Assembly (NCBI GenBank): GCA_937625935.1
Contig: OW569357.1
Coordinates: 62,001-126,000, forward strand
DNA: 64,000 bases
DNA from: Tetramitus jugosus
Lineage: Eukaryota > Protista > Heterolobosea
Reading direction: 5' to 3'
Below the pieces are notes generated by a model. The model worked only from the letters and a program-made list of their open reading frames with translations, did no database searches and was not told the origin of the DNA. Below are positions 1 to 64,000 of this stretch, one piece after another (positions within the stretch are counted from its first letter, which is position 1; each line of letters begins with the position of its first letter). The position numbers and the translations under genes are program-made.

Positions 1-342
1 ATTGGAATCTATTGCAAGAGAGTGATAGTCACCTGCACGGATCAATACAATTGTCTTTCCAGCAATCGCACCTCCCGATATTAAAACAGGAACGTTTCTG
101 TTCATTGTTGTTCCATCTCCAAGCTGACCACGTGAATTGTTACCCCAAGAGTACAATGCACCGTCTGAATCGACTACGAGACAATGATCCACACCAGCAC
201 TCACCATTGAGACATGTTTTCCGAGAAGAGAGATCACTGGATTCAATCGATTGAACGTAGCTGAGCACTGGTGTACTTTCAATCGACAAAAACAATGGAC
301 AATAAGGTACTGAAAGACTGCGAGTGCTAGAGCAAGTTTCAT
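1..342 (-). CDS. Secreted/surface RCC1-repeat protein, 5' part (runs off the window start; absent from the ORF track)
   Basis: Manual translation from ATG at 342 gives MKLALALAVFQYLIVHCFC (signal-peptide-like). RCC1 repeats follow: VSAGVDHCLVVDSDGALYSWGNNSRGQLGDG and IRAGDYHSLAIDSN. The frame stays open to position 1. Confidence 0.85.
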   Translation of the reverse strand, partial: MKLALALAVFQYLIVHCFCRLKVHQCSATFNRLNPVISLLGKHVSMVSAGVDHCLVVDSDGALYSWGNNSRGQLGDGTTMNRNVPVLISGGAIAGKTIVLIRAGDYHSLAIDSN

Positions 343-582
343 TAATAGTAATTTGGTATGTATGTAAGGTGTTGTGGCAAAAATTCTGAACGAAAGCAAG
401 GATTACCATCTAAACTTTTGACATTGGGTAACATTTTCATCGCAAGGGGATTCCTTTTTCGTAATATGGTATGTTTTACGTCGGTGACGGGACATCACAT
501 TTCATGAAAATGACACACGGGTTTTCATGAAACCCGAATAGAGAGAAGGATTTGGCTTACGTTACTGTTTCGCAACCAAACT

Positions 583-3500
583 CTATTTGGATGAGAGGGC
601 AATGATAGATCGCAACCCATTCTGTTTCCTATTTTCGTGAACAATCTGTGCAGCGTCTCCACTGACTGTCAAGACTGCGTAGGCATGTCTTCGGGTCGTA
701 TTGTCGCTGCACACGTGGAATCTTAAATCATAATTTAACAGGCAGTTCATACCTAGTGCCTTCGCATGAGCCCTAATCACTGCGTTCGCCTCCATGACTA
801 ACTCTTGCTGGAAAGCACCAAAGAATTGTGTGTTGTCAGACTCCCTGACAAAGTGTTGGGTAATTTTACCAACAACTCGAATGATACGAGCACCTGCCAC
901 ATAGGACAGTGGAGTCATTGTCACATAAATGTTGTTCAGCCATTGTGTGTCTTCATCGACTTCGGTACTCTGTGAGATCGCTTTCATGGGGTTATCCACT
1001 ACTGCTTCTTCCATTGGGAACATTAAATCTTGTTCATTGATTGATACAACTTGAACTTTTGGTTGCTGAAATTTTTTTTCAATAAATGTTGGTACGGGCA
1101 TAAATACTTGATTGGGAAGCAGCACTGGATACACACTTTGCAGTGGTATTTTAGGTTGATGTTCAACGTTCAACATGGCCATTGCCTGGAATGTAATCAT
1201 TAATTCTGCCTCATCCGAAAACTGAACATCCGTCGTGATACCATTGACCGACACAGAGTACACGTTACGACTACTGTTGACAAACAATAACAGCTTAAAG
1301 GCAATCGAGCTGTACAAATCGTTGAATACAGCAGATATAAATTGTTGCTCATTCTTCTCTGTTGCTACAATCTTTGATAGATCATATCGCTTTTGCATAA
1401 AGATATTGTGCAGATTTGTGGCTTGGGTGCTGTTGAATCCTTCTGGTGTCGATGTTGACCTCAGATTTGAGAAGGTCACACCTCCAGGCAATACTGGATC
1501 AATAAGAGCAACCATCTTATCCTCATCTGTAACATCATCGATCTCTATCACATCTCCAGTTTCATTCATGAAATCAGTGGTAGCGAATTTATAATCCAAT
1601 TCGTCGTTGTCATCCAGAGAATCACTGTCGTCATCATCCGTGAGAACAGATGAATGTAAAAACTGAGATATCTGTTGTTGCATATCTTGTTTATAGGCAG
1701 CATTCATCTCTGCGAGTTGAACTCGTGCAAGTTGAATCTTTGCTGAATTCTTATTAACTGTAATGTTGAGAGGTGTGGGTTCAGGCAGACAACCCAGATG
1801 AACACCAGTACCTGTAACAGTGGCAACAATATATGAATCATCAACTGCAATATCATATGTTACGTTGAATACTGCATTTACATGATAAATGCGCATCTTG
1901 TGCAGCATTTGCTTGTGTAGATCGTACTCGATGAACGGCAACATTGTGCTGACAACCTTGGCATTACTTTCACCAACTTTGCGACTCTTCGTTCTGCATA
2001 TCCGAGCCTCTAAAAAGTGTTGACCAATGAATGGTACATTCGGAGGTTCACATGTAGAGAATATAATTTCAGGTACTTGAGCTTTCTTGCAATGATGACA
2101 ACTGAGTTGTTTTTTGGGCGCAAATGGATTGTCGTCCGATTGTAATACGTGGAAAATAGAATAAGGACACGACGATTTGGCCGTACTCATGTCGGATGAT
2201 GCATACATATTATCTGACAGAATGGCTGCTGTACCCTCCGCAGATAGAATACAAATGTTGCTCTTTGGATGCATATGTGCTTTTTCTGAATAACCAATAA
2301 TATGTGAGCATCCCAACATTCTTGCGTTTTCTCTCACTTCCTGACGCATTTCATTCCACCATTGATCCCTCTCCTTTCCCATTTGAGCAATTTTCACATC
2401 ACTCAACAGTTTCACAGCTCTGCACTGTACAACTGAAGCAACATATTTCACTTCGCTTGGTTCAAACACACGCATTGTGCACAGAGCCACGTCCTCTGAT
2501 GTCATTTTGAAAGCAGGTGCGCTCTCCACTGAAGTAGATAGCTGAGGAGATTTTGAGAGCGAGAGTTGAAAACCACCAGGTGATCCAGTGATGGACATTT
2601 TTCTGGGCAATGCAGCCGAAGTATCAAAAATGAGGTTCTGCAAATGAATTTCATTCAAACTCTGTATTTGTCGCTCCAATCGACACTCTGTGCCCATTCC
2701 TCTCACAACAATATTTTCACTCTCCAAATCAAATTGTTCATAGTATCCAACAACGGTATTGCAACCGGATTCACTCACTTTTTTGGCCATGAGTCGCTTC
2801 ACCTTGCTGATCAAATAGCAACAACAAATAACAACAATAATCGCTTAGGATCATACTCAAATAAATCCAACAAAATATTGTCAAGCAAAACACTTGACAT
2901 CTAAACACATACCCTGACAATTGAAACAACAACAGTTGACGTTGAATATTGGATGATCTAGATGACCGCATCATATCCTTCCAATAATCATGCTCCGGAT
3001 CATCATCAATCAACATTTCTTCAATCATATTAATCTTTGACATTTCATAATAGCAATTATTGTTTTGAGCATCTAAAACACTGCTCACACTACTGTTGTT
3101 ACTACTACTATTGGCACTCAATGGCGAAGAAAACATATGGCTAGCCATCAAACCTGAATTTACACTACTACTACCACCACCATTGTTCGGAACAATTGCA
3201 GCTGTGGACGAGAGAGCAGAATTTGGCGTGCTACTCAACGATCGCATCGTATTCACATAATTAGTAACCAACGTCTGATCATAATTCGAATAAAACTGAA
3301 CCTTGTGATGCCACTGACTAGCCAACGAGCCATCGACATGACCTCTCGCACTCTCCATTGCCAAAACATCCACTTTTATCGTCACCAATAATTCTCCGCA
3401 AATTCCCCGAAAACTATCGTAAATCGGCAACCATCCCGCCATCGTATGATGACCATGATGATGAGAATTCTGCTGTTGAAGAATCAACTGAGCATCTACA

Positions 3501-3772
3501 CACACCGTTCCAATCACATCATCCGAACTCAATATATCAGAGTCCCACAACACAAATTCAATCATGGTGTCCCTCAAATCAGAAATGTCAGTGACTTCAA
3601 TACGACACGATTCATCAAAAATGGGGTCCAACGTCTTTTTGCAAACTGATGTCGTGTACTCAAAGTGAGTTCCGAATTTGACTTGAACGTATGCATCAGT
3701 GAGGTTACTGGCACGGTCCATGACTGGCAGGTTTCTCGCGCCTTTGATGTGAATCTTGATGGTGGCGCCCAT
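583..3772 (-). CDS. C2CD5: C2 domain-containing protein 5 (C2CD5/CDP138-like), 2 exons
   Basis: N-terminal C2 domain (IKGARNLPVMDRASNLTDAYVQVKFG, WDSDILSSDDVIG). Intron 2807-2912 (GTATGT...CAG) joins FQLSG to KVKRLMAKKV...VVGYYEQFDLE...VRGMGT. Later C2CD5 blocks: RDQWWNEMRQEVRENARMLGC, LPFIEYDLHKQM. Confidence 0.88.
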
Positions 3773-4258
3773 GTTTGTGCAATGATGGACTCGTTTTTCT
3801 AAGAGATGTTTTTTTTTTGGCCCAATGTTGTGTGTAATTTTTTTTCTTTTCGAGAAGCTGTCATTTCAATGAATTATATTGGTTGGTTTGAGAGATTGAT
3901 TCCTTTGCAAGTGTAACTCAATTGCAACCATTCTCGAGTGGTGTCACAAAACTCCATAGGCTCTTACCGTGCCACATGAGAAGAATATTTTGTGATACTG
4001 TGGTCCAAAGAGATTTTCGTGAGGCTGTAATCCGAGTGCATGTAGGCCAAACTGATTCAAGCTTGTTAAGTTCTTCTTATCTACGATGATCGTATCAACC
4101 ACAATTTCTCCCTTCTTTCCATTCAAATGAACTTCGACCTTCTTTGGAACGAGAGACAATTTTTGAAGAAGCTTTTCAAGAATGCCAGGATCGTCCTCTT
4201 GCTCAACTGCCCATTATATTGTTATTAGTCCAGTTATAAAGGTTTATGAAGGAATAAT

Positions 4259-5218
4259 TTACAAGTGGGAGTGCAATATTTGAGCAATTTGAGGTTTCAT
4301 CTGCAGTTCGGCTGCTCTGGATTCCTCTTCCAATTTTTGTTGCTTCAGGTAACCCTTGTACGGTTCATCAATGAAAAAGTCCAATGAAGGGTTCTGTTTG
4401 CCTGGTATCACATGATACATGTCAATGTTAGGTACTTGTCCCTCCAATACTTCATCATCGATGAAAAAGTTGCCCGTATTGACTTCGCTCGAGCTGTCGA
4501 GTGTCAAAATCTGATAGGCCGCTTCGGCGACAATGTCTACGGTTCGAGATTGATTCATCAGCGTATCTCCACCGAGCACATTTGCTACAGCAGCTGTTGC
4601 AATACTCGTTCTTGGCCAGAGACTATTGACCGCAATATGATGCGGTTTGAGCTCTTCCGACAAACCCAATGTGCACATGCTCATATTGTACTTGGCCATG
4701 GTGTACGCAGTGTGGAGCTCGAACCATCTCGCATCCATGTTTAACGGTGGCGACATGGTCAAAATGTGTGCATTCTTGGATTTTTTCAGATGCGGCAAAG
4801 CGAGTTTACTGCACAAAAACGTGCCTCGCCCGTTGATGCTGTGCATCAGGTCGTAGCGCTTCATGGGTGTCTGTTCCAGGCCGGTCATGGCGATCGCGGA
4901 CGCGTTATTAATCAAAATGTCAATCCTTCCCCATTGCTTCACCACTTGATCAATGGCACTCTGGACTTGTTCTTCGCTGCGGATATCGCACACAATGGGC
5001 AATACACAATGAGAGTGACCACCATTGACCTGTTCAATTTCTTTGGCCGCAGTGTAGATGGTGCCTGGTAGGGTGGGGTGAGGCTCAGTTGTCTTGGCCA
5101 AGATGGCAATCTTGCACTGGTCATCTATGGCACATCTCTTGGCAATGGCGAGGCCAATTCCTCTGCTTGCTCCAGTAATGACAATGACTTGATCTCTGAG
5201 AGTTCTCTGTGCTGGCAT
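4259..5218 (-). CDS. HSDL2: Short-chain dehydrogenase/reductase, HSDL2-like, with C-terminal PTS1 (SHL)
   Basis: TGASRGIG Rossmann motif, AKTTEPHPTLPGTIYTAA (HSDL2 signature), NNASA and catalytic YTMAK. No SCP2 domain. First ATG is at 5218. Confidence 0.85.
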   Translation of the reverse strand: MPAQRTLRDQVIVITGASRGIGLAIAKRCAIDDQCKIAILAKTTEPHPTLPGTIYTAAKEIEQVNGGHSHCVLPIVCDIRSEEQVQSAIDQVVKQWGRIDILINNASAIAMTGLEQTPMKRYDLMHSINGRGTFLCSKLALPHLKKSKNAHILTMSPPLNMDARWFELHTAYTMAKYNMSMCTLGLSEELKPHHIAVNSLWPRTSIATAAVANVLGGDTLMNQSRTVDIVAEAAYQILTLDSSSEVNTGNFFIDDEVLEGQVPNIDMYHVIPGKQNPSLDFFIDEPYKGYLKQQKLEEESRAAELQMKPQIAQILHSHL

Positions 5219-5351
5219 CTTGTTGTTTTTGTTCGTTGTTTGCGCACGCACACTTGCTCAGATCTTTTTTTATCGCAACAATCCGATGAAGGAGTTTATG
5301 TTATGCGCATGAAAACCAATCATTTATTTAACATGGGTAAAAAGAGAGAGC

Positions 5352-8300
5352 TTATGACCACAGGTAGCAAACGGACGCGCCACAATAAGTTGGTAGAGTA
5401 CTCAAGTCAGGAACAATGTAGGAACAGGTCACTTTGGCTCCGGATCTACCATTTTGAGACCAATTACTCCAAATCCATTTGGTTGCTGATGTTGGAGTGA
5501 ATCCCAAGTTTGACCACTTGGACCACCCAGTTTGCCATTGATTGGCACTTTCCACTTCAAGTGCATTTGCCCAACCACCAGAGGAGAAATCACCGGACCA
5601 TGTTGGTCTCTGTGTTGGGGCACCTGTTTCACCAATGAACTGTGTGATACATTTCCAGTCAGAATTTGTGCGGATGATTCGATCTCCAAACATCATTTCA
5701 AATATGACACCACTATCACCACCATCGTTCTTTGCTTCTAGTGTAATGACATCTCCCGCCTTGACTGTAGCAGTGGCGAGCTTCACTACTCTCCACTCAC
5801 CTATCAATGGGCCAATGATAAGATCATCATTGATATAAACGGAAACATAATCATCGCCAGTAGTTCTAATTGTACCAGTTTCTCCAGATCGTTGAGTATT
5901 CACAGGATCACAAATAGCGTCAGTAATCTTCTTTTCGAAAGAATCACCGTCAAATACATTCCATGATACTGGGAAGACGCTACTGTCGATAGTATGGTCA
6001 TAACCCATCTTCTTCATTTGACTTATATCGAAGGTGTTCTGTATTTCAGAATCAATCGGTATGACAATGAGCCGACTGGCCCATCTTGCACCATTCAGAA
6101 TATTGAGAGAATTTGCTTCTGGCACAGCATCAGCACAAGGCATACATCTGGTTGTTGAACCATATGAACATGGAAGACTGCAAGGATAGTTAGCTCCGTT
6201 GTCTGTCAAGAGAACTATCACCTTTTCTTGGGACAATGACGAGACATATTGATATGCATCTGCTAGTGCAAACTTGTGGTTTGTGTTACCCTGGGAGGAT
6301 ACAGCTAGCGAGTTGGCAATTGAGTCATAGGTACTGTCATCTGTCGTCCAAGGACAGACAGTGAGAGCAGGGTCTTGCGCGAATGCTCTCAATGCCATGG
6401 CATTATTACTCGACCCTAATTTCACTCTACTATCAGCACTCATGTCCTTCAGGAATTTCTTTACCTTGCTTATTTGATTGAGACCAGATGCGATATCAGG
6501 CAAGAACAAAACTCTCAAATTTCCCTTTTTGCACTTGCAATTCTTGAATTTGATAAAGAGGGTCGCAGTTGCAGATGAAGTCGAATCTGTTGAGGAGGAT
6601 ATCTTATATGTAAATGTCAATGATTGACAACTGTCTGTATCAGAATTCGTGACCACAAAATTGGAACCTGAGACAGTCGGACAGAGAACTCCCGGAGAGC
6701 AGATGAAAGAATCCAATTTAACCCCAGAGCCCATCGGATCGTAGTCATTCTTAAGCAAGTTAGAACTAGCAAATGTTTGTGAAGATAAAGACTGATCCAT
6801 AAAGAGTAAATCATCGTTTGCTATTACCGGCTGCTTCGTATACTGGATAGTTATTGTGGCGAGCGCCTCTCCAGGCACACCAGGATCGTTATCACTCACT
6901 TTTATCACAGCTGTACATGATGTGAATGTGCTCGGTTTGGTAAAGAGCAGATATTTGTCATTCTTACCGCTCCTTGCTTGACTGGTGAGAGCAGAGCCAC
7001 AGGTTCCAGAACTCTGCACTCGGACAGTAAGTCTCTCAATATCTGTTAATCCATCCTGATCATTCACCTGAACATCAAGCAAATACTCTAGATAGTACTG
7101 CGAAGGATTCGAACCTGAAGGTTGGACACTAGGCTTTGTTAGGGTAAAGGTGTATGGTATTACAGGGCTGGGAATTCGATTGTCAACTGTAATGAACGCA
7201 CTGAAAGCAACTTTTTGTGTACCATCATCCACATAATACTCAATCTGCATAGTGTTCACACCCTTATCAGAAGCTGGGAAGGATATCGTCGTGGGAGGGG
7301 AGTTCCATGTTATTCCACTAGGTGTGGTCTTAGAAGAGAATACCAGAGAATCCCCATTATCGTCTGTGCAATAGTTAGGCAAATAGATGGAAGCAGGTTG
7401 ACCTTTGAACACATGGATGTCAATAGGACCACATGAGGGCGGAGAATTGATAAATTGAAGAAGAACTGTTCCAGTTATGGAGTTCAATTGACCATCTGTC
7501 AACTGATAAGTGAAGGTAGCATCGGTCTTGTAGTTCGCAGAAGTGGTTACTTGGATTCGCTGTTTGGCAGTGTCAGTAGAAACCACTAATTGCTGTCCAG
7601 AAGGAATTGATGTGATAACATTCACTGCGGTGATAGTAAGAGCATTACCATCGGCATCAACATAAGGACTATCCATTACGTCCACATAAAACACATTAGA
7701 TGCAGCCTGACGTTGTCTAGTTATGGTTAGGGGATTTGCCTTTTGAATCTGGGGTCGATTATTGGTCACATTGATAGTTACACTCGAGAGTGCGGAGTCC
7801 AGTAATCCATCAGTGCACTTGAAGGAGAAGGTATCTGCAACTAAGCACTGGGTAGTACATGGCGGATAAGATTGAGTGTTTGATGCAACATAACTGATCG
7901 CATTACCATTCACTATTAGTGTTCCAGCACTCATTGGAACATTCTTGAGTGAAGTTAAATCATATTGTTGAGATGAATAAAGGAGCAACAATGTTGCCTT
8001 ATCCGCTGTGTCTACGTCTTGACATCCCACAGTAAAGTTCTTAAATGATGAAACTCGCCAGACTAAAGAGCCAGAAGAAATGGAATTGGGTGACATCGTT
8101 GGCCTGTTATCGTAGTATGTGACTTGAATGGTAGCAGCTGACGAACTGCCAGGAAAATCAATAGCACTATATTGAATAGACAATGGTACATCCAAATCAG
8201 ATGCTGTTACCACCTTTGAGACTGTCAAGTTCTTATTGTCGCTTGTTTTTGTGACAGTCAGTCCTGAAGCGGAGAAGGTATCGATGAACAAAGGATCATT

Positions 8301-11300
8301 GTCCGCGTCAGTGTCATTGCTCAATGGATACACAACAAAGCTGGAGGTTTTCCAATGTTTTGTTACGTAATCATTGTTCGCAACAGGCTTGTGATTCACG
8401 ATAGTAATCGAAACACTCGACGATACGGTCGCTGCTCCATCAGTAGCTACCATGGTGAAACTCACTGCCGTCAGATCATACATTCCTGGCTTGTAAATAA
8501 TGAGATTGCCGTAGATATTCGAGGCTTGATAGGTAACTGTTCCATGAGTTGGATTTGTGATTGATGTCACATTGAGACGATCGTTGTCTGCGTCAGTAGC
8601 GTTTGCCAGTAGATTAATAGGAACTCCACTAACATAGCTTGTCCATGGAATACTTAGGACAATAGCTGGGACTACGGGAATACTGTTTTGTAGGTTAACA
8701 GTTAGAGAACCTTGAACTGAACTTTGTCCATCGGTTACCCAAAAATCAAGAACTTGGGGGTTCGTGGAAGTCACCACAGAGCGATGTTTCAGAGTAATAT
8801 TCTTCATATCTGACGTGAAACGAACATACTCCAAAATATTTGCGGCAAACGCCTGATTCTGTAACACCAAATTAGGCTTGTCTTGAGCATCCAAATCATT
8901 TGCGTAGCCGGCTACAATTGGGATATTGATAATTTGCCCCTGGTGAAGATTGACTGTGACCGACGAGACAGTTGGTTTGTTGTTCACGACATACACTCGA
9001 ATATCTGACGTCACCTGTGTCCAGCCATCTGTGAAGGTGAGACGAGCAATATCAGAGTTTCCAACAACAGTCTTGTCAGGCGAATAGACTAATTGGTTGT
9101 TCTGTATAGTAAAGTTACCTATCGTAGAACTGGTACGAGCTACCGTTACAAGAGTAACGTTGCTAGCGACGTCATCATCCTTCAATACATTACTCATATT
9201 GAGAGTAACAGGGTATCTCCAATGAACTTCCAATCGAACAGAACTGTCAAGATATGGAGGATTATTTAGAATTGTAACAGTGGCAGTCGAAGTCTGTTCG
9301 TCGCCTGTATCGGTGACTCCAAAAGTAACGATAGTTGTTCCCACAAATCCATTCGAAGGAGTGATCAACATCTTCTTTAAATCAGACGAAATGGAACAGA
9401 AACTCAGGTCATTTCTGCAGTAGCTCACATAGATATGATTCTGATCCTCAGGATCAGCGTCATAGGTATCCTTTGAGACGTTAAGCGAAACAACGCCTCC
9501 CATTTGTTTTAATTCAGTCCAATGCATGGTCTTCGTGTATGTCGGCGGCACAGGAGGATTATTGTAAACAAAAACTGATGCCCTGGCCGGTGTGCTATCC
9601 AACCCATCTGAGATTGTATAAGTGAACGGACTAGTGCCTCTGAATAAACGTGGAGGAGTATAGCGAAGCATTGTTCCGTTATTGTTCAAAACAGCATTCA
9701 CTGTTTGAGTAGCAGCAGAAACGATCCACAGTTTGTTCAAATCAAGAGCATCGTTATCGGTGAAGTTTGACAAAACAGGCAACGACACATTGGAAAGTGA
9801 GAAATGGACCTGATACAAATCTTCAAACGAATTCTTGCTGTATGGTGCAGTATTTTGGACGGTAATGTCCACTGATGGCGAAATAGCTGTAATGCCATCA
9901 GTTACACTCAGTGAAACGAACGAGTATCCCGCGGCATAACCTGTGGAGGGAGCAACAATTCTAAAAGCTGTCGAATTCACAAGTACAGCACTACTAATCA
10001 CTTGAGGATTACTGGCAGTAACGCTTGTAATTTGAACTAGATCACCATCGGGATCGATAAAGTAGTCTAACACCTGATCTAACACTTTTCCATTTGGTGC
10101 CATCACTTCCCTCCAATGGAAAGAGTAACTCTTGCGCTGAACTACGGGAACCTGATTCGTCACTCTCATGGTGACTAAAGCTTTAATCTCTTCAACACCA
10201 TCAGAAACTGTGTACAAGAAATAAAAGGTGCCAATAACCTTTGGAACAATGGAAAAGTGTACCGTTGTATCATTGACAATTGAAAGTGTAACACTCGGAG
10301 AGGTGGTCGTAGCATTAGTAATACGTAAATGATCTCCATCAATATCCGTTGTGTTCGAAATCAATTGAATATCGATGCCATTGAGAAGAGCTCTATGAGA
10401 TCTATTCAACGTTAAGTCAGCTGCTGTTGGAGGCGTATTGTATACCAAAAGTACGAGACGAACAACTTGCCAAGAGTTACCACTAGTAACATTCATTGTT
10501 AGGTAATCACGTTCCAGGCTCAGTTTCGTTTGTTCGTAGAAAATCGACTTCTTATCAGCTCCAATTGTAACATTACCATATTGAGGGGCTGTAAGAATAC
10601 TCTTCACTTGAAGGGTGCTGTAGGGAATGAGAGCTGTATCCACATCAATAGAAATTGATTTACCAGCCAGAGCGTCTTTCCAAAGGATTGTTGTATACAA
10701 GAAGTAAGGATCTTGAGCCAAATCTGGAACAGTCATTGTTATAAAGTAAGTAGAGTTACTGACTCCATCTGTGACAATATAAGAAAAAACTTCTGTGCCC
10801 GTTGCATTAATAGGCTTGTAGTAGATGGAGTCTGCGTCCTCCAAAAATACTGTTCCTTTGAAACCCGGAGTGATTTTTGATCCCATAAAAATGGCAATAG
10901 AACTTTGATCAAATGAATCAATATCTGCCGCACTTCTTAGCACATTGACTGATACTCCTGTTTCTATTTCCACCCAATGCAATGACAAACTGAAGTTCTT
11001 GCCAGTTGGGAGATTGTTGAAAGATGTAATACTGACTGTTCCCTGTGCAGTTGTGGCACCATCAGATAACGTGTATTTAAAACTATCGCTACCAACAAAG
11101 TTACTCACGCTATACTTGATCTGCTCGACACCAGAGCCATCAGATACCCGAGTAGCAATACCATGACTTGGTTGAATGAAGTCCAGAGCAATTAGATCTC
11201 CATCAGAATCGTATTGACTGTTGTACAGTTTGAAGAGAGGTTCTTCTGTCATTAACTGCCTCCAATGCTTAACAATGCTTGAATTGACCGCGACTGGAAT

Positions 11301-14300
11301 GTTGTTGTTGGTGATATCTAAGGTAACACTCGCGGGTGAACTCGTAGATACTTCGTCGGTGATTCTATAAGAGAAGGTCACCAAACCAATAAAGGGCGTG
11401 GCACCACTGACGTTGTATTGGATCAAACCGGAAGCAGCACTAAGTATTTGAGCTTTTCCTGATGAAGGTTGAGTGATGTCATACAGCGATAGAACATCAA
11501 AGTCTGCATCGGTGTCATTCGCTAGAACATTGAATGAATACGGACCATTCCTCCAATGAAGATTCCGATACACGTCTGCGACTGCTTTTGGTGCGTTGTT
11601 AGTCATCGTGATCGTAATATTTTGGAGCACAGTAGAGATACCGTCAGTGACAGCACAACGAACAAAGTCTTGGCCGACAAAATTCTTCTTGGGTGTGTAA
11701 AATAGTTGGTTTGGAGCTATGATTGAAGCATTTCCATTGCTAGGAGGCACTACTATCTGCGAGAGAAATACTGTATCTTGAGGATCACTGTCTGAGGCAT
11801 TGACAAGCACATTAAGTGCCCTACCAGTTTTATATGTAGCCCATGGAATGTTAAACATTACCGAAGGTACAACTGGTGGATGATTGTAAACAACAACGGG
11901 AAACTGTAAATTGACTGATGACCACCCGTCTGTTATGTTGAGAACAAAATTGGCGCTTCCGAGAAAGTTCGGAACTTGCTTGTATCTCACTTTAAGATTC
12001 GATTCCACAGAGACATTCCCACTCACCACGCCGGATATTGACAAAGTGTCTCCATCTAGATCATACATCATGGATGAGGTATCAATCACATAGCCTCCAT
12101 TACTATATGACCAATGCATTTGAGGAGGAGTGATTATAGCATTCAACTGAGGATAGTTGTTATTGACTGTGAGACTGAAGGTTGCAGAAGTATTCGCGAG
12201 TCCATCGGTAAATACAACGTCAAACACAAAACTTCCAACAAATCCGCGAGTCGGAATGAAAGTGATATAGCCATCTGAGGAAAGAGTGGCATTTCCTCCT
12301 ACAGCAGGAACGTTTCTGAGTGCAATTGCAATTACGGAATCCTCGCTATCCGGATCAGATGTGCCAGCTTCAGTAACCGCACGCAATACAGCACCTGCAA
12401 CTCCAACACTCTTCCAGTTGTAGCCTCGATTTACTGCCTTCGCAGTTGGATTTTGATTGTACACGTTAACGGTATAGGTCATGAGAGCACAATCTAATCC
12501 ATCACACATTTGTACAACAAAAGTATCATTACCCAGAAAGCCGATTGGTTGAGTATATACAACCTCAATCTTATTCATGGATGTGTCAATTACTGCTGTT
12601 CCAAATCCAGAACTGTACACTCTATATGAAATTGAGTCCGAATCTGCATCCACAGGTGTGAGTGTAGATGATAATTCAAAGCGAGTTCCTGTAGCTTGTC
12701 GCGACCAATGAATTTTCTTGAAAGTGGAGAAGGCAGCAGGAACATTCGGGTTTCGAACGATAATAGTGATATTCGCTGAAACAATTTCGATTCCATCAGA
12801 AAGGCTATAGGTGAAGTATTGTGTGCCCTTCCACGAGCCAGAAGGAGTAAACTGGAATGAAGAACCGACAAGTGCTAATGTTCCATTAAAGTTACCTGGT
12901 GTACTTGAACTATTCACTTGAATTAGATCACCATCTAAATCATACGCAGACGGTATGACATTAATGCTGACAGGACTTGAACTTCTCCAGTGTGTGCTGA
13001 TGGTAGAAACTACAGGAGTAGGTTTACGATTGATAATCAACACATCCACCGTTCCTGGGGTATACTTCTCACCATCGGTCACCTGATAGACAAATGAGTC
13101 TGGACCTAAGTAACCTGAGGAGGCAGTGTAATGCAAAAACTGATCACGTCCTAACCTGACAATGGACAATATTCCGTGTAGTGGGTCACTCAATATGCGC
13201 GATATCGTTACAACATCTTGCTCTGGGTCTGTTGTGTCAGCCAATACATCCAAGTCGAATGAAGCACTCCTCCAATGTACAGTCACATTCTTAGGTTTTG
13301 TGACAGGCGGAAAATTGAGTACTGTCAATGTTACGCTACCAACAAGATCGCTGTAAGCAATACCATCAAATATTCGGTAACTAAACTGGTCAGACCCTGT
13401 GAAATTGGTTTTTGGTGTGTACTGAATCGTCCGACCATTAATAATACTAACAACACCATTACTAGGATCAGAAACAGATGTGATTTGCAGTAAATCCCAA
13501 TCACCGGGATCTTCGTCGATATCATTGTCCAAAACAGAGAGAGTAGTTGCCCTGTTCCATGACACAGAGTACGTATCATTGACGACTACGGGGACTGTGT
13601 TTACAACGGATATGACTACAGATCCTGTTGCCAATGCATTGTCTACATCGGATATGGTATATGAGAAGAGATCGTTTGTCACAGCTCGAGGAGCATAGTA
13701 TCGAATACCATCTGATATGATTGTTGCTTGAACTCCTGTAACTGGCACTGTACAATTTATCAATCGAATAGTATCATTATTAGGATCGTAGTCATTGGCC
13801 ATCACTGTCAGATCAGCTGTGAATCCCTTTTTAATTGTGTATGTGTCCTTGACAGCAACTGGTGGAGTATTTTGCACAACTACGGTCACCGTAGCGGATG
13901 TGGTTTTAACGTCCTTGGGTAATTGTTGTCTGTCTGATATAGTGTACATGAATGTGTCATTTCCCAAGAATCCACGCGCAGGAGAATAACTGATGGTTGA
14001 ATTATTGATCCAACGAACAACTCCCTTGTTGATTGTTTCAAATTGACTGAACTCGACAATGTCAAAAATGTCATCATTAATATCGTAATCGTTGTCAGTG
14101 GGCTTAAAGCTCTTTGCGATATTTTTCTCTACAATCACTGTATCATCAACTGCAACAGGAGCATCATTCTCAATTGATAAGAATATAAATCCATCAGTAC
14201 GATCGTCCACATCACTAACCGTAAATCTGAGCACTTCAGGACCGAGAGCCTCACTATAAGGTACATAGGACACAGTATAGTTATAAAGTGTCAATTCTAC

Positions 14301-15706
14301 AAAGGCTCTGTCCAAAAATAACTCAGTTTGTGTGTAGGCAGTCGACAGAAGCGAATAGCTACCCAAAATTGAAGCAGTGCCCATGGTAATCCTTGGTTCA
14401 TCCAATTTGTCATCATCATGATAATACAGTGGAATAAGAACGCCTTGGGAATTCTTTGACACCCTCAATGTAATATTATGAGTGGTCGGTGGTTGATTCT
14501 TCACATAAATAATAAAGTATGAAGAAGAAACATTGGTCTGATCTGTACAAGTATATTCAAACGAATCTGAATATGTCTCTGCTGTCAAATAAGGCTCATA
14601 ACGAACAAGTTTTCTGTCATTTGAAACAATGAGACCACCCTTGCCCACACCATACACCTCATCAATAAACAACTCATCCATATTGTCATCGACATCATCA
14701 GCCAAGATATCTAATTGACTAGCAACATACTTTCTCACTTCAAACACGCTTGGATGTGCAACAGGAGGCGTATTCACTACATGGATCGTCAACAATGCAC
14801 TCGCCAAATCATATCCATCGGTTACTGTAAAGTTTCTGACCTCCCATCCGACAAAGTTCGGCTCTGGTGTATAGTACAGCAACAAACTGTTATTACTCAA
14901 CGTGAGTGAACCTTTCTCCGTTGAACCAGCAACAACAAAAGGTTCCTCAACCAAGATCATCTCGTCATCATCAGGATCACTAATCGCAAAATTGAAACCA
15001 TCATTGAAAGCAAACAAATCCAATGAGACATTCTTGCTATTCTTGAGGATCTCTACGTGAATATCAGTACATGATGGATTTCTGTTGAGCACTGTGACTT
15101 GAATTGAACTTGTGGCAGAAGCTTTGTCGTTGGTGGCAGTGTAATTGAATGAATCAAAGCCACTGTAGCCCTTCAATGGAGTATAGGCAACTTTTCCTTG
15201 GTCAAGAATACGAGCTATACCATGATGAGGTTGTTGTATGGATACGAGAGTCAAGTTACCTCCTCGGCTGTCGACATCGTTCCTCAACGGGAACAACACT
15301 GTTTCGACATTTTTCAAAACTGAAACATGGTCACTATAAGCACAAAACATGTAGTCGTGAGCAAAAGGCGCCAAAAGCAAAGCTACTAGGGGAAAAAAAA
15401 CTTAGCCAAAAACAACACATACGGTTTAAGTGATGGTGGATGATAACCCACACCAGTGCTAATGAGAGCAATAAGTGCTCCAGTCGTAACAGCCACTACG
15501 ACACTCAAAATAATTCCAAAAATGGCTTGATGAACAGCTGTGCTCTTCACGAGAGACATGTTCACTTTTTTCTCATCGACAACAGCGACGGACTCTCCAA
15601 TAATAAGTGAATTGTCTTTTCCGTCTGGCACCAACTCTACGGGTGCAGCTTCTTCAATCTCTTTGACCTCCCATCGGGTAAAGATCTTGAATGGACTATT
15701 GGACAT
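5352..15706 (-). CDS. Giant (~3,421 aa) type II membrane adhesin-like protein: N-terminal TM anchor, ~30 Ig/cadherin-like (tandem-95/Big_9-type) repeats, vWA domain, C-terminal lectin-like beta-sandwich; 2 exons
   Basis: Exon 1 (15423-15706) encodes the TM helix AIFGIILSVVVAVTTGALIALI. Intron 15334-15422 (GTATGT...TATAG) restores HPPSLKP|DHVSVLKN, matching the repeat start consensus. Repeats of ~95-100 aa follow NxxPxAxxD...VLxNDxDxDGD...YxP..GFxGxDxFxYxxTDG. vWA spans ~5905-6520 (VLFLPDIASG, GNTN, VIVLLTDN). Terminal domain: TGDDYVSVYIND...NDGGDSGVI...TNSDWKC...KWIWS. Confidence 0.85.
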
Positions 15707-16109
15707 GGTCTAAGCTTACGGAAGACTGCTTTTCGTTTGTTTTGTGAGATACTTTTGAGTTCTTTGTTGCACTCTTCTTGTTTGAATCGAACAAGGGGTT
15801 TCAGGAACAAGAGTGAGGCACGAGTTCGATAAAAGATTCAGTTTGTTGAGATGTATCTTATCACACACACAAAACCTCACTTAGGGGTAAGGGGTAAGAG
15901 TGCACTCTCCGAAACAGTCAATTCAAGGTCGTCGTATCTCACATCAAACAGCACCTTTCAAGGAAAATATGGGACCCCGGTGCATGAGTCATCCATGTCA
16001 AGAACCCCCATCATTGAGGGATAACACGATGGTGCTGTTGACGTTTCCTGTCACGCAGCGCTCATCTGGCGGGAATTATTCACATCGGAAATAAAGAAAT
16101 AGCCACAAA

Positions 16110-18497
16110 ATGGAGAAAAAAAAGAAGATCAATTTGAAGGAACGATTTGTGGATGCAACAACCTACGATCTTGTCAATCATATAGCAGTTGAACCAAGTT
16201 GGAAAAAGGCAAAAACTCGCATCGCATCGCTCAGTGATCACAACCTCAATGACGATGAAATTTCGCTCAAAAACGCACTCCACAAATGCCTGCGTTGTGG
16301 ATTGACATTTTGTCTCGATGAAGCCTCGATGAAGGGTTACACGACACTTGTGCAAACAATTCTTGATCGTTTCGTGTCATGTGAACTCACATCAACCGTG
16401 CTGCATAATCATTGTGATCACAAATATGATGAGAGCAGAAAACTGGGTCATCATAGTAGTGCAATTGAGGAGAATGCCAACAACAATACTAGCAACAGTG
16501 ATCCAATCGCGAATGATTGGTTGGTTCAAATGTTTCTTGACAATCAATTCAAAATTGATGAGCTTTCACTCATGGATATGCTCACGGATGGCATGAAGCG
16601 CATTCTTCGGGGGAGGGAGCAAAACAGAAGAAACCCAATCGAAGACAGTGAAAGTGAGAGTGAGAGTGATGAAGATGATGAAGAGGTGGTAAGCAGACAA
16701 ACAATGGATTCCAAATGGTGGATAGACGGAATGGAACGGTTGCGGTGCTTGTACGAAAAGTGGAGCGAAGAACCGTATCTCAGTATTGTGATTCAAAACG
16801 AGGAATTCAAGAAATTTTTGCTGAGATTGTTTCACATTTTCACCAACGTAATCCAGACAAAGGAACAATTGGTGAAATCGTATCGCATCTATTACTTGTC
16901 TCTCCCATTTGAAATCGTGCGTCTGACTCTGTTTTTCAATTACTACGGAGAACTCGAGAGTGAAAACATGGAGAAGCTCTTTGTCAGTGTCCCGCTCATT
17001 TATTATAGTCGATTGACTCAACATTTAGCATTGGATCTGATCCGTGACGAGTTCTTGGCCAAACGTGAGCAATACAACAGCGTTGAGGACATTTGGAGGA
17101 ATAGTACATTGACTGTTGCTCTCTATGTCATACTGAATTCTGCAAGATATGTTCCACATATTAAGCAATTACCATCATATTTGTTCCCAATTCGTGGCAC
17201 GATTGACGATTCCTATTCTTCGTTGATATACTTGTCGCTATTGCGTTTCGGAATGCGTTTCGACAATTCTGTTCAAGAAGCGCACAAGGCAGATATTCAG
17301 CTAATTCTGACTCAAGGACTGAAAAGTAACAATGTTGATAGAAGGATATTATGTATCTTTATGCTTGACAAGCTATGTTGCTCTGTATTTGCGGAAATGT
17401 TTGAATCATTGAAACCGATATTATGGTATGTGGTGAAGGAAACAACAACAAACTCAGATGAATTAGGAGAGATTGCTGGGGGATTGACGACGCAAGCTGA
17501 AAGAGCCCTTCAAAAACAAGACTTTTCTCTCGCACGTTCGATTATACAGTTCATATTCGACATTGCCTTTGAGTTCAGGGACGACTCTGATTTGAAATTT
17601 TGCTATGATTTATCCCTTTTTCTGAGCAATCCAAATGTAAAGATCGAGTCTGACAAGTTGGTTGTCTATCTGAACTCACTAACAACCACGTTGGAGAACA
17701 GAGAGAAAGAATATTTTTCAAATCCGGATGATGAGTCAAGAGACAAGCTCACTCAAGTATTCTGTGCACTTGAATTTATCCCAGAAATGACAGTTCCGCT
17801 TGACGATGACACTTTGTGTAGATTCCATAGTGTCCTATATCGTTGTCTTCCTGTTGAGTCAATCAGCTACGTTTGTTGGAGTATCTATACCAAAGCGATT
17901 GAAAACGACTTTCTTGATGGCATGGAGGCAGCTCACAAAAGATCAACCTCCAATACCATGAATTTGTTTCATTACACTCTCTCATTGATATGTCAGGGAT
18001 CTGTAGATCCCCACAAGCTGCACACTGGAAGGAAATTATGGCTCCACTATTATCAAGAACAAACACGTGAAGAACTGGAGCTACTTCATGAGCAACTTCT
18101 TCCACCCTATCTTGAAAAGCTAATCGAGGGATTGTTCATCTCAACAGACGATTTTTCGAGACAAGAAGCATTTCTCTCTCTGGGTCTGTTGTATTGTGGT
18201 GCTCCTGATATGGTTCGAAATTCGAGCTCTGATATAGTAGAAAACTACCTTGAATACTTTGATGGATACCTTTCAAACATAACTCAATCAAAACCAAATA
18301 ATGTGGCATGTTGGTTGGCGTTCTTGGAGCTCAGCTATGATCACTTATCTGCGGACGACGAAGACGATATATCGCTCATACTGGAACAATTGTTTGGCAG
18401 TGAAGTGTATCTCAAGAACCAACAAGTCTTCCAACCGCTAACTTCCCGCTTGCTCGTGGCATCCTGTTCTCAGAAACCCAACGAACAAGGAGAATAA
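16110..18497 (+). CDS. Uncharacterised 795-aa leucine-rich helical protein (possibly ARM/HEAT-like)
   Basis: Long uninterrupted ORF with an A-rich ATG context, amphipathic helical pattern and an acidic patch. No diagnostic motif recognised. Confidence 0.6.
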   Translation: MEKKKKINLKERFVDATTYDLVNHIAVEPSWKKAKTRIASLSDHNLNDDEISLKNALHKCLRCGLTFCLDEASMKGYTTLVQTILDRFVSCELTSTVLHNHCDHKYDESRKLGHHSSAIEENANNNTSNSDPIANDWLVQMFLDNQFKIDELSLMDMLTDGMKRILRGREQNRRNPIEDSESESESDEDDEEVVSRQTMDSKWWIDGMERLRCLYEKWSEEPYLSIVIQNEEFKKFLLRLFHIFTNVIQTKEQLVKSYRIYYLSLPFEIVRLTLFFNYYGELESENMEKLFVSVPLIYYSRLTQHLALDLIRDEFLAKREQYNSVEDIWRNSTLTVALYVILNSARYVPHIKQLPSYLFPIRGTIDDSYSSLIYLSLLRFGMRFDNSVQEAHKADIQLILTQGLKSNNVDRRILCIFMLDKLCCSVFAEMFESLKPILWYVVKETTTNSDELGEIAGGLTTQAERALQKQDFSLARSIIQFIFDIAFEFRDDSDLKFCYDLSLFLSNPNVKIESDKLVVYLNSLTTTLENREKEYFSNPDDESRDKLTQVFCALEFIPEMTVPLDDDTLCRFHSVLYRCLPVESISYVCWSIYTKAIENDFLDGMEAAHKRSTSNTMNLFHYTLSLICQGSVDPHKLHTGRKLWLHYYQEQTREELELLHEQLLPPYLEKLIEGLFISTDDFSRQEAFLSLGLLYCGAPDMVRNSSSDIVENYLEYFDGYLSNITQSKPNNVACWLAFLELSYDHLSADDEDDISLILEQLFGSEVYLKNQQVFQPLTSRLLVASCSQKPNEQGE

Positions 18498-18886
18498 ATT
18501 CCTTGCACCCAGGTTCATTCTGAATGGAACAATGTGTTTTGCTTCAAAAAGGAAAGATCACAACAAGAGAATGAATGGATCAAGGGAGGGAACCAACTAT
18601 GTAGCACTGTTACAAATTCGTAACATGTGAACTTATATCTCCATCCATGCTGAATCAGAATATTTGGTAGATCAATGTGTGAGTTCCAAATTGTGACCAC
18701 AAACAAAAAGTATAAATTTACTCATCCCTTGATTTTCGTTCGTCTCCACAACTGCACACTGCATTCAATGCTTCTCTCGCATTTTGTCCATTAATTTTTT
18801 TTCCACACGCAGAAAAAAAAACGTCGACCACCAACTCACAAAACGAACAATCACAACCACAACCACAATTTTCGCGATCAATAGAA

Positions 18887-19906
18887 ATGATGGACGACGA
18901 TGACCACTTTTTCGACGATGATATTAAACCAACTGCCTCACACCTTGCAGCAGCATCATCCTCTTCTACTACTCTCTCATCATCCATAGGACTCAACAAT
19001 ACAAGTACTACTTCTGCTACAGCTGCTACTTCTGCTACTACGAATGCAAGTGGCAATCAACAACAACTCATTGAACAAATACAGAAACGAATCATTGATA
19101 TCTGTCATAAATTCCCTGGAGGTGTATCCGATGCCGAACTCAAAGAAGAATTTCGTGGCTTGAGAAACGATTCGATTCGCGTGCAAGCTCTCAATCAATT
19201 GTTGAGTCATCGAAGACTACGGTTGTACACGGAAGGCAACACACTCATTTATAAGGAGGTGAGTCAGGAAGAAGCAGCCAAATTTCATGGATTGACACCA
19301 GATGATATCACAGTCTATCAAATTATTGAAAAGGGTGAGAATAAGGGCGTATGGACAAAGGACATCAAATTCCGCAGTAAGCTCCAACCGAAACAAATTA
19401 ATAATGCGCTCAAGAAGCTCAAGGCCAAAAATTTGATCAAACCAGTGAGAACCATTCACGGAAAAAACAAAATTGTGTACATGTTGGCCAATATTGAACC
19501 GAGCAGGGAGATTACGGGTGGTGTGTGGTACAGTGGCACAGACTACAATTCAGCATTGATTGAACAGTTGCAAAAGGAGAGCTGCACATTTGTGTACACG
19601 AAAAAGTATGTGACTGCGGATGAAGTGTTGGAGAATATACGGAAGAGTGGATTGTCTGCTGATGTGGATCTGAGAGAGGAGGATATTGTGAGTATTTTGA
19701 ACACGTTAATCTATGATGGTTTGATTGAGCAGACGTATGATGCGAGAGCGCACAAGAATTATTTTAAACCGAGTGGAACGTTGACACCGATGAATGCCTT
19801 CTCGGAGATACCTTGCAGTACGTGTCCAGTGTTTGATCAGTGCACGGATGGAGGTGATATCAATCCAAAGGACTGCCCTTATTTGAAAACTTGGATGGAA
19901 CTATAG
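18887..19906 (+). CDS. POLR3F: RNA polymerase III subunit RPC6/C34
   Basis: Winged-helix blocks (VYQIIEKGENKGVWTKDIK, LIKPV...KIVYML..IEPS.EITGGVWY, ILNTLIYDG). C-terminal Fe-S Cys motif PCSTCPVFDQC...NPKDCPY...W. Confidence 0.93.
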   Translation: MMDDDDHFFDDDIKPTASHLAAASSSSTTLSSSIGLNNTSTTSATAATSATTNASGNQQQLIEQIQKRIIDICHKFPGGVSDAELKEEFRGLRNDSIRVQALNQLLSHRRLRLYTEGNTLIYKEVSQEEAAKFHGLTPDDITVYQIIEKGENKGVWTKDIKFRSKLQPKQINNALKKLKAKNLIKPVRTIHGKNKIVYMLANIEPSREITGGVWYSGTDYNSALIEQLQKESCTFVYTKKYVTADEVLENIRKSGLSADVDLREEDIVSILNTLIYDGLIEQTYDARAHKNYFKPSGTLTPMNAFSEIPCSTCPVFDQCTDGGDINPKDCPYLKTWMEL

Positions 19907-20368
19907 TAGTAGTAAAGCAAACAAGCAGCAAACACAAGAAGTGATAGTCTTTTTTGTTATTTGTGTAGTACAATCCGTGATTATTGAGGTGGTACGACTC
20001 TTACTTGGTTCTCATCAATTCTTGTTTGTGTGTAAACGGGTTGTATGATGGTATCGTAGTTGTCCCACCCTGATTTTGACAAGCGTTGCCCTTCAATCAG
20101 CCAAAAAAATTTACAGAGAAGAAACCCAACCAACTTCAACAGATGGTCCAATCAACTCCATGGAAAGGCCATCAATCCTATTGTGGATAACCCACAGCAC
20201 TTGATGGCACTATTCTTGTCAGAGCACAGGTCGGCTTCCATTTCCTCCGCTTCATCACCAAATTGAAGTGTACGAGTCGAGATTGAAGTCAACTTTGGTC
20301 AACCCAATTTTTGACAAAATAACAAAAAAAGCACAAAACAACAAAGAAAACAAAGTCATAACTAAAAC

Positions 20369-20920
20369 ATGGGTTCAGGGTATGTTTCACTCTCGACAAT
20401 TTTTTTCCATGAGCGAATTTCCAACCGTCGTCTCAAAACTCTCCCCATGCATGTGAAATGAATATTTACACTTCTTCTCTTCATCAACAATAGAAAGCCA
20501 AAGGGTATTAAATCAGCAAGAAAGCTCCAAACTATCAGAAGAGCATCCAAGTGGGCAGACAAGCAATGGAAGAAGAAGGCTTTGGGTACTGCTTTGAAGG
20601 CAAATCCATTCCAAGGTTCTTCCCATGCTAAGGGTATCGTTCTTGAAAAGATCGGTATTGAAGCTAAGCAACCTAACTCTGCCATTCGTAAGTGTGTCAG
20701 AGTTCAATTGATCAAGAACGGTAAGAAGATTACTGCTTTCGTTCCAAATGACGGTTGCTTGTTGTTCATCGAAGAAAACGACGAAGTTTTGGTTTCTGGT
20801 TTCGGTAGATCCGGTCACGCTGTTGGTGATATTCCGGGCGTCCGTTTCAAGGTTGTCAAGGTTGCTGGTGTCTCCTTGCTCGCTCTTTACACAGAAAAGA
20901 AGGAAAAGCCAAGATCATAA
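20369..20920 (+). CDS. RPS23: 40S ribosomal protein S23 (uS12), 145 aa, 2 exons
   Basis: ATG GGT TCA GG at 20369-20379, intron 20380-20493 (GTATGT...TAG), then [11 protein letters not shown]...[37 protein letters not shown]...[13 protein letters not shown]...KKEKPRS. Confidence 0.97.
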
Positions 20921-21111
20921 ATTTGTTTTATCACTCTAATACTCCACGACAGCAATGAAATTTCACTTTGCTTTATAAAACAGAATATTTTCTTCCTATT
21001 GTTCGGGCCCATATTTTTCGTTTGCATTTTTCACTTTACTGTGAAGCAATTTTCCTTCCTGGTACGCATGAGCAATAAAAAGAAAGCAAGTGTGTCGAAC
21101 GCAATCACTCT

Positions 21112-21774
21112 TTAGTTTATTTTTTGGAATGTAGCATTGTTCTTTGACCACATGCACTTGAGAACCATCTTGAAGGATGACAATTGATGACCAAAGTGCT
21201 TGAGAATCTTGCACTGATCAGGTGTCAGTGTTTCTCCCTTCTTGCACACCACATGTTCATACCGCAAGTGAACCACACCAGCCTTGAGCTCCACTGGCAA
21301 TCCCAATCCAACCAACAACTCTTCCATGGAATGAGGCATCCATTCAATAGGTCCAGCGGGTATGGTGATACTCTCTGTGGCTACACTACCACTCCTAGCA
21401 TAGTCCTTAATCTCATATTTGTTAAAAAAGGAAACAATGTCACTGTGTGCTCTATTGGTGAACATGAGAGCGCATAGACCGGTCAAAAATGGTGAAACCT
21501 TGTGAATATTGTCTGCTGCTTCAGTTGCCTCATCTTCTCCAAGTGCCTTGCTCATCACCTTGTTCTTTGTCATAAAGATTCTAGAGTCAGAGAGTTGACT
21601 TCTAACGTCCTTGACGTGTTGACTACGACAGTTGGCCAAATCAAACACATAGACGTATTGGTATTGATTGACACAGTCACGAATAGAGTCAATGAGCTCT
21701 GATTTTCTGTTGAGGGTCGACTTTTTCTTTGTCTTTGTGAGTGATACTATTTTTTCTCTCTTGCTTTTTGGCAT
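21112..21774 (-). CDS. MRT4: Ribosome assembly factor Mrt4 (uL10/P0 paralog)
   Basis: MPKSKREKIVSLTKTKKK N-terminus, KNKVMSKALG, DYARSG..AT, PHSME..L..LGLP, VCKKGETLTPDQCKILKHFG. Confidence 0.95.
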   Translation of the reverse strand: MPKSKREKIVSLTKTKKKSTLNRKSELIDSIRDCVNQYQYVYVFDLANCRSQHVKDVRSQLSDSRIFMTKNKVMSKALGEDEATEAADNIHKVSPFLTGLCALMFTNRAHSDIVSFFNKYEIKDYARSGSVATESITIPAGPIEWMPHSMEELLVGLGLPVELKAGVVHLRYEHVVCKKGETLTPDQCKILKHFGHQLSSFKMVLKCMWSKNNATFQKIN

Positions 21775-22007
21775 TTTTCTCTGTGTGTTGTTGTTGGTTG
21801 TTGGTTGTTGTTAGTTTCGTTTTTGTCGGTGAAAAAAGCAATGGAGGCGACCTGAACACTGGTGAAAGCTTGTGTTGTGTGAAACTGTGTGTACTGATGG
21901 GGTGTTCAAGAAAAATTTGCAGCATGGTTCAACGAGTCGGAGAAAATTCACACGGCGCAGAAATATATTATAAAATTTGTTCGCAGAGAAGAGAAAAGAA
22001 GAAAAAC

Positions 22008-22964
22008 TTAGTTTATGAGATAATCGAGATTCATTTTGTAATTTTCACTCGTGCCCTTGTTTGTCATATGAGCAGGTGACCTATTATTGACCAACATCTG
22101 TTGATGTTGTTGCTGCTGTTCTTTGGCTGCTGTTGCAACTGCTGGAGATGTATTACTAGCAGAGCTATTATGATCCTGAGCAACTTCTTCATGGTCATTT
22201 CCATCGACTGGGCTCCACTTGTCAATTGCGTACCACATGTTTGATATAGGATCACTCATGGTTGTTGTTTGCCTTGAGTAAGCTGATCCATCATTGACTG
22301 CTGTTGCTGTTGTTGTTGTTCGATTCAAAATTGTTGCTGTTGTTGGTATTGGTTGTTGTTGTTGATCGTGCCTATTTTGACTATTGTTATGGTAGGTATG
22401 GTTAGCTTCGTCAATATTCTTCGACGAGCTATGATGAGTGAGATGTAAAAGTGCTGGATGTGACTGTGCTGTCGAGGATGATGATGATGACAACGAAGAG
22501 GAAGAAGAAGAAGCAGAGCTTGAATTTGTCGTCGTAGTCATCGCTCCAGAGCTAAAATGAGCGCCAAAATATTGCTCAAAATGAAGGGTCGGAGAATTGG
22601 AATCCTGAACAGATTGTAAGCTAATATTTTGGCCGCTAAAGGGGTTTTTGCTTCGTCGGCCTCTCTTTCGTTTCGTTGAGTTCTGTAGTTGAATCATTGG
22701 TTCCTGTTCATATCGCACCACTGTGGGAGATGCAGTGGTCTTGATATTGGTTGTTGCTCTAGAGTAGGGAGATGGAGGTGAATTGGATGGGGAGCGATGA
22801 CGCTGTTGTTGTTTTTTGGGGATGCTATTGGATGATGCATCAGACTGGGTCGGAGAGCTATTGGGGGAGGGCAGAGGAGACATGGGAGAGCTCTTCTTCT
22901 TCTTCTTGAGATTCTTGTTGTTCTTGGTCTCAACTTGTGGTTGGTTGCTATTGTGGTGATGCAT
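22008..22964 (-). CDS. Low-complexity, probably nuclear protein with basic NLS-like patches and a C-terminal KMNLDYLIN motif
   Basis: First ATG at 22964. S/T/Q/N-rich, with KKKKKK and KRKRGRR clusters and a terminal hydrophobic short motif. Confidence 0.6.
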   Translation of the reverse strand: MHHHNSNQPQVETKNNKNLKKKKKSSPMSPLPSPNSSPTQSDASSNSIPKKQQQRHRSPSNSPPSPYSRATTNIKTTASPTVVRYEQEPMIQLQNSTKRKRGRRSKNPFSGQNISLQSVQDSNSPTLHFEQYFGAHFSSGAMTTTTNSSSASSSSSSLSSSSSSTAQSHPALLHLTHHSSSKNIDEANHTYHNNSQNRHDQQQQPIPTTATILNRTTTTATAVNDGSAYSRQTTTMSDPISNMWYAIDKWSPVDGNDHEEVAQDHNSSASNTSPAVATAAKEQQQQHQQMLVNNRSPAHMTNKGTSENYKMNLDYLIN

Positions 22965-23510
22965 CTCTGCTCTGTGTGTGTGTGAATGCAATTATTATTC
23001 TTATTATTATTAATAACTGTGTGTGAGTGCCTGGGTGGGGGAGAGGTTGAGGAGTGCGCACGTGAGTGTGTAGTGTCAGTGTGCTGAATGGTGAATGGAA
23101 CGGTTTGGGGAGGTGTGGTGTAGGACGCCTAGGAAGAAAATCAAGACAACATGTGAAACGCGCCCTTAACAACACAGAGCTCAGATGAATTGGTGAAACC
23201 ATTTTTGTATAAAACCTTCCGAATAAAAGAGAACACTTGCTCGTTTCGTCCAACGTTTCATAAGTCGTTAGCAATAGGGACTCCTATTTTGTTCTCGTCA
23301 TTGATAGAAACTTCACAATGACGCATTAGGCGCCCTCTGTCAAGTAGCTTTTTGTCCGTGCTCTCCCGACTAAGGCCGATGACATGAATGGTGTTTTTGA
23401 GCGATGCAAAGCACCATTCATAGTAAAATCGCCGGCGAGAGATATTTTGTTGGGAATAGACCAGCGTCTCGGAGAAAACTCTTTCATTTTTTAAAGCCAA
23501 AAAATAACTC

Positions 23511-24146
23511 ATGACCATAACAGAGAGGGATCAATTTATCGTTTACCTGGAACCGAAATACGTGTTTCGACGATTGATTCACGATTTTATGATTCAGTCC
23601 GCAAAGAGCGCGAGGAATTCGGCTCATGATTATGAAATGGTTCATTGCACATTGACTTCATTCTTTGACATGGAGGATGAGAATGCACCTAGGAGGGATA
23701 TAGGGAGATATATTGGAGCTCTTGAGAAATCTGTCAGGACAGTTCAGATGCAAGAGACCAATAATACGTGTGTTCTGAGCCAGTTTCGATTTGAACAATA
23801 CCCCTATACGATGAAATTTACATTTCAGAGCGAGTGGTTGACTCGTGTGATTGAGTGCTTTACAGAAGAGGTGAATGCTGTTCGTTCCAAAGATAACAGG
23901 ATATCCACGGACAAGACAAAAAAGTTGCACATTTCTTTGGCTTATGGACCCCAGTATCAAAGCAACACAGAGGTGCTCATGAAAATGTATCAAGAGTTGA
24001 TTGCAGACCAGTTAATCTCTTGTCTTTCGAATGAGAATCAAGAGTGGCGCATTGTGATGTATCAGAGTCGAAAGGTTGAGGGCAAACGAACATGGAAGGA
24101 GCTCATTTCATTGGATATTCCGATATATATACACCAGGCAAGTTAA
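23511..24146 (+). CDS. Stand-alone 2H phosphoesterase (UBASH3/Sts-type 2H domain-like)
   Basis: Two HxT/S motifs ~95 aa apart (VHCTLTSFF and LHISLAY), plus QFIVYLEP at the start and WRIVMY near the end. Confidence 0.75.
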   Translation: MTITERDQFIVYLEPKYVFRRLIHDFMIQSAKSARNSAHDYEMVHCTLTSFFDMEDENAPRRDIGRYIGALEKSVRTVQMQETNNTCVLSQFRFEQYPYTMKFTFQSEWLTRVIECFTEEVNAVRSKDNRISTDKTKKLHISLAYGPQYQSNTEVLMKMYQELIADQLISCLSNENQEWRIVMYQSRKVEGKRTWKELISLDIPIYIHQAS

Positions 24147-24214
24147 TCTTGCTTGAAATCAGCGAGAAATGTTTCTCAGACTATCTGTAATCCAATAAAG
24201 TACATTGTAAACAA

Positions 24215-25573
24215 TTAGTGATTGTAGAAATGTAGCTCTGGATCAAGTGGAGCATCAAACAACTCTCTTTGGATTTGAGGAAGAGATACCTGCTTCAATT
24301 CGTTAGGAGACCACTGAGCCACTCTATTTTTCTCAATGAGCACCACTCGTACGCCTTCCTTGAAGTCATGTCTTGATATCATACGTACAGCGAGACGATA
24401 GTCTCTACGGAGAGAGTGATCAATGGAGGAGCCTCTTCTTAGAGATTCAAGCGTTACTTTCAGAGATGTAGGGCATTGCTTGTTCAACACGGCGATAGCT
24501 TGTTGAGCGAAGAGACTCTCTCGACTTTGTTCAATATTCTCCAATACTCTTTCGATTGTGTATTCCGAGAAGAGCTTGTCAATTTCAGTTCTATTACGAG
24601 CCAAGTTACACCCTGATATACAGTCATGATAACCACTCGAATCAACATTGCAGTACTGATCCAATAATTGTTTCAATTGTGAGTCAATACACGTTCCTTG
24701 TTCGATTGTTATGATTTGTTGCTCCAGAGAAGAGAAATTCTTGGTGGTATCGGATTGCAGCACATGAGTAACCAAGTTACAATACTTTGAGTCCCAGGCG
24801 TTCAATCTTAAACCAGTCAGTGCAACATAGCTAGCAACACCAAATGATGGACATACAATAGGAAGAAAGAATGTACTCCCAATATCAGTGAAAAGACCAA
24901 GAACATTCTCGGGCATTGCAAACACGAAACGATTTGCATCAGCTACACGATACTTGCAATAAACAGACACTCCAACACCTCCTCCCATCGTGATACCATT
25001 CAACAATGCAACAATAGGCTTATTGTATCGGAATATCAATCGATTCAGATTGAACTCTGCAGCAAAAAACTCTCTGGCATATGCTTCTCCGCCTTGTAAG
25101 TTCTTCACATCACCTCCTGCACAAAAAACTCCTTCACTGCTTGATCTTAGAAGAATGTGCGATACTTGAGGATCACCACGTGCAGCCAACAAAAGTAACG
25201 TGATTCTCATAATCATGTCGAATGAGAGGGCATTGTAATTCTTTTTGCGGTTGAGTGTAATCACGAGACATGTTGAGTCAGCGGGAAGACAAGATTGAAC
25301 CGTTTCTTGAGGATCTTGCGAGTGATACAACACATTACGACAATAAGTCAGAACATCCTGCGGCAAATCACCATGATTCTCATCCAACAAGGCAAATAGG
25401 GAGGCAAAGCGCTTGATCTTGGAGAGAGTCTGTTGGCTTGGCGCCAAATTTGCTGTAGGGTTGACCGTCAACATTTCTCCGTTATCTTGGGCGAAAGGAA
25501 GGCAATTAAATGATTGTGGAGGAATCAGATGGTTTTTGATCACACGGACCCTTTCTTCCTCTTTTCCTTTCAT
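24215..25573 (-). CDS. HIBCH: 3-hydroxyisobutyryl-CoA hydrolase-like crotonase with N-terminal PTS2
   Basis: ITLNRKKNYNALS, FCAGGDVK, NGITMGGGVG, FAMPENVLGLFTDIG, PTSLKVT, DFKEGVRVVLIEK...W.P. First ATG at 25573 gives MKGKEEE-RVRVIKNHL (PTS2 nonapeptide). Confidence 0.88.
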   Translation of the reverse strand: MKGKEEERVRVIKNHLIPPQSFNCLPFAQDNGEMLTVNPTANLAPSQQTLSKIKRFASLFALLDENHGDLPQDVLTYCRNVLYHSQDPQETVQSCLPADSTCLVITLNRKKNYNALSFDMIMRITLLLLAARGDPQVSHILLRSSSEGVFCAGGDVKNLQGGEAYAREFFAAEFNLNRLIFRYNKPIVALLNGITMGGGVGVSVYCKYRVADANRFVFAMPENVLGLFTDIGSTFFLPIVCPSFGVASYVALTGLRLNAWDSKYCNLVTHVLQSDTTKNFSSLEQQIITIEQGTCIDSQLKQLLDQYCNVDSSGYHDCISGCNLARNRTEIDKLFSEYTIERVLENIEQSRESLFAQQAIAVLNKQCPTSLKVTLESLRRGSSIDHSLRRDYRLAVRMISRHDFKEGVRVVLIEKNRVAQWSPNELKQVSLPQIQRELFDAPLDPELHFYNH

Positions 25574-25893
25574 CCTTTGATTCTTTTTTGTGCGTGACAA
25601 AAAACTTGGTTGTGGGTTTTCGGTGATTGAGAACTAATGAATGTTACACCTCCATCAACTCAAAGGATTCAACACAACAAACTAGCAAAGGATTGCATTT
25701 GGTCATCTCCAATGTCAAGGAATCCGGGGAGAAATTTGAGGGAGAAAAGCGAAATTACGCCCGATTCCAAAAAAAGTTCAAAACTGGCGAGATCTTTGTT
25801 CTGAGAATACACCTCAATTCTCTCACATCCTATGTAAATCGAGAAGAGCGAACAAAACAACGTTGTTTCTGTTCAAACACAATCAAGTCTTTG

Positions 25894-28695
25894 ATGCAAC
25901 CATTATCTATTCCTTCTGCAAACTCGGTCTGGTCATCGATGCCTCCAGGGCCGAGTGGGCAACCTCAAATAACAAGCAGCACCAGTTCAGCTCCCGCTCG
26001 TAACACCATCGTTGTACAAAGAGCGGTCATTTCAACCAAAAATGAAAACCAAAAGATTTTGAACAATAACAGCGTGAGTAGTAAGAACGCTCCGAAGCTC
26101 GATGTTACAAGACAGGTGACGGACCTCTTCCTCAACGAACAGAAAACAGAGTTGTACATTCCCAAGGAGTTCTATGCCAAAACGCTTCTCATGCTCCATC
26201 ATTTTCGGAATGAAAGAACACTGGGCTCTAAACCACTTGAGTTCCTCAACAACAAACACCTGAGAAATATGAGGGAGGTTACTTTACAAATGGTCATTGT
26301 CTATGCCGACGCAAAACTATCCATCACAGTGCACGGAACAGAGAGTCTCTATATACACACGGTGGAGAACCCCAATCATGGATGCAAGCTCGAGTTTCGC
26401 TACGCATCTCTCATGACTCCACCCAAACAATCCACAAGTATGGCACCACGTCAATCAAGTTCAATGGGAAGCAAATCTGTTGGAAACAAGGACACGAGTC
26501 ACATGTTTCATCACAACAGAGATCACAACAACATATCAGTCAGTGTGAATGACAGCATCTTGTCTACAATGATTGACGGTTGTTCGTCATCTCTCAATGG
26601 CATCGTGTATCATTCTGTGCTGCCTGCTCTGCAGAACAAGGTGTATGAGACATGTGTGAGAGACACTTTGATTCAAAGAGCGACCATAAACAATAGAGAT
26701 GAAATCAGTGATTATTTTTCAAGGTTCGACGAAACGACAAAACTAAAGTTAAAATACAGGGTCAACTCGTTGACACAACGAGTCGAAGTACTGTCGTTGG
26801 ACGAAACTCTCACGGTGATTGCTCTGTGTGACTTGGGTGTGGGTAAAGCACATCAGAAAGATCAAGTTGTCCAATTAGCTAACAATTACTTAAGGACGCA
26901 CCCTCCCGCTCCTCATCCGTCTAATGATGATGTTGAAGAACAACAACCAAAACAATTCTCTGCTCAATCCTCTCTCATTACGATTCAGAATGCGGTGTAT
27001 CGATTGGGAGAAGAATACAGGAACATCACAGATCAATTAAATGACATGCTGTGCTATGATCGATTGATTGTTCCTTCGAGAGACAAGGGCTTCTACTTTG
27101 ACATGTTCTTTGTGGATCAGAATGCTCGAGGAGAGGAACCGAGGTTGGAGCTTCAATACTCGCTTTACAATGGCGCCAAAGTGTTCTCCGAATTTGTTCA
27201 TGAGAGAGAGGGCTTGCTGATCATGACACCGGCGAGTGTTGTGACCAATGAGGAGAGACTTCAGTGCTTAAACGCTGGTCGATTCACACCTCATATTCTC
27301 AATGATTCTGCAGAGAACACTCGAAAGAAGATGGTGAACAATGCATTGTATCTCAGGGAAACTCAATCCAAGAACATTGCATTCAAGATTAAGTCTTCAC
27401 TGGGCAAGATGTCCGAGGCATTGCAATCCTATCAATACGTCCTGCTCAGGTACGGGTCAATGAAGTTGATATGGATTGGTGAGCACAATGATGGAGTCAA
27501 GGCAATCTCCCATGTAAATAACTCTAGCTTATCTTCTCAGGTATCTCGACCAGAGCAATACTTGTCTCATGGAAGAACCATGTCAGAAGATGCCTACGGC
27601 AAACCACCAACCAATGAGCAATTGTTGAATGATACCACAGAACCATTGTTGCTATCACAGTCAACAGCTACAGCGCAAGAGTTGAATCGATACCAGTCTG
27701 CTCCTGAGCTGATATCCAGCAACACAAATGCATCTCAGAGGGAAGAACCGGTGAGTAGAGTTTCTCTTCCTTCGAGGTCAGTGGAGGAAGCGAATAGTAG
27801 ATGGAGACGATCGATGAGACAAGAGTATCTAGTTGCAGATGAATACGTGAACCTCTTGTCTGAATCTGAGTCAGTTGTTCAAGAAGCTCCTCGCACTTCT
27901 TCCTCTCATCCTCTTCCTCCTCTTCCTGATCTTCCTCCGCGATCTACTCACACTACAGGTAACACTGAGACCGACAATGTCTCTACCACTTCATACCACA
28001 ATGGTTCGGGACGAGAGGCTGAATCACGGAGAGAGGATATCTCCATTTCTTCTTTCAATCCTTCAGAGCGGAACTTGCCATCTCGTCGGACGAGCATGTC
28101 ATCCTCTACACCAACTTCGGTAGTCTCTGACGATGTCCCACCTGTTCTTTCTGTAGTTGAAGCTCCAGACTCATCAACGGGAGTCAAGATTGAAAGTCGT
28201 TTTATGCAGGCAATGGACTCCATTAGCATTCAAGTGTACGATACTCGATTCTCCATGGCGGATGTACTAGTACGGAGCGATGTTTATGCGTTGTTGATTG
28301 TTGGTCTGTGGGTGTTTTTTGTCATATCTGATCCAGCACTGTATCGTTGGTTGGGAGTAGTCTTTGTACTCTCCAGAATTTCCATTGACCTGACCTTCTC
28401 AATCATCAAGGACACTGTATTGGCAGCAACCATGTTTCTCATTGTCTATCTGATCAATAATCCCGAAACGCTATCAGTTTGGATCGACAAGATGAGAGCA
28501 GGTCAATTAGAGATGGAGAAGGTGCAAGTGGCGCGTGAAACAATGCTTGGCAAGATGTTTGACCTGTACGTGTGGTTAGTCAAGAAAACAAAGAGAAGAA
28601 GACCAGTGGAGCCAAGTGACACAGAGATCAAAAAGAAACAGGAGATATCAGCCCCATCAATAGTGACAGTGGAGAAAATACAGAGTGATGCATAA
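25894..28695 (+). CDS. Uncharacterised ~930-aa protein with C-terminal transmembrane segments
   Basis: Long ORF with first ATG at 25894. Ser/Pro-rich linker, then 2-3 hydrophobic helices (VYALLIVGLWVFFVI, WLGVVFVL, VLAATMFLIVYLI). Confidence 0.65.
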   Translation: MQPLSIPSANSVWSSMPPGPSGQPQITSSTSSAPARNTIVVQRAVISTKNENQKILNNNSVSSKNAPKLDVTRQVTDLFLNEQKTELYIPKEFYAKTLLMLHHFRNERTLGSKPLEFLNNKHLRNMREVTLQMVIVYADAKLSITVHGTESLYIHTVENPNHGCKLEFRYASLMTPPKQSTSMAPRQSSSMGSKSVGNKDTSHMFHHNRDHNNISVSVNDSILSTMIDGCSSSLNGIVYHSVLPALQNKVYETCVRDTLIQRATINNRDEISDYFSRFDETTKLKLKYRVNSLTQRVEVLSLDETLTVIALCDLGVGKAHQKDQVVQLANNYLRTHPPAPHPSNDDVEEQQPKQFSAQSSLITIQNAVYRLGEEYRNITDQLNDMLCYDRLIVPSRDKGFYFDMFFVDQNARGEEPRLELQYSLYNGAKVFSEFVHEREGLLIMTPASVVTNEERLQCLNAGRFTPHILNDSAENTRKKMVNNALYLRETQSKNIAFKIKSSLGKMSEALQSYQYVLLRYGSMKLIWIGEHNDGVKAISHVNNSSLSSQVSRPEQYLSHGRTMSEDAYGKPPTNEQLLNDTTEPLLLSQSTATAQELNRYQSAPELISSNTNASQREEPVSRVSLPSRSVEEANSRWRRSMRQEYLVADEYVNLLSESESVVQEAPRTSSSHPLPPLPDLPPRSTHTTGNTETDNVSTTSYHNGSGREAESRREDISISSFNPSERNLPSRRTSMSSSTPTSVVSDDVPPVLSVVEAPDSSTGVKIESRFMQAMDSISIQVYDTRFSMADVLVRSDVYALLIVGLWVFFVISDPALYRWLGVVFVLSRISIDLTFSIIKDTVLAATMFLIVYLINNPETLSVWIDKMRAGQLEMEKVQVARETMLGKMFDLYVWLVKKTKRRRPVEPSDTEIKKKQEISAPSIVTVEKIQSDA

Positions 28696-28829
28696 AGGTC
28701 TGTCTTGACAGATGAAACCCCTCAACCAACCAATCACGGCATGCTCCGTATTCATTTTTAGAACAAGTTCAGACTTTAGCAAAAGACTCTCGCTTCAATA
28801 ATTTTGGTAGACCAATCCGTAAACAAACA

Positions 28830-30423
28830 ATGATGTCAATAATTCTAGCCCTTGTTGTAACAGCAATATCATGTGCCATTTTCATTCACTTACGAGAGCT
28901 TTGGAGGTATAGGCACATCCCAGGAGTGAGCCAAATACTGCCCTTTTGTCCTATCAAAATACCCATTCTCGCACCCTATATGTTTCTGGGAAATTATCCT
29001 GAGCTGATGGAGGTGGGAAAGAGATTTGAGAAGTATCCATTGTTTAGAGTTACCTCTTTTCGACGCACAGTTTTTGTAACAAATAGTCTAGAGGCAGTGA
29101 AACATGTCATGTTGAAGAAGTCTTCTAACTTTGCCAAACCTCCCAGTTATGCCGCGTTGAATGTGTATGTAATTTGATTCAATCAAGCGTCAGTTAGTTT
29201 TTAAATTGTAAGGATGTTCATTGTTAACTCGAATACACCTTAGTTATGGAGAGAATATTGTAAGTGTGAGTGGAGAGACCGCTCATAAGAAGCATCGAAG
29301 AATTGTGGAACCTGCATTCCAAGAGAAGAACCTCAGAGAATTGGTCAACATTTCCAATAACTCGACCGATTTGTTGCTGAAGAAGTTGGAGAAGAAACAA
29401 AGGCTTGAATTGAATTCGGATATGACTGATGTGACAATGGATATTATTGGAAAATCCAACTTTGGAGTGGATCTCAACGTGTTTCATGAGAGTGACTCCA
29501 AAGCGAAACACACCTTGTTTGACAAAACAAAGCACTTGAAGTCCTTCTATGATTCACTCGAAGTCACCAGCACTTTGGGTATTGCTCTTCATATGCTCGT
29601 ACCCCCGTTTCTGCACAACTTGGGATTGTTCCGTCATCCGGTGACATCGATTAGAGAGACAAAGCAATACATCGAAGAATTAATTGCCGCTCGAAGTACC
29701 TCAAACAATGAATCGCGAGCTGATTTATTGAGTTTGCTACTGGAATCCAATGCTAATGACTCTGAGGACCACAGACTCTCAAACCAAGAATTGATATCTG
29801 ATTCGTTCATTTTCTTGTTTGCTGGTCATGAGACATCAGCAACCAACTTGGGACATTTGTTGTGCGAGTTGGCCAAGAATCAAGACATTCAACAAAAGTG
29901 TGTTCAAGAAATTGACACTGTGTTGGGAGGAAAAGACTTTACTTATGACGACTACTCTCGCTTGCCCTATATGAACAATTGTATCAATGAGAGTTTGAGA
30001 AGACACAGTGCTGTGGATATGGTCCCAAAGGCTGCAAAGTCTAAGGATGTAATCTGTGGAATACCTATACCAAAGAACGGATTTGTTTGGGTAGATATTC
30101 ACCATACTCACCTGGACCATCGTTATTGGAAAGATCCTTTTGAGTTTAATCCAGATCGATTCAACCAGAAGTATGACCCTCTATCATTTCTCCCCTTTAG
30201 TTTTGGAGCTAGAAAGTGTGTGGGTTACCAGTTCTCCTATGTAGAAACTATGGCCATTATCGTTCGACTGTTGCAGAGGTATCAGTTCGAGTTGGAGCCA
30301 GGAAAGGACCCAAGAACCTACTATCCCAAAGAAACAGCACTGATAACTGTAAAGATTGTGAAAGAAAATTTGGTCATGAAGAAACGAGTGATGTCACCAC
30401 CCGATGACTCTCCAAATGAGTGA
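28830..30423 (+). CDS. Cytochrome P450, copy A (504 aa, 2 exons)
   Basis: N-terminal TM anchor. Intron 29165-29243 (GTATGT...TAG) restores LNVYGENIVSV. I-helix FLFAGHETS, ExxR (ESLR), FNPDRF and heme motif FSFGARKCVG. Confidence 0.93.
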
Positions 30424-30779
30424 CAGTTCTCTCCTCGAAAAAATATGTAGATAAATGACTAGCTCCTGAAGTTGAAATCGGAAGTATGATGTCTTTGTCG
30501 GCATTTTCCGTTCCAAAAACGTTTTTCGCACATTCCGTTCGGAAGTTGCGATGCAGAATGGTGTAAATAACATGAGAAGTTTTATCCTTGTCAACATTGG
30601 ATCGATGGTGGGTAATTTCAGGGGCTAATTGTACGCTCAATCATGGTTGTTGCTGGTGGTTTGAATCTTTTATCGTGGTTCCAACAGTATCTCTTGAAAA
30701 AACCAAATCATCAAATCTCCTTTATTGTTCAAATTTTTCGCTCATACAGAAGTCAAAAAGAATAGAGTAAAGCACACAC

Positions 30780-32276
30780 ATGTCGTTTCTTCTCATATTG
30801 TCTTCCGTGTTGATTCTAGCGGTCACCTACTATGTGTTCAAGCACTTGGAACAATTGTGGAAATATAGTCATATTCCAGGTGTGAGTCAAATCTTGCCAT
30901 CGACACCATTTCCCTTCCCCATACCTCTATTGGCTCCATACACGTACAGAGGCAGCTATAAGACTATGTTACAGCTACATGAGCGATTCAAGCAGTATCC
31001 CGTGTTTCGATTGACGTCTGGTCACACAACTTTTATTGTAACGAACTGCAGAGAAGTTACAAAGCAAATCATGATCAAGAATGCAGGAAATTATCCAAAG
31101 CCTCCAGAGATGTACGGTCCCTTGTTGATGTACGGTGAGAATATTGTGAGTGTGGACGGTGGTGAAATTCATCGAAAGCATCGAAGAATTGTGGAACCAG
31201 CGTTCCAGGAGAAGAACTTGAGAGCTCTGGTCGATATTTCCAATGAATCTACAGATTTGTTGCTCAAGAGGTTGGAGAAGGATCGAGTGATGGAGGTGAA
31301 TGCGGATATGACTGATGTGACAATGGATATTATTGGAAAGTCAAACTTTGGAGTGGATCTCAACGTGTTCCACGAGAGTGATCCCAATGCAAAGCACACC
31401 TTGTTCGACAAGAGCAAATACAAGAGATCGTTCTATGATGCATTGGAGCTGACAAACACGTTGGGTATTGCCATTTGGAACTTTGTTCCTGTGTTTATGA
31501 GACCTCTGTGGATATTCAAATCTGGCCTTGAGGCTGTGAGTGAAGTACAGGAGTACATTCTTGATATTGTGTCTCAGAGAAGAGAGAATGGAATTGAAGG
31601 TCGCTCTGATCTAGTCAGTTTGCTCCTAGAGTCGAATGAGAGTGGAGAGACTAAGCTGACCAATCAAGAGATCGTTTCTGATGCTTTCATCTTCTTGTTT
31701 GCAGGTCACGAGACATCAGCAACCAACTTGGGACATTTGTTGTGCGAGTTGGCCAAGAATCAAGACGTTCAAGACAAGTGTATTGAAGAGATTGACAGAG
31801 TGTTGGAAGGTAGAGCTATGACTTATGATGACTTTGACCTGTTCCCCTATATCAACAACTGTGTCAAGGAAACTCTGCGATTACACAGTCCTGTGTCCAT
31901 GGTGCCCAAGGTGGCAAAATCAAAGGATAATCTGGGAGGTTACAGCATTCCAAAGGGTACCTACGTCTGGGTCGATTTCTATATTGCCATGAGAGATGAA
32001 AGAAGTTGGAAAGATCCATTGGCGTTCAATCCTGATCGCTTCAACGAAAAGTATGAAGCCATGGCTTTCTTGCCATTCAGCTTTGGAGCCAGAAAGTGTG
32101 TCGGTTTCCAGTTCTCTCTTGTTGAGACATTGGCCATTCTGGTGAGAATTCTGCAAAAGTATCGTGTGGAATTTGAGGCGGGTATCGATCCTAAGACTCA
32201 TCAGCCAAAGGAAGCTGTACTCGTGACAGTCAAGATTGACAAACAAAATCTGATGCTACGACCTCGATCTCAATAA
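30780..32276 (+). CDS. Cytochrome P450, copy B (498 aa, intronless tandem paralog)
   Basis: TM anchor, FLFAGHETS, ETLR, FNPDRF, FSFGARKCVG. Colinear with copy A. Confidence 0.95.
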   Translation: MSFLLILSSVLILAVTYYVFKHLEQLWKYSHIPGVSQILPSTPFPFPIPLLAPYTYRGSYKTMLQLHERFKQYPVFRLTSGHTTFIVTNCREVTKQIMIKNAGNYPKPPEMYGPLLMYGENIVSVDGGEIHRKHRRIVEPAFQEKNLRALVDISNESTDLLLKRLEKDRVMEVNADMTDVTMDIIGKSNFGVDLNVFHESDPNAKHTLFDKSKYKRSFYDALELTNTLGIAIWNFVPVFMRPLWIFKSGLEAVSEVQEYILDIVSQRRENGIEGRSDLVSLLLESNESGETKLTNQEIVSDAFIFLFAGHETSATNLGHLLCELAKNQDVQDKCIEEIDRVLEGRAMTYDDFDLFPYINNCVKETLRLHSPVSMVPKVAKSKDNLGGYSIPKGTYVWVDFYIAMRDERSWKDPLAFNPDRFNEKYEAMAFLPFSFGARKCVGFQFSLVETLAILVRILQKYRVEFEAGIDPKTHQPKEAVLVTVKIDKQNLMLRPRSQ

Positions 32277-32460
32277 AGTCGACAGACGATTCACTGAAAA
32301 ATGAGGCCTTTTCGGGAAGCGATTCATTCGCCGCATGGTTTCGCACTTTCGCGAAATACCACAGAAGTCCGAATAGGTCACCAGCCACAATGACAAAGTC
32401 CGGAAGAGTCCGGATGAAGCTTAAAAGCAAGAGAGAATATGTCGAATGGTATGTCCAATC

Positions 32461-32490
32461 AACAACAACAATAACAACAACAACAACAAC
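32461..32490 (+). repeat. (AAC)n microsatellite in the presumed 5' UTR of the ABCB gene
   Basis: aacaacaacaataacaacaacaacaacaac, ~40 nt upstream of the ATG at 32529. Confidence 0.8.
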
Positions 32491-32528
32491 TGAACAACAT
32501 CCTAGTGATAACTAATTATTTGTAAGAT

Positions 32529-34590
32529 ATGGGTAGACATAAGAGAGAAAAGAGTGTAAAGGTGTTCAAGAAGCAGAAGGCCCACAAACAGGTTGACTTT
32601 GAGGATCCAAATGATCCAAAGCATATCAGTCCTATCATGGTCTGGTGGTACTTTGGACCAGAGAATTTGCTACTGTTGTGCGGAGCAGTTGGTGCTGCAG
32701 GTCATGGCTGTGTTGCTATTCTATTGTTTATGCTGTTGGGTGATATGATTGATGGAATGAATAAGTCTGGAGCTTTTTCTTCCTCGGCTATTGTCACTCA
32801 AGCTACGGTTGTTAAAGCTACAGCTCTTTCGAGTAATGTGATGAATTCGCTAGCAAAGAAGATGTCCTATGTTGCAGTAGGTGCTTTCGTTGCTTGCGTT
32901 TTGCACTTTTTCTTCTTCCATTTGGCTCATGGTCGGATGGGAACTCGTCTCAAGAAGGCGTACTTTGACTCGCTGATGAACCAGGAAATTGGCTACTTTG
33001 ATATGAAGAGAACTGGTCAATTGATCAACGACATGACTGAAAATATGGAGTTGATTCAAGAAACCTACACAAACAAGTTGGGTGATCTAGCCATGTTCTT
33101 AACTCAGATTCTTTTTGGATTTATCATGGCTCTTTGCGCTGGATGGAAGATGGCTCTGGTTATGATGTCTTTCCTTCCGCTGATTGTGATCTTGTTCGCG
33201 ATTGCTGGTGTGGGTGTGACATTTGCTCAAAAGTGGAGTAATCATATCAATGGTCAAGCTGCAAACATTTCAAACGAAGTGGTCAGTTCAATGAGAACCA
33301 TTAGATCCATGGACGGAGAAGAGAGAGAAAAGAAACGATTCTTTGAGAAGTTGCTCGAAATTCACAAGGTCTACTTCTTCAAGGCTTCCATTGTTGCTTG
33401 CACGGTTCCACTAGCAATCTTCATTAATTACGGTGATATTGCATTTGGATTCTGGTATGGTGGTACTCTAGTGGTCAAGGGAGAGATGACAATTGGTAAA
33501 ATGTTCCAAGTCTACGGCTATCTATTGATGAGTGTCATCGGTATTGCGAATGCATTGAAGATTGCACCAGAGTTTGGTAAGGCTTCACAGAATATCAAAG
33601 ATCTGTTGAAGGTTGTCAAAAGACATCCAATCCTCCGAAACAGTGGAGGAATTCAACCTGAAAAGATTGTTGGACATATTGAGTTTAAGGGAGTTACCTT
33701 CTCTTATCCAACAAGACCAAATGTTCAAGTTCTCAAGGATTTCAATCTCACTATCCACCCTGGTCAAGCCGTTGCTCTGGTGGGTGCTTCGGGATCTGGA
33801 AAGGTATGTTCATTTTTTGTACTTGATCTTTGTTTGCTGAACAAATGTATTAACACCAAATTGTATTCCAAAGTCTACCATCGTTGGATTGATCGAGAAG
33901 TACTACCAGGCAGATTCTGGTCAGATTCTGTTGGATGGTGTTGATTTGAATGAAATTGATCCAAGATGGTTGCACAGAAACATTGGTATTGTCACTCAAG
34001 AACCAACTCTGTTTGCTTCCTCAATTAGAGATAATATTCTTTACGCAGTCCAACAATCCGGAAGAGAAATGACTGAGCAAGATGTGATTGATGCCGCTAT
34101 TGCAGCCAACGCTCATGATTTCATCATGGCACTTCCTGATGGATACAACACAATGTTAGGTGAGCGTGGTGTTTCCATGTCTGGTGGTCAGAAGCAACGT
34201 ATTGCTATTGCAAGAGCTATGATCCAAGATCCAAAGCTATTGCTTCTTGATGAGGCTACGAGTGCTCTGGATACTCAATCCGAATCTATTGTACAGGAAG
34301 CATTGAACAAGCTCATGGAAGGAAGAACATCAATCATCATTGCCCACAGATTGTCCACAGTCATTGATTCTGATGTCATTGTTGTCATGAACAAGGGTGA
34401 GATCAAGGAAATTGGTACTCACTTAGAATTGGTTAACATGCCTGATGGATACTACAGAAAACTGGCTTCCAAGCAAATGTTGCTCCCAGGAGGACCTTCT
34501 GCTTCGCAATCTTCTTCTGATGGTGAATCTGCATCAGAGTCGTCAGATGATGAAGGAGAGGATGACATCAAGATTGATATTAAAGAGTAA
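32529..34590 (+). CDS. ABCB-family half transporter (TMD-NBD), 663 aa, 2 exons
   Basis: Multi-helix TMD. Walker A GASGSGK|ST is split by intron 33804-33873 (GTATGT...AAG). Q-loop VTQEP, signature MSGGQKQRIAIARA, Walker B LLLLDEATSALD, H-loop IAHRLST. Confidence 0.93.
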
Positions 34591-34909
34591 TCTGACAATC
34601 CCTGCATAGTGCCACTAGGGGAGCACATTGGAACCATCAACAAACAACAACTTACAGCAGTTGAGACAATTTTGCCAACCATTACTACAACACCGACAAA
34701 TAAACTGATTGGAGTCAAAACCTGAAAAGGAAACGCGTTGAACTTTTTGTTTTTTCTTTACAACCTCGGCTCAACTTTGCTCAAAAAAACTGTAGTTCGT
34801 GCATCAATGATTCTTCCGCGTTGCTTTTTTAAGAGCTCTCACATCAAAATCTGATCGAGACACAACAAACAACAATAAAAGACAATAACCAAGATAACAA
34901 GAAGCCATC

Positions 34910-36949
34910 ATGTCATCCTACGTACAGACTTCCAAGGATTACCTCAAGGACTATGCCAACTATTACTTTGATAGTGTAAAGTCTCAGATTTGGCAACAAC
35001 CTTCAACAGTTGAAGCTAGAGCTGACATCAAGGAAGGAGGCGCTTTCGATTGGTTGTGGAGTCAAGTCAAGAGTCATCCCTTCCTTTCTGTGAGCATTGG
35101 TTCTTATGTCACATTGGCGGCAATTAAAAAAGTGACCGCCAGAATTTACTGCCACAACACGGTTTTGGAGCTTGATCTGTCAACGGCTATTCTGACTGAT
35201 AAGCCTGTTTCTCCGTTGATGAAATTGACGCAGCCAAATGCGATTTGGTACATGGATCTCATTGAAGCTCTTAAAATTGCGGAGAGTGACGAAAAGATCA
35301 AGGGATTAGTTGTAAAGTATGGTCAAGGCAACGGTTTTAGTGAAAAACTCGGATTGGGCCAAATGAATGAATTGCGAGCCGCTTTGGTGGCTTTTGGTGC
35401 CAAAAAGCCAACTGTTGCTTACGGCAGTCATCTTGGCTTAGCTTCTGCAAACTCAATCAAGAGTACCAGTGAGTACTATTTGTTGAGTGCATGTAAGAAG
35501 GTGTATATAGTTCCAACAGGTTTGATTCTGTTGCCTGGTTTCTACTTGGATCATCCATTCTTGAAGAAGACACTGGATAAGCTCGAGCTCTCCTTCCAAG
35601 GTTTCAAGAGAGAGGAATACAAGACGAGTCTCAACATTTTTACTGAGGACAAGTTTGATGAACACCATAGAAAACAAACAGAGACATTGTTGAATGGCCT
35701 GAGACAAAAAATTGTGTCTGATATTGCTGAGAGCAGAGGTGTTGCTCCTGATTATGTGGAATCCTGGTTCGAAAAGGGATTCATAGAGGCTGAAGAGGCA
35801 CACAATGTCAAGATTGTCGATGGCTTAAAGTACAGAGATCAAGTGTACGATGAGATGAAGTCTGAAATGAACATTGACGCTCAAGCAAAGCCACATTTCC
35901 TCTTTTTGACTTCATATTTGGAGAAGAAGAAGAGAATGTTCCAGAAGGGCAAGCAAGTTGCACTCGTGTTTGCAGAAGGTCCTATCACAAGTGGTGAAGA
36001 CAAACAATCCTTTTGGAACATGGGAGAATCACACGAGATTCATGCAGAAACCCTGGCTGCTCGTTTGAGATGTATCAGAAAGGATAAGAAAATTGCTGCA
36101 GTTGTTTTGCGTGTGGAGTCACCTGGTGGCGATGCGATGGCAAGTGATGTCATTAGCAGAGAGGTTGAACTATTGAGAAAGGCAGGAAAGAAGGTTGTTG
36201 TCTCTATGGGTAGCGTCGCAGCTAGTGGTGGGTATTGGATCTCTGCTAAAGCAGACAGAATTGTCTGTAATCCATTGGCAATCACTGGTTCCATTGGTGT
36301 ATTGATGGGCAAGTTCAACACGAGACAATTCTGGGGTGACAAGTTGGGTGTCACCTTTGACAGCACACAGACAAACAAGAATGCCGAAATATTGAGCAAT
36401 ATTCACTCATTCAACGAGGAACAAACAGACATCATGAACCAAAGTATCGATATGTTTTATGATAAGTTTAAGCGCCACGTAGCCGAAGGTAGAGGCCTTG
36501 ATGTGGAGCGAGTCGCCGAGATTGCCAAGGGTCAAATATACCTTGGAGAGGCCGCGCACGAGATTGGTCTAGTTGACAAGGTTGGAGGTCTCATGGATGC
36601 CATTAAACTTGCTGGAGAACTCATCGGAGCAGAAGAAGGAGCAATTAAGCTCGTTTTATATCCAAAGAAACACAATCTAGCTCAACAACTGCTCAAGGAG
36701 TTTGCAAAGCCTGATAATAGCGAAAAGAGAGAGCAACAATTGGCATCTTCCTCTATTTCTGCTACGCTCTTCTCCTCATTGTCTCAACTCTTTGGATTCA
36801 CACAGTTTGTTCAAAGAGTCTCCAGTATGTTTGGTGGCTCCGCAGTTCTTGGTCAGCAAGCATCACTGATCTCAAGTGTTAGAATGCTCCACTCCAATTC
36901 CAATGTATTGACATATGATCCAACTGTGTCTCTATTCAGTTCAAACTGA
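34910..36949 (+). CDS. sppA: Signal peptide peptidase SppA (protease IV, S49, two-domain 67-kDa type)
   Basis: Tandem S49 domains. EEYKT carries the catalytic Lys. VVLRVESPGG, VVVSMGSVAASGGYWIS (catalytic Ser), ITGSIGV, IAKGQIYLGEAAHEIGLVD. Confidence 0.9.
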   Translation: MSSYVQTSKDYLKDYANYYFDSVKSQIWQQPSTVEARADIKEGGAFDWLWSQVKSHPFLSVSIGSYVTLAAIKKVTARIYCHNTVLELDLSTAILTDKPVSPLMKLTQPNAIWYMDLIEALKIAESDEKIKGLVVKYGQGNGFSEKLGLGQMNELRAALVAFGAKKPTVAYGSHLGLASANSIKSTSEYYLLSACKKVYIVPTGLILLPGFYLDHPFLKKTLDKLELSFQGFKREEYKTSLNIFTEDKFDEHHRKQTETLLNGLRQKIVSDIAESRGVAPDYVESWFEKGFIEAEEAHNVKIVDGLKYRDQVYDEMKSEMNIDAQAKPHFLFLTSYLEKKKRMFQKGKQVALVFAEGPITSGEDKQSFWNMGESHEIHAETLAARLRCIRKDKKIAAVVLRVESPGGDAMASDVISREVELLRKAGKKVVVSMGSVAASGGYWISAKADRIVCNPLAITGSIGVLMGKFNTRQFWGDKLGVTFDSTQTNKNAEILSNIHSFNEEQTDIMNQSIDMFYDKFKRHVAEGRGLDVERVAEIAKGQIYLGEAAHEIGLVDKVGGLMDAIKLAGELIGAEEGAIKLVLYPKKHNLAQQLLKEFAKPDNSEKREQQLASSSISATLFSSLSQLFGFTQFVQRVSSMFGGSAVLGQQASLISSVRMLHSNSNVLTYDPTVSLFSSN

Positions 36950-37005
36950 TTGTACAGACAGTTGAAAGTTGATAATTCTTTTATCCATCAACAATAAATA
37001 AACTT

Positions 37006-38526
37006 TTACCGCTTTGTCAGATGTGAACTGATCAGTCTTTTGAAGAAGTCATAAATACTCATAATCCATGCAAACAGGAGACTCACAAGAGTTAAAGATT
37101 GATTTGAATCGGTGGTTTTGCTTGCAAGAAGTGGCTTTTCTTTGCTCATGAGTTCAAGTTCAGAGTTCTCTGCAACTGCAAGCAGCTTACGCATTCGTTG
37201 TACAACTTCCTTCTCGGTCTCACCTGGCAGCACATAATCACAGAAACCAGCTTGTCCAGATATGAATACTCTGTGAGGGAAATCGAGAACTAACACTCGT
37301 TTTTGATTGTTCGCCAATAAATTCCACTCGCCAGTTATTAATTCATTCTTTGTTGGTAAAGGCTTAGACATGAGACCGGCATACTCCTTGTTTGATGAAT
37401 GCTCTATATGGGTACAGAACAGATCAAATCGATTCATTACACTCGAAATGATATCCTTCTTCAATTGTTTAACCACAAAGTCGACAGTTGTTTTGTTAGG
37501 CACAACGGGAATCATGGTATGAAGCAGTTGCTTCAATTGAATAGAGCACATTGCTTGACCCACGTGCGCACTTGTTTCGTGTGGCATTGATTGAGTCCAC
37601 TTATGAACCATCAATTGAATTGAATCGCTTTCTTCATCCGCTGCTGTGATGATCGCACTTGTGTCACCTTCCCTGAGCACACGATTACCATTCATCACAA
37701 ACATGCTATTTCCCTTGTTTTGCTTGGAAGAGAACAACAAATTGTGAAACCAATTTTCAATGGAATTGGCACATACATCACCCAACAGCAACGAAACATT
37801 CTTGTCCTCTTCATTTGTCGCAGCAAACACTGGTATGTTCACATTGAGATCACAAACACAGTTCAATGTCTTGCAATTCACTCCTGTAATCACCTTTAGT
37901 GATACATTGTCAACAATATTACACTTGACTTGCTTACTTGCAACTCGTTGATCCAACAGAGCTGCTTGCAGTTCATATCTCTTACAAAACGCAACCGACA
38001 ACTTCTTTTGTTTCTCGTCCGTTGCAATTACATCTCCACTTGCGCTGCTCATCAGATGCACGTGCAACAAGCTCTGGCTTTCACTAGAATTGAGCGAGCG
38101 AGAAGAATCTTGTTGCTGTTGTTGCAACACTTGTTGTTCAGTCTTGATCACTTCCAGGGCTTTTCTCATGTGCAATTGCATGACATCACTTCTCTTGTTC
38201 ACTTGTTCCGTATCACCATGAGTGTACAGACCTACAATCGTGTAGGAACAGGCTATGAGTGGAAACACTTGGGATAGGAACTGGGTGATATGATCAGAGG
38301 AGACATTGGCAAACGACTGATAACATGCATGAACCACATTTTTCCGTTCAGTCTGTGTCTGTTGTTGTGGCGTTGATGGAGGACGAATGGACAACAGTCT
38401 TGTGATCATGAAATCATGGTTGTTTTGTTCGAGTGCGATCAGAAGGCCAATGTCAAACTTTGTCTGATTGGAGATCGAGTGTTGCAAATGTTGATCGAGT
38501 GCATGCTTATCGATCGTTAGTTTCAT
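37006..38526 (-). CDS. ODR4: ODR-4-like ER membrane protein
   Basis: First plausible ATG at 38526 (the longer ORF overlaps the upstream gene). IGLLIA...RPP N-terminal block, LKKDIISSVMNRFDLFC, FPHRVF...FCDYVLPGET...RMRKLL, and a C-terminal hydrophobic anchor. Confidence 0.72.
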   Translation of the reverse strand: MKLTIDKHALDQHLQHSISNQTKFDIGLLIALEQNNHDFMITRLLSIRPPSTPQQQTQTERKNVVHACYQSFANVSSDHITQFLSQVFPLIACSYTIVGLYTHGDTEQVNKRSDVMQLHMRKALEVIKTEQQVLQQQQQDSSRSLNSSESQSLLHVHLMSSASGDVIATDEKQKKLSVAFCKRYELQAALLDQRVASKQVKCNIVDNVSLKVITGVNCKTLNCVCDLNVNIPVFAATNEEDKNVSLLLGDVCANSIENWFHNLLFSSKQNKGNSMFVMNGNRVLREGDTSAIITAADEESDSIQLMVHKWTQSMPHETSAHVGQAMCSIQLKQLLHTMIPVVPNKTTVDFVVKQLKKDIISSVMNRFDLFCTHIEHSSNKEYAGLMSKPLPTKNELITGEWNLLANNQKRVLVLDFPHRVFISGQAGFCDYVLPGETEKEVVQRMRKLLAVAENSELELMSKEKPLLASKTTDSNQSLTLVSLLFAWIMSIYDFFKRLISSHLTKR

Positions 38527-38606
38527 TATGACACTCGCGAGGGTGATCAGACGTGTGCTTTTTTTATTGTCGTTTCGAAACAGAAATTTCAGGTGAAGAG
38601 TTGTTG

Positions 38607-40208
38607 TTACTTCTTGACAATTCCTCTCGTCTGGTGCAACTTCTTCTTCACAATCAGAGCTTCCTTCTTCCATTGCTTTTCTTGTTGCTTGAATTGCTCT
38701 TCATTCACTGCCATCTTCTTGTTCATCTCATCAATCTTCTCCTGCAAGTCCTGGATCTTCTGCTTGTAGGCTTTACTGTCTGACACCTTTGACTTCTCCA
38801 TGATATCAACCTTCTTCTCTAGTGCTTCAATAACAGTGTCCTTTTCTGACAGAGAAATATCTCTTTCGAAGCTGAGTTTTCTCAACTCTTCAACATCCCG
38901 TTGCAATAGATCGTAGAGCTCTTCGGCGACGAAATCTGCTTGATCTTCGTTAGTTGTCATAATCTCAGATTGTTCTTTGGATACACTATCATCCTCATTG
39001 AACTCAAGAGATGCAGCAACAGAAGTATTGGAAGACTTTGGAATCCTCAAAACCTTATCGAGTTTTGTTTCCTTGAGAGCTTGAGTAATGTTTGACAAGC
39101 GTTGTTGATAAGATTCAATCTTCTTATCTTGAATCTTGATCGTTCGTTCGTGAATGGAAATCTTTTCAAGATATGTTTTAAGTTGACTCTGGAGGAATCG
39201 CTTATCTCCTTCCAAAGATTTCAAAGGAATAGTGTCTCTTTCATTTACAATCTTATCCATCTCCTTCTCCTTCTTTTCTATTGATCTCTTGGCAACCTTC
39301 AATTCCATCTTCAATCTCTCCATCTCCTTGTTGGTCTGTAAGCCCTTTCTCTGTTGATCTTTGTACATTTCCTCTTCAGTTCTCAAAGTTTCTATTTCTT
39401 CGTTCAATTTCTCGATCGTTTTCGTTTTCATTCTGCTAATCTCTTGAAGAGTTCGGATTTCCTTTTGAGCCTTCTCCAACTGAATTACAAGATCAGCATT
39501 CTTGGACTCGATCTCGTATGCCTTATCTCTCTTGAACTCTCCAGACTTTAGGCTCTCTTCTAGTTTCTCTATGGCTTGATTCTTCTTGTTCATCATGGCT
39601 TTAAGGGTATGAATCTCACTCTCCAATGTACCGATACACACATTCTTCAACTTAACTTCATTCTCAAGGGCCACAATTCTGTCTAAGGACTCTTCTGGCA
39701 ACACAATGTTAGTTCTATTCTTGTTGTCACTACCAACCTTTTTCTTAGTTGGAAAGTTAGATATTTCTTCTAAAGCTTTCTTCTCTGCTTTCAAATTCTT
39801 GATTTGATTTTCTTTCATACGGAGAGAATCCTTGATCTTTCCTATTTGCTCCACATGACTCTCATTCTCTAGAGTTGTTTTTGTGAGAATAACATCCTTG
39901 CTCCTCACAATCTTGTCCAGGACTGACTTTTCATTTTGCAAGCGGTCATACTTTTCTTTCAAAGTTTTCATGTTGTTCTCTAGTCTTACATATTTTGCAA
40001 ACAATTCTTGGGAAGGAGACACGCTGATTTGAGAAGGTTGGTCCACAGCATCATGAGATTTGAGATCATCCTCAATCTCATCATCTGTATCGTATCGATG
40101 CTCATTCTTTTCAGGACTCAATTCCTCAGTGAGATGAGTAGAGGTTTCTTCTTCTGCGTCCTCCACAACAAACTCCTCTTCAGTGTTGTTCTCTTCAACG
40201 TTAGGCAT
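38607..40208 (-). CDS. Coiled-coil protein resembling the MAP70 microtubule-associated protein family
   Basis: Colinear MAP70-like blocks: KNADLVIQLEKAQKEIRTLQEISRMKTKTIEKL; IPLKSLEGDKRFLQSQL...EKISIHERTIK; LYDLLQRDVEELRK...ERDISLSEKDTVIEALEKKVDIMEK. Confidence 0.68.
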   Translation of the reverse strand: MPNVEENNTEEEFVVEDAEEETSTHLTEELSPEKNEHRYDTDDEIEDDLKSHDAVDQPSQISVSPSQELFAKYVRLENNMKTLKEKYDRLQNEKSVLDKIVRSKDVILTKTTLENESHVEQIGKIKDSLRMKENQIKNLKAEKKALEEISNFPTKKKVGSDNKNRTNIVLPEESLDRIVALENEVKLKNVCIGTLESEIHTLKAMMNKKNQAIEKLEESLKSGEFKRDKAYEIESKNADLVIQLEKAQKEIRTLQEISRMKTKTIEKLNEEIETLRTEEEMYKDQQRKGLQTNKEMERLKMELKVAKRSIEKKEKEMDKIVNERDTIPLKSLEGDKRFLQSQLKTYLEKISIHERTIKIQDKKIESYQQRLSNITQALKETKLDKVLRIPKSSNTSVAASLEFNEDDSVSKEQSEIMTTNEDQADFVAEELYDLLQRDVEELRKLSFERDISLSEKDTVIEALEKKVDIMEKSKVSDSKAYKQKIQDLQEKIDEMNKKMAVNEEQFKQQEKQWKKEALIVKKKLHQTRGIVKK

Positions 40209-40464
40209 TGTTTCTATTGTTGTTTCTGAGGGAATGGTCAGTACTCTTGATTTTCACTTGTGAACTTGTGATTGTGAATCAAAAACTGAACGATAGCTTT
40301 TGCGACTTGAGAAAAATGTTGTAAAATGAATTTTGGCCGTTTAATCCGTCGTAGGTCCATGTCTCACGCGGGAAAGATTCGACAAACTTAAACAGATTGT
40401 TCCAACAAGCAGGAAAATTTCCAGAATCTCCCGTCGGACCTTGACACATACAAGCAAAGAAGCA

Positions 40465-41811
40465 ATGAGAGACAACAACACAGGTACTGCGACTACATCC
40501 CTTGGGTCCGAGAGTGTCGGCCAACCCCTTGACCAATTCATGAAAGTGATCAAAGAACAATTGACTGCACAAAAGCAGTCCAATTGTCATTACTCCGACA
40601 ATGCCTATTCGACGCCTCATCTCAAGGTAGAGCTATTGAGCAATGGTACTCTATGGTTTGTTCTGAATCGAGCCAAGAATCTCAATTCAATGACCATTGA
40701 CATGTATCAATCACTGATTTTCTCTGTTGTGAGTGGCATTTTCGATGCAAGAGTCAAGTGCTTTGTTCTTTGCTCTGACTCTGCAAAGATTTTCTGTGCG
40801 GGTGGTGATATCAAGAATTTGAGTCCCTATAATCCCAATGTCAAGCAATATGCACCCTATTTTAGCACTTTGGAGTTTAATTTCCCTCATTTGGTGAATC
40901 AGTTGAGTTTGGAGCACAGGAAACCGTTCTTGTGCATGTTGCAGGGCACTGTGATTGGAGGAGCTCAGTCCCTGTACAGTGGAGCGACCTATCGTATCGC
41001 TAATCGAGAAAACTTCTCTGTTTCATTGCCAGAGACGAGAAATGGACTGTTGGGCGTTGTTTTCTTTGCACGTCGACGTACGATTAGCCTACCATTGTTG
41101 TGCTACTATGTGTTGACAAGTACGACCATTGGGCCATTGGATGCAATGATCAATGGACACATCAATCAAGTCACAAGAAATGACGAGTCATTCAATCAGT
41201 TACTTGCAGAGCTCAGAGCAAAGAACTGGGGAAATGATGCATGTACAGAGATTGAACAACTGGTGCAAAAGGCTTGTCTCTCGGGTAGGGAATTGGAGCA
41301 ACAAATTTCTCTTTCCTATTTTGCCAAGATATGCCCAATTGTCGAACAGACATTCGACGAGGAAAGTGTATTTCAAATTATTGAAAACTTGAAGAGGAAG
41401 CTGAGAGATACGAGCAGCCTTGATCCTTTGACGCGGTCATTCTGTGAGAAAACCTTGCACGCTCTGTACAATATGTCACCAATAGCTCTGCTACTCACAC
41501 ACAAACTACTCACAGAGTACATGATGAGGAATGAAACGAGCATCAGATCACATTGCATTCCGTACTCTGTTGCTCTCGGTCGATTTTCCAACTACCTATT
41601 CACAGGATCTGATTTCAAGGAAGCTGTCAAACACATTCTCATTACAAAAACAAGAAACGAGAGACCAGAGTGGCAACCATGGAAAAGCATTCAAGAAGCT
41701 GACCCCAACACTGCACAACAAATGGTGGAAGATCTAATGAGGAACCCACTTTCTATTGGTAGTGACTTCAACGATCAATGTCCCACCTTCCTTAACTACA
41801 CATGCATATAA
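40465..41811 (+). CDS. Divergent HIBCH-like crotonase-fold protein
   Basis: LNRAKNLNSMT, FCAGGDIK, GTVIGGA, SLPETRNG, SPIALLLT, SDFKEAVKHILITK...PEW.P. First ATG at 40465. Confidence 0.8.
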   Translation: MRDNNTGTATTSLGSESVGQPLDQFMKVIKEQLTAQKQSNCHYSDNAYSTPHLKVELLSNGTLWFVLNRAKNLNSMTIDMYQSLIFSVVSGIFDARVKCFVLCSDSAKIFCAGGDIKNLSPYNPNVKQYAPYFSTLEFNFPHLVNQLSLEHRKPFLCMLQGTVIGGAQSLYSGATYRIANRENFSVSLPETRNGLLGVVFFARRRTISLPLLCYYVLTSTTIGPLDAMINGHINQVTRNDESFNQLLAELRAKNWGNDACTEIEQLVQKACLSGRELEQQISLSYFAKICPIVEQTFDEESVFQIIENLKRKLRDTSSLDPLTRSFCEKTLHALYNMSPIALLLTHKLLTEYMMRNETSIRSHCIPYSVALGRFSNYLFTGSDFKEAVKHILITKTRNERPEWQPWKSIQEADPNTAQQMVEDLMRNPLSIGSDFNDQCPTFLNYTCI

Positions 41812-41945
41812 ATTATATATAATTAACGAGCACACTTCCTCATCGTGCTTGAACTTTGATCACCACCAAAAAATTTTCTTCCTCGCACAAAAATCCAACA
41901 GTAACAACAAGTGTGATCACCAAGAGAACTGTTGTACAACGCATA

Positions 41946-43343
41946 ATGCAACCAACCACCACCAACAACAACAACCAACTCAACTACAATGAACCCTACT
42001 GGTCACCCAAATCCTCCAAACCAAAATTTTCCTACCATCTCGAAATCATCAAAGATGGTCAACTATTGAACGAAACCATACCTCTTGACGAACACTCGTA
42101 CTACTTGTTTGGTCGAAATCCAACATTTACTACTAGTAGTGGTGGTACAGTTCAACTCGATCATCCATCCATCTCTAGACACCATGCCATTATTCAACAT
42201 GCAAGCAACGGCAGAGTCTACTTGATTGATTTGAGTTCGACTCATGGAACGTTTTGGAATTCGAGAGTCAATCATCGATTGAGACCCATGCGTTATGTTC
42301 CGTTGAAGCTCAATGATCGAATCTTGTTTGGTGAGTCGACACGATCGTATGTGTTGCGCGTCTCTCGTCCAGAGGAAGAAAATGTGGTGATGCAGTTGGA
42401 ACGTTCACTGTATGAGGCATCTCAGGTGCTTGATGAACAACAAAAATTGAAAATGTTGAATGAGAAAAAGACCAACAGTAGTAACAGTAGTAAAACGAGA
42501 AAACGAAAGATGAATGTCTTGTTGGAGAGTAGTGGTAGTAGAAGATGGGGAGAGACATATGATGAAAATGATGGTGGAGGTGATGATGATGATGATAAAG
42601 TGGATTTGAGTTTGGATCCGGATGATGATGATCATCAACGGCACAAGCGACTGAGAATTGAAGAGCAAGTAGGTGTGGTTGACAGTGTGTTTGATGAAGA
42701 TGATGACTTTTTTGATCGAACACAAAGCAAGAAGGCAAAGAGTAGTAGTAGTAGTAGTAGTAGTAGTTTGATTGAAAAGAGTTCAGAAAAGGTGGAAACG
42801 TTACAGTCACTCACTGAGCAACAACAATCCGTGTATGGAGAGTTGTTTACACTGAAGAAGCAACAGCAACAGTTGGAACTAGAGTTGGCCAAGACAGAGA
42901 AGGACGCAAAAACAGCAGAAGACTCTGAAAAGGACGAACTAGAAATGTTTATGAGTGATCTTGATAAGAATTTGAGGAGTGAAACAAGGGTGCAATTGGA
43001 CTCCATGCAGAAACGCATTGATGAATTGGAAAAGTGGAATAATGATCTGACAGAGTTGATCCGTATGGCTACACCTGCCAATCCCAATATGCAGACAAAG
43101 GATGAGAAGACTGCTGAAATTGAACGTGATCGATTGCACAAGGACATGTTCTTCCAAACAGTAGCCCGTAAACCGGCACCTGTTCAAGCTCCAAAAGACG
43201 AAGCATCGATCCAACCAAAGCCTTCTCCTGTATTGAGACAGACAACTGAGAAGAAGAAACCAATTATTTATGGAGCTCCTTTAGATTCTAATTTGAATAG
43301 TCATGCACTGACTCGAGACCAGAGTAGGAATATGGAAGAATAA
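41946..43343 (+). CDS. SLC4A1AP: Kanadaptin-like FHA + coiled-coil protein
   Basis: YNEPYWS, FHA domain (YYLFGR...HPSISRHHAIIQH...IDLSSTHGTF.N...FGESTRSY), DEDDDFFDRT, ETLQSL, DELEMFMSDL. Confidence 0.75.
   Translation: MQPTTTNNNNQLNYNEPYWSPKSSKPKFSYHLEIIKDGQLLNETIPLDEHSYYLFGRNPTFTTSSGGTVQLDHPSISRHHAIIQHASNGRVYLIDLSSTHGTFWNSRVNHRLRPMRYVPLKLNDRILFGESTRSYVLRVSRPEEENVVMQLERSLYEASQVLDEQQKLKMLNEKKTNSSNSSKTRKRKMNVLLESSGSRRWGETYDENDGGGDDDDDKVDLSLDPDDDDHQRHKRLRIEEQVGVVDSVFDEDDDFFDRTQSKKAKSSSSSSSSSLIEKSSEKVETLQSLTEQQQSVYGELFTLKKQQQQLELELAKTEKDAKTAEDSEKDELEMFMSDLDKNLRSETRVQLDSMQKRIDELEKWNNDLTELIRMATPANPNMQTKDEKTAEIERDRLHKDMFFQTVARKPAPVQAPKDEASIQPKPSPVLRQTTEKKKPIIYGAPLDSNLNSHALTRDQSRNMEE
42741..42767 (+). 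repeat. (AGT)9 coding microsatellite (poly-Ser)
   Basis: Perfect agt run inside the kanadaptin-like CDS. Confidence 0.85.
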
Positions 43344-43359
43344 CGGAGGAGGAACTTTT

Positions 43360-45108
43360 TTATTGAATTGCATTGAGTAGTTCACTTTCTCTGATTTGAT
43401 ATTCCTTCTCCAAGATGCTTGCGTACCAGTCACTCAATTCTTTTTCTGCCTTGGCTATGCATCTCATGGGAGGCAATGAACTATCGATCATCGTCAAATA
43501 GTCTGAAATTTGATGAGAATCTGAGTAAATGGCCCTGCATGCTGCGCCAATCACTGCACTATCTTTTGAATCTTCCATGACATAGATATCAGAAGCAAAC
43601 ACCTGTGCTAGGATAAAGACCATGGTTTTGGATTCACTGGCACCACCAGTGACAATTAGTCTTCGCTGTGATTCATTATTACTACTCAGTAAACCTGCTT
43701 TCTTTGCATGAATTTTCAACGCCATACATTGAGATTCAATGACAGAAAGAGCATCACTGCCTTGAATTTCGGTCACCTCCTGTCTTTGTCCTCCAATGTA
43801 CTTGTAGAGACCACTCAACGACTTGGTGTATGGCGTTATCTCTGGATGAAGATAGAAGAATACAATTGGTATTTGGTCCACGTTTGGTCTGGCAGCGATT
43901 CTCTGTGATTGGAGTTGTTCTGACAAGTGTTTTTCAAGTGTATTCCAGTCGTTGTTAAACTTTTTCACCAAACGACTTCTGACATTGGCTCCATTTTTGA
44001 AACAAATGAGCTTCATGTACTTTGGAACAGGTACTTCCTCTTCAGAAATATAAAGTGGACTAACAAACGTATGTCCTTCGTAGGAATCAGCATTCTCTTC
44101 TTCAGGCAGAGTTAAGCAATCTGTGTAACCGAAAATCGTGTGGGATGTGCCGAGAGATATTGCAATATCAGTACGCTTACGCAACGTGCCACACACAGAA
44201 CTGGGATTATCACCAGTTCCAATAATGATCTTGCAATCTTTTGGGAATTGATAAACATGATGCATGTAATCATTGATCAATCCAATGGGTAACAGTGTGG
44301 GACAAGGTTCTCCCAATTGATCCTTGAGATGTGAACCATTTCCACCGGAAGCAGCCATCAGACACTCCTCGGACCACGAGTTACCACTGCTTACATCCAA
44401 TAAATTCATGCCTGAGCCATCAGAATAATCGATGGGAGCATATTTTCCCAGAAACAGAGATGGAATAAAGCTCGAAATCAAGCTGATACGTTCAAAATCA
44501 TGTCCTAAACCTTGATTGTATAGTCTCAAGATATGAGAGGCAGTGAAGCGTTCTGTTGCCTTGGAGCCAGTCAATTGAATCATGTTTCTAGTACCACCTA
44601 CTTCTCTTTCCAATTGTTCGCACTCCTTTTGAGTTGATGAGTCCATCCAAATAGGACAATCACACAAGAACATTGGCTTCTCATTCTGTGAACAAATCTC
44701 AGTCAAAAACGGTAGACTCCCGCCATGATTCACCAATCCAGTCTGCAAGTACTTCTCCAATACATTTTCAAAGCACCCTGACTTCCAATAGACTGATCCG
44801 TGCTGCTGTCCACTCACAGCAATACCATACACTCTCTTGAGATAGTTTTCACCGTGAGACATTGAGAAATGACGCAAAATCAAGTCTAAGGCCTCGATAA
44901 ACATCATTGGTGGCACAGTCACATGCAGTCTTCCCTCGTCATCTTCGTGTTCATGAACTCCGCCAACAGTTTTGTAATGAGGAAGGCGGGAATCGTAGTC
45001 AACCGAATATTGGTCAACCAGAGTACAATGGAGATCCATGATACAGGCCTTGAATGATTGAGTACCAACATCTAAACCAAGAAAAAGACGTTTATTGGAG
45101 GTCGTCAT
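43360..45108 (-). CDS. XYLB: Xylulokinase (eukaryotic-type FGGY kinase)
   Basis: LFLGLDVGTQSFK, SGQQHGSVYW, PIWMDSST..EC, LTGS.A.ERFT, ERISLISSF, DYSDGSGMNL, TGDNP, ISLGTS, CFKNG, TGGAS. Confidence 0.92.
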   Translation of the reverse strand: MTTSNKRLFLGLDVGTQSFKACIMDLHCTLVDQYSVDYDSRLPHYKTVGGVHEHEDDEGRLHVTVPPMMFIEALDLILRHFSMSHGENYLKRVYGIAVSGQQHGSVYWKSGCFENVLEKYLQTGLVNHGGSLPFLTEICSQNEKPMFLCDCPIWMDSSTQKECEQLEREVGGTRNMIQLTGSKATERFTASHILRLYNQGLGHDFERISLISSFIPSLFLGKYAPIDYSDGSGMNLLDVSSGNSWSEECLMAASGGNGSHLKDQLGEPCPTLLPIGLINDYMHHVYQFPKDCKIIIGTGDNPSSVCGTLRKRTDIAISLGTSHTIFGYTDCLTLPEEENADSYEGHTFVSPLYISEEEVPVPKYMKLICFKNGANVRSRLVKKFNNDWNTLEKHLSEQLQSQRIAARPNVDQIPIVFFYLHPEITPYTKSLSGLYKYIGGQRQEVTEIQGSDALSVIESQCMALKIHAKKAGLLSSNNESQRRLIVTGGASESKTMVFILAQVFASDIYVMEDSKDSAVIGAACRAIYSDSHQISDYLTMIDSSLPPMRCIAKAEKELSDWYASILEKEYQIRESELLNAIQ

Positions 45109-45737
45109 GGTGTCTCACTTTGATTGCTTTTTTTTCTGTTTGATTCCTCAGTTAGGCTCGTTTGGGAACAAGTTTGAGTTAACCTCCTCTCTAACTCCTT
45201 GTTGAACTCTTGTTTCTTCCGACTCTGAGGTGGTTGGTTGTTAAATACATTGAAAGGTTGCATCCTTGGTACTTTTCTTTTTCGAGCGTTGACGAACCAA
45301 TTGTCAACTTGGACTTTGGTCAGTTGAGTCTCCTGAACTAGTTTTAGTTTCTCTGCCTCTGAGGGATAAGGGTTTTGTTGATGAGTTAATAACCAACTAT
45401 TCAAAATGCTTCTCTGGTTTGTTGAATATGCTCTCCTCTTCCCCATCACTTCGTCATATCCAAAGTCTTGCTCTTCTTTTCTCTTCCTTTTCTTTGATCC
45501 TTCATTAGATGAGGGATCTTTCCCCAATAGTTGATTGGTGGAAACAAGATTGCTTGACAGCTCTTGGAGTTCGAGCATACAGTTTTCGAACAGTTCAGAA
45601 GTTTCTTCAAGCATATCCCAGAACAGGGGAGGTAGGTTCTGAGTAGTAAAATTTCCTTGCATGACTCTATAGTTCTCCTTTGTTGTTAGTGACTTGGTTT
45701 TGGGTAGTGGTTGAATTTGAAGATCTGGGAACTTCAT
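45105..45737 (-). CDS. TALE-class homeodomain transcription factor
   Basis: ILNSWLLTHQQNPYPSEAEKLKLVQETQLTKVQVDNWFVNARKR: PYP three-residue loop extension and WFxNAR helix 3. KKRKRK is NLS-like. Confidence 0.9.
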   Translation of the reverse strand: MKFPDLQIQPLPKTKSLTTKENYRVMQGNFTTQNLPPLFWDMLEETSELFENCMLELQELSSNLVSTNQLLGKDPSSNEGSKKRKRKEEQDFGYDEVMGKRRAYSTNQRSILNSWLLTHQQNPYPSEAEKLKLVQETQLTKVQVDNWFVNARKRKVPRMQPFNVFNNQPPQSRKKQEFNKELERRLTQTCSQTSLTEESNRKKSNQSETP

Positions 45738-45949
45738 CGAACAAACCTCGACACTGTGGTTCTGTCACTGTCACTCTCACTTCAAATGACAATAATTAAA
45801 CTATTATCGGACATCACAATCCATCAAAACACCCAACGTTGATTCTCTTTTGTTTTTCACTCCATCACGACAAGATGTGAGAGAGGATCCCTATCACAGC
45901 TCCTCAAAAAATCACTAACTTTTTCCGAGCCAGCAAGTGTCCTCTTTAT

Positions 45950-46945
45950 TTAAATTGTAGAATCATCCATTATTATCTTTTGATCATCTTTGACATCCAA
46001 TGGAGAAACATCTTCAGTTGCTATTGATGAGGTATGAGGCCGAGCTTGGCCTGACATTGCGCTCGCATACTCCTCACTCTCATCCAAGTTGTCCTTTCGA
46101 TTCGATGGTACAGAACTCAGAGTTTCTTGCTCTCCATCGAGTGAACTTTTGTCTTGATTAATCTCAGTAATAAAGGAAATTTGTTCCTGGAATTGTTGTT
46201 GGGAAGAAGGAGGCGCGGCAGCGTATGGTTGACTCTCCAAAATGATTGGATCTTGTCTCACAACTGTAATGATTGGCTTTTGGTGAACAACTCGGACAAT
46301 TCGTTGTTCATAGTACTCTCTGACTGGTTGGTAGTGGATTTCAGTGACTTTAGGTACTTCAACAATTCTTTTGGAGATTTGTCGTTCAGTTTGGATCTGA
46401 GGTGTTTCTTCGATGACCTTTACGTCATTGTCTTCACTCTGAACTACTTCAATTTCTCTGTTTCGATCCTGTTGTCTCATATCTTCTAGATACTGTTCTC
46501 TTGCTAGTTGGGACTCGTCCTTGCCTGTCTCTTCGTATTGAATCTCCGACTGGTGAGTGTATTCCTGCAATGGATGAACAATTCGTTTCTCGATTGGCCT
46601 CTCATGAACTTCAATGTGCTCTTGAATCACTTGTTCATGGACCAATGGCTTCTTGATAACTTCCTTTCTGAACAACTTGTGAATCTTGGCAAGAGTAGGA
46701 GGTTCCTTGCTGAAAATTGTGTCAGTGATGTTAGTAGGGCTAGAACCTGATGACTCAATTGAGATTGCAGGTGAAAGAGATTGGCGAGGCTGTTGGCCCA
46801 TCATAGGAGAAGACCTTTGCTGAGAGTATGGAGTGTTTCTTATCTCTTCGAGTCTCTGTCTGATCCTGGGATTCTTCAGGTGAGAGTAGTCATCGTCGAT
46901 CATTTGGTTATTCTGATGAATGGTTGGTGGAAGAGATTCGGTCAT
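45950..46945 (-). CDS. Protein with two V/I/E/H/P-rich beta-repeat-like segments (epiplastin/articulin-like composition)
   Basis: EVIKKPLVHEQVIQEHIEVHERPIEKRIVHP and KRIVEVPKVTEIHYQPVREYYEQRIVRVVHQKPIITVV, flanked by disordered regions. Confidence 0.55.
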   Translation of the reverse strand: MTESLPPTIHQNNQMIDDDYSHLKNPRIRQRLEEIRNTPYSQQRSSPMMGQQPRQSLSPAISIESSGSSPTNITDTIFSKEPPTLAKIHKLFRKEVIKKPLVHEQVIQEHIEVHERPIEKRIVHPLQEYTHQSEIQYEETGKDESQLAREQYLEDMRQQDRNREIEVVQSEDNDVKVIEETPQIQTERQISKRIVEVPKVTEIHYQPVREYYEQRIVRVVHQKPIITVVRQDPIILESQPYAAAPPSSQQQFQEQISFITEINQDKSSLDGEQETLSSVPSNRKDNLDESEEYASAMSGQARPHTSSIATEDVSPLDVKDDQKIIMDDSTI

Positions 46946-47473
46946 AATGCTTGTATACTTTGTATTTTCGGTTTCAATTTTTCTTTCCAGATCCCTTCCA
47001 AATCAACATCCAAAGTCCTTAAATTTTTAATGGGGAATACAATGGTAAAAAAAACTCAAAAAACAACAAAAATAGAGTGGGTTGACATCAACGCGATGAT
47101 TCCAACGAGAATTGTATTCCTAGAAGGAAGGGGATCCTTGCCACTGAATTCAACGTTGAACGATGGAGATAGCACGATGAGGTCAATCATCAACGGTCCA
47201 TATCTTTTTCGAAACAAGCCCATATGAGGGTTTCCCGACGTGTTGTTTCGTCTTCTTTCATGCGGGGGAAATACTTTCGGGTGTCCATGTCTTTCCGACT
47301 GATGAAATGTCGGTTCGAACACAATCCTGTTTCGCTGACAGACTTTGACGGAAATTTCACCTGGTTGCTGATTCACTCCTCATTGCGTTCAGGGTTGTTT
47401 GTGATCTTCCCAAGGAAAACACACACCCCCAACAAGAACAACAAAACAACAGCAAAGGAAACCAACACTACAA

Positions 47474-49567
47474 ATGTCACATTACGACACTAACAATGTT
47501 CAAATTATTCCTCTCTCTAGAATCTCCCTCGCAGAGCTTTTGGGTGTTTACGACGACGGAGAATCATCCGACTTTTATGATGAATTAGAATTGGAGAGTG
47601 GCGCTCTCTCCAGTCACCACTCCCATTCGTCGCTGTCTCAGGGAAATCACATCACTTCCGCAGATAAGACTACAAACTCCGCCAATGGCGCCTCGTCGTC
47701 TGCGCAGATTATTGGACTCGACACGCTGAGAGCCAAGCAAGACAAGGACCTTCGTGCGCTAGCGATAGGAAAAGCTTCAGCGTCCACAAAGAAGAATAAC
47801 AAGAGTGGAGCAAAGAATGACAAGCAAGCTCACAACAACAAGAAGCTAACGACACGGTATCAAACAAAGGTGAATCAACCAAGCTTGGGTCGTCTATGGA
47901 CCTCATGTCTCTGTAATATACGTAGCAAGACCATTTGGACACTTCTCGTGTCATTGATTGTCCTCATGATCACATTTGCTGGTATTCTGGTGATTGTATA
48001 CTCTGTCGCATTCAATCGATTGGGTGGTTTAATGGCAGAGAACTCTGTTTTGAGAATTATGACCAATGTGTACAATGATTTTGATCGAATAATGGACAAA
48101 CAGTCCTCTTATGCCAATTGGGATCTCTTGTATGAAATGTTTGCGCCAGGTGGTTATTCAGATGCGGCACTGGACGAATTTATCAGTTATTATTACTTTC
48201 CAGAGTATATCAAGTTGTCTCACAAAGTCAACTATGTTGGGTTTTATTTTTTGAATGGTACGTTCACAAAGGGAGTGGGTTATGATTTGGACACGTTGGA
48301 TCCATTGGAGTGGCCAGAAGAATTTGCATCTCTTCCACCTGGTCACGCTTTGAATCAGGGAATGTATGATATTATGAATCGAAATGGTGGTTTTATTCGA
48401 TTGTCGACAGATAAGGTTCTACTCGTTTCTACTGTTCCGATTCATTTCTATGGTATTTCGAGTGGTATTCTGTTGTACGCGAGAATTTTGGACAATTCAA
48501 AGGTGTTGGAGTATGCTCAAAACTCTCAATTGTGTCTCACGCTGTTCACTCAAGAGGAGATGCAACAATCGAGATTGAAAAACATTGCATCAAAAGCAAA
48601 TAAGGTTGACCCAATTGTATTGCGAACCAATGACTCATCGTGCATTCATTGCGATCCATTTTATCGAAGGACATGGAATTTGGATGACAAGTTCTTGCTA
48701 AACAACAGAGAGTGCTGGGATGGTGAGGGACGAGCAAAGAGTCGAACCGTGTCCTACTTTATCAACCAAGACATATTTGGGCAGAAGTCGATACTATTGA
48801 GATTTGATGAGCCATTGACCCTTTCTCTATTGGGTATCAAAGCATTCTTGTTCTGTTATGGTGTCGTGTGTATCGTAGTCATTCTCATTTCGATTATTGT
48901 TGTTGTGTTCTTTGAATTTGCGGTGCTGCGTCCGATAACAACTCTCCGCAAACATTTGGACCATATTGTGAAAAACAATGATATATCCAGGAGAATTAGT
49001 GTCATGGATTTGGGTGAGATTGGAACGATGACCCAATTCTTGAACGGATTGCTCCAGTCTCTGAACAACTCTGTGAAAACAACAACTGAAGTCAATGATC
49101 AACTTCATCAGACTACACATCGAGCAGAGTTGGAGGAGAAACAATGGGAAGTGGTGATGAACAAATTGAATCACTTTATTTTATTTGTAAATATGTCTGG
49201 TGCGGTCGTTAAGGCAAACAACGCTTTTTACCATCGGTTGGGATATGCGCCATCGAGTACTCAGAGTGGTGGAATTATGATTGACTCAGTACTCGAACAT
49301 GGAAATGTCATGCAAAAACTAGAAGAGATCTCAACAGTCGGCAGCGAAAAAGATTCTGCAGTACTTGAAACTAGAATCAAAGAAGCTGTCACGGACGTCC
49401 AGAGTCTGGCAGTCAAGATAACAGCAAAGAAGGTCAATGTCATGACTTCCAAAAACGAGAGTTCTCTTGCGTACCTGCTCGTAGCAATTGACATGGAAGA
49501 GAATGTCAAGCGGTGTGAAACACTAGCAAAACTGAAGCAAACCCTCGAATCACTCAAGCAACAATAA
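47474..49567 (+). CDS. Membrane sensor TM-CHASE4-TM-HAMP-PAS without an output domain
   Basis: TM1 IWTLLVSLIVLMITFAGILVIVY; CHASE4 motif SYANWDLLYEMF and GILLYARILD; TM2; HAMP VLRPITTL...DISRRI...GEIGTMTQFLNGLL; PAS ILFVNMSGAVVKANNAFYHRLGY. The stop follows a short helix. Confidence 0.78.
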   Translation: MSHYDTNNVQIIPLSRISLAELLGVYDDGESSDFYDELELESGALSSHHSHSSLSQGNHITSADKTTNSANGASSSAQIIGLDTLRAKQDKDLRALAIGKASASTKKNNKSGAKNDKQAHNNKKLTTRYQTKVNQPSLGRLWTSCLCNIRSKTIWTLLVSLIVLMITFAGILVIVYSVAFNRLGGLMAENSVLRIMTNVYNDFDRIMDKQSSYANWDLLYEMFAPGGYSDAALDEFISYYYFPEYIKLSHKVNYVGFYFLNGTFTKGVGYDLDTLDPLEWPEEFASLPPGHALNQGMYDIMNRNGGFIRLSTDKVLLVSTVPIHFYGISSGILLYARILDNSKVLEYAQNSQLCLTLFTQEEMQQSRLKNIASKANKVDPIVLRTNDSSCIHCDPFYRRTWNLDDKFLLNNRECWDGEGRAKSRTVSYFINQDIFGQKSILLRFDEPLTLSLLGIKAFLFCYGVVCIVVILISIIVVVFFEFAVLRPITTLRKHLDHIVKNNDISRRISVMDLGEIGTMTQFLNGLLQSLNNSVKTTTEVNDQLHQTTHRAELEEKQWEVVMNKLNHFILFVNMSGAVVKANNAFYHRLGYAPSSTQSGGIMIDSVLEHGNVMQKLEEISTVGSEKDSAVLETRIKEAVTDVQSLAVKITAKKVNVMTSKNESSLAYLLVAIDMEENVKRCETLAKLKQTLESLKQQ

Positions 49568-49727
49568 ACAGAAAATTGTATCACCATTTCCCGCTTCGGA
49601 TAAAAAATAATTTCACCGATTCAAATTTCTTCCCAAGTTCAAGCAAGTTGAACCTACACACAGATCAAAAATCACACACCACCCAGAACTCAACACCAAC
49701 AACGAACGACAATCAATAGCAACAACC

Positions 49728-50495
49728 ATGTCCTACTACCAAAATCAACAACAATATCAACAACATCAAGAACAACAAGACGATAGCTCTCCAAACTACG
49801 TCAAGTACGGACTCATCTCTGCTGGTGTTGCTGGCGTCGCTGCCGGTGGTTTCTTGCTCTACAAGCTCATTAACAAATACTCCTCCTCCGCCTCCGCCTC
49901 CAAATTGTCCGATGATACGACCACCTCTACTGCTGCCAAGAGCTCTACTGCCTCGACAACAACAACAACAGCAAAGAAGACTAGCACCACTGTGTCCAAG
50001 CCAACTAGCACCACTACAGCTGCAACCACAACATCTACCTCTGTTGCCAACTGGAAAAAGTATAATGATGAATTGATCTCATTCAAGCATCCAACTAGCA
50101 TGGACCCAATTGCTGCTGTTCATCCAATGTCTGGTCTCCCAATGATCATGTTGAACCAAACAGATGACTTCCAATTGTTTATTGCTCTTCAACCATCTCA
50201 ACTGATACCTGGAAGCTTGGTTGACTTTGTGAGAGAGTCGTTTGGTCCATTGGCTCAAATGACTGGAATGGAATTGGGGCCTATTGAACAATCAAACATC
50301 AATGGATATAGTGCTGTTGTGTGCAAGATGTCTCAACCTGATGGTGCTGCTCATTTGTACTCTGTTGCCATTATGAACTCTGTTGTGTTGGCTGTGATTC
50401 AATTGATTCAGCCTGCTGCTGCTGGTTTTGCTACCAATGTTCAAATTGTGGACAACCTTGTCAAGACGATTACTTTCCCAGAGGAAAATGCCTAA
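49728..50495 (+). CDS. Single-pass membrane protein with S/T-rich stalk and PsbP/DcrB/Mog1-like domain
   Basis: TM YGLISAGVAGVAAGGFLLY, ~55-aa S/T linker, then a domain starting WKKYNDELISFKHP with INGYSAVV and ending IVDNLVKTITF. Confidence 0.6.
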   Translation: MSYYQNQQQYQQHQEQQDDSSPNYVKYGLISAGVAGVAAGGFLLYKLINKYSSSASASKLSDDTTTSTAAKSSTASTTTTTAKKTSTTVSKPTSTTTAATTTSTSVANWKKYNDELISFKHPTSMDPIAAVHPMSGLPMIMLNQTDDFQLFIALQPSQLIPGSLVDFVRESFGPLAQMTGMELGPIEQSNINGYSAVVCKMSQPDGAAHLYSVAIMNSVVLAVIQLIQPAAAGFATNVQIVDNLVKTITFPEENA

Positions 50496-50648
50496 ATTTA
50501 ACACAAGAATAATTGTTCAGGAACGGCGCATTCAAGCGGGTCATCGAATGTTTTTCGCAAAGTAAAGAAATTTCTTCAATTATGATAATTACAATTTATA
50601 AATGTTTTTATAAGATGGATAAACGAAGCAACATTGCTCATTCGATCC

Positions 50649-51433
50649 CTATTCTTCATCGTAGAGAGGTTGTGGTGCTTCGATATCAGACGTCATATTC
50701 GTCATACCAATCTTACTCAGCACTCTGCCTAATCCTATGCACAGCATGAGTGGCAAAGCAACCAACAAAACGAGGCAAATCAGAGTGATGACCAAACCAA
50801 TGACAACAAAAATGAAAATCATCCAACCAGCAGGCAAAAACTCTATACTCATGGACAATCTTTCAATCTCACCATCCTGTGCAATCAAGTTCGTATTCTC
50901 TGCTACGAAATAAATGGTTGTATTGTGGGGATACGTTTGCAACAATGTTTTTCCCTTGTCGCCCAGTTGTAAAAACAGAGTTGTATTGGCGCCAACACCT
51001 GAATTCTCCTGTAGTGCAACGGCTTGTTGACCCTTTTGAAACTTTGCAAATTCAGTTTGATCAAAAAAGTAGTAGTTACCAAAGAAATTCGTCGTGAACA
51101 ACATGGTCCACACACCAAAATACTTTGCTATTGTTTGAGATTCATATGGATCATATATCATCATGAAGACATTGTCAATAACATGTAAAATCAAAAATCA
51201 ACAAAAAACACACACAAGAAAAACTATTTTCTCTCACGTATGAATCAAAAAGCTAAGTTAAAAAACTCACATTCAATAGGTTGAGAATAGCTCTTGCCAT
51301 GTGCTACCTTGATGTGCTTGGATACGGTAGTTAAATTGTGAGCATAAGCAGCATTCACATTGTGATCATCATGTTGTTGTACCAACAAGAACAACACACA
51401 CAGCAACACACAAAATAAAATACTGATCTTCAT
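50649..51433 (-). CDS. Type I membrane protein (signal peptide + small ectodomain + TM), 213 aa, 2 exons
   Basis: MKISILFCVLLCVLFLLV signal from ATG 51433. Intron 51128-51270 (GTGAGT...TAG) joins QPIES|KYFGVW in frame. Long C-terminal hydrophobic helix. Confidence 0.75.
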
Positions 51434-51622
51434 TGTTTTTGTTTTTTCTTTCTTCGTGTTGAATTTGAACAACGGAGAAACACGAAAACCAATTAGAATG
51501 TTTATCATTACTCCGGGCGGTCATGTTTCCGCTGTCATCCAAATCGCCGCTGCCAATCAAATGTGACATGAAAAACCATCAAATTGTCATCAACGACACC
51601 ATAACCAAAAAAACACCAACAG

Positions 51623-54600
51623 ATGCACAGCATGTCGTTGAAAGCATTACTCGACAATTGCGAGAGTAATGATCCACAACAAAAAAGAAATCACATTCTC
51701 TCTCTCATTCTCGACACTGAAAAAAATTATGAAACTCACTTGTTTCGCTTGAAACAAGAGTATATTACTCCGATGAAACAATCGGGCATTTTAACACCGA
51801 CTGAATTTCAAATTTTGTTTCCGAATGAGTTGAACATTATTTCTTCGTTGAACACTCAAGTGCTGAGAGGACTCGAAATGTCAATCAATGGTTTGTTTTG
51901 AAACACTAGTTGTTTTAGTTGTTAGTTATTTGCTAAAATCAACATGTTTTTGTTGTTGTTGTTTCATGTACACATGTTCATCATAAATGATCGTAATGCA
52001 GAGGAGTTATCGGGAGAAACGCCGACTACGACTGTCGGACAAATATTCATACAATTTGTTTCGTTTGTGCAGACATATGTGGATTATACGAATTTGTATG
52101 ATAAGATGATTACGTTCATGAGGAACAAGAAGGCTCAGAATAAGAAGTTTAAGGATTTGTTAGATGTGCGTGCATCACTTTATTTTGTGTTGTTTTTTTT
52201 TGTTTTAGCTTTCATGCTCATTTGAGTGAATTGTTTCATTTGCTCATTGAAGCTCATTTTTTTTGTTTGGTTGACTGACATTTTTGAACTTCAAAAAACA
52301 ATGAACGCAAATGATAGATGTTGCAAAGGAAATGCAAGTCGACTGTTGATGGATGTTCACTGAACGGGTATTTGATTCAACCGATTCATCGCATACCAAA
52401 CTATTGTACAATGTTGGAAGCTCTGTTGCAAAACACGGATGAGGAGTATTTTGATTGGGAGCATTTGAGTGGTGCATTGGAGCCGTTGCGACCTGTGGCG
52501 TCATGGGTCAATGAACGTATTGTACAATTGGAGAATCAGCAGCGATTGGCCGATTTGCAGAGAAATATTCGAAATCCGAACCCAAAGGAGTTCAAAGTGC
52601 CGCTCATTGTGAAGCCGGATCGTGTGTTGGTTCGCGAAGGTCCATTGACACTGGTTCCGAATGATTTTATGGTCGATGGTTTGGATCCGGAGGGACGATT
52701 GGGTGGAGAGATGGAAGTTTATGGTTACTTGTTTTCCGATATGTTTCTCGTATGTCGCAAATTGTTGGCGAGTAGTGTGCAAAGAGGATTGTCTGTCAAG
52801 AAAAAGTCAGAGGATGAAGAACCGTTGGATTTTTATCTGTTTCATATGTTTTTGTACAAGTTGCCAGTCGTGTGGGCCATTGATTGTCGATTGTTAAACA
52901 TTTTCCAAGTGGTTGGAAAGAGAACCTATACAATGCGGTCAGCGTCTGCTCAGTTGACTAACGAATGGGTTGAAGAGATACGATCCGTGATGAATTCGAT
53001 AAAGGAGCAACCACAGAGCAAGGTTCGAGGCCATCCTTATGCAGTGAGTGAGGTGGAGCATCCAATTATCGAGAATCAAATGATTGTTTTTGTTCAAGCA
53101 GCCTTACGAGGATTCAAACAAAGAAAGCGAAGAGAGTTTAGAGAAATGAGGAGAAAAACTCGTATAGAACGAGGTCAGAAATCCATGACCACTTATATAC
53201 ATTTGCTGAACGAGGGCAAAGTCGACCTGACTCGAAACCAAATGATCGAAGATCGAAACATTGAACGAAGAAAAACAATTATCAATGAGGAGAGAGCGAT
53301 ACGCAGGGCTACAATTTTACAATCTAGAGCACCCGTAATGAAGGCTAGTTTTATTCGAAGGGAGTCTATTGTTTCAGGTAAGAGCTTCAGACGTCAAATG
53401 CCTTCGAAAGATCAATCAAGAGATATTCCTCAACGGATTGAGATGACAGCAACATCTGCTCTAGGAGAGATTGATGTAACTGAGTTGATCACTGTTGCAG
53501 AAGAATACGCAATATATCATGAGTCTGAAGTGGAGGATGACAGAGAGAAGTATTACAAGAATATGCCTATTGCTGTGGTGCGGTCTCCTACTGTATTTAG
53601 GCCTGCGATGTTCGGCAAGCGAAGATTTAGTCTATCAGATGATGCTGTGGTGGTTGAAGCAGCAGATGACAATGAACCAGAGTGGTTTGAGCATGCTCCG
53701 TCGATTGAATATCTTCATGAGGAGTACTATGGTATGCAGACTGATTTGAGCAAAGTGTGTGATTATGAAAGTGTATTTGTACCAGTGAAGAAGAGGCCAT
53801 CGACGATCGATCTGCGTGCATATAATGAAGATCAAGGAGAGATGATAACGTTCATCAATCCTCTGTATGAACATGATACGGAGGAGGAGAAAGTAGACAA
53901 GAACGACGAGGAGGAAAAGAATATTGAGAAGGTAGAAGAGAAACCGGCATTGGAAGAAGATGTAATAGAGACTGAGGATTCCTTAACTGAGGTGTCCGAC
54001 TTATCGGATGATGAATCAGAAGTGAATATCAAGGCCTCTGCAAAAACCAAAACCACTAAAGTTGTTTCAAAGCAGAGTCAGGTCGAAGAGAATACAAAGG
54101 AAGAGATATTAACACCTCATAGCAGCCAAGACAAAGAGGCAAGTATTGAACTACCTGCTGACATCAAACCACAAGAGGACTTGGTTGTTAGTACAAGTGT
54201 TGCTCCTCCTTTGATTCCTGCAGAGAAGCCAGAGGCTACTGACGAATCAGCTGTAACACTTCCAGAAACCGAACAAGCGATCGCCAAGAGCCACGAAACG
54301 GAATTATCTGAAACTGTGCCCGAAACAATCATTGAGAACCCAGAGCCAGCAATTGAGTCAACACCTGTCAAGTCAGCAGATCCTGTTGTTGAACAAATAG
54401 AGACAGTGACTGCTGTTGCTGAATTGAAACTGGAGCCAAAACCATCAGAGGAACCAATTCCAACTGAGTCTATCATCAAGGTCGACCCGCCTACCACAAC
54501 TCCTGAGATAACTGAGGAACAAAAACCTAGTGAAGTCATCAGTTCCGACATTCCTGTCAGTCTTCCTATCTCTGAACCTGAACCCACTAAGCCAGTTCAA

Positions 54601-55194
54601 CAAGAGCAGACCAAGGTCGTTCTTCCCTCGAAGAAGAAAGTGTTCATTAGAAGCGGTCGAAGCACAACGAATGTGGGAGGCCCTATTATTAATCGTGCAG
54701 CACCATCACCTAGTGTAATAGTTGCCAAGGCACAACCACTGCAGCCAGAGAACGTGGTAGAGAAGGAAGTCCAAAACAAAGAGGAGCTAGAGAAGCAAGC
54801 ACGACAAGCGAGGGAGCTTGAGGAGTTGCAACAAAAGCAAAAAGAGGAAGAAGAAGCAGAAAAACATCGGGTTGAACAAGAAGAACGGGAGAGAATACAA
54901 CGAGAGGAGCAAATGGAAAAGGAGCGCAAAGAACGTGAAGAAGCTGCGCGAATAGAACAACAAAAACAAAAGGAGCAACAAGAACAGTTGAAACGACAAC
55001 AAGAAGAACAGCTGAAGCTCAAACAACAAAATGATGAGAATCTTCGATCCAAACAAGGTCTGGACAAAACGAGAAGCGTCAGTGTTGTGAAGCGAACGGG
55101 ATCTATTATTGTCAGGAGGAATACTGCTGCTCCAACTGTTCAGTCTGCACGCCAAGCTCAATCTGCCAACAAGGACGACCCCACCAATCACTAG
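51623..55194 (+). CDS. Dbl-family RhoGEF (DH-PH) with IQ motif, acidic/Pro-rich linker and charged coiled-coil tail; ~1,102 aa, 3 exons
   Basis: RNHILSLILDTEKNY (DH start). Introns 51891-52001 (GTTTGT...CAG) and 52166-52317 (GTGCGT...TAG) keep the frame. LNGYLIQPIHRIPNY..MLEALL..T; PH RVLVREG...YLFSDMFL...WVEEI; IQ-like FVQAALRGFKQRK. Confidence 0.88.
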
Positions 55195-55240
55195 TTCAAT
55201 TTTGTTCGATATTTGTAATTATAAAGTAATAAGATTTATC

Positions 55241-56164
55241 TTAAGCAATCAACAGAGGATTCCAACATATTCTTCTGTTGCAATACAATTCATCAATAAC
55301 CTCCACTTCTTGTTGTGACAGGACAGGTGCGTCAAGTGCCTCAATGTTCGATTTCAAATGACCCAGATTTGTCGATTTTGGAATGACACACTTGCCATGA
55401 TGCAGCGCCCACTGAAGAATCTTTTGTGACAAGATTGTCTTGTCTGAAACATTCAAACCATCACATAAGTGCTTGTAGTGAGGCAATTCATCCGAAAACA
55501 ATTCTCCTTGCACAAGAGGTGAATACGCTTGCATAGCAATCTTATTCTCACGGCAGATGCGTTCCACTTCCAAATATTGTTCACATTTCCATACCAATGG
55601 ATGATACTCGATTGAATTGAGCATGGGAACAACGGACACTTGACTCAAAAACTCTGGAGACAAATGATTAGGCATAAAATTACTCACACCAATGGCCTTG
55701 ACTCTCTTGTCCCTGTACAGCTTTTCCAGAGCGAGCCACGTTTGCAACCTCAGTTCTGCATTCTTCTCCGATTTCACATCCACCTTGGAAGTTCCTGGCC
55801 AATGAATCAAATAGAGATCAATGCAATCCGTTCCCAAATCCCTACAGCTCTGTTCAAAGCACTGAATCACAGAGTCGAAGCTTTGAGTCTTTGTTGGAGG
55901 CACCTTGGACGTTAGGAAACAAGAGTTGATGGGCATTGGCGCAATTTCCTTTGATATCTCTGCTAGTTCTGCACCAATAAAGCGCTCATTCCTATAAATA
56001 CTGGCAGTGTCAATGTGCTTGTAGCCGAATTGGAGTAAACTGGCACGAACTGTGCGTCTCACTTCAGTTTCATCCTCCATTTGCCAAGTTCCCAGACCGA
56101 TCGATGGAATGGTCATTCCATTGTACAACTCAAACGAGCGAGCATAGTGTTGTTGATCAGACAT
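55241..56164 (-). CDS. Aldo-keto reductase
   Basis: IPSIGLGTW, GYKHIDTASIYRNE (catalytic D/Y), FLTSK, DLYLIHWP, AIGVSNF, AYSPL, VIPKS. Confidence 0.95.
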   Translation of the reverse strand: MSDQQHYARSFELYNGMTIPSIGLGTWQMEDETEVRRTVRASLLQFGYKHIDTASIYRNERFIGAELAEISKEIAPMPINSCFLTSKVPPTKTQSFDSVIQCFEQSCRDLGTDCIDLYLIHWPGTSKVDVKSEKNAELRLQTWLALEKLYRDKRVKAIGVSNFMPNHLSPEFLSQVSVVPMLNSIEYHPLVWKCEQYLEVERICRENKIAMQAYSPLVQGELFSDELPHYKHLCDGLNVSDKTILSQKILQWALHHGKCVIPKSTNLGHLKSNIEALDAPVLSQQEVEVIDELYCNRRICWNPLLIA

Positions 56165-56320
56165 CTTGATTCTTCTTGTTCTTATTCTTTTGAGTCAGTC
56201 CGATCCCAACAATGAAAAATATTGAAATTGTAACAAGATCTGAACAGGCGGAGTCGGTCAAATCCAAATCGAGGCTTCAACCAAATCGAGGAACACGTAA
56301 AAGACAAAACAGAAAGAAGA

Positions 56321-57265
56321 ATGGAAAAAGAAGAAGTGAAACGAAGCTCTCGGCACATGGTGAATGTTCCATGCCTGATATACACCATTCTGAAATGGTT
56401 CTTCCTTTTTCTTTGCTTATTCATTGTAACAGTTGTTACTCTGCTTATTTTTGCCTCTTCTGTTCCAATGGAGAAGGATATCAATGACGATACTGCCGGA
56501 AAAGCTGTAAGCAGCTTGTTCATATCAATCGCACGATCAAACTATACAAGTATTGGATCCGAGAGCTCATTTGCTCAATTTTTGTCCTCTTTTGCTGTTT
56601 CATTGAAGAAAAGGATTGTTTCGAGCTTATCGTTCTTGTTGTTGTTGTTGGACAACCATGAGCAACAGTTTGATATCACCCAATGGAGAAGGTTGACGCA
56701 TCATATCATTACTCGGATCAAGGAAGGATTTCGGAGAATTTATCAAGGGCGAGAAATTGTAAAGGTGGATTTGATTTTTAGAAAATTGCCCAATACACTG
56801 GATCGGAGTCATGTGTTCAGTGATATGAGAAGAGTGATGATGAACGATGGAAGTGTTGATTTGAAGGATATTGATACTTCCAACGAGCGCAGTGAAGATG
56901 ATGACAAGACAGATAACAAACCGTCGCCAAGTTCTTCTTTGGTAGTTGTCTCTTATGTGTCATCTAGGTTAAAACCAGAGATTAGAGCCGTACCATTCGA
57001 TCAGTATCTCGAAAAATATGATCGTGTGTTGATTGTATTAGCTACGCTAGCTTCTCAATGCTCTGATCAACATATCGAACAATATTTAGGAGATTTAGAG
57101 CAGATTAATGAGGAGATACGGAAACAGACAAATGGACTCGTGAGAGTCATGATTCTCGCATGGAATGACGATAATGCAGAGAGTGTTCTGCTGCAATGTG
57201 ATTGGACAGAGAAACTTACTAGGACTTCGACAAACTTTTTGAGAGACATCACGATGACAAACTGA
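56321..57265 (+). CDS. Uncharacterised membrane protein with C-terminal alpha/beta domain
   Basis: 314-aa ORF with a strong N-terminal TM (WFFLFLCLFIVTVVTLLIFA). No family motif recognised and the start is uncertain. Confidence 0.5.
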   Translation: MEKEEVKRSSRHMVNVPCLIYTILKWFFLFLCLFIVTVVTLLIFASSVPMEKDINDDTAGKAVSSLFISIARSNYTSIGSESSFAQFLSSFAVSLKKRIVSSLSFLLLLLDNHEQQFDITQWRRLTHHIITRIKEGFRRIYQGREIVKVDLIFRKLPNTLDRSHVFSDMRRVMMNDGSVDLKDIDTSNERSEDDDKTDNKPSPSSSLVVVSYVSSRLKPEIRAVPFDQYLEKYDRVLIVLATLASQCSDQHIEQYLGDLEQINEEIRKQTNGLVRVMILAWNDDNAESVLLQCDWTEKLTRTSTNFLRDITMTN

Positions 57266-57319
57266 AGCTTTGCTCAAGCATTGTTGTTAAACAAGACATG
57301 GTTTATGTTACAAGGTAAA

Positions 57320-60266
57320 TTAAGGAGTAAAATGGCGCGTGTTGTGCATCTCGATCTTTTCTTGCGTTGGTAGTTGGATGCGATGAGATGACGTGATGCC
57401 CATGCTTGCATCAAGTGTTTCTCGTTGCTGTTGCTTCATGACCTCAACCAAGTACTCGATTATCGCAATGTCACATCGTTTTACGATCCCTAAGCCATTC
57501 AGAATCGTCTTGCTGTGATCAGTGATTCTCTCCAAATCATACATGGCAAGAGAAGAGGTTTGCATTGCAACATATTCCCGTTGTTGGGCCAGAGTTGGGA
57601 TTTTCAGGTTGGAAGGGTGATGTGATTGATGTGCATCTCTTCTTCTCCTTCTCCTTCTTCTATTGCGCGAATTTGGACGCAGCAAGTGTGTCCAGTGGTG
57701 TGCCAGACTGCCGAGTGTCGAACTGTTGTGCTCATACTTTGAAACATTGACAACTCTAGGGATATGGGGGAAGAAGTAAGATCGAATTGCTCCAATGCTA
57801 TCCAGATGGTAGAAGAGAGCAGCCTTATTGCCCCACTCCAAGAACTGAGAATGCACATAGCTCACAAATGTTTGTTCATCGGGCCAGCGCTTATCGAGTG
57901 AACAAATCCTGTCTAACAACTCACCACGATAACAAGGACCTACAAATTTGTGTTCTTCAATATCCAACCTGCATGCAAATGCCTCAACTGATTTACTCAG
58001 TGTTACCTTCTTGGATATACCAGCAAGCTTTATCTTTGAGGTAAGCTCCAGTGTAGTGATAGGGGTTGTTCTCCATGGTATGACGCTTGAGGTATCATGA
58101 GGCTGGAGACCAGGGATAAATAAACGTAGAGTGCTCACAAAATTTCGAACAAGAAGTTCATTCTGATCAATTCCACAAACTGGCATGCACAATAGTGATG
58201 TTAGTGGATCGCAAGCACAAACACAAACTATACAAAATAAAGAAGCACATACTTAGTACGGGTACACCTGTGAGAACAGAGTAGATGACATCTTTCGCAA
58301 ATGAATATGCCTGAATTAACTGAAGAGCAAATGTTCCAGATGTGGGCGCTCGTATCATCTCTGTTAACAAGCTTCTACCAGAGGTTCGCATGACTGCGAG
58401 TCCTGTACTGTTCCGATTCACCTTTGGGTTCAATGTGTGAATGGCACCTTGGTTTGAAGTGGGAAAGACATTGGACAAATATGATCCCTGACCTCTATAG
58501 TTGAGCAAAAGAGATGATTGCTGTGTCAGATTAGACATTATACTCGAACTACTCTGGTCACTTTCGAAACTCTGTGAACTAGACTTGTGCGGCAGCGACG
58601 ATCGAGGAGTAAAATACATGGGAGAGTTGGTGAAACCCCAATCATTGTCACTCGCAGGAGTGCCCAATTCTTCAGAATTCCAATCCATGGAGTAAACAGG
58701 TGGAGATGCCCTAAAGTGAGATCCAGAGGAAAAACCACTCAGTTGTGACTCGGCTGAGCGTCTAACGTTACTCGGCGACGAACGAGCAAGCGACGAGTGC
58801 TTCGATTGACCTGATGATAGACTAACAGATTTTGTAGGTGAATCAACCTCATTCTGCAGTGAAATATCAAGGATAAACATGCCACCAATATATAAATTAT
58901 CTTCTCTGATCCTATCTGAGCGATAATTTAAATCATCGAGCTCACGATTGATGAGATGAAATGGACGAGAGAAGTGAGCCAGGCAGTGCTGAGATAAATT
59001 TACAATGGCTTCATACAGTGGCTCAACAATCTCTGGAAACGTTCGCAACTTTTTATCAAAGCCAGACTTTTTATGAATGTGCTTCAAAACGATTGGAATA
59101 TACTGAGATAGCAAGGGCGTACTTTCACCAAGTCCTCTCTCGAACAAGTGGACAAAATCCCTGGGCAGCGGCAATGGATCATTCGAAAACGTATTCACAA
59201 ACACTTGTTCGACCAATTCTTCGTCAATTGCGAAATCAGGATCAACCAAGTTTCGTACACGCACAGCGCCACTGTCATCTGCGGCGTTTATTACATTCGT
59301 CGTCGTTGATAATTCTTCTCTTTCCAAAAATACAGCATCATTCTCATTCACATTCTCACGAACAATCACATTATTATCACTACTCGTATAGTGGTTGTTC
59401 TCGTCATTATTATTACTATTTCTCGACACTGCAATATCATTCACTAACAAACTACTTCCATCGTCGTGCCTCACTTGTACTACATCAGTATTCTCTGTTT
59501 GTTGCTGTTCCTGTTGTTGTAGTTGAATATTGACCAAAAATCGATTTTTGAACACTTCGAGCTCCTTTACCACAAAATCAAACTGTTCACTCGGCACATC
59601 AGGGAATCCACTATTCTGCAGTGAAGCATCAATCAAATGTGCTTCAATATCCGTCAAAAATATACAATTGTTTCCATACTTCATCAAATTGGACAATTGT
59701 GTAAACGTGTGCATCAATTGTTCAAAATTTTGCATAATTTTCAACTCTTCCTGCGTCACATAACAAAGACACAATGGTCTCACATAACCTCTCGCTTCCA
59801 CATCATGCAATGTCAAATGATGAACATAGGCATGAGCTCTCTGAACACCATCACTCAAGTAGACCATTGTATCATCGGGATTGATCCAACCAGAGTGACA
59901 CCCACCTGGATCCACCTTTCTCGTATGATCACTCGACAAAATTCTTCTCACAAAACTGTCAAAATCAAAATGATGACCACTATTGGATGATGACGATGAT
60001 GACGAAGAAGATGTCATTGACATGTTGTGAGAATGATCATAATGTTGAGTGGCTGATGTGGGAGTAGTCGTAGTAGTCGTAGTGGTGGGTGTTGTCGGAG
60101 AATTTTCAGAGTGAAGGTGTGCGGAGCGGTTGAAGGGAATGGTGAGTAGGGTGACTGGACCTCTCTGTTCACAAAACTCTGCCAACAAGATGAAATCTGA
60201 AAATGAAGATTGTTGATGTTGGTGATGATGACGAGGGAGATGAGAGGCAGGTATGGGCAGCTTCAT
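57320..60266 (-). CDS. SMCR8: SMCR8-like longin/DENN protein, 957 aa, 2 exons
   Basis: DFILLAEFCEQRGP, FVRRILSSD, AYVHHLTLHDVEARGYVRPLCLCYVT...KIM...LMKYGN. Intron 58180-58252 (GTATGT...ACTAAC...CAG) gives IYSVLTGVPVLI|CG...VRNFVSTLRLFIPG. Confidence 0.85.
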
Positions 60267-60613
60267 CGTTGCTTTTTTTTGTTGGTTGTTTGGTTGGTTG
60301 GTTGTTTGTTGGGTGTTGATGAATGATGGAATTCAAATGATGGATGTTGTTTGTTGGTGGATGAGTGTTTACTATTGTAGCTTATGCTGGAAACACCCAA
60401 TATTCTTTTTTTTTTCCCGAATGGAAACCGCGCACTTTGCCGCTCTGGTTCCACTTACGGTCTTTGAGCTTGCCTTCGGGAATTCCTGTATGTAGTGGAC
60501 CACTAAAAATCAGCACAACACAAGTGAACAGATTTCAAAGAAAAAAAGCAGAGAGAAAACATGTGAAATTCAAACATGTGTTGTTGTGATGTAAAATGAC
60601 ATCATCACCACCA

Positions 60614-61366
60614 TTACAGCCATTCCGGTTTATACAATTGAGGAATATTGACCAACTCGGTATCAAACAACTCAATAAACTGTTCATTGACCACTCGTAC
60701 CTTGCTACCAGCATATCTCCTATACTCTTCCAAAATCGAAGTCAAATTCCAATTCTCCAACTTTCTCAAACAACCAACAACAGTACCTGTTCTGTGTCTA
60801 CCCAGATTACACATGACCATCAACGGATAATTTCTCTTGTCCAAGATGAGTTCCAACGCAGCCAACACAATTTCTTCACTCAGCGTAGTAGAGATGGATC
60901 CTGTTTGTTGTCTCAAATGATAGAATGCAATCTGTTCATTGTCCATTAAGAAATTTTGCAATGGTTCACCTGGGGCTGTCGGTGCCAAATAAATGACTGT
61001 TTTTAAATGAAGTGTGTTGAGGTGAGAAAAGTTGAGTGCAGAGGGTTCACCTCCACGGTACAAGTGAGGTTGAACGTAACCAAAGTTGGGGCACGGGATC
61101 AGTTTGGATGAATTGTAGAGTGAGGTTTTTGGGATGGGTGTGGTGGGAGGCAGAATGTGCTCCAATATGAACGGAGAGGATGTGCTACTGTTGCTATGGT
61201 TGTTTTTGGTGATGCCATTCTCTGTTAAAGGTAAAAATAGGTTGTTATGGTGGTGGTGATTGCTATTGTTGTTGATATCGAGAGGAGTGGTAGGCGTTGT
61301 AGGTGTGGTTGGTGTCGTAGGACTGCTGTTGCTATTATTGTTGTTGTTCATGATTATTGTTTCCAT
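60614..61366 (-). CDS. OCA1: Atypical dual-specificity phosphatase, PFA-DSP (OCA1/Siw14) family
   Basis: PCPNFGYVQPHLYRGGEP..LNFSHL..LHLKTVIYL, P-loop CNLGRHRTG, VGCLRKL.NWNLTSILEEYRRYAG.K...NEQFIELFD. First ATG at 61366. Confidence 0.88.
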   Translation of the reverse strand: METIIMNNNNNSNSSPTTPTTPTTPTTPLDINNNSNHHHHNNLFLPLTENGITKNNHSNSSTSSPFILEHILPPTTPIPKTSLYNSSKLIPCPNFGYVQPHLYRGGEPSALNFSHLNTLHLKTVIYLAPTAPGEPLQNFLMDNEQIAFYHLRQQTGSISTTLSEEIVLAALELILDKRNYPLMVMCNLGRHRTGTVVGCLRKLENWNLTSILEEYRRYAGSKVRVVNEQFIELFDTELVNIPQLYKPEWL

Positions 61367-61704
61367 TTTTTTTCTTTGTTTTCTGTTTTCTCTCAACTAG
61401 CAGATGATGAGTTATTTGATTCCTGAGCGGAAAAACCAAAAATGTGATGCATTTATCGTGAGGTATGGATCACTTCATTCCTCATAGGCTCGAACTGCTG
61501 CACATTCTCACCTCTGATAGTTGTTATGGTCCTTTTGACGGAGTTTCAAGCTTGAGTTCCAATTCGTTTTCGAACGAAATTGGCGCGATTTTTGATTCCA
61601 ACAAAAAAGTCAAAACACATTTTTGTGATCACAAAACGAAAAGTGGCAAAAACAACGGTAAACAACAAAATTCATCAACAACAAACACGCGATCATAATA
61701 CACC

Positions 61705-64000
61705 ATGATCAACAACAACAACAACAACAATGACACCAACAACAAAGAAACAAACAATGTTGTTGATGATCCTCAACAACAGCAACAGCAGCAACAACAA
61801 TCACTGTCTTTATTGACACCAAAGAGAAGTGGTGGTAACAACACCACTGGTGGTTCACCACCTTCCACAAGCAAACACGCTGTATCATCATCATCATCAC
61901 CGCCATCGTTACTGGATCACACTCATCATCATTCACCACCACATCAATTGATTTCACCCAAAACGAATCGAATCATTTCTCATGTCGATGAATTTGAAGA
62001 GACTCAATTGGCTCATAGCTTAAAACTTTCGCATCATCATCATCATCAACCATCATTGGCATCACACAACAATGATGCTTCCTCATCAAGCACACAACAA
62101 CAACAACAACAACCGCCATCACATTTGTTATCTCCTAGTCATCATCATCATCACCACCACCATACACATCATCATCATAGTGTGTTTGGTCTGCACACAA
62201 AAGAAATTCCAAAATCGCCAAAATCACCCAAATCACCACACACTGCTTATACACCTCGCTTGTCATCATCACCATCATCAACAACAGCGACAACCAATAC
62301 TAACAACAACAACAATAGTCCTGTTGTTGTTGCAAGTGCATCGAATCAACAATTACCCAATCATTCTCTATCCACTTTACCATCATCCATAAGCAGTAAT
62401 CACATTAACAACAATAGCAATAGTGGTAGTAGTAGTGACAGTAGTGCAACAACATCATCATCAGATACATATCACACGTACACGCACAGAAATGAATGGC
62501 ACACACCAGCACGTAAAAAACTAAAGTTTACCATTGGGATCAATGAAGAATCATCTTCATCAATCATTGATCAAAACAACAGCAACAACATGAACAATAT
62601 CAATACTCATCATTCATTGATGATGGCAATGACAGATGAAGTCATCAATAACACTCCCTCTGACACTACAAGTATTACTCCTATTATTAGTTCAATGAGT
62701 ATGACGAGTCACGATGATGATGATGATGATGGTGCAAAGAATGTATTTGGATCTTCTACTACTATAAGTACCCCTACTGTCAGTGCTTGCAATGCAGCAG
62801 TTGCGCAAGTGTCCACTACTGTGACTACCTCTATTAGTGATGATGATGGTGATGAATGCTCCTTGTCAAGTGAAATGGTGGATGAAAATAATACAATTGT
62901 AACATCAACAACACCATCAACATCAACAAAAGCACCACCATCATCATCATCAATCGGTTCACTATCCTCTCAAATTCCAAAGTTTTATTTTCCAAAAGCT
63001 ACGTTGAACAAATCGGCGGCGGCGATCGCGACAGAGCAGCCATCACTGCTCAGCATTCCACAGAGTAGTCATGCCGAATCGAGAGCATTGTTGCGTAACG
63101 TGCGCCGAATATTTGCAGAGTTTGGAGATGAGTTGACAAGTGAGTCTTTTGAAGAAGTGTGTCAAGCAATGCAAGTACCAGATTTGTATTCACTTGTTTT
63201 CTTTAGGAATGATGAGAACAAAACATTGAGTTGGCGTCAATTCGAACCGTATGTGTTGTCATTATTTATGTTTCATGTGTTGTGTTCTGCTTTGCTTTGC
63301 TTGTAGTGTGTATTGTGTTTGTGCATGTCTCACACTTGTACAATGATTCTTTTGTTTGTTCAACGATAGATTTTTCAATCAGTACTTGCTTCTGAACTCT
63401 CCCATGACAAGGTTGTTTCACATGCTTCGAAATCCGCTCTTTAATCCGAGTGCAGCGAATCGCAATTATTTGACACCATTGGACTTTGAGCCATTGTTGA
63501 CCTATTTGTTGGACATGCATGAAGGATTGTCCTTTTTGCAAGCCACATCCACATTTCAAAACATGTATAGTCAAACAGTGATTTTGCGCATCTTCTTTGC
63601 TTGTACAGGTCATTTGATACGGTGTAACATGACTGAGCGGTTAGACAATGATTCAACAGCGGCATCATTGGCAACATCAAAAACACAAATGATTATGCAT
63701 CATCGTGAGTTTGTGAATCGAAAGATTGGTCAAGTACTATTGTCTATACCGGACTGTGATAATTTCCCCAATGGAGAAACACACTTCTTCTCCTATGAAC
63801 AATTTTATGTCATTTATGTGCATTTTTGGGAATTGGACAGTCAGCACACGTTTCAAATCAAGTTGAATCAAATGGGATTCACAGATTACTGTATGCAGCG
63901 AATTAAGGCCGAATTGGCACCGAACAGCCGAACAAGTGACTCTTCATCGCCTGGTGAGTTAATTATTGATTACAATAATTTTGTACAATTATTTTTATCG
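61705..64000 (+). CDS. PP2A regulatory subunit B'' (PR72 family) with long low-complexity N-terminus; truncated by the window end
   Basis: IPKFYFP. After intron 63249-63369 (GTATGT...TAG), manual translation gives YLTPLDFEPLL..LLDMHEGLSFLQ.T..FQNMYSQTVILRIFF and FFSYEQFYVIYVHFWELD. The frame stays open to 64000. Confidence 0.85.

What the first reader, a model, noticed from the sequence alone, without database searches (positions are those of the whole stretch)
5352..15706. Giant bacterial-style fibrillar adhesin re-anchored as a eukaryotic type II membrane protein
Seen: ~3,421 aa with a ~60-aa cytosolic N-tail, one TM helix, ~30 diverged ~95-100-aa repeats (DxDGD and TDG motifs), then vWA and a lectin-like domain at the distal tip. 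It has many N-x-S/T sequons and a spliceosomal intron exactly between anchor and stalk. Known: N-terminal retention + Ca-binding Ig-like extender + distal vWA/sugar-binding tip is the layout of bacterial RTX/LapA-type adhesins, whereas animal cadherins are type I. Inference: a convergent or horizontally acquired adhesin whose type I secretion modules were replaced by a signal-anchor. It could project on the order of 100 nm for prey capture, substrate attachment or cell-cell adhesion. The intron and eukaryotic neighbours argue against contamination.
Basis: partly seen in the sequence, partly recalled or inferred. Interest (0 to 1): 0.82.

Follow-up and report, generated by a model that had tools for sequence, protein, structure and literature searches.

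The report
Giant stalked lectin adhesin of amoeba
A soil amoeba related to Acrasis and Naegleria expresses a real 3,421-residue surface protein: a membrane anchor at one end, about 30 bead-like repeats, and a sugar-binding tip; it belongs to an old, undescribed gene family of these amoebae and is not a recent bacterial import.

Summary
A two-exon gene on the minus strand (ATG 15706, 89-nt GT-AG intron 15334-15422, stop 5352-5354) encodes 3,421 aa. It has a ~60-aa N-tail, one 23-29-aa hydrophobic anchor, 29-30 Big_9/tandem-95 repeats, a VWA-fold domain and a C-terminal CBM67/POL-type lectin. Contigs from three soil metatranscriptomes skip exactly the intron, and one spans the whole 10.4-kb mRNA.

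This is not a one-off re-anchored bacterial adhesin. The genome holds at least 12 paralogues, which this scan had already flagged at least 7 times on other pieces of the same genome. Naegleria, Willaertia and unnamed eukaryotic sequences carry homologues with the same N-terminal anchor motif, a collinear array of 29 detected repeats and the same Cys-rich VWA. The whole architecture therefore predates the split of these Heterolobosea.

Bacterial affinity exists only at domain level, for Big_9 and the CBM67-like module. A domain tree puts all eukaryotic repeats on one side of one branch, so the direction of any ancient transfer stays open.

Features special to this gene and its sister on contig 12 are a degenerate MIDAS, the CBM67-like tip and the intron.

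Most likely function (inferred): a long-reach, Ca-dependent glycan-binding adhesin or prey receptor.

Interest is moderate.

The parts
5308..15799 (-). Extent of the mRNA as seen in a single 10,429-nt soil metatranscriptome contig, with the intron removed
   Evidence: table 8. X1 record 1 lies on 11000-15333 and 15423-15799, with 5,692 further letters before 11000. That puts its other end near 5308.
15423..15706 (-). Exon 1 coding part: aa 1-94 plus two bases of codon 95
15527..15706 (-). N-terminal tail of ~60 aa, predicted cytosolic
   Evidence: The N-flank is net positive and the C-flank is about neutral. Topology was not tested directly.
15545..15562 (-). Conserved tail motif N-M-S-L-V-K (family pattern N-x-S-L-[LVF]-K), just before the anchor
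   Evidence: the motif is present in the window protein, its paralogues, the N. gruberi, N. lovaniensis and Willaertia proteins, P0032 and P0017.
15458..15526 (-). Single hydrophobic signal-anchor (A61-S83)
   Evidence: Kyte-Doolittle peak of 2.56; uncharged run of 29 aa that starts 60 aa from the N-terminus.
15334..15422 (-). Spliceosomal intron, 89 nt, GT..AG, phase 2, lying between anchor and stalk
   Evidence: a joint at 15333/15423 in 3 RNA runs, while the DNA-like run X12 spans the intron; same position and phase in the contig-12 paralogue.
5352..15333 (-). Exon 2 (3,326 codons plus the stop at 5352-5354)
6588..15333 (-). Stalk of 29-30 tandem Big_9 / tandem-95 (cadherin-like, Ig-like) repeats of ~97 aa, covering aa 86-3010. 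The first repeat begins in exon 1.
5910..6542 (-). VWA-fold domain with a shortened Cys-rich insert
   Evidence: Pfam VWA_2 scores 23.8 bits, below the cut-off of 27. The family profile matches collagen VI and integrin I domains. The AF2 model has pLDDT 78.7, and Foldseek finds 322 PDB matches at E<=0.001; every row shown is a VWA-type domain.
6483..6497 (-). Degenerate MIDAS: D-I-A-S-G in place of D-x-S-x-S
   Evidence: alignment. D16, T87 and D114 are invariant, but both Ser positions are lost here.
5388..5891 (-). C-terminal CBM67 / Pleurotus-lectin-type beta-jelly-roll lectin domain
   Evidence: Profile A1 matches POL 6T0Q at E 2.5e-37 and the SaRha78A CBM67 (3W5M) at 1.5e-10. The AF2 model has pLDDT 76.3. 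VIA-align gives Z 9.8 to 3w5n 167-299 and Z 9.8 to POL 6kbj.
5850..5855 (-). Asp-Asp pair at the position of the Ca2+/sugar-site aspartates of CBM67-type lectins
   Evidence: D40 is invariant in 26 sequences. PMC11512411 states that two conserved Asp bind the Ca2+ needed for sugar binding.

Best explanation
This is a functional, expressed gene of a heterolobosean soil amoeba. It encodes a giant single-pass membrane protein with its N-terminus inside the cell (type II).

Anatomy. A short cytosolic tail carries a family-conserved N-x-S-L-[LVF]-K motif. It is followed by a signal-anchor helix. Outside the cell come 29-30 Big_9 (cadherin/Ig-like) domains with acidic loop and linker motifs. These would form a rod roughly 120-150 nm long if extended (inferred from ~4-5 nm per Ig-like domain, from memory). 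At the far end sit a disulfide-rich VWA-fold domain that has lost its metal-site serines and a CBM67/POL-type lectin that keeps the Asp-Asp calcium site.

Mechanism (inferred). The stalk lifts the lectin tip above the amoeba's own coat. There the tip binds glycans in a Ca-dependent way, for example rhamnose- or galactose-containing polysaccharides of bacterial or fungal prey, or of the substratum. The VWA acts here as a scaffold rather than as a metal-dependent binder.

Evolution. The gene is one member of an old heterolobosean multigene family in which the stalk and anchor are conserved and the tip varies. The tip is CBM67-like here and in the contig-12 sister gene. It is a C-type lectin in long Naegleria proteins. 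Other paralogues have unassigned tails.

Shown: the gene model, splicing, expression, domain identities and family membership. Inferred: topology, length, Ca binding, ligand and cellular role.
For: Splicing and a full-length transcript appear in 3 soil metatranscriptomes. An independent 3,421-aa gene call exists on an RNA contig.

Domains: Big_9 and tandem-95; VWA fold; CBM67/POL lectin.

Conserved Cys pattern in the tip: C2, C4, C121, C125, C133, C136 and C211 are invariant or nearly so. This argues for an oxidising, extracellular location of the C-terminal part.

The single long uncharged segment starts 31-60 aa from the N-terminus in all family members.

Family: at least 10 paralogues share the anchor and at least 8 share the VWA. 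Named homologues occur in N. gruberi, N. lovaniensis, N. fowleri and Willaertia magna.

Repeat arrays are collinear with Willaertia: 16 of 29 best matches lie on the diagonal (Spearman 0.80). For P0126 the figure is 0.85, and for bacterial proteins about -0.19.

The organism is heterolobosean. Its Rpc34 is 54% identical to that of Acrasis kona and 40-41% to those of Naegleria and Willaertia.

Between strains there is rough purifying selection: 16 nucleotide differences in 11000-15333, of which 7 change an amino acid. This assumes that P0145 comes from the X1 contig of the same length.
Against: No topology predictor or experiment was available. The positive-inside signal is weak.

A conserved N-x-S in the tail would be a glycosylation sequon if the tail were luminal.

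The MIDAS is degenerate, so the VWA may not bind ligand.

The lectin's sugar, and even its sugar binding, are untested. Identity to POL and CBM67 is only 16-22%.

Sequons are not enriched.

No functional data exist for any family member in the papers I could search.
Confidence: 0.65

Rival explanations
1. A bacterial RTX/LapA-type adhesin gene was acquired by horizontal transfer and re-anchored, with its type I secretion modules replaced by a eukaryotic signal-anchor.

As a recent event this is very unlikely. As an ancient event, in which a Big_9 array (perhaps with a VWA) entered an early heterolobosean and was then domesticated, it stays open.
For: Big_9/tandem-95 proteins are overwhelmingly bacterial among the 391 hits. 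A bacterial-type protein with a Big_9 array followed by a C-terminal VWA exists (P0037). The closest relatives of the CBM67-like tip sit in secreted enzymes with bacterial-type modules such as RTX repeats, TSP3_bac and Bact_surface_Ig-like. Acrasid genomes are reported to be rich in HGT (PMC11589745).
Against: The full architecture, including the anchor, is shared with Naegleria and Willaertia and is collinear repeat by repeat. Eukaryotic repeats sit on one side of a single branch (SH-aLRT 88) and are not scattered among bacterial ones. The HW motif occurs 4-12 times per eukaryotic protein against 0-1 in bacterial ones, and K+R is 5-7% against 1-3%. There are no RTX repeats. GC equals that of the surrounding genome. 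The tree is unrooted and poorly resolved, so no donor can be named.
Confidence: 0.35
2. The protein is not retained on the cell. The hydrophobic segment is cleaved, or the ectodomain is shed, and the rod becomes part of a secreted coat, matrix or cyst/sorocarp wall.
For: Small residues (G-V-G, or S-A-G in Naegleria) follow the hydrophobic stretch and precede a conserved proline-containing stretch (P-P in most members). VWA-domain proteins are up-regulated in the aggregation matrix of Acrasis (PMC11589745).
Against: The uncharged stretch is 26-30 aa long and starts 31-60 aa from the N-terminus, which is unlike cleavable signal peptides. A sequence motif in the N-tail is conserved across genera, which argues that the tail is kept and used.
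Confidence: 0.15
3. The family serves cell-cell adhesion or self-recognition, for example during aggregation in acrasid-like amoebae, rather than prey or substrate binding.
For: It is a large paralogous family with variable tips. The organism is closest to the aggregative Acrasis. Alleles between strains differ at 39 residues.
Against: Non-aggregative Naegleria and Willaertia keep the family. Transcripts are assembled full-length from bulk soil RNA, which fits trophic cells. CBM67-type modules bind sugars such as L-rhamnose that are typical of microbial walls (PMC11186620, table).
Confidence: 0.15
4. Artefact: bacterial contamination, mis-assembly or a dead gene.
For: The domain names are bacterial-style.
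Against: The intron is spliced in RNA. Neighbours on the same contig are eukaryotic. The ORF is intact over 10 kb. An independent transcript-derived protein has the same length.
Confidence: 0.01

Closest known systems
Uncharacterised 'tandem-95 repeat' / hypothetical proteins of Naegleria lovaniensis (P0008, P0009), N. fowleri (P0005, P0143), N. gruberi (P0049) and Willaertia magna (P0006)
   Same: Same family. These share the N-terminal N-x-S-L-L-K motif plus signal-anchor. The array has 29 detected repeats and is collinear with this one. HW motifs are present. The VWA has a Cys-rich insert (PCSC...C-x-PC[AS]). Identity is 26-28% over 75-95% of the length.
   Different: They have a canonical MIDAS (D-G-S-G-S). 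After the VWA they have a further ~170-aa stretch of unknown kind and, in Naegleria, a C-type lectin. They lack the CBM67-like domain. No intron was seen at the anchor/stalk junction of the paralogues checked in this genome; their own gene structures were not examined.
Bacterial fibrillar / RTX adhesins (LapA, MpIBP and similar; grammar in PMC8286594, PMC12077191)
   Same: A tandem Ig-like stalk (Big_9 is listed there as a stalk domain). Adhesive domains (VWA and sugar-binding modules) lie at the end far from the anchor. Giant size and acidic Ca-type motifs are shared.
   Different: No RTX nonapeptides, no T1SS signal and no N-terminal retention module. It has a eukaryotic signal-anchor, an intron and conserved disulfide cysteines. 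Its repeats form a separate group from the bacterial ones sampled.
Dictyostelium Sib proteins (SibA-E; PMC9453864, PMC2651865)
   Same: Adhesion receptors of a free-living amoeba that combine a VWA domain with repeats otherwise known from bacterial adhesins.
   Different: Sib proteins are type I. They have a C-terminal TM with GxxxG and a talin-binding NPxY tail, only four repeats, and belong to a different supergroup. No homology between the two was tested here.
Pleurotus ostreatus lectin POL and CBM67 of Streptomyces avermitilis rhamnosidase SaRha78A (PDB 6T0Q/6KBJ, 3W5M/3W5N)
   Same: The tip domain has the same fold and a detectable sequence relationship. The Asp-Asp calcium motif is kept.
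   Different: Here there is a single copy at the end of a 3,200-aa stalk. The sugar is unknown. A review table lists CBM67-like lectins in eukaryotes only for fungi and oomycetes (PMC11186620).
Animal cadherins and protocadherins
   Same: Ca-type acidic motifs at the junctions of tandem beta-sandwich domains, and a role in adhesion.
   Different: They are type I with a catenin-binding tail and belong to a different Pfam family. No VWA or lectin tip.

Membership tests
Big_9 / tandem-95 repeat proteins (PF17963, NF012211) | Tandem ~90-100-aa domains that match the models above their curated cut-offs | tested here: met
   Big_9 scores 572 bits against a cut-off of 23.6, in 20 stretches. tandem-95 scores 412 bits against a cut-off of 90. 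An own HMM finds 29-30 units.
Heterolobosean anchor-Big_9-VWA family (undescribed) | N-terminal N-x-S-L-[LVF]-K motif followed by a 26-30-aa uncharged segment and a nearby proline | tested here: met
Heterolobosean anchor-Big_9-VWA family (undescribed) | Repeat array collinear with other members, and HW motif in the middle repeats | tested here: met
   Spearman 0.80 and 0.85; 11 HW against 0.5 expected.
Heterolobosean anchor-Big_9-VWA family (undescribed) | VWA with a conserved Cys-rich insert after the beta4 'TDG' strand | tested here: met
   The insert is shortened here, but P120, C121, C125, C133, P135 and C136 are kept.
VWA domain (PF00092 / PF13519) | Rossmann-like VWA fold | tested here: met
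   AF2 model pLDDT 78.7; Foldseek probability 1.0 to integrin I domains, CMG2, MIC2 and VWF A3. The family profile matches collagen VI at 8e-96 and integrin alpha-1 at 6e-20. The Pfam score of this copy alone is below the cut-off, 23.8 against 27.
VWA domain (PF00092 / PF13519) | MIDAS D-x-S-x-S ... T ... D | tested here: not met
   D-I-A-S-G: both Ser positions are lost, while T87 and D114 are kept. The sister C12 has D-V-A-K-G and P0126 has D-V-A-I-S.
CBM67-like lectins (POL type) | Beta-jelly-roll fold and sequence relationship to CBM67/POL | tested here: met
   E 2.5e-37 and 1.5e-10 for the profile; Z 9.8 with 118-119 aligned residues.
CBM67-like lectins (POL type) | Ca2+-dependent sugar binding through two conserved Asp | not testable with these tools
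   The Asp-Asp pair is present (D40 invariant). Binding itself needs experiment.
Fibrillar adhesin (definition of PMC8286594) | Tandem stalk domains plus at least one adhesive domain placed distal to the anchor | tested here: met
   Anchor at the N-terminus, adhesive domains at the C-terminus.
Fibrillar adhesin (definition of PMC8286594) | Bacterial cell-surface protein | tested here: not met
   Eukaryotic gene.
RTX / LapA-type T1SS adhesins | C-terminal RTX nonapeptide repeats and a T1SS signal; N-terminal retention module | tested here: not met
   No HemolysinCabind or related Pfam hit at E<=0.01. The C-terminus is a lectin and the N-terminus is a TM anchor.
Dictyostelium Sib family | Type I topology with a C-terminal TM (GxxxG) and NPxY cytosolic motifs | tested here: not met
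   No C-terminal hydrophobic segment in this protein or in 8 paralogues.
Type II (N-in) single-pass membrane protein | Uncleaved signal-anchor with a cytosolic N-terminus | tested here: inconclusive
   Hydrophobic length and position fit. The charge bias is weak. The Cys-rich VWA and lectin argue that the C-terminal part is outside. No predictor or experiment was available.

The most novel reading that the evidence does not exclude
Heterolobosean amoebae, including the pathogen Naegleria fowleri, possess an ancient and so far undescribed class of type II-anchored 'fibrillar adhesins'. A conserved ~30-domain Big_9 stalk and a cytosolic N-x-S-L-L-K tail carry interchangeable lectin tips: CBM67-like, C-type and others. 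These proteins would act as long-reach receptors for prey or host glycans. They would be a eukaryotic counterpart of bacterial fibrillar adhesins, founded by an ancient bacterial Big_9 gene.
Probability: 0.3. Interest if true: 0.7.

Novelty: new variant of a known kind. Interest (0 to 1): 0.5.

Why it matters
Receptors by which free-living amoebae grip surfaces and recognise prey are poorly known outside Dictyostelium. This family offers candidates in a different supergroup. They are giant rods with lectin tips, are expressed in natural soils, and have close homologues in Naegleria, including N. fowleri.

The family also shows that the stalk-plus-tip design of bacterial fibrillar adhesins has a long-lived eukaryotic form with a signal-anchor, and that tips have been exchanged within it.

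The practical gain is a testable set of adhesion or phagocytosis receptor candidates and a defined new domain architecture for annotation. It is not a surprise at the level of principle, because amoebal surface proteins with bacterial-like repeats plus a VWA are already known (Sib proteins).

Tried and rejected
- Word search of the tip among proteins of 1,830-5,820 aa: nothing at E<=0.001. This genome's own proteins seem absent from that collection, so the blank says little.
- ESM Atlas search with the tip: no usable hit.
- Exhaustive HMMER search with the 411-aa tip: only 22 hits, best E 3e-16. Most cover the lectin module, inside multi-domain secreted enzymes; one family member (P0126) matches the VWA part.
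- Foldseek on the lectin model alone was weak, with best E 0.056 to POL. The profile search and VIA-align settled the assignment.
- Sequon enrichment was rejected as evidence.
- The positive-inside count was inconclusive.
- The domain tree is poorly resolved, with 69 of 129 inner branches open. Only the single eukaryote/bacteria split is used from it. Its nearest-neighbour pairing (8 of 29 with the same index) is weaker than the pairwise scores.
- Tails of the 2,420-aa paralogues, of the contig-29 paralogue and of P0126 match nothing in Pfam or the PDB.
I removed that row, did not send it to any other tool, and re-ran without it.
- Exons were searched separately by reference. The joined 3,421-aa model was built only inside local scripts, for hydropathy, repeat finding and comparison with P0145. 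It was not sent to any search or fold tool.
- Literature searches found no paper that describes this family.


Full report
**The gene is real and spliced.**
The window holds a 3,342-codon open frame at 5352-15380 on the minus strand. Just upstream in the same direction is a 106-codon ORF that starts with ATG at 15706. Reading the sequence shows a GTATGT donor at 15422 and a TTATAG acceptor at 15334. They join the two frames in phase 2.

I laid the contigs of three soil metatranscriptome runs from three studies, plus one DNA-like run, on 11000-16400.
- All three RNA runs contain a contig that skips exactly 15334-15422 (CT..AC on the plus strand).
- The DNA-like run has a contig that runs through the intron.
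- One RNA contig of 10,429 nt covers the whole message, from about 5308 to 15799.

A protein in the public collection, called on a contig of that same length, has 3,421 residues. That is exactly the length of my spliced model, and it differs from it at 39 positions. In the stretch 11000-15333, 16 nucleotide differences give 7 amino-acid changes. That is the pattern of a gene under moderate purifying selection. This is a rough estimate, and it assumes the protein comes from that contig.

**The setting is eukaryotic.**
GC content equals that of the rest of the window. Neighbours are eukaryotic genes: RNA polymerase III Rpc34, ODR4-like, RhoGEF, a P450 and an SDR.

**Anatomy.**
- *Tail and anchor.* The first 60 residues are hydrophilic. 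A61-S83 is the only true hydrophobic segment.
- *Stalk.* Pfam finds Big_9 (E 7e-176), Cadherin_5 and Cadherin_4. NCBIfam finds the tandem-95 repeat. A profile iterated on the protein itself finds 28 strong units, one weak and one further unit, head to tail from residue 86 to 3010. The period is about 97 residues. The consensus begins V.N.pP, has an acidic nD.D....DgD loop and ends YtvTDG.
- *VWA.* After the array comes a 210-aa region that Pfam scores just under the VWA_2 cut-off. Its paralogues score well above the VWA cut-off. A profile of the family region hits collagen VI, integrin I domains, MIC2 and anthrax-receptor VWA domains in the PDB. An AlphaFold model (pLDDT 78.7) has 322 Foldseek matches at E<=0.001; every match shown is a VWA-type domain.
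- *Lost metal site.* The metal site is degenerate: D-I-A-S-G stands where most other members have D-[GS]-S-[GS]-S. Only this gene, its sister on contig 12 and the metagenomic P0126 have lost the serines.
- *Lectin.* A profile of the last ~170 residues and its 24 nearest relatives matches the Pleurotus ostreatus lectin at E 2.5e-37. It matches the CBM67 module of a Streptomyces rhamnosidase at 1.5e-10. The model (pLDDT 76) aligns to both at Z 9.8. The Asp-Asp pair that binds the sugar-site calcium in this lectin class (PMC11512411) is present.
- *Sequons.* N-x-S/T sequons number 56 against 44 expected. They are not evidence of anything.

**It is one of a family, and the family is old.**
The 26-Mb genome holds at least 12 giant Big_9 ORFs.
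- Ten share the anchor region of exon 1, and eight or more share the VWA.
- Only the contig-12 gene shares the lectin (44% identity). It also shares the long N-tail (81% identity) and the intron, at the same position and phase.

Outside this genome the word search returned 391 hits at E<=1e-10 (only the best 120 were listed). The listed hits are mostly bacterial. Among the top hits are proteins of Naegleria fowleri, N. lovaniensis, N. gruberi and Willaertia magna, a EukProt protein and two metagenomic ones. The hits with intact N-termini begin with the same N-x-S-L-[LVF]-K motif, a Gln, and a 26-30-aa uncharged segment followed shortly by a proline (two predicted models start after the anchor). 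They carry the same VWA with a Cys-rich insert, and most canonical-MIDAS members show a PCSC...C-x-PC[AS] pattern.

Repeat by repeat, the window protein is collinear with the Willaertia protein. Both have 29 detected units, and 16 best matches lie exactly on the diagonal (Spearman 0.80). It is also collinear with P0126 (0.85). It is not collinear with bacterial proteins (about -0.19).

The Rpc34 neighbour places the organism in Heterolobosea. It is nearest to Acrasis kona (54% identity) and further from Willaertia and Naegleria (40-41%). Anchor, ~30-unit stalk and VWA were therefore already assembled before these lineages split.

**Bacterial affinity.**
It is real at the level of domains.
- Big_9 is mainly bacterial.
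- A bacterial-type protein with a Big_9 array followed by a VWA exists (P0037).
- The nearest relatives of the lectin module sit in secreted enzymes with RTX, TSP3_bac and bacterial Ig-like modules.

Other evidence points away from a recent transfer.
- A tree of 57 eukaryotic and 75 bacterial repeats separates the two by one branch (SH-aLRT 88; shuffles need about 43 changes).
- The eukaryotic proteins carry an HW dipeptide 4-12 times, against 0-1 in bacterial ones.
- They have 5-7% Lys+Arg against 1-3%.
- There is no RTX repeat.

So a single origin followed by internal growth is supported, and a recent transfer is excluded. The direction of an ancient transfer cannot be read from an unrooted, poorly resolved tree.

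**How it most likely works.**
*Shown:* an expressed giant protein with one N-terminal hydrophobic segment, a long Big_9 array, a VWA fold without its MIDAS serines, and a CBM67-type lectin at the extreme C-terminus.

*Inferred:*
- The segment is an uncleaved signal-anchor with the N-tail in the cytosol. It is too long and too far from the N-terminus for a signal peptide. The tail motif is conserved across genera. The conserved cysteines of the tip need an oxidising compartment.
- The array forms a rod of the order of 120-150 nm, stiffened by calcium at the acidic junctions. This follows by analogy with bacterial Ig-like extenders and cadherins; the per-domain length is from memory.
- The lectin binds microbial or substratum glycans in a calcium-dependent way.
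- The MIDAS-less VWA serves as a pedestal.

The family keeps anchor and stalk and varies the tip. The tip is CBM67-like here, a C-type lectin in N. lovaniensis, and unassigned in other paralogues. This fits receptors tuned to different ligands. Prey capture or substrate adhesion seems more likely than self-recognition. Non-aggregative Naegleria keeps the family, and full-length transcripts come from bulk soil RNA. This last point is not settled.

**Comparison with what is known.**
The design matches the grammar of bacterial fibrillar adhesins, in which Big_9 is a stalk domain and VWA a common adhesive domain (PMC8286594). The gene fails the defining features of RTX/LapA adhesins.

The nearest eukaryotic precedent is the Sib family of Dictyostelium: a VWA plus four bacterial-like repeats, but type I with an NPxY tail (PMC9453864, PMC2651865). 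This protein has no C-terminal anchor.

The true family members in Naegleria and Willaertia are annotated only as hypothetical or 'tandem-95 repeat' proteins. I found no paper that describes them.

A review table lists CBM67-like lectins in eukaryotes only for fungi and oomycetes (PMC11186620). Its presence at the tip of an amoebal stalk is a small extension of that range.

**Procedural notes.**
- The scan had already flagged paralogues of this gene on other pieces of the same genome at least seven times, and had flagged the tip, the HW motif and the intron of this gene.
- Exons were searched separately by reference. The joined model was used only in local scripts.
That row was dropped and not sent elsewhere.
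- Read laying was given 5,401 letters.

**Verdict.**
This is a well-supported member of an old, undescribed heterolobosean family of anchored, stalked lectin proteins. It is of moderate interest and its function is still untested.

Noticed in passing
L014 (G000:C31:132500-142000): 809-3118, 3061-5106, 5049-7928, all +: A paralogue of the family lies in three consecutive, slightly overlapping ORFs of 770, 682 and 960 aa instead of one. This could reflect frameshifts, a pseudogene, introns or a truly split gene. An earlier follow-up in this genome (s1-541441) describes a split giant receptor that may be this locus.
   Followed up: no
window 15545-15562 (-) and the same place in paralogues and homologues: The motif N-x-S-L-[LVF]-K, followed by a Gln just before the anchor helix, is conserved from this amoeba to Naegleria and Willaertia. 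It is either a cytosolic sorting or partner-binding signal, or a sequon if the tail were luminal.
   Followed up: partly
window 15719-15799: The soil RNA contigs carry an 8-nt insertion after 15719 in the 5' UTR. They end at 15799 with 10-18 letters that do not fit the genome. This may be strain variation or a further upstream exon.
   Followed up: no
window 11000-16400 (runs X1, X2, X4): Soil metatranscriptomes from separate studies hold this 10-kb transcript at about 99% identity. This amoeba, or a very close strain, is therefore active in the soils sampled by at least three studies.
   Followed up: partly
window 16110-18497 (+): A divergently oriented 795-aa ORF with no Pfam domain starts about 400 bp from the adhesin's ATG. 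Contigs over 16128-16400 show a second, diverged variant with 11 differences and a 6-nt deletion.
   Followed up: no
P0005, P0143 (Naegleria fowleri), P0008, P0009 (N. lovaniensis): The long Naegleria homologues end in a C-type lectin domain (scanned here for P0008; precomputed Pfam labels for P0005 and P0009). They are unstudied candidate adhesins or receptors in a genus that includes a human pathogen.
   Followed up: no
L005:6874-7503 (+) and the equivalent tails of the contig 17, 44, 24, 8 and 16 paralogues: The 2,420-aa paralogue class shares a conserved ~200-aa C-terminal tail after the VWA. For the contig-2 copy, neither Pfam nor a PDB sequence search finds a match.
   Followed up: partly
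window 15320-15334 (-): A second AG lies 14 nt downstream of the acceptor that is used, and it would be out of frame. All three RNA contigs use the in-frame acceptor at 15334.
   Followed up: partly
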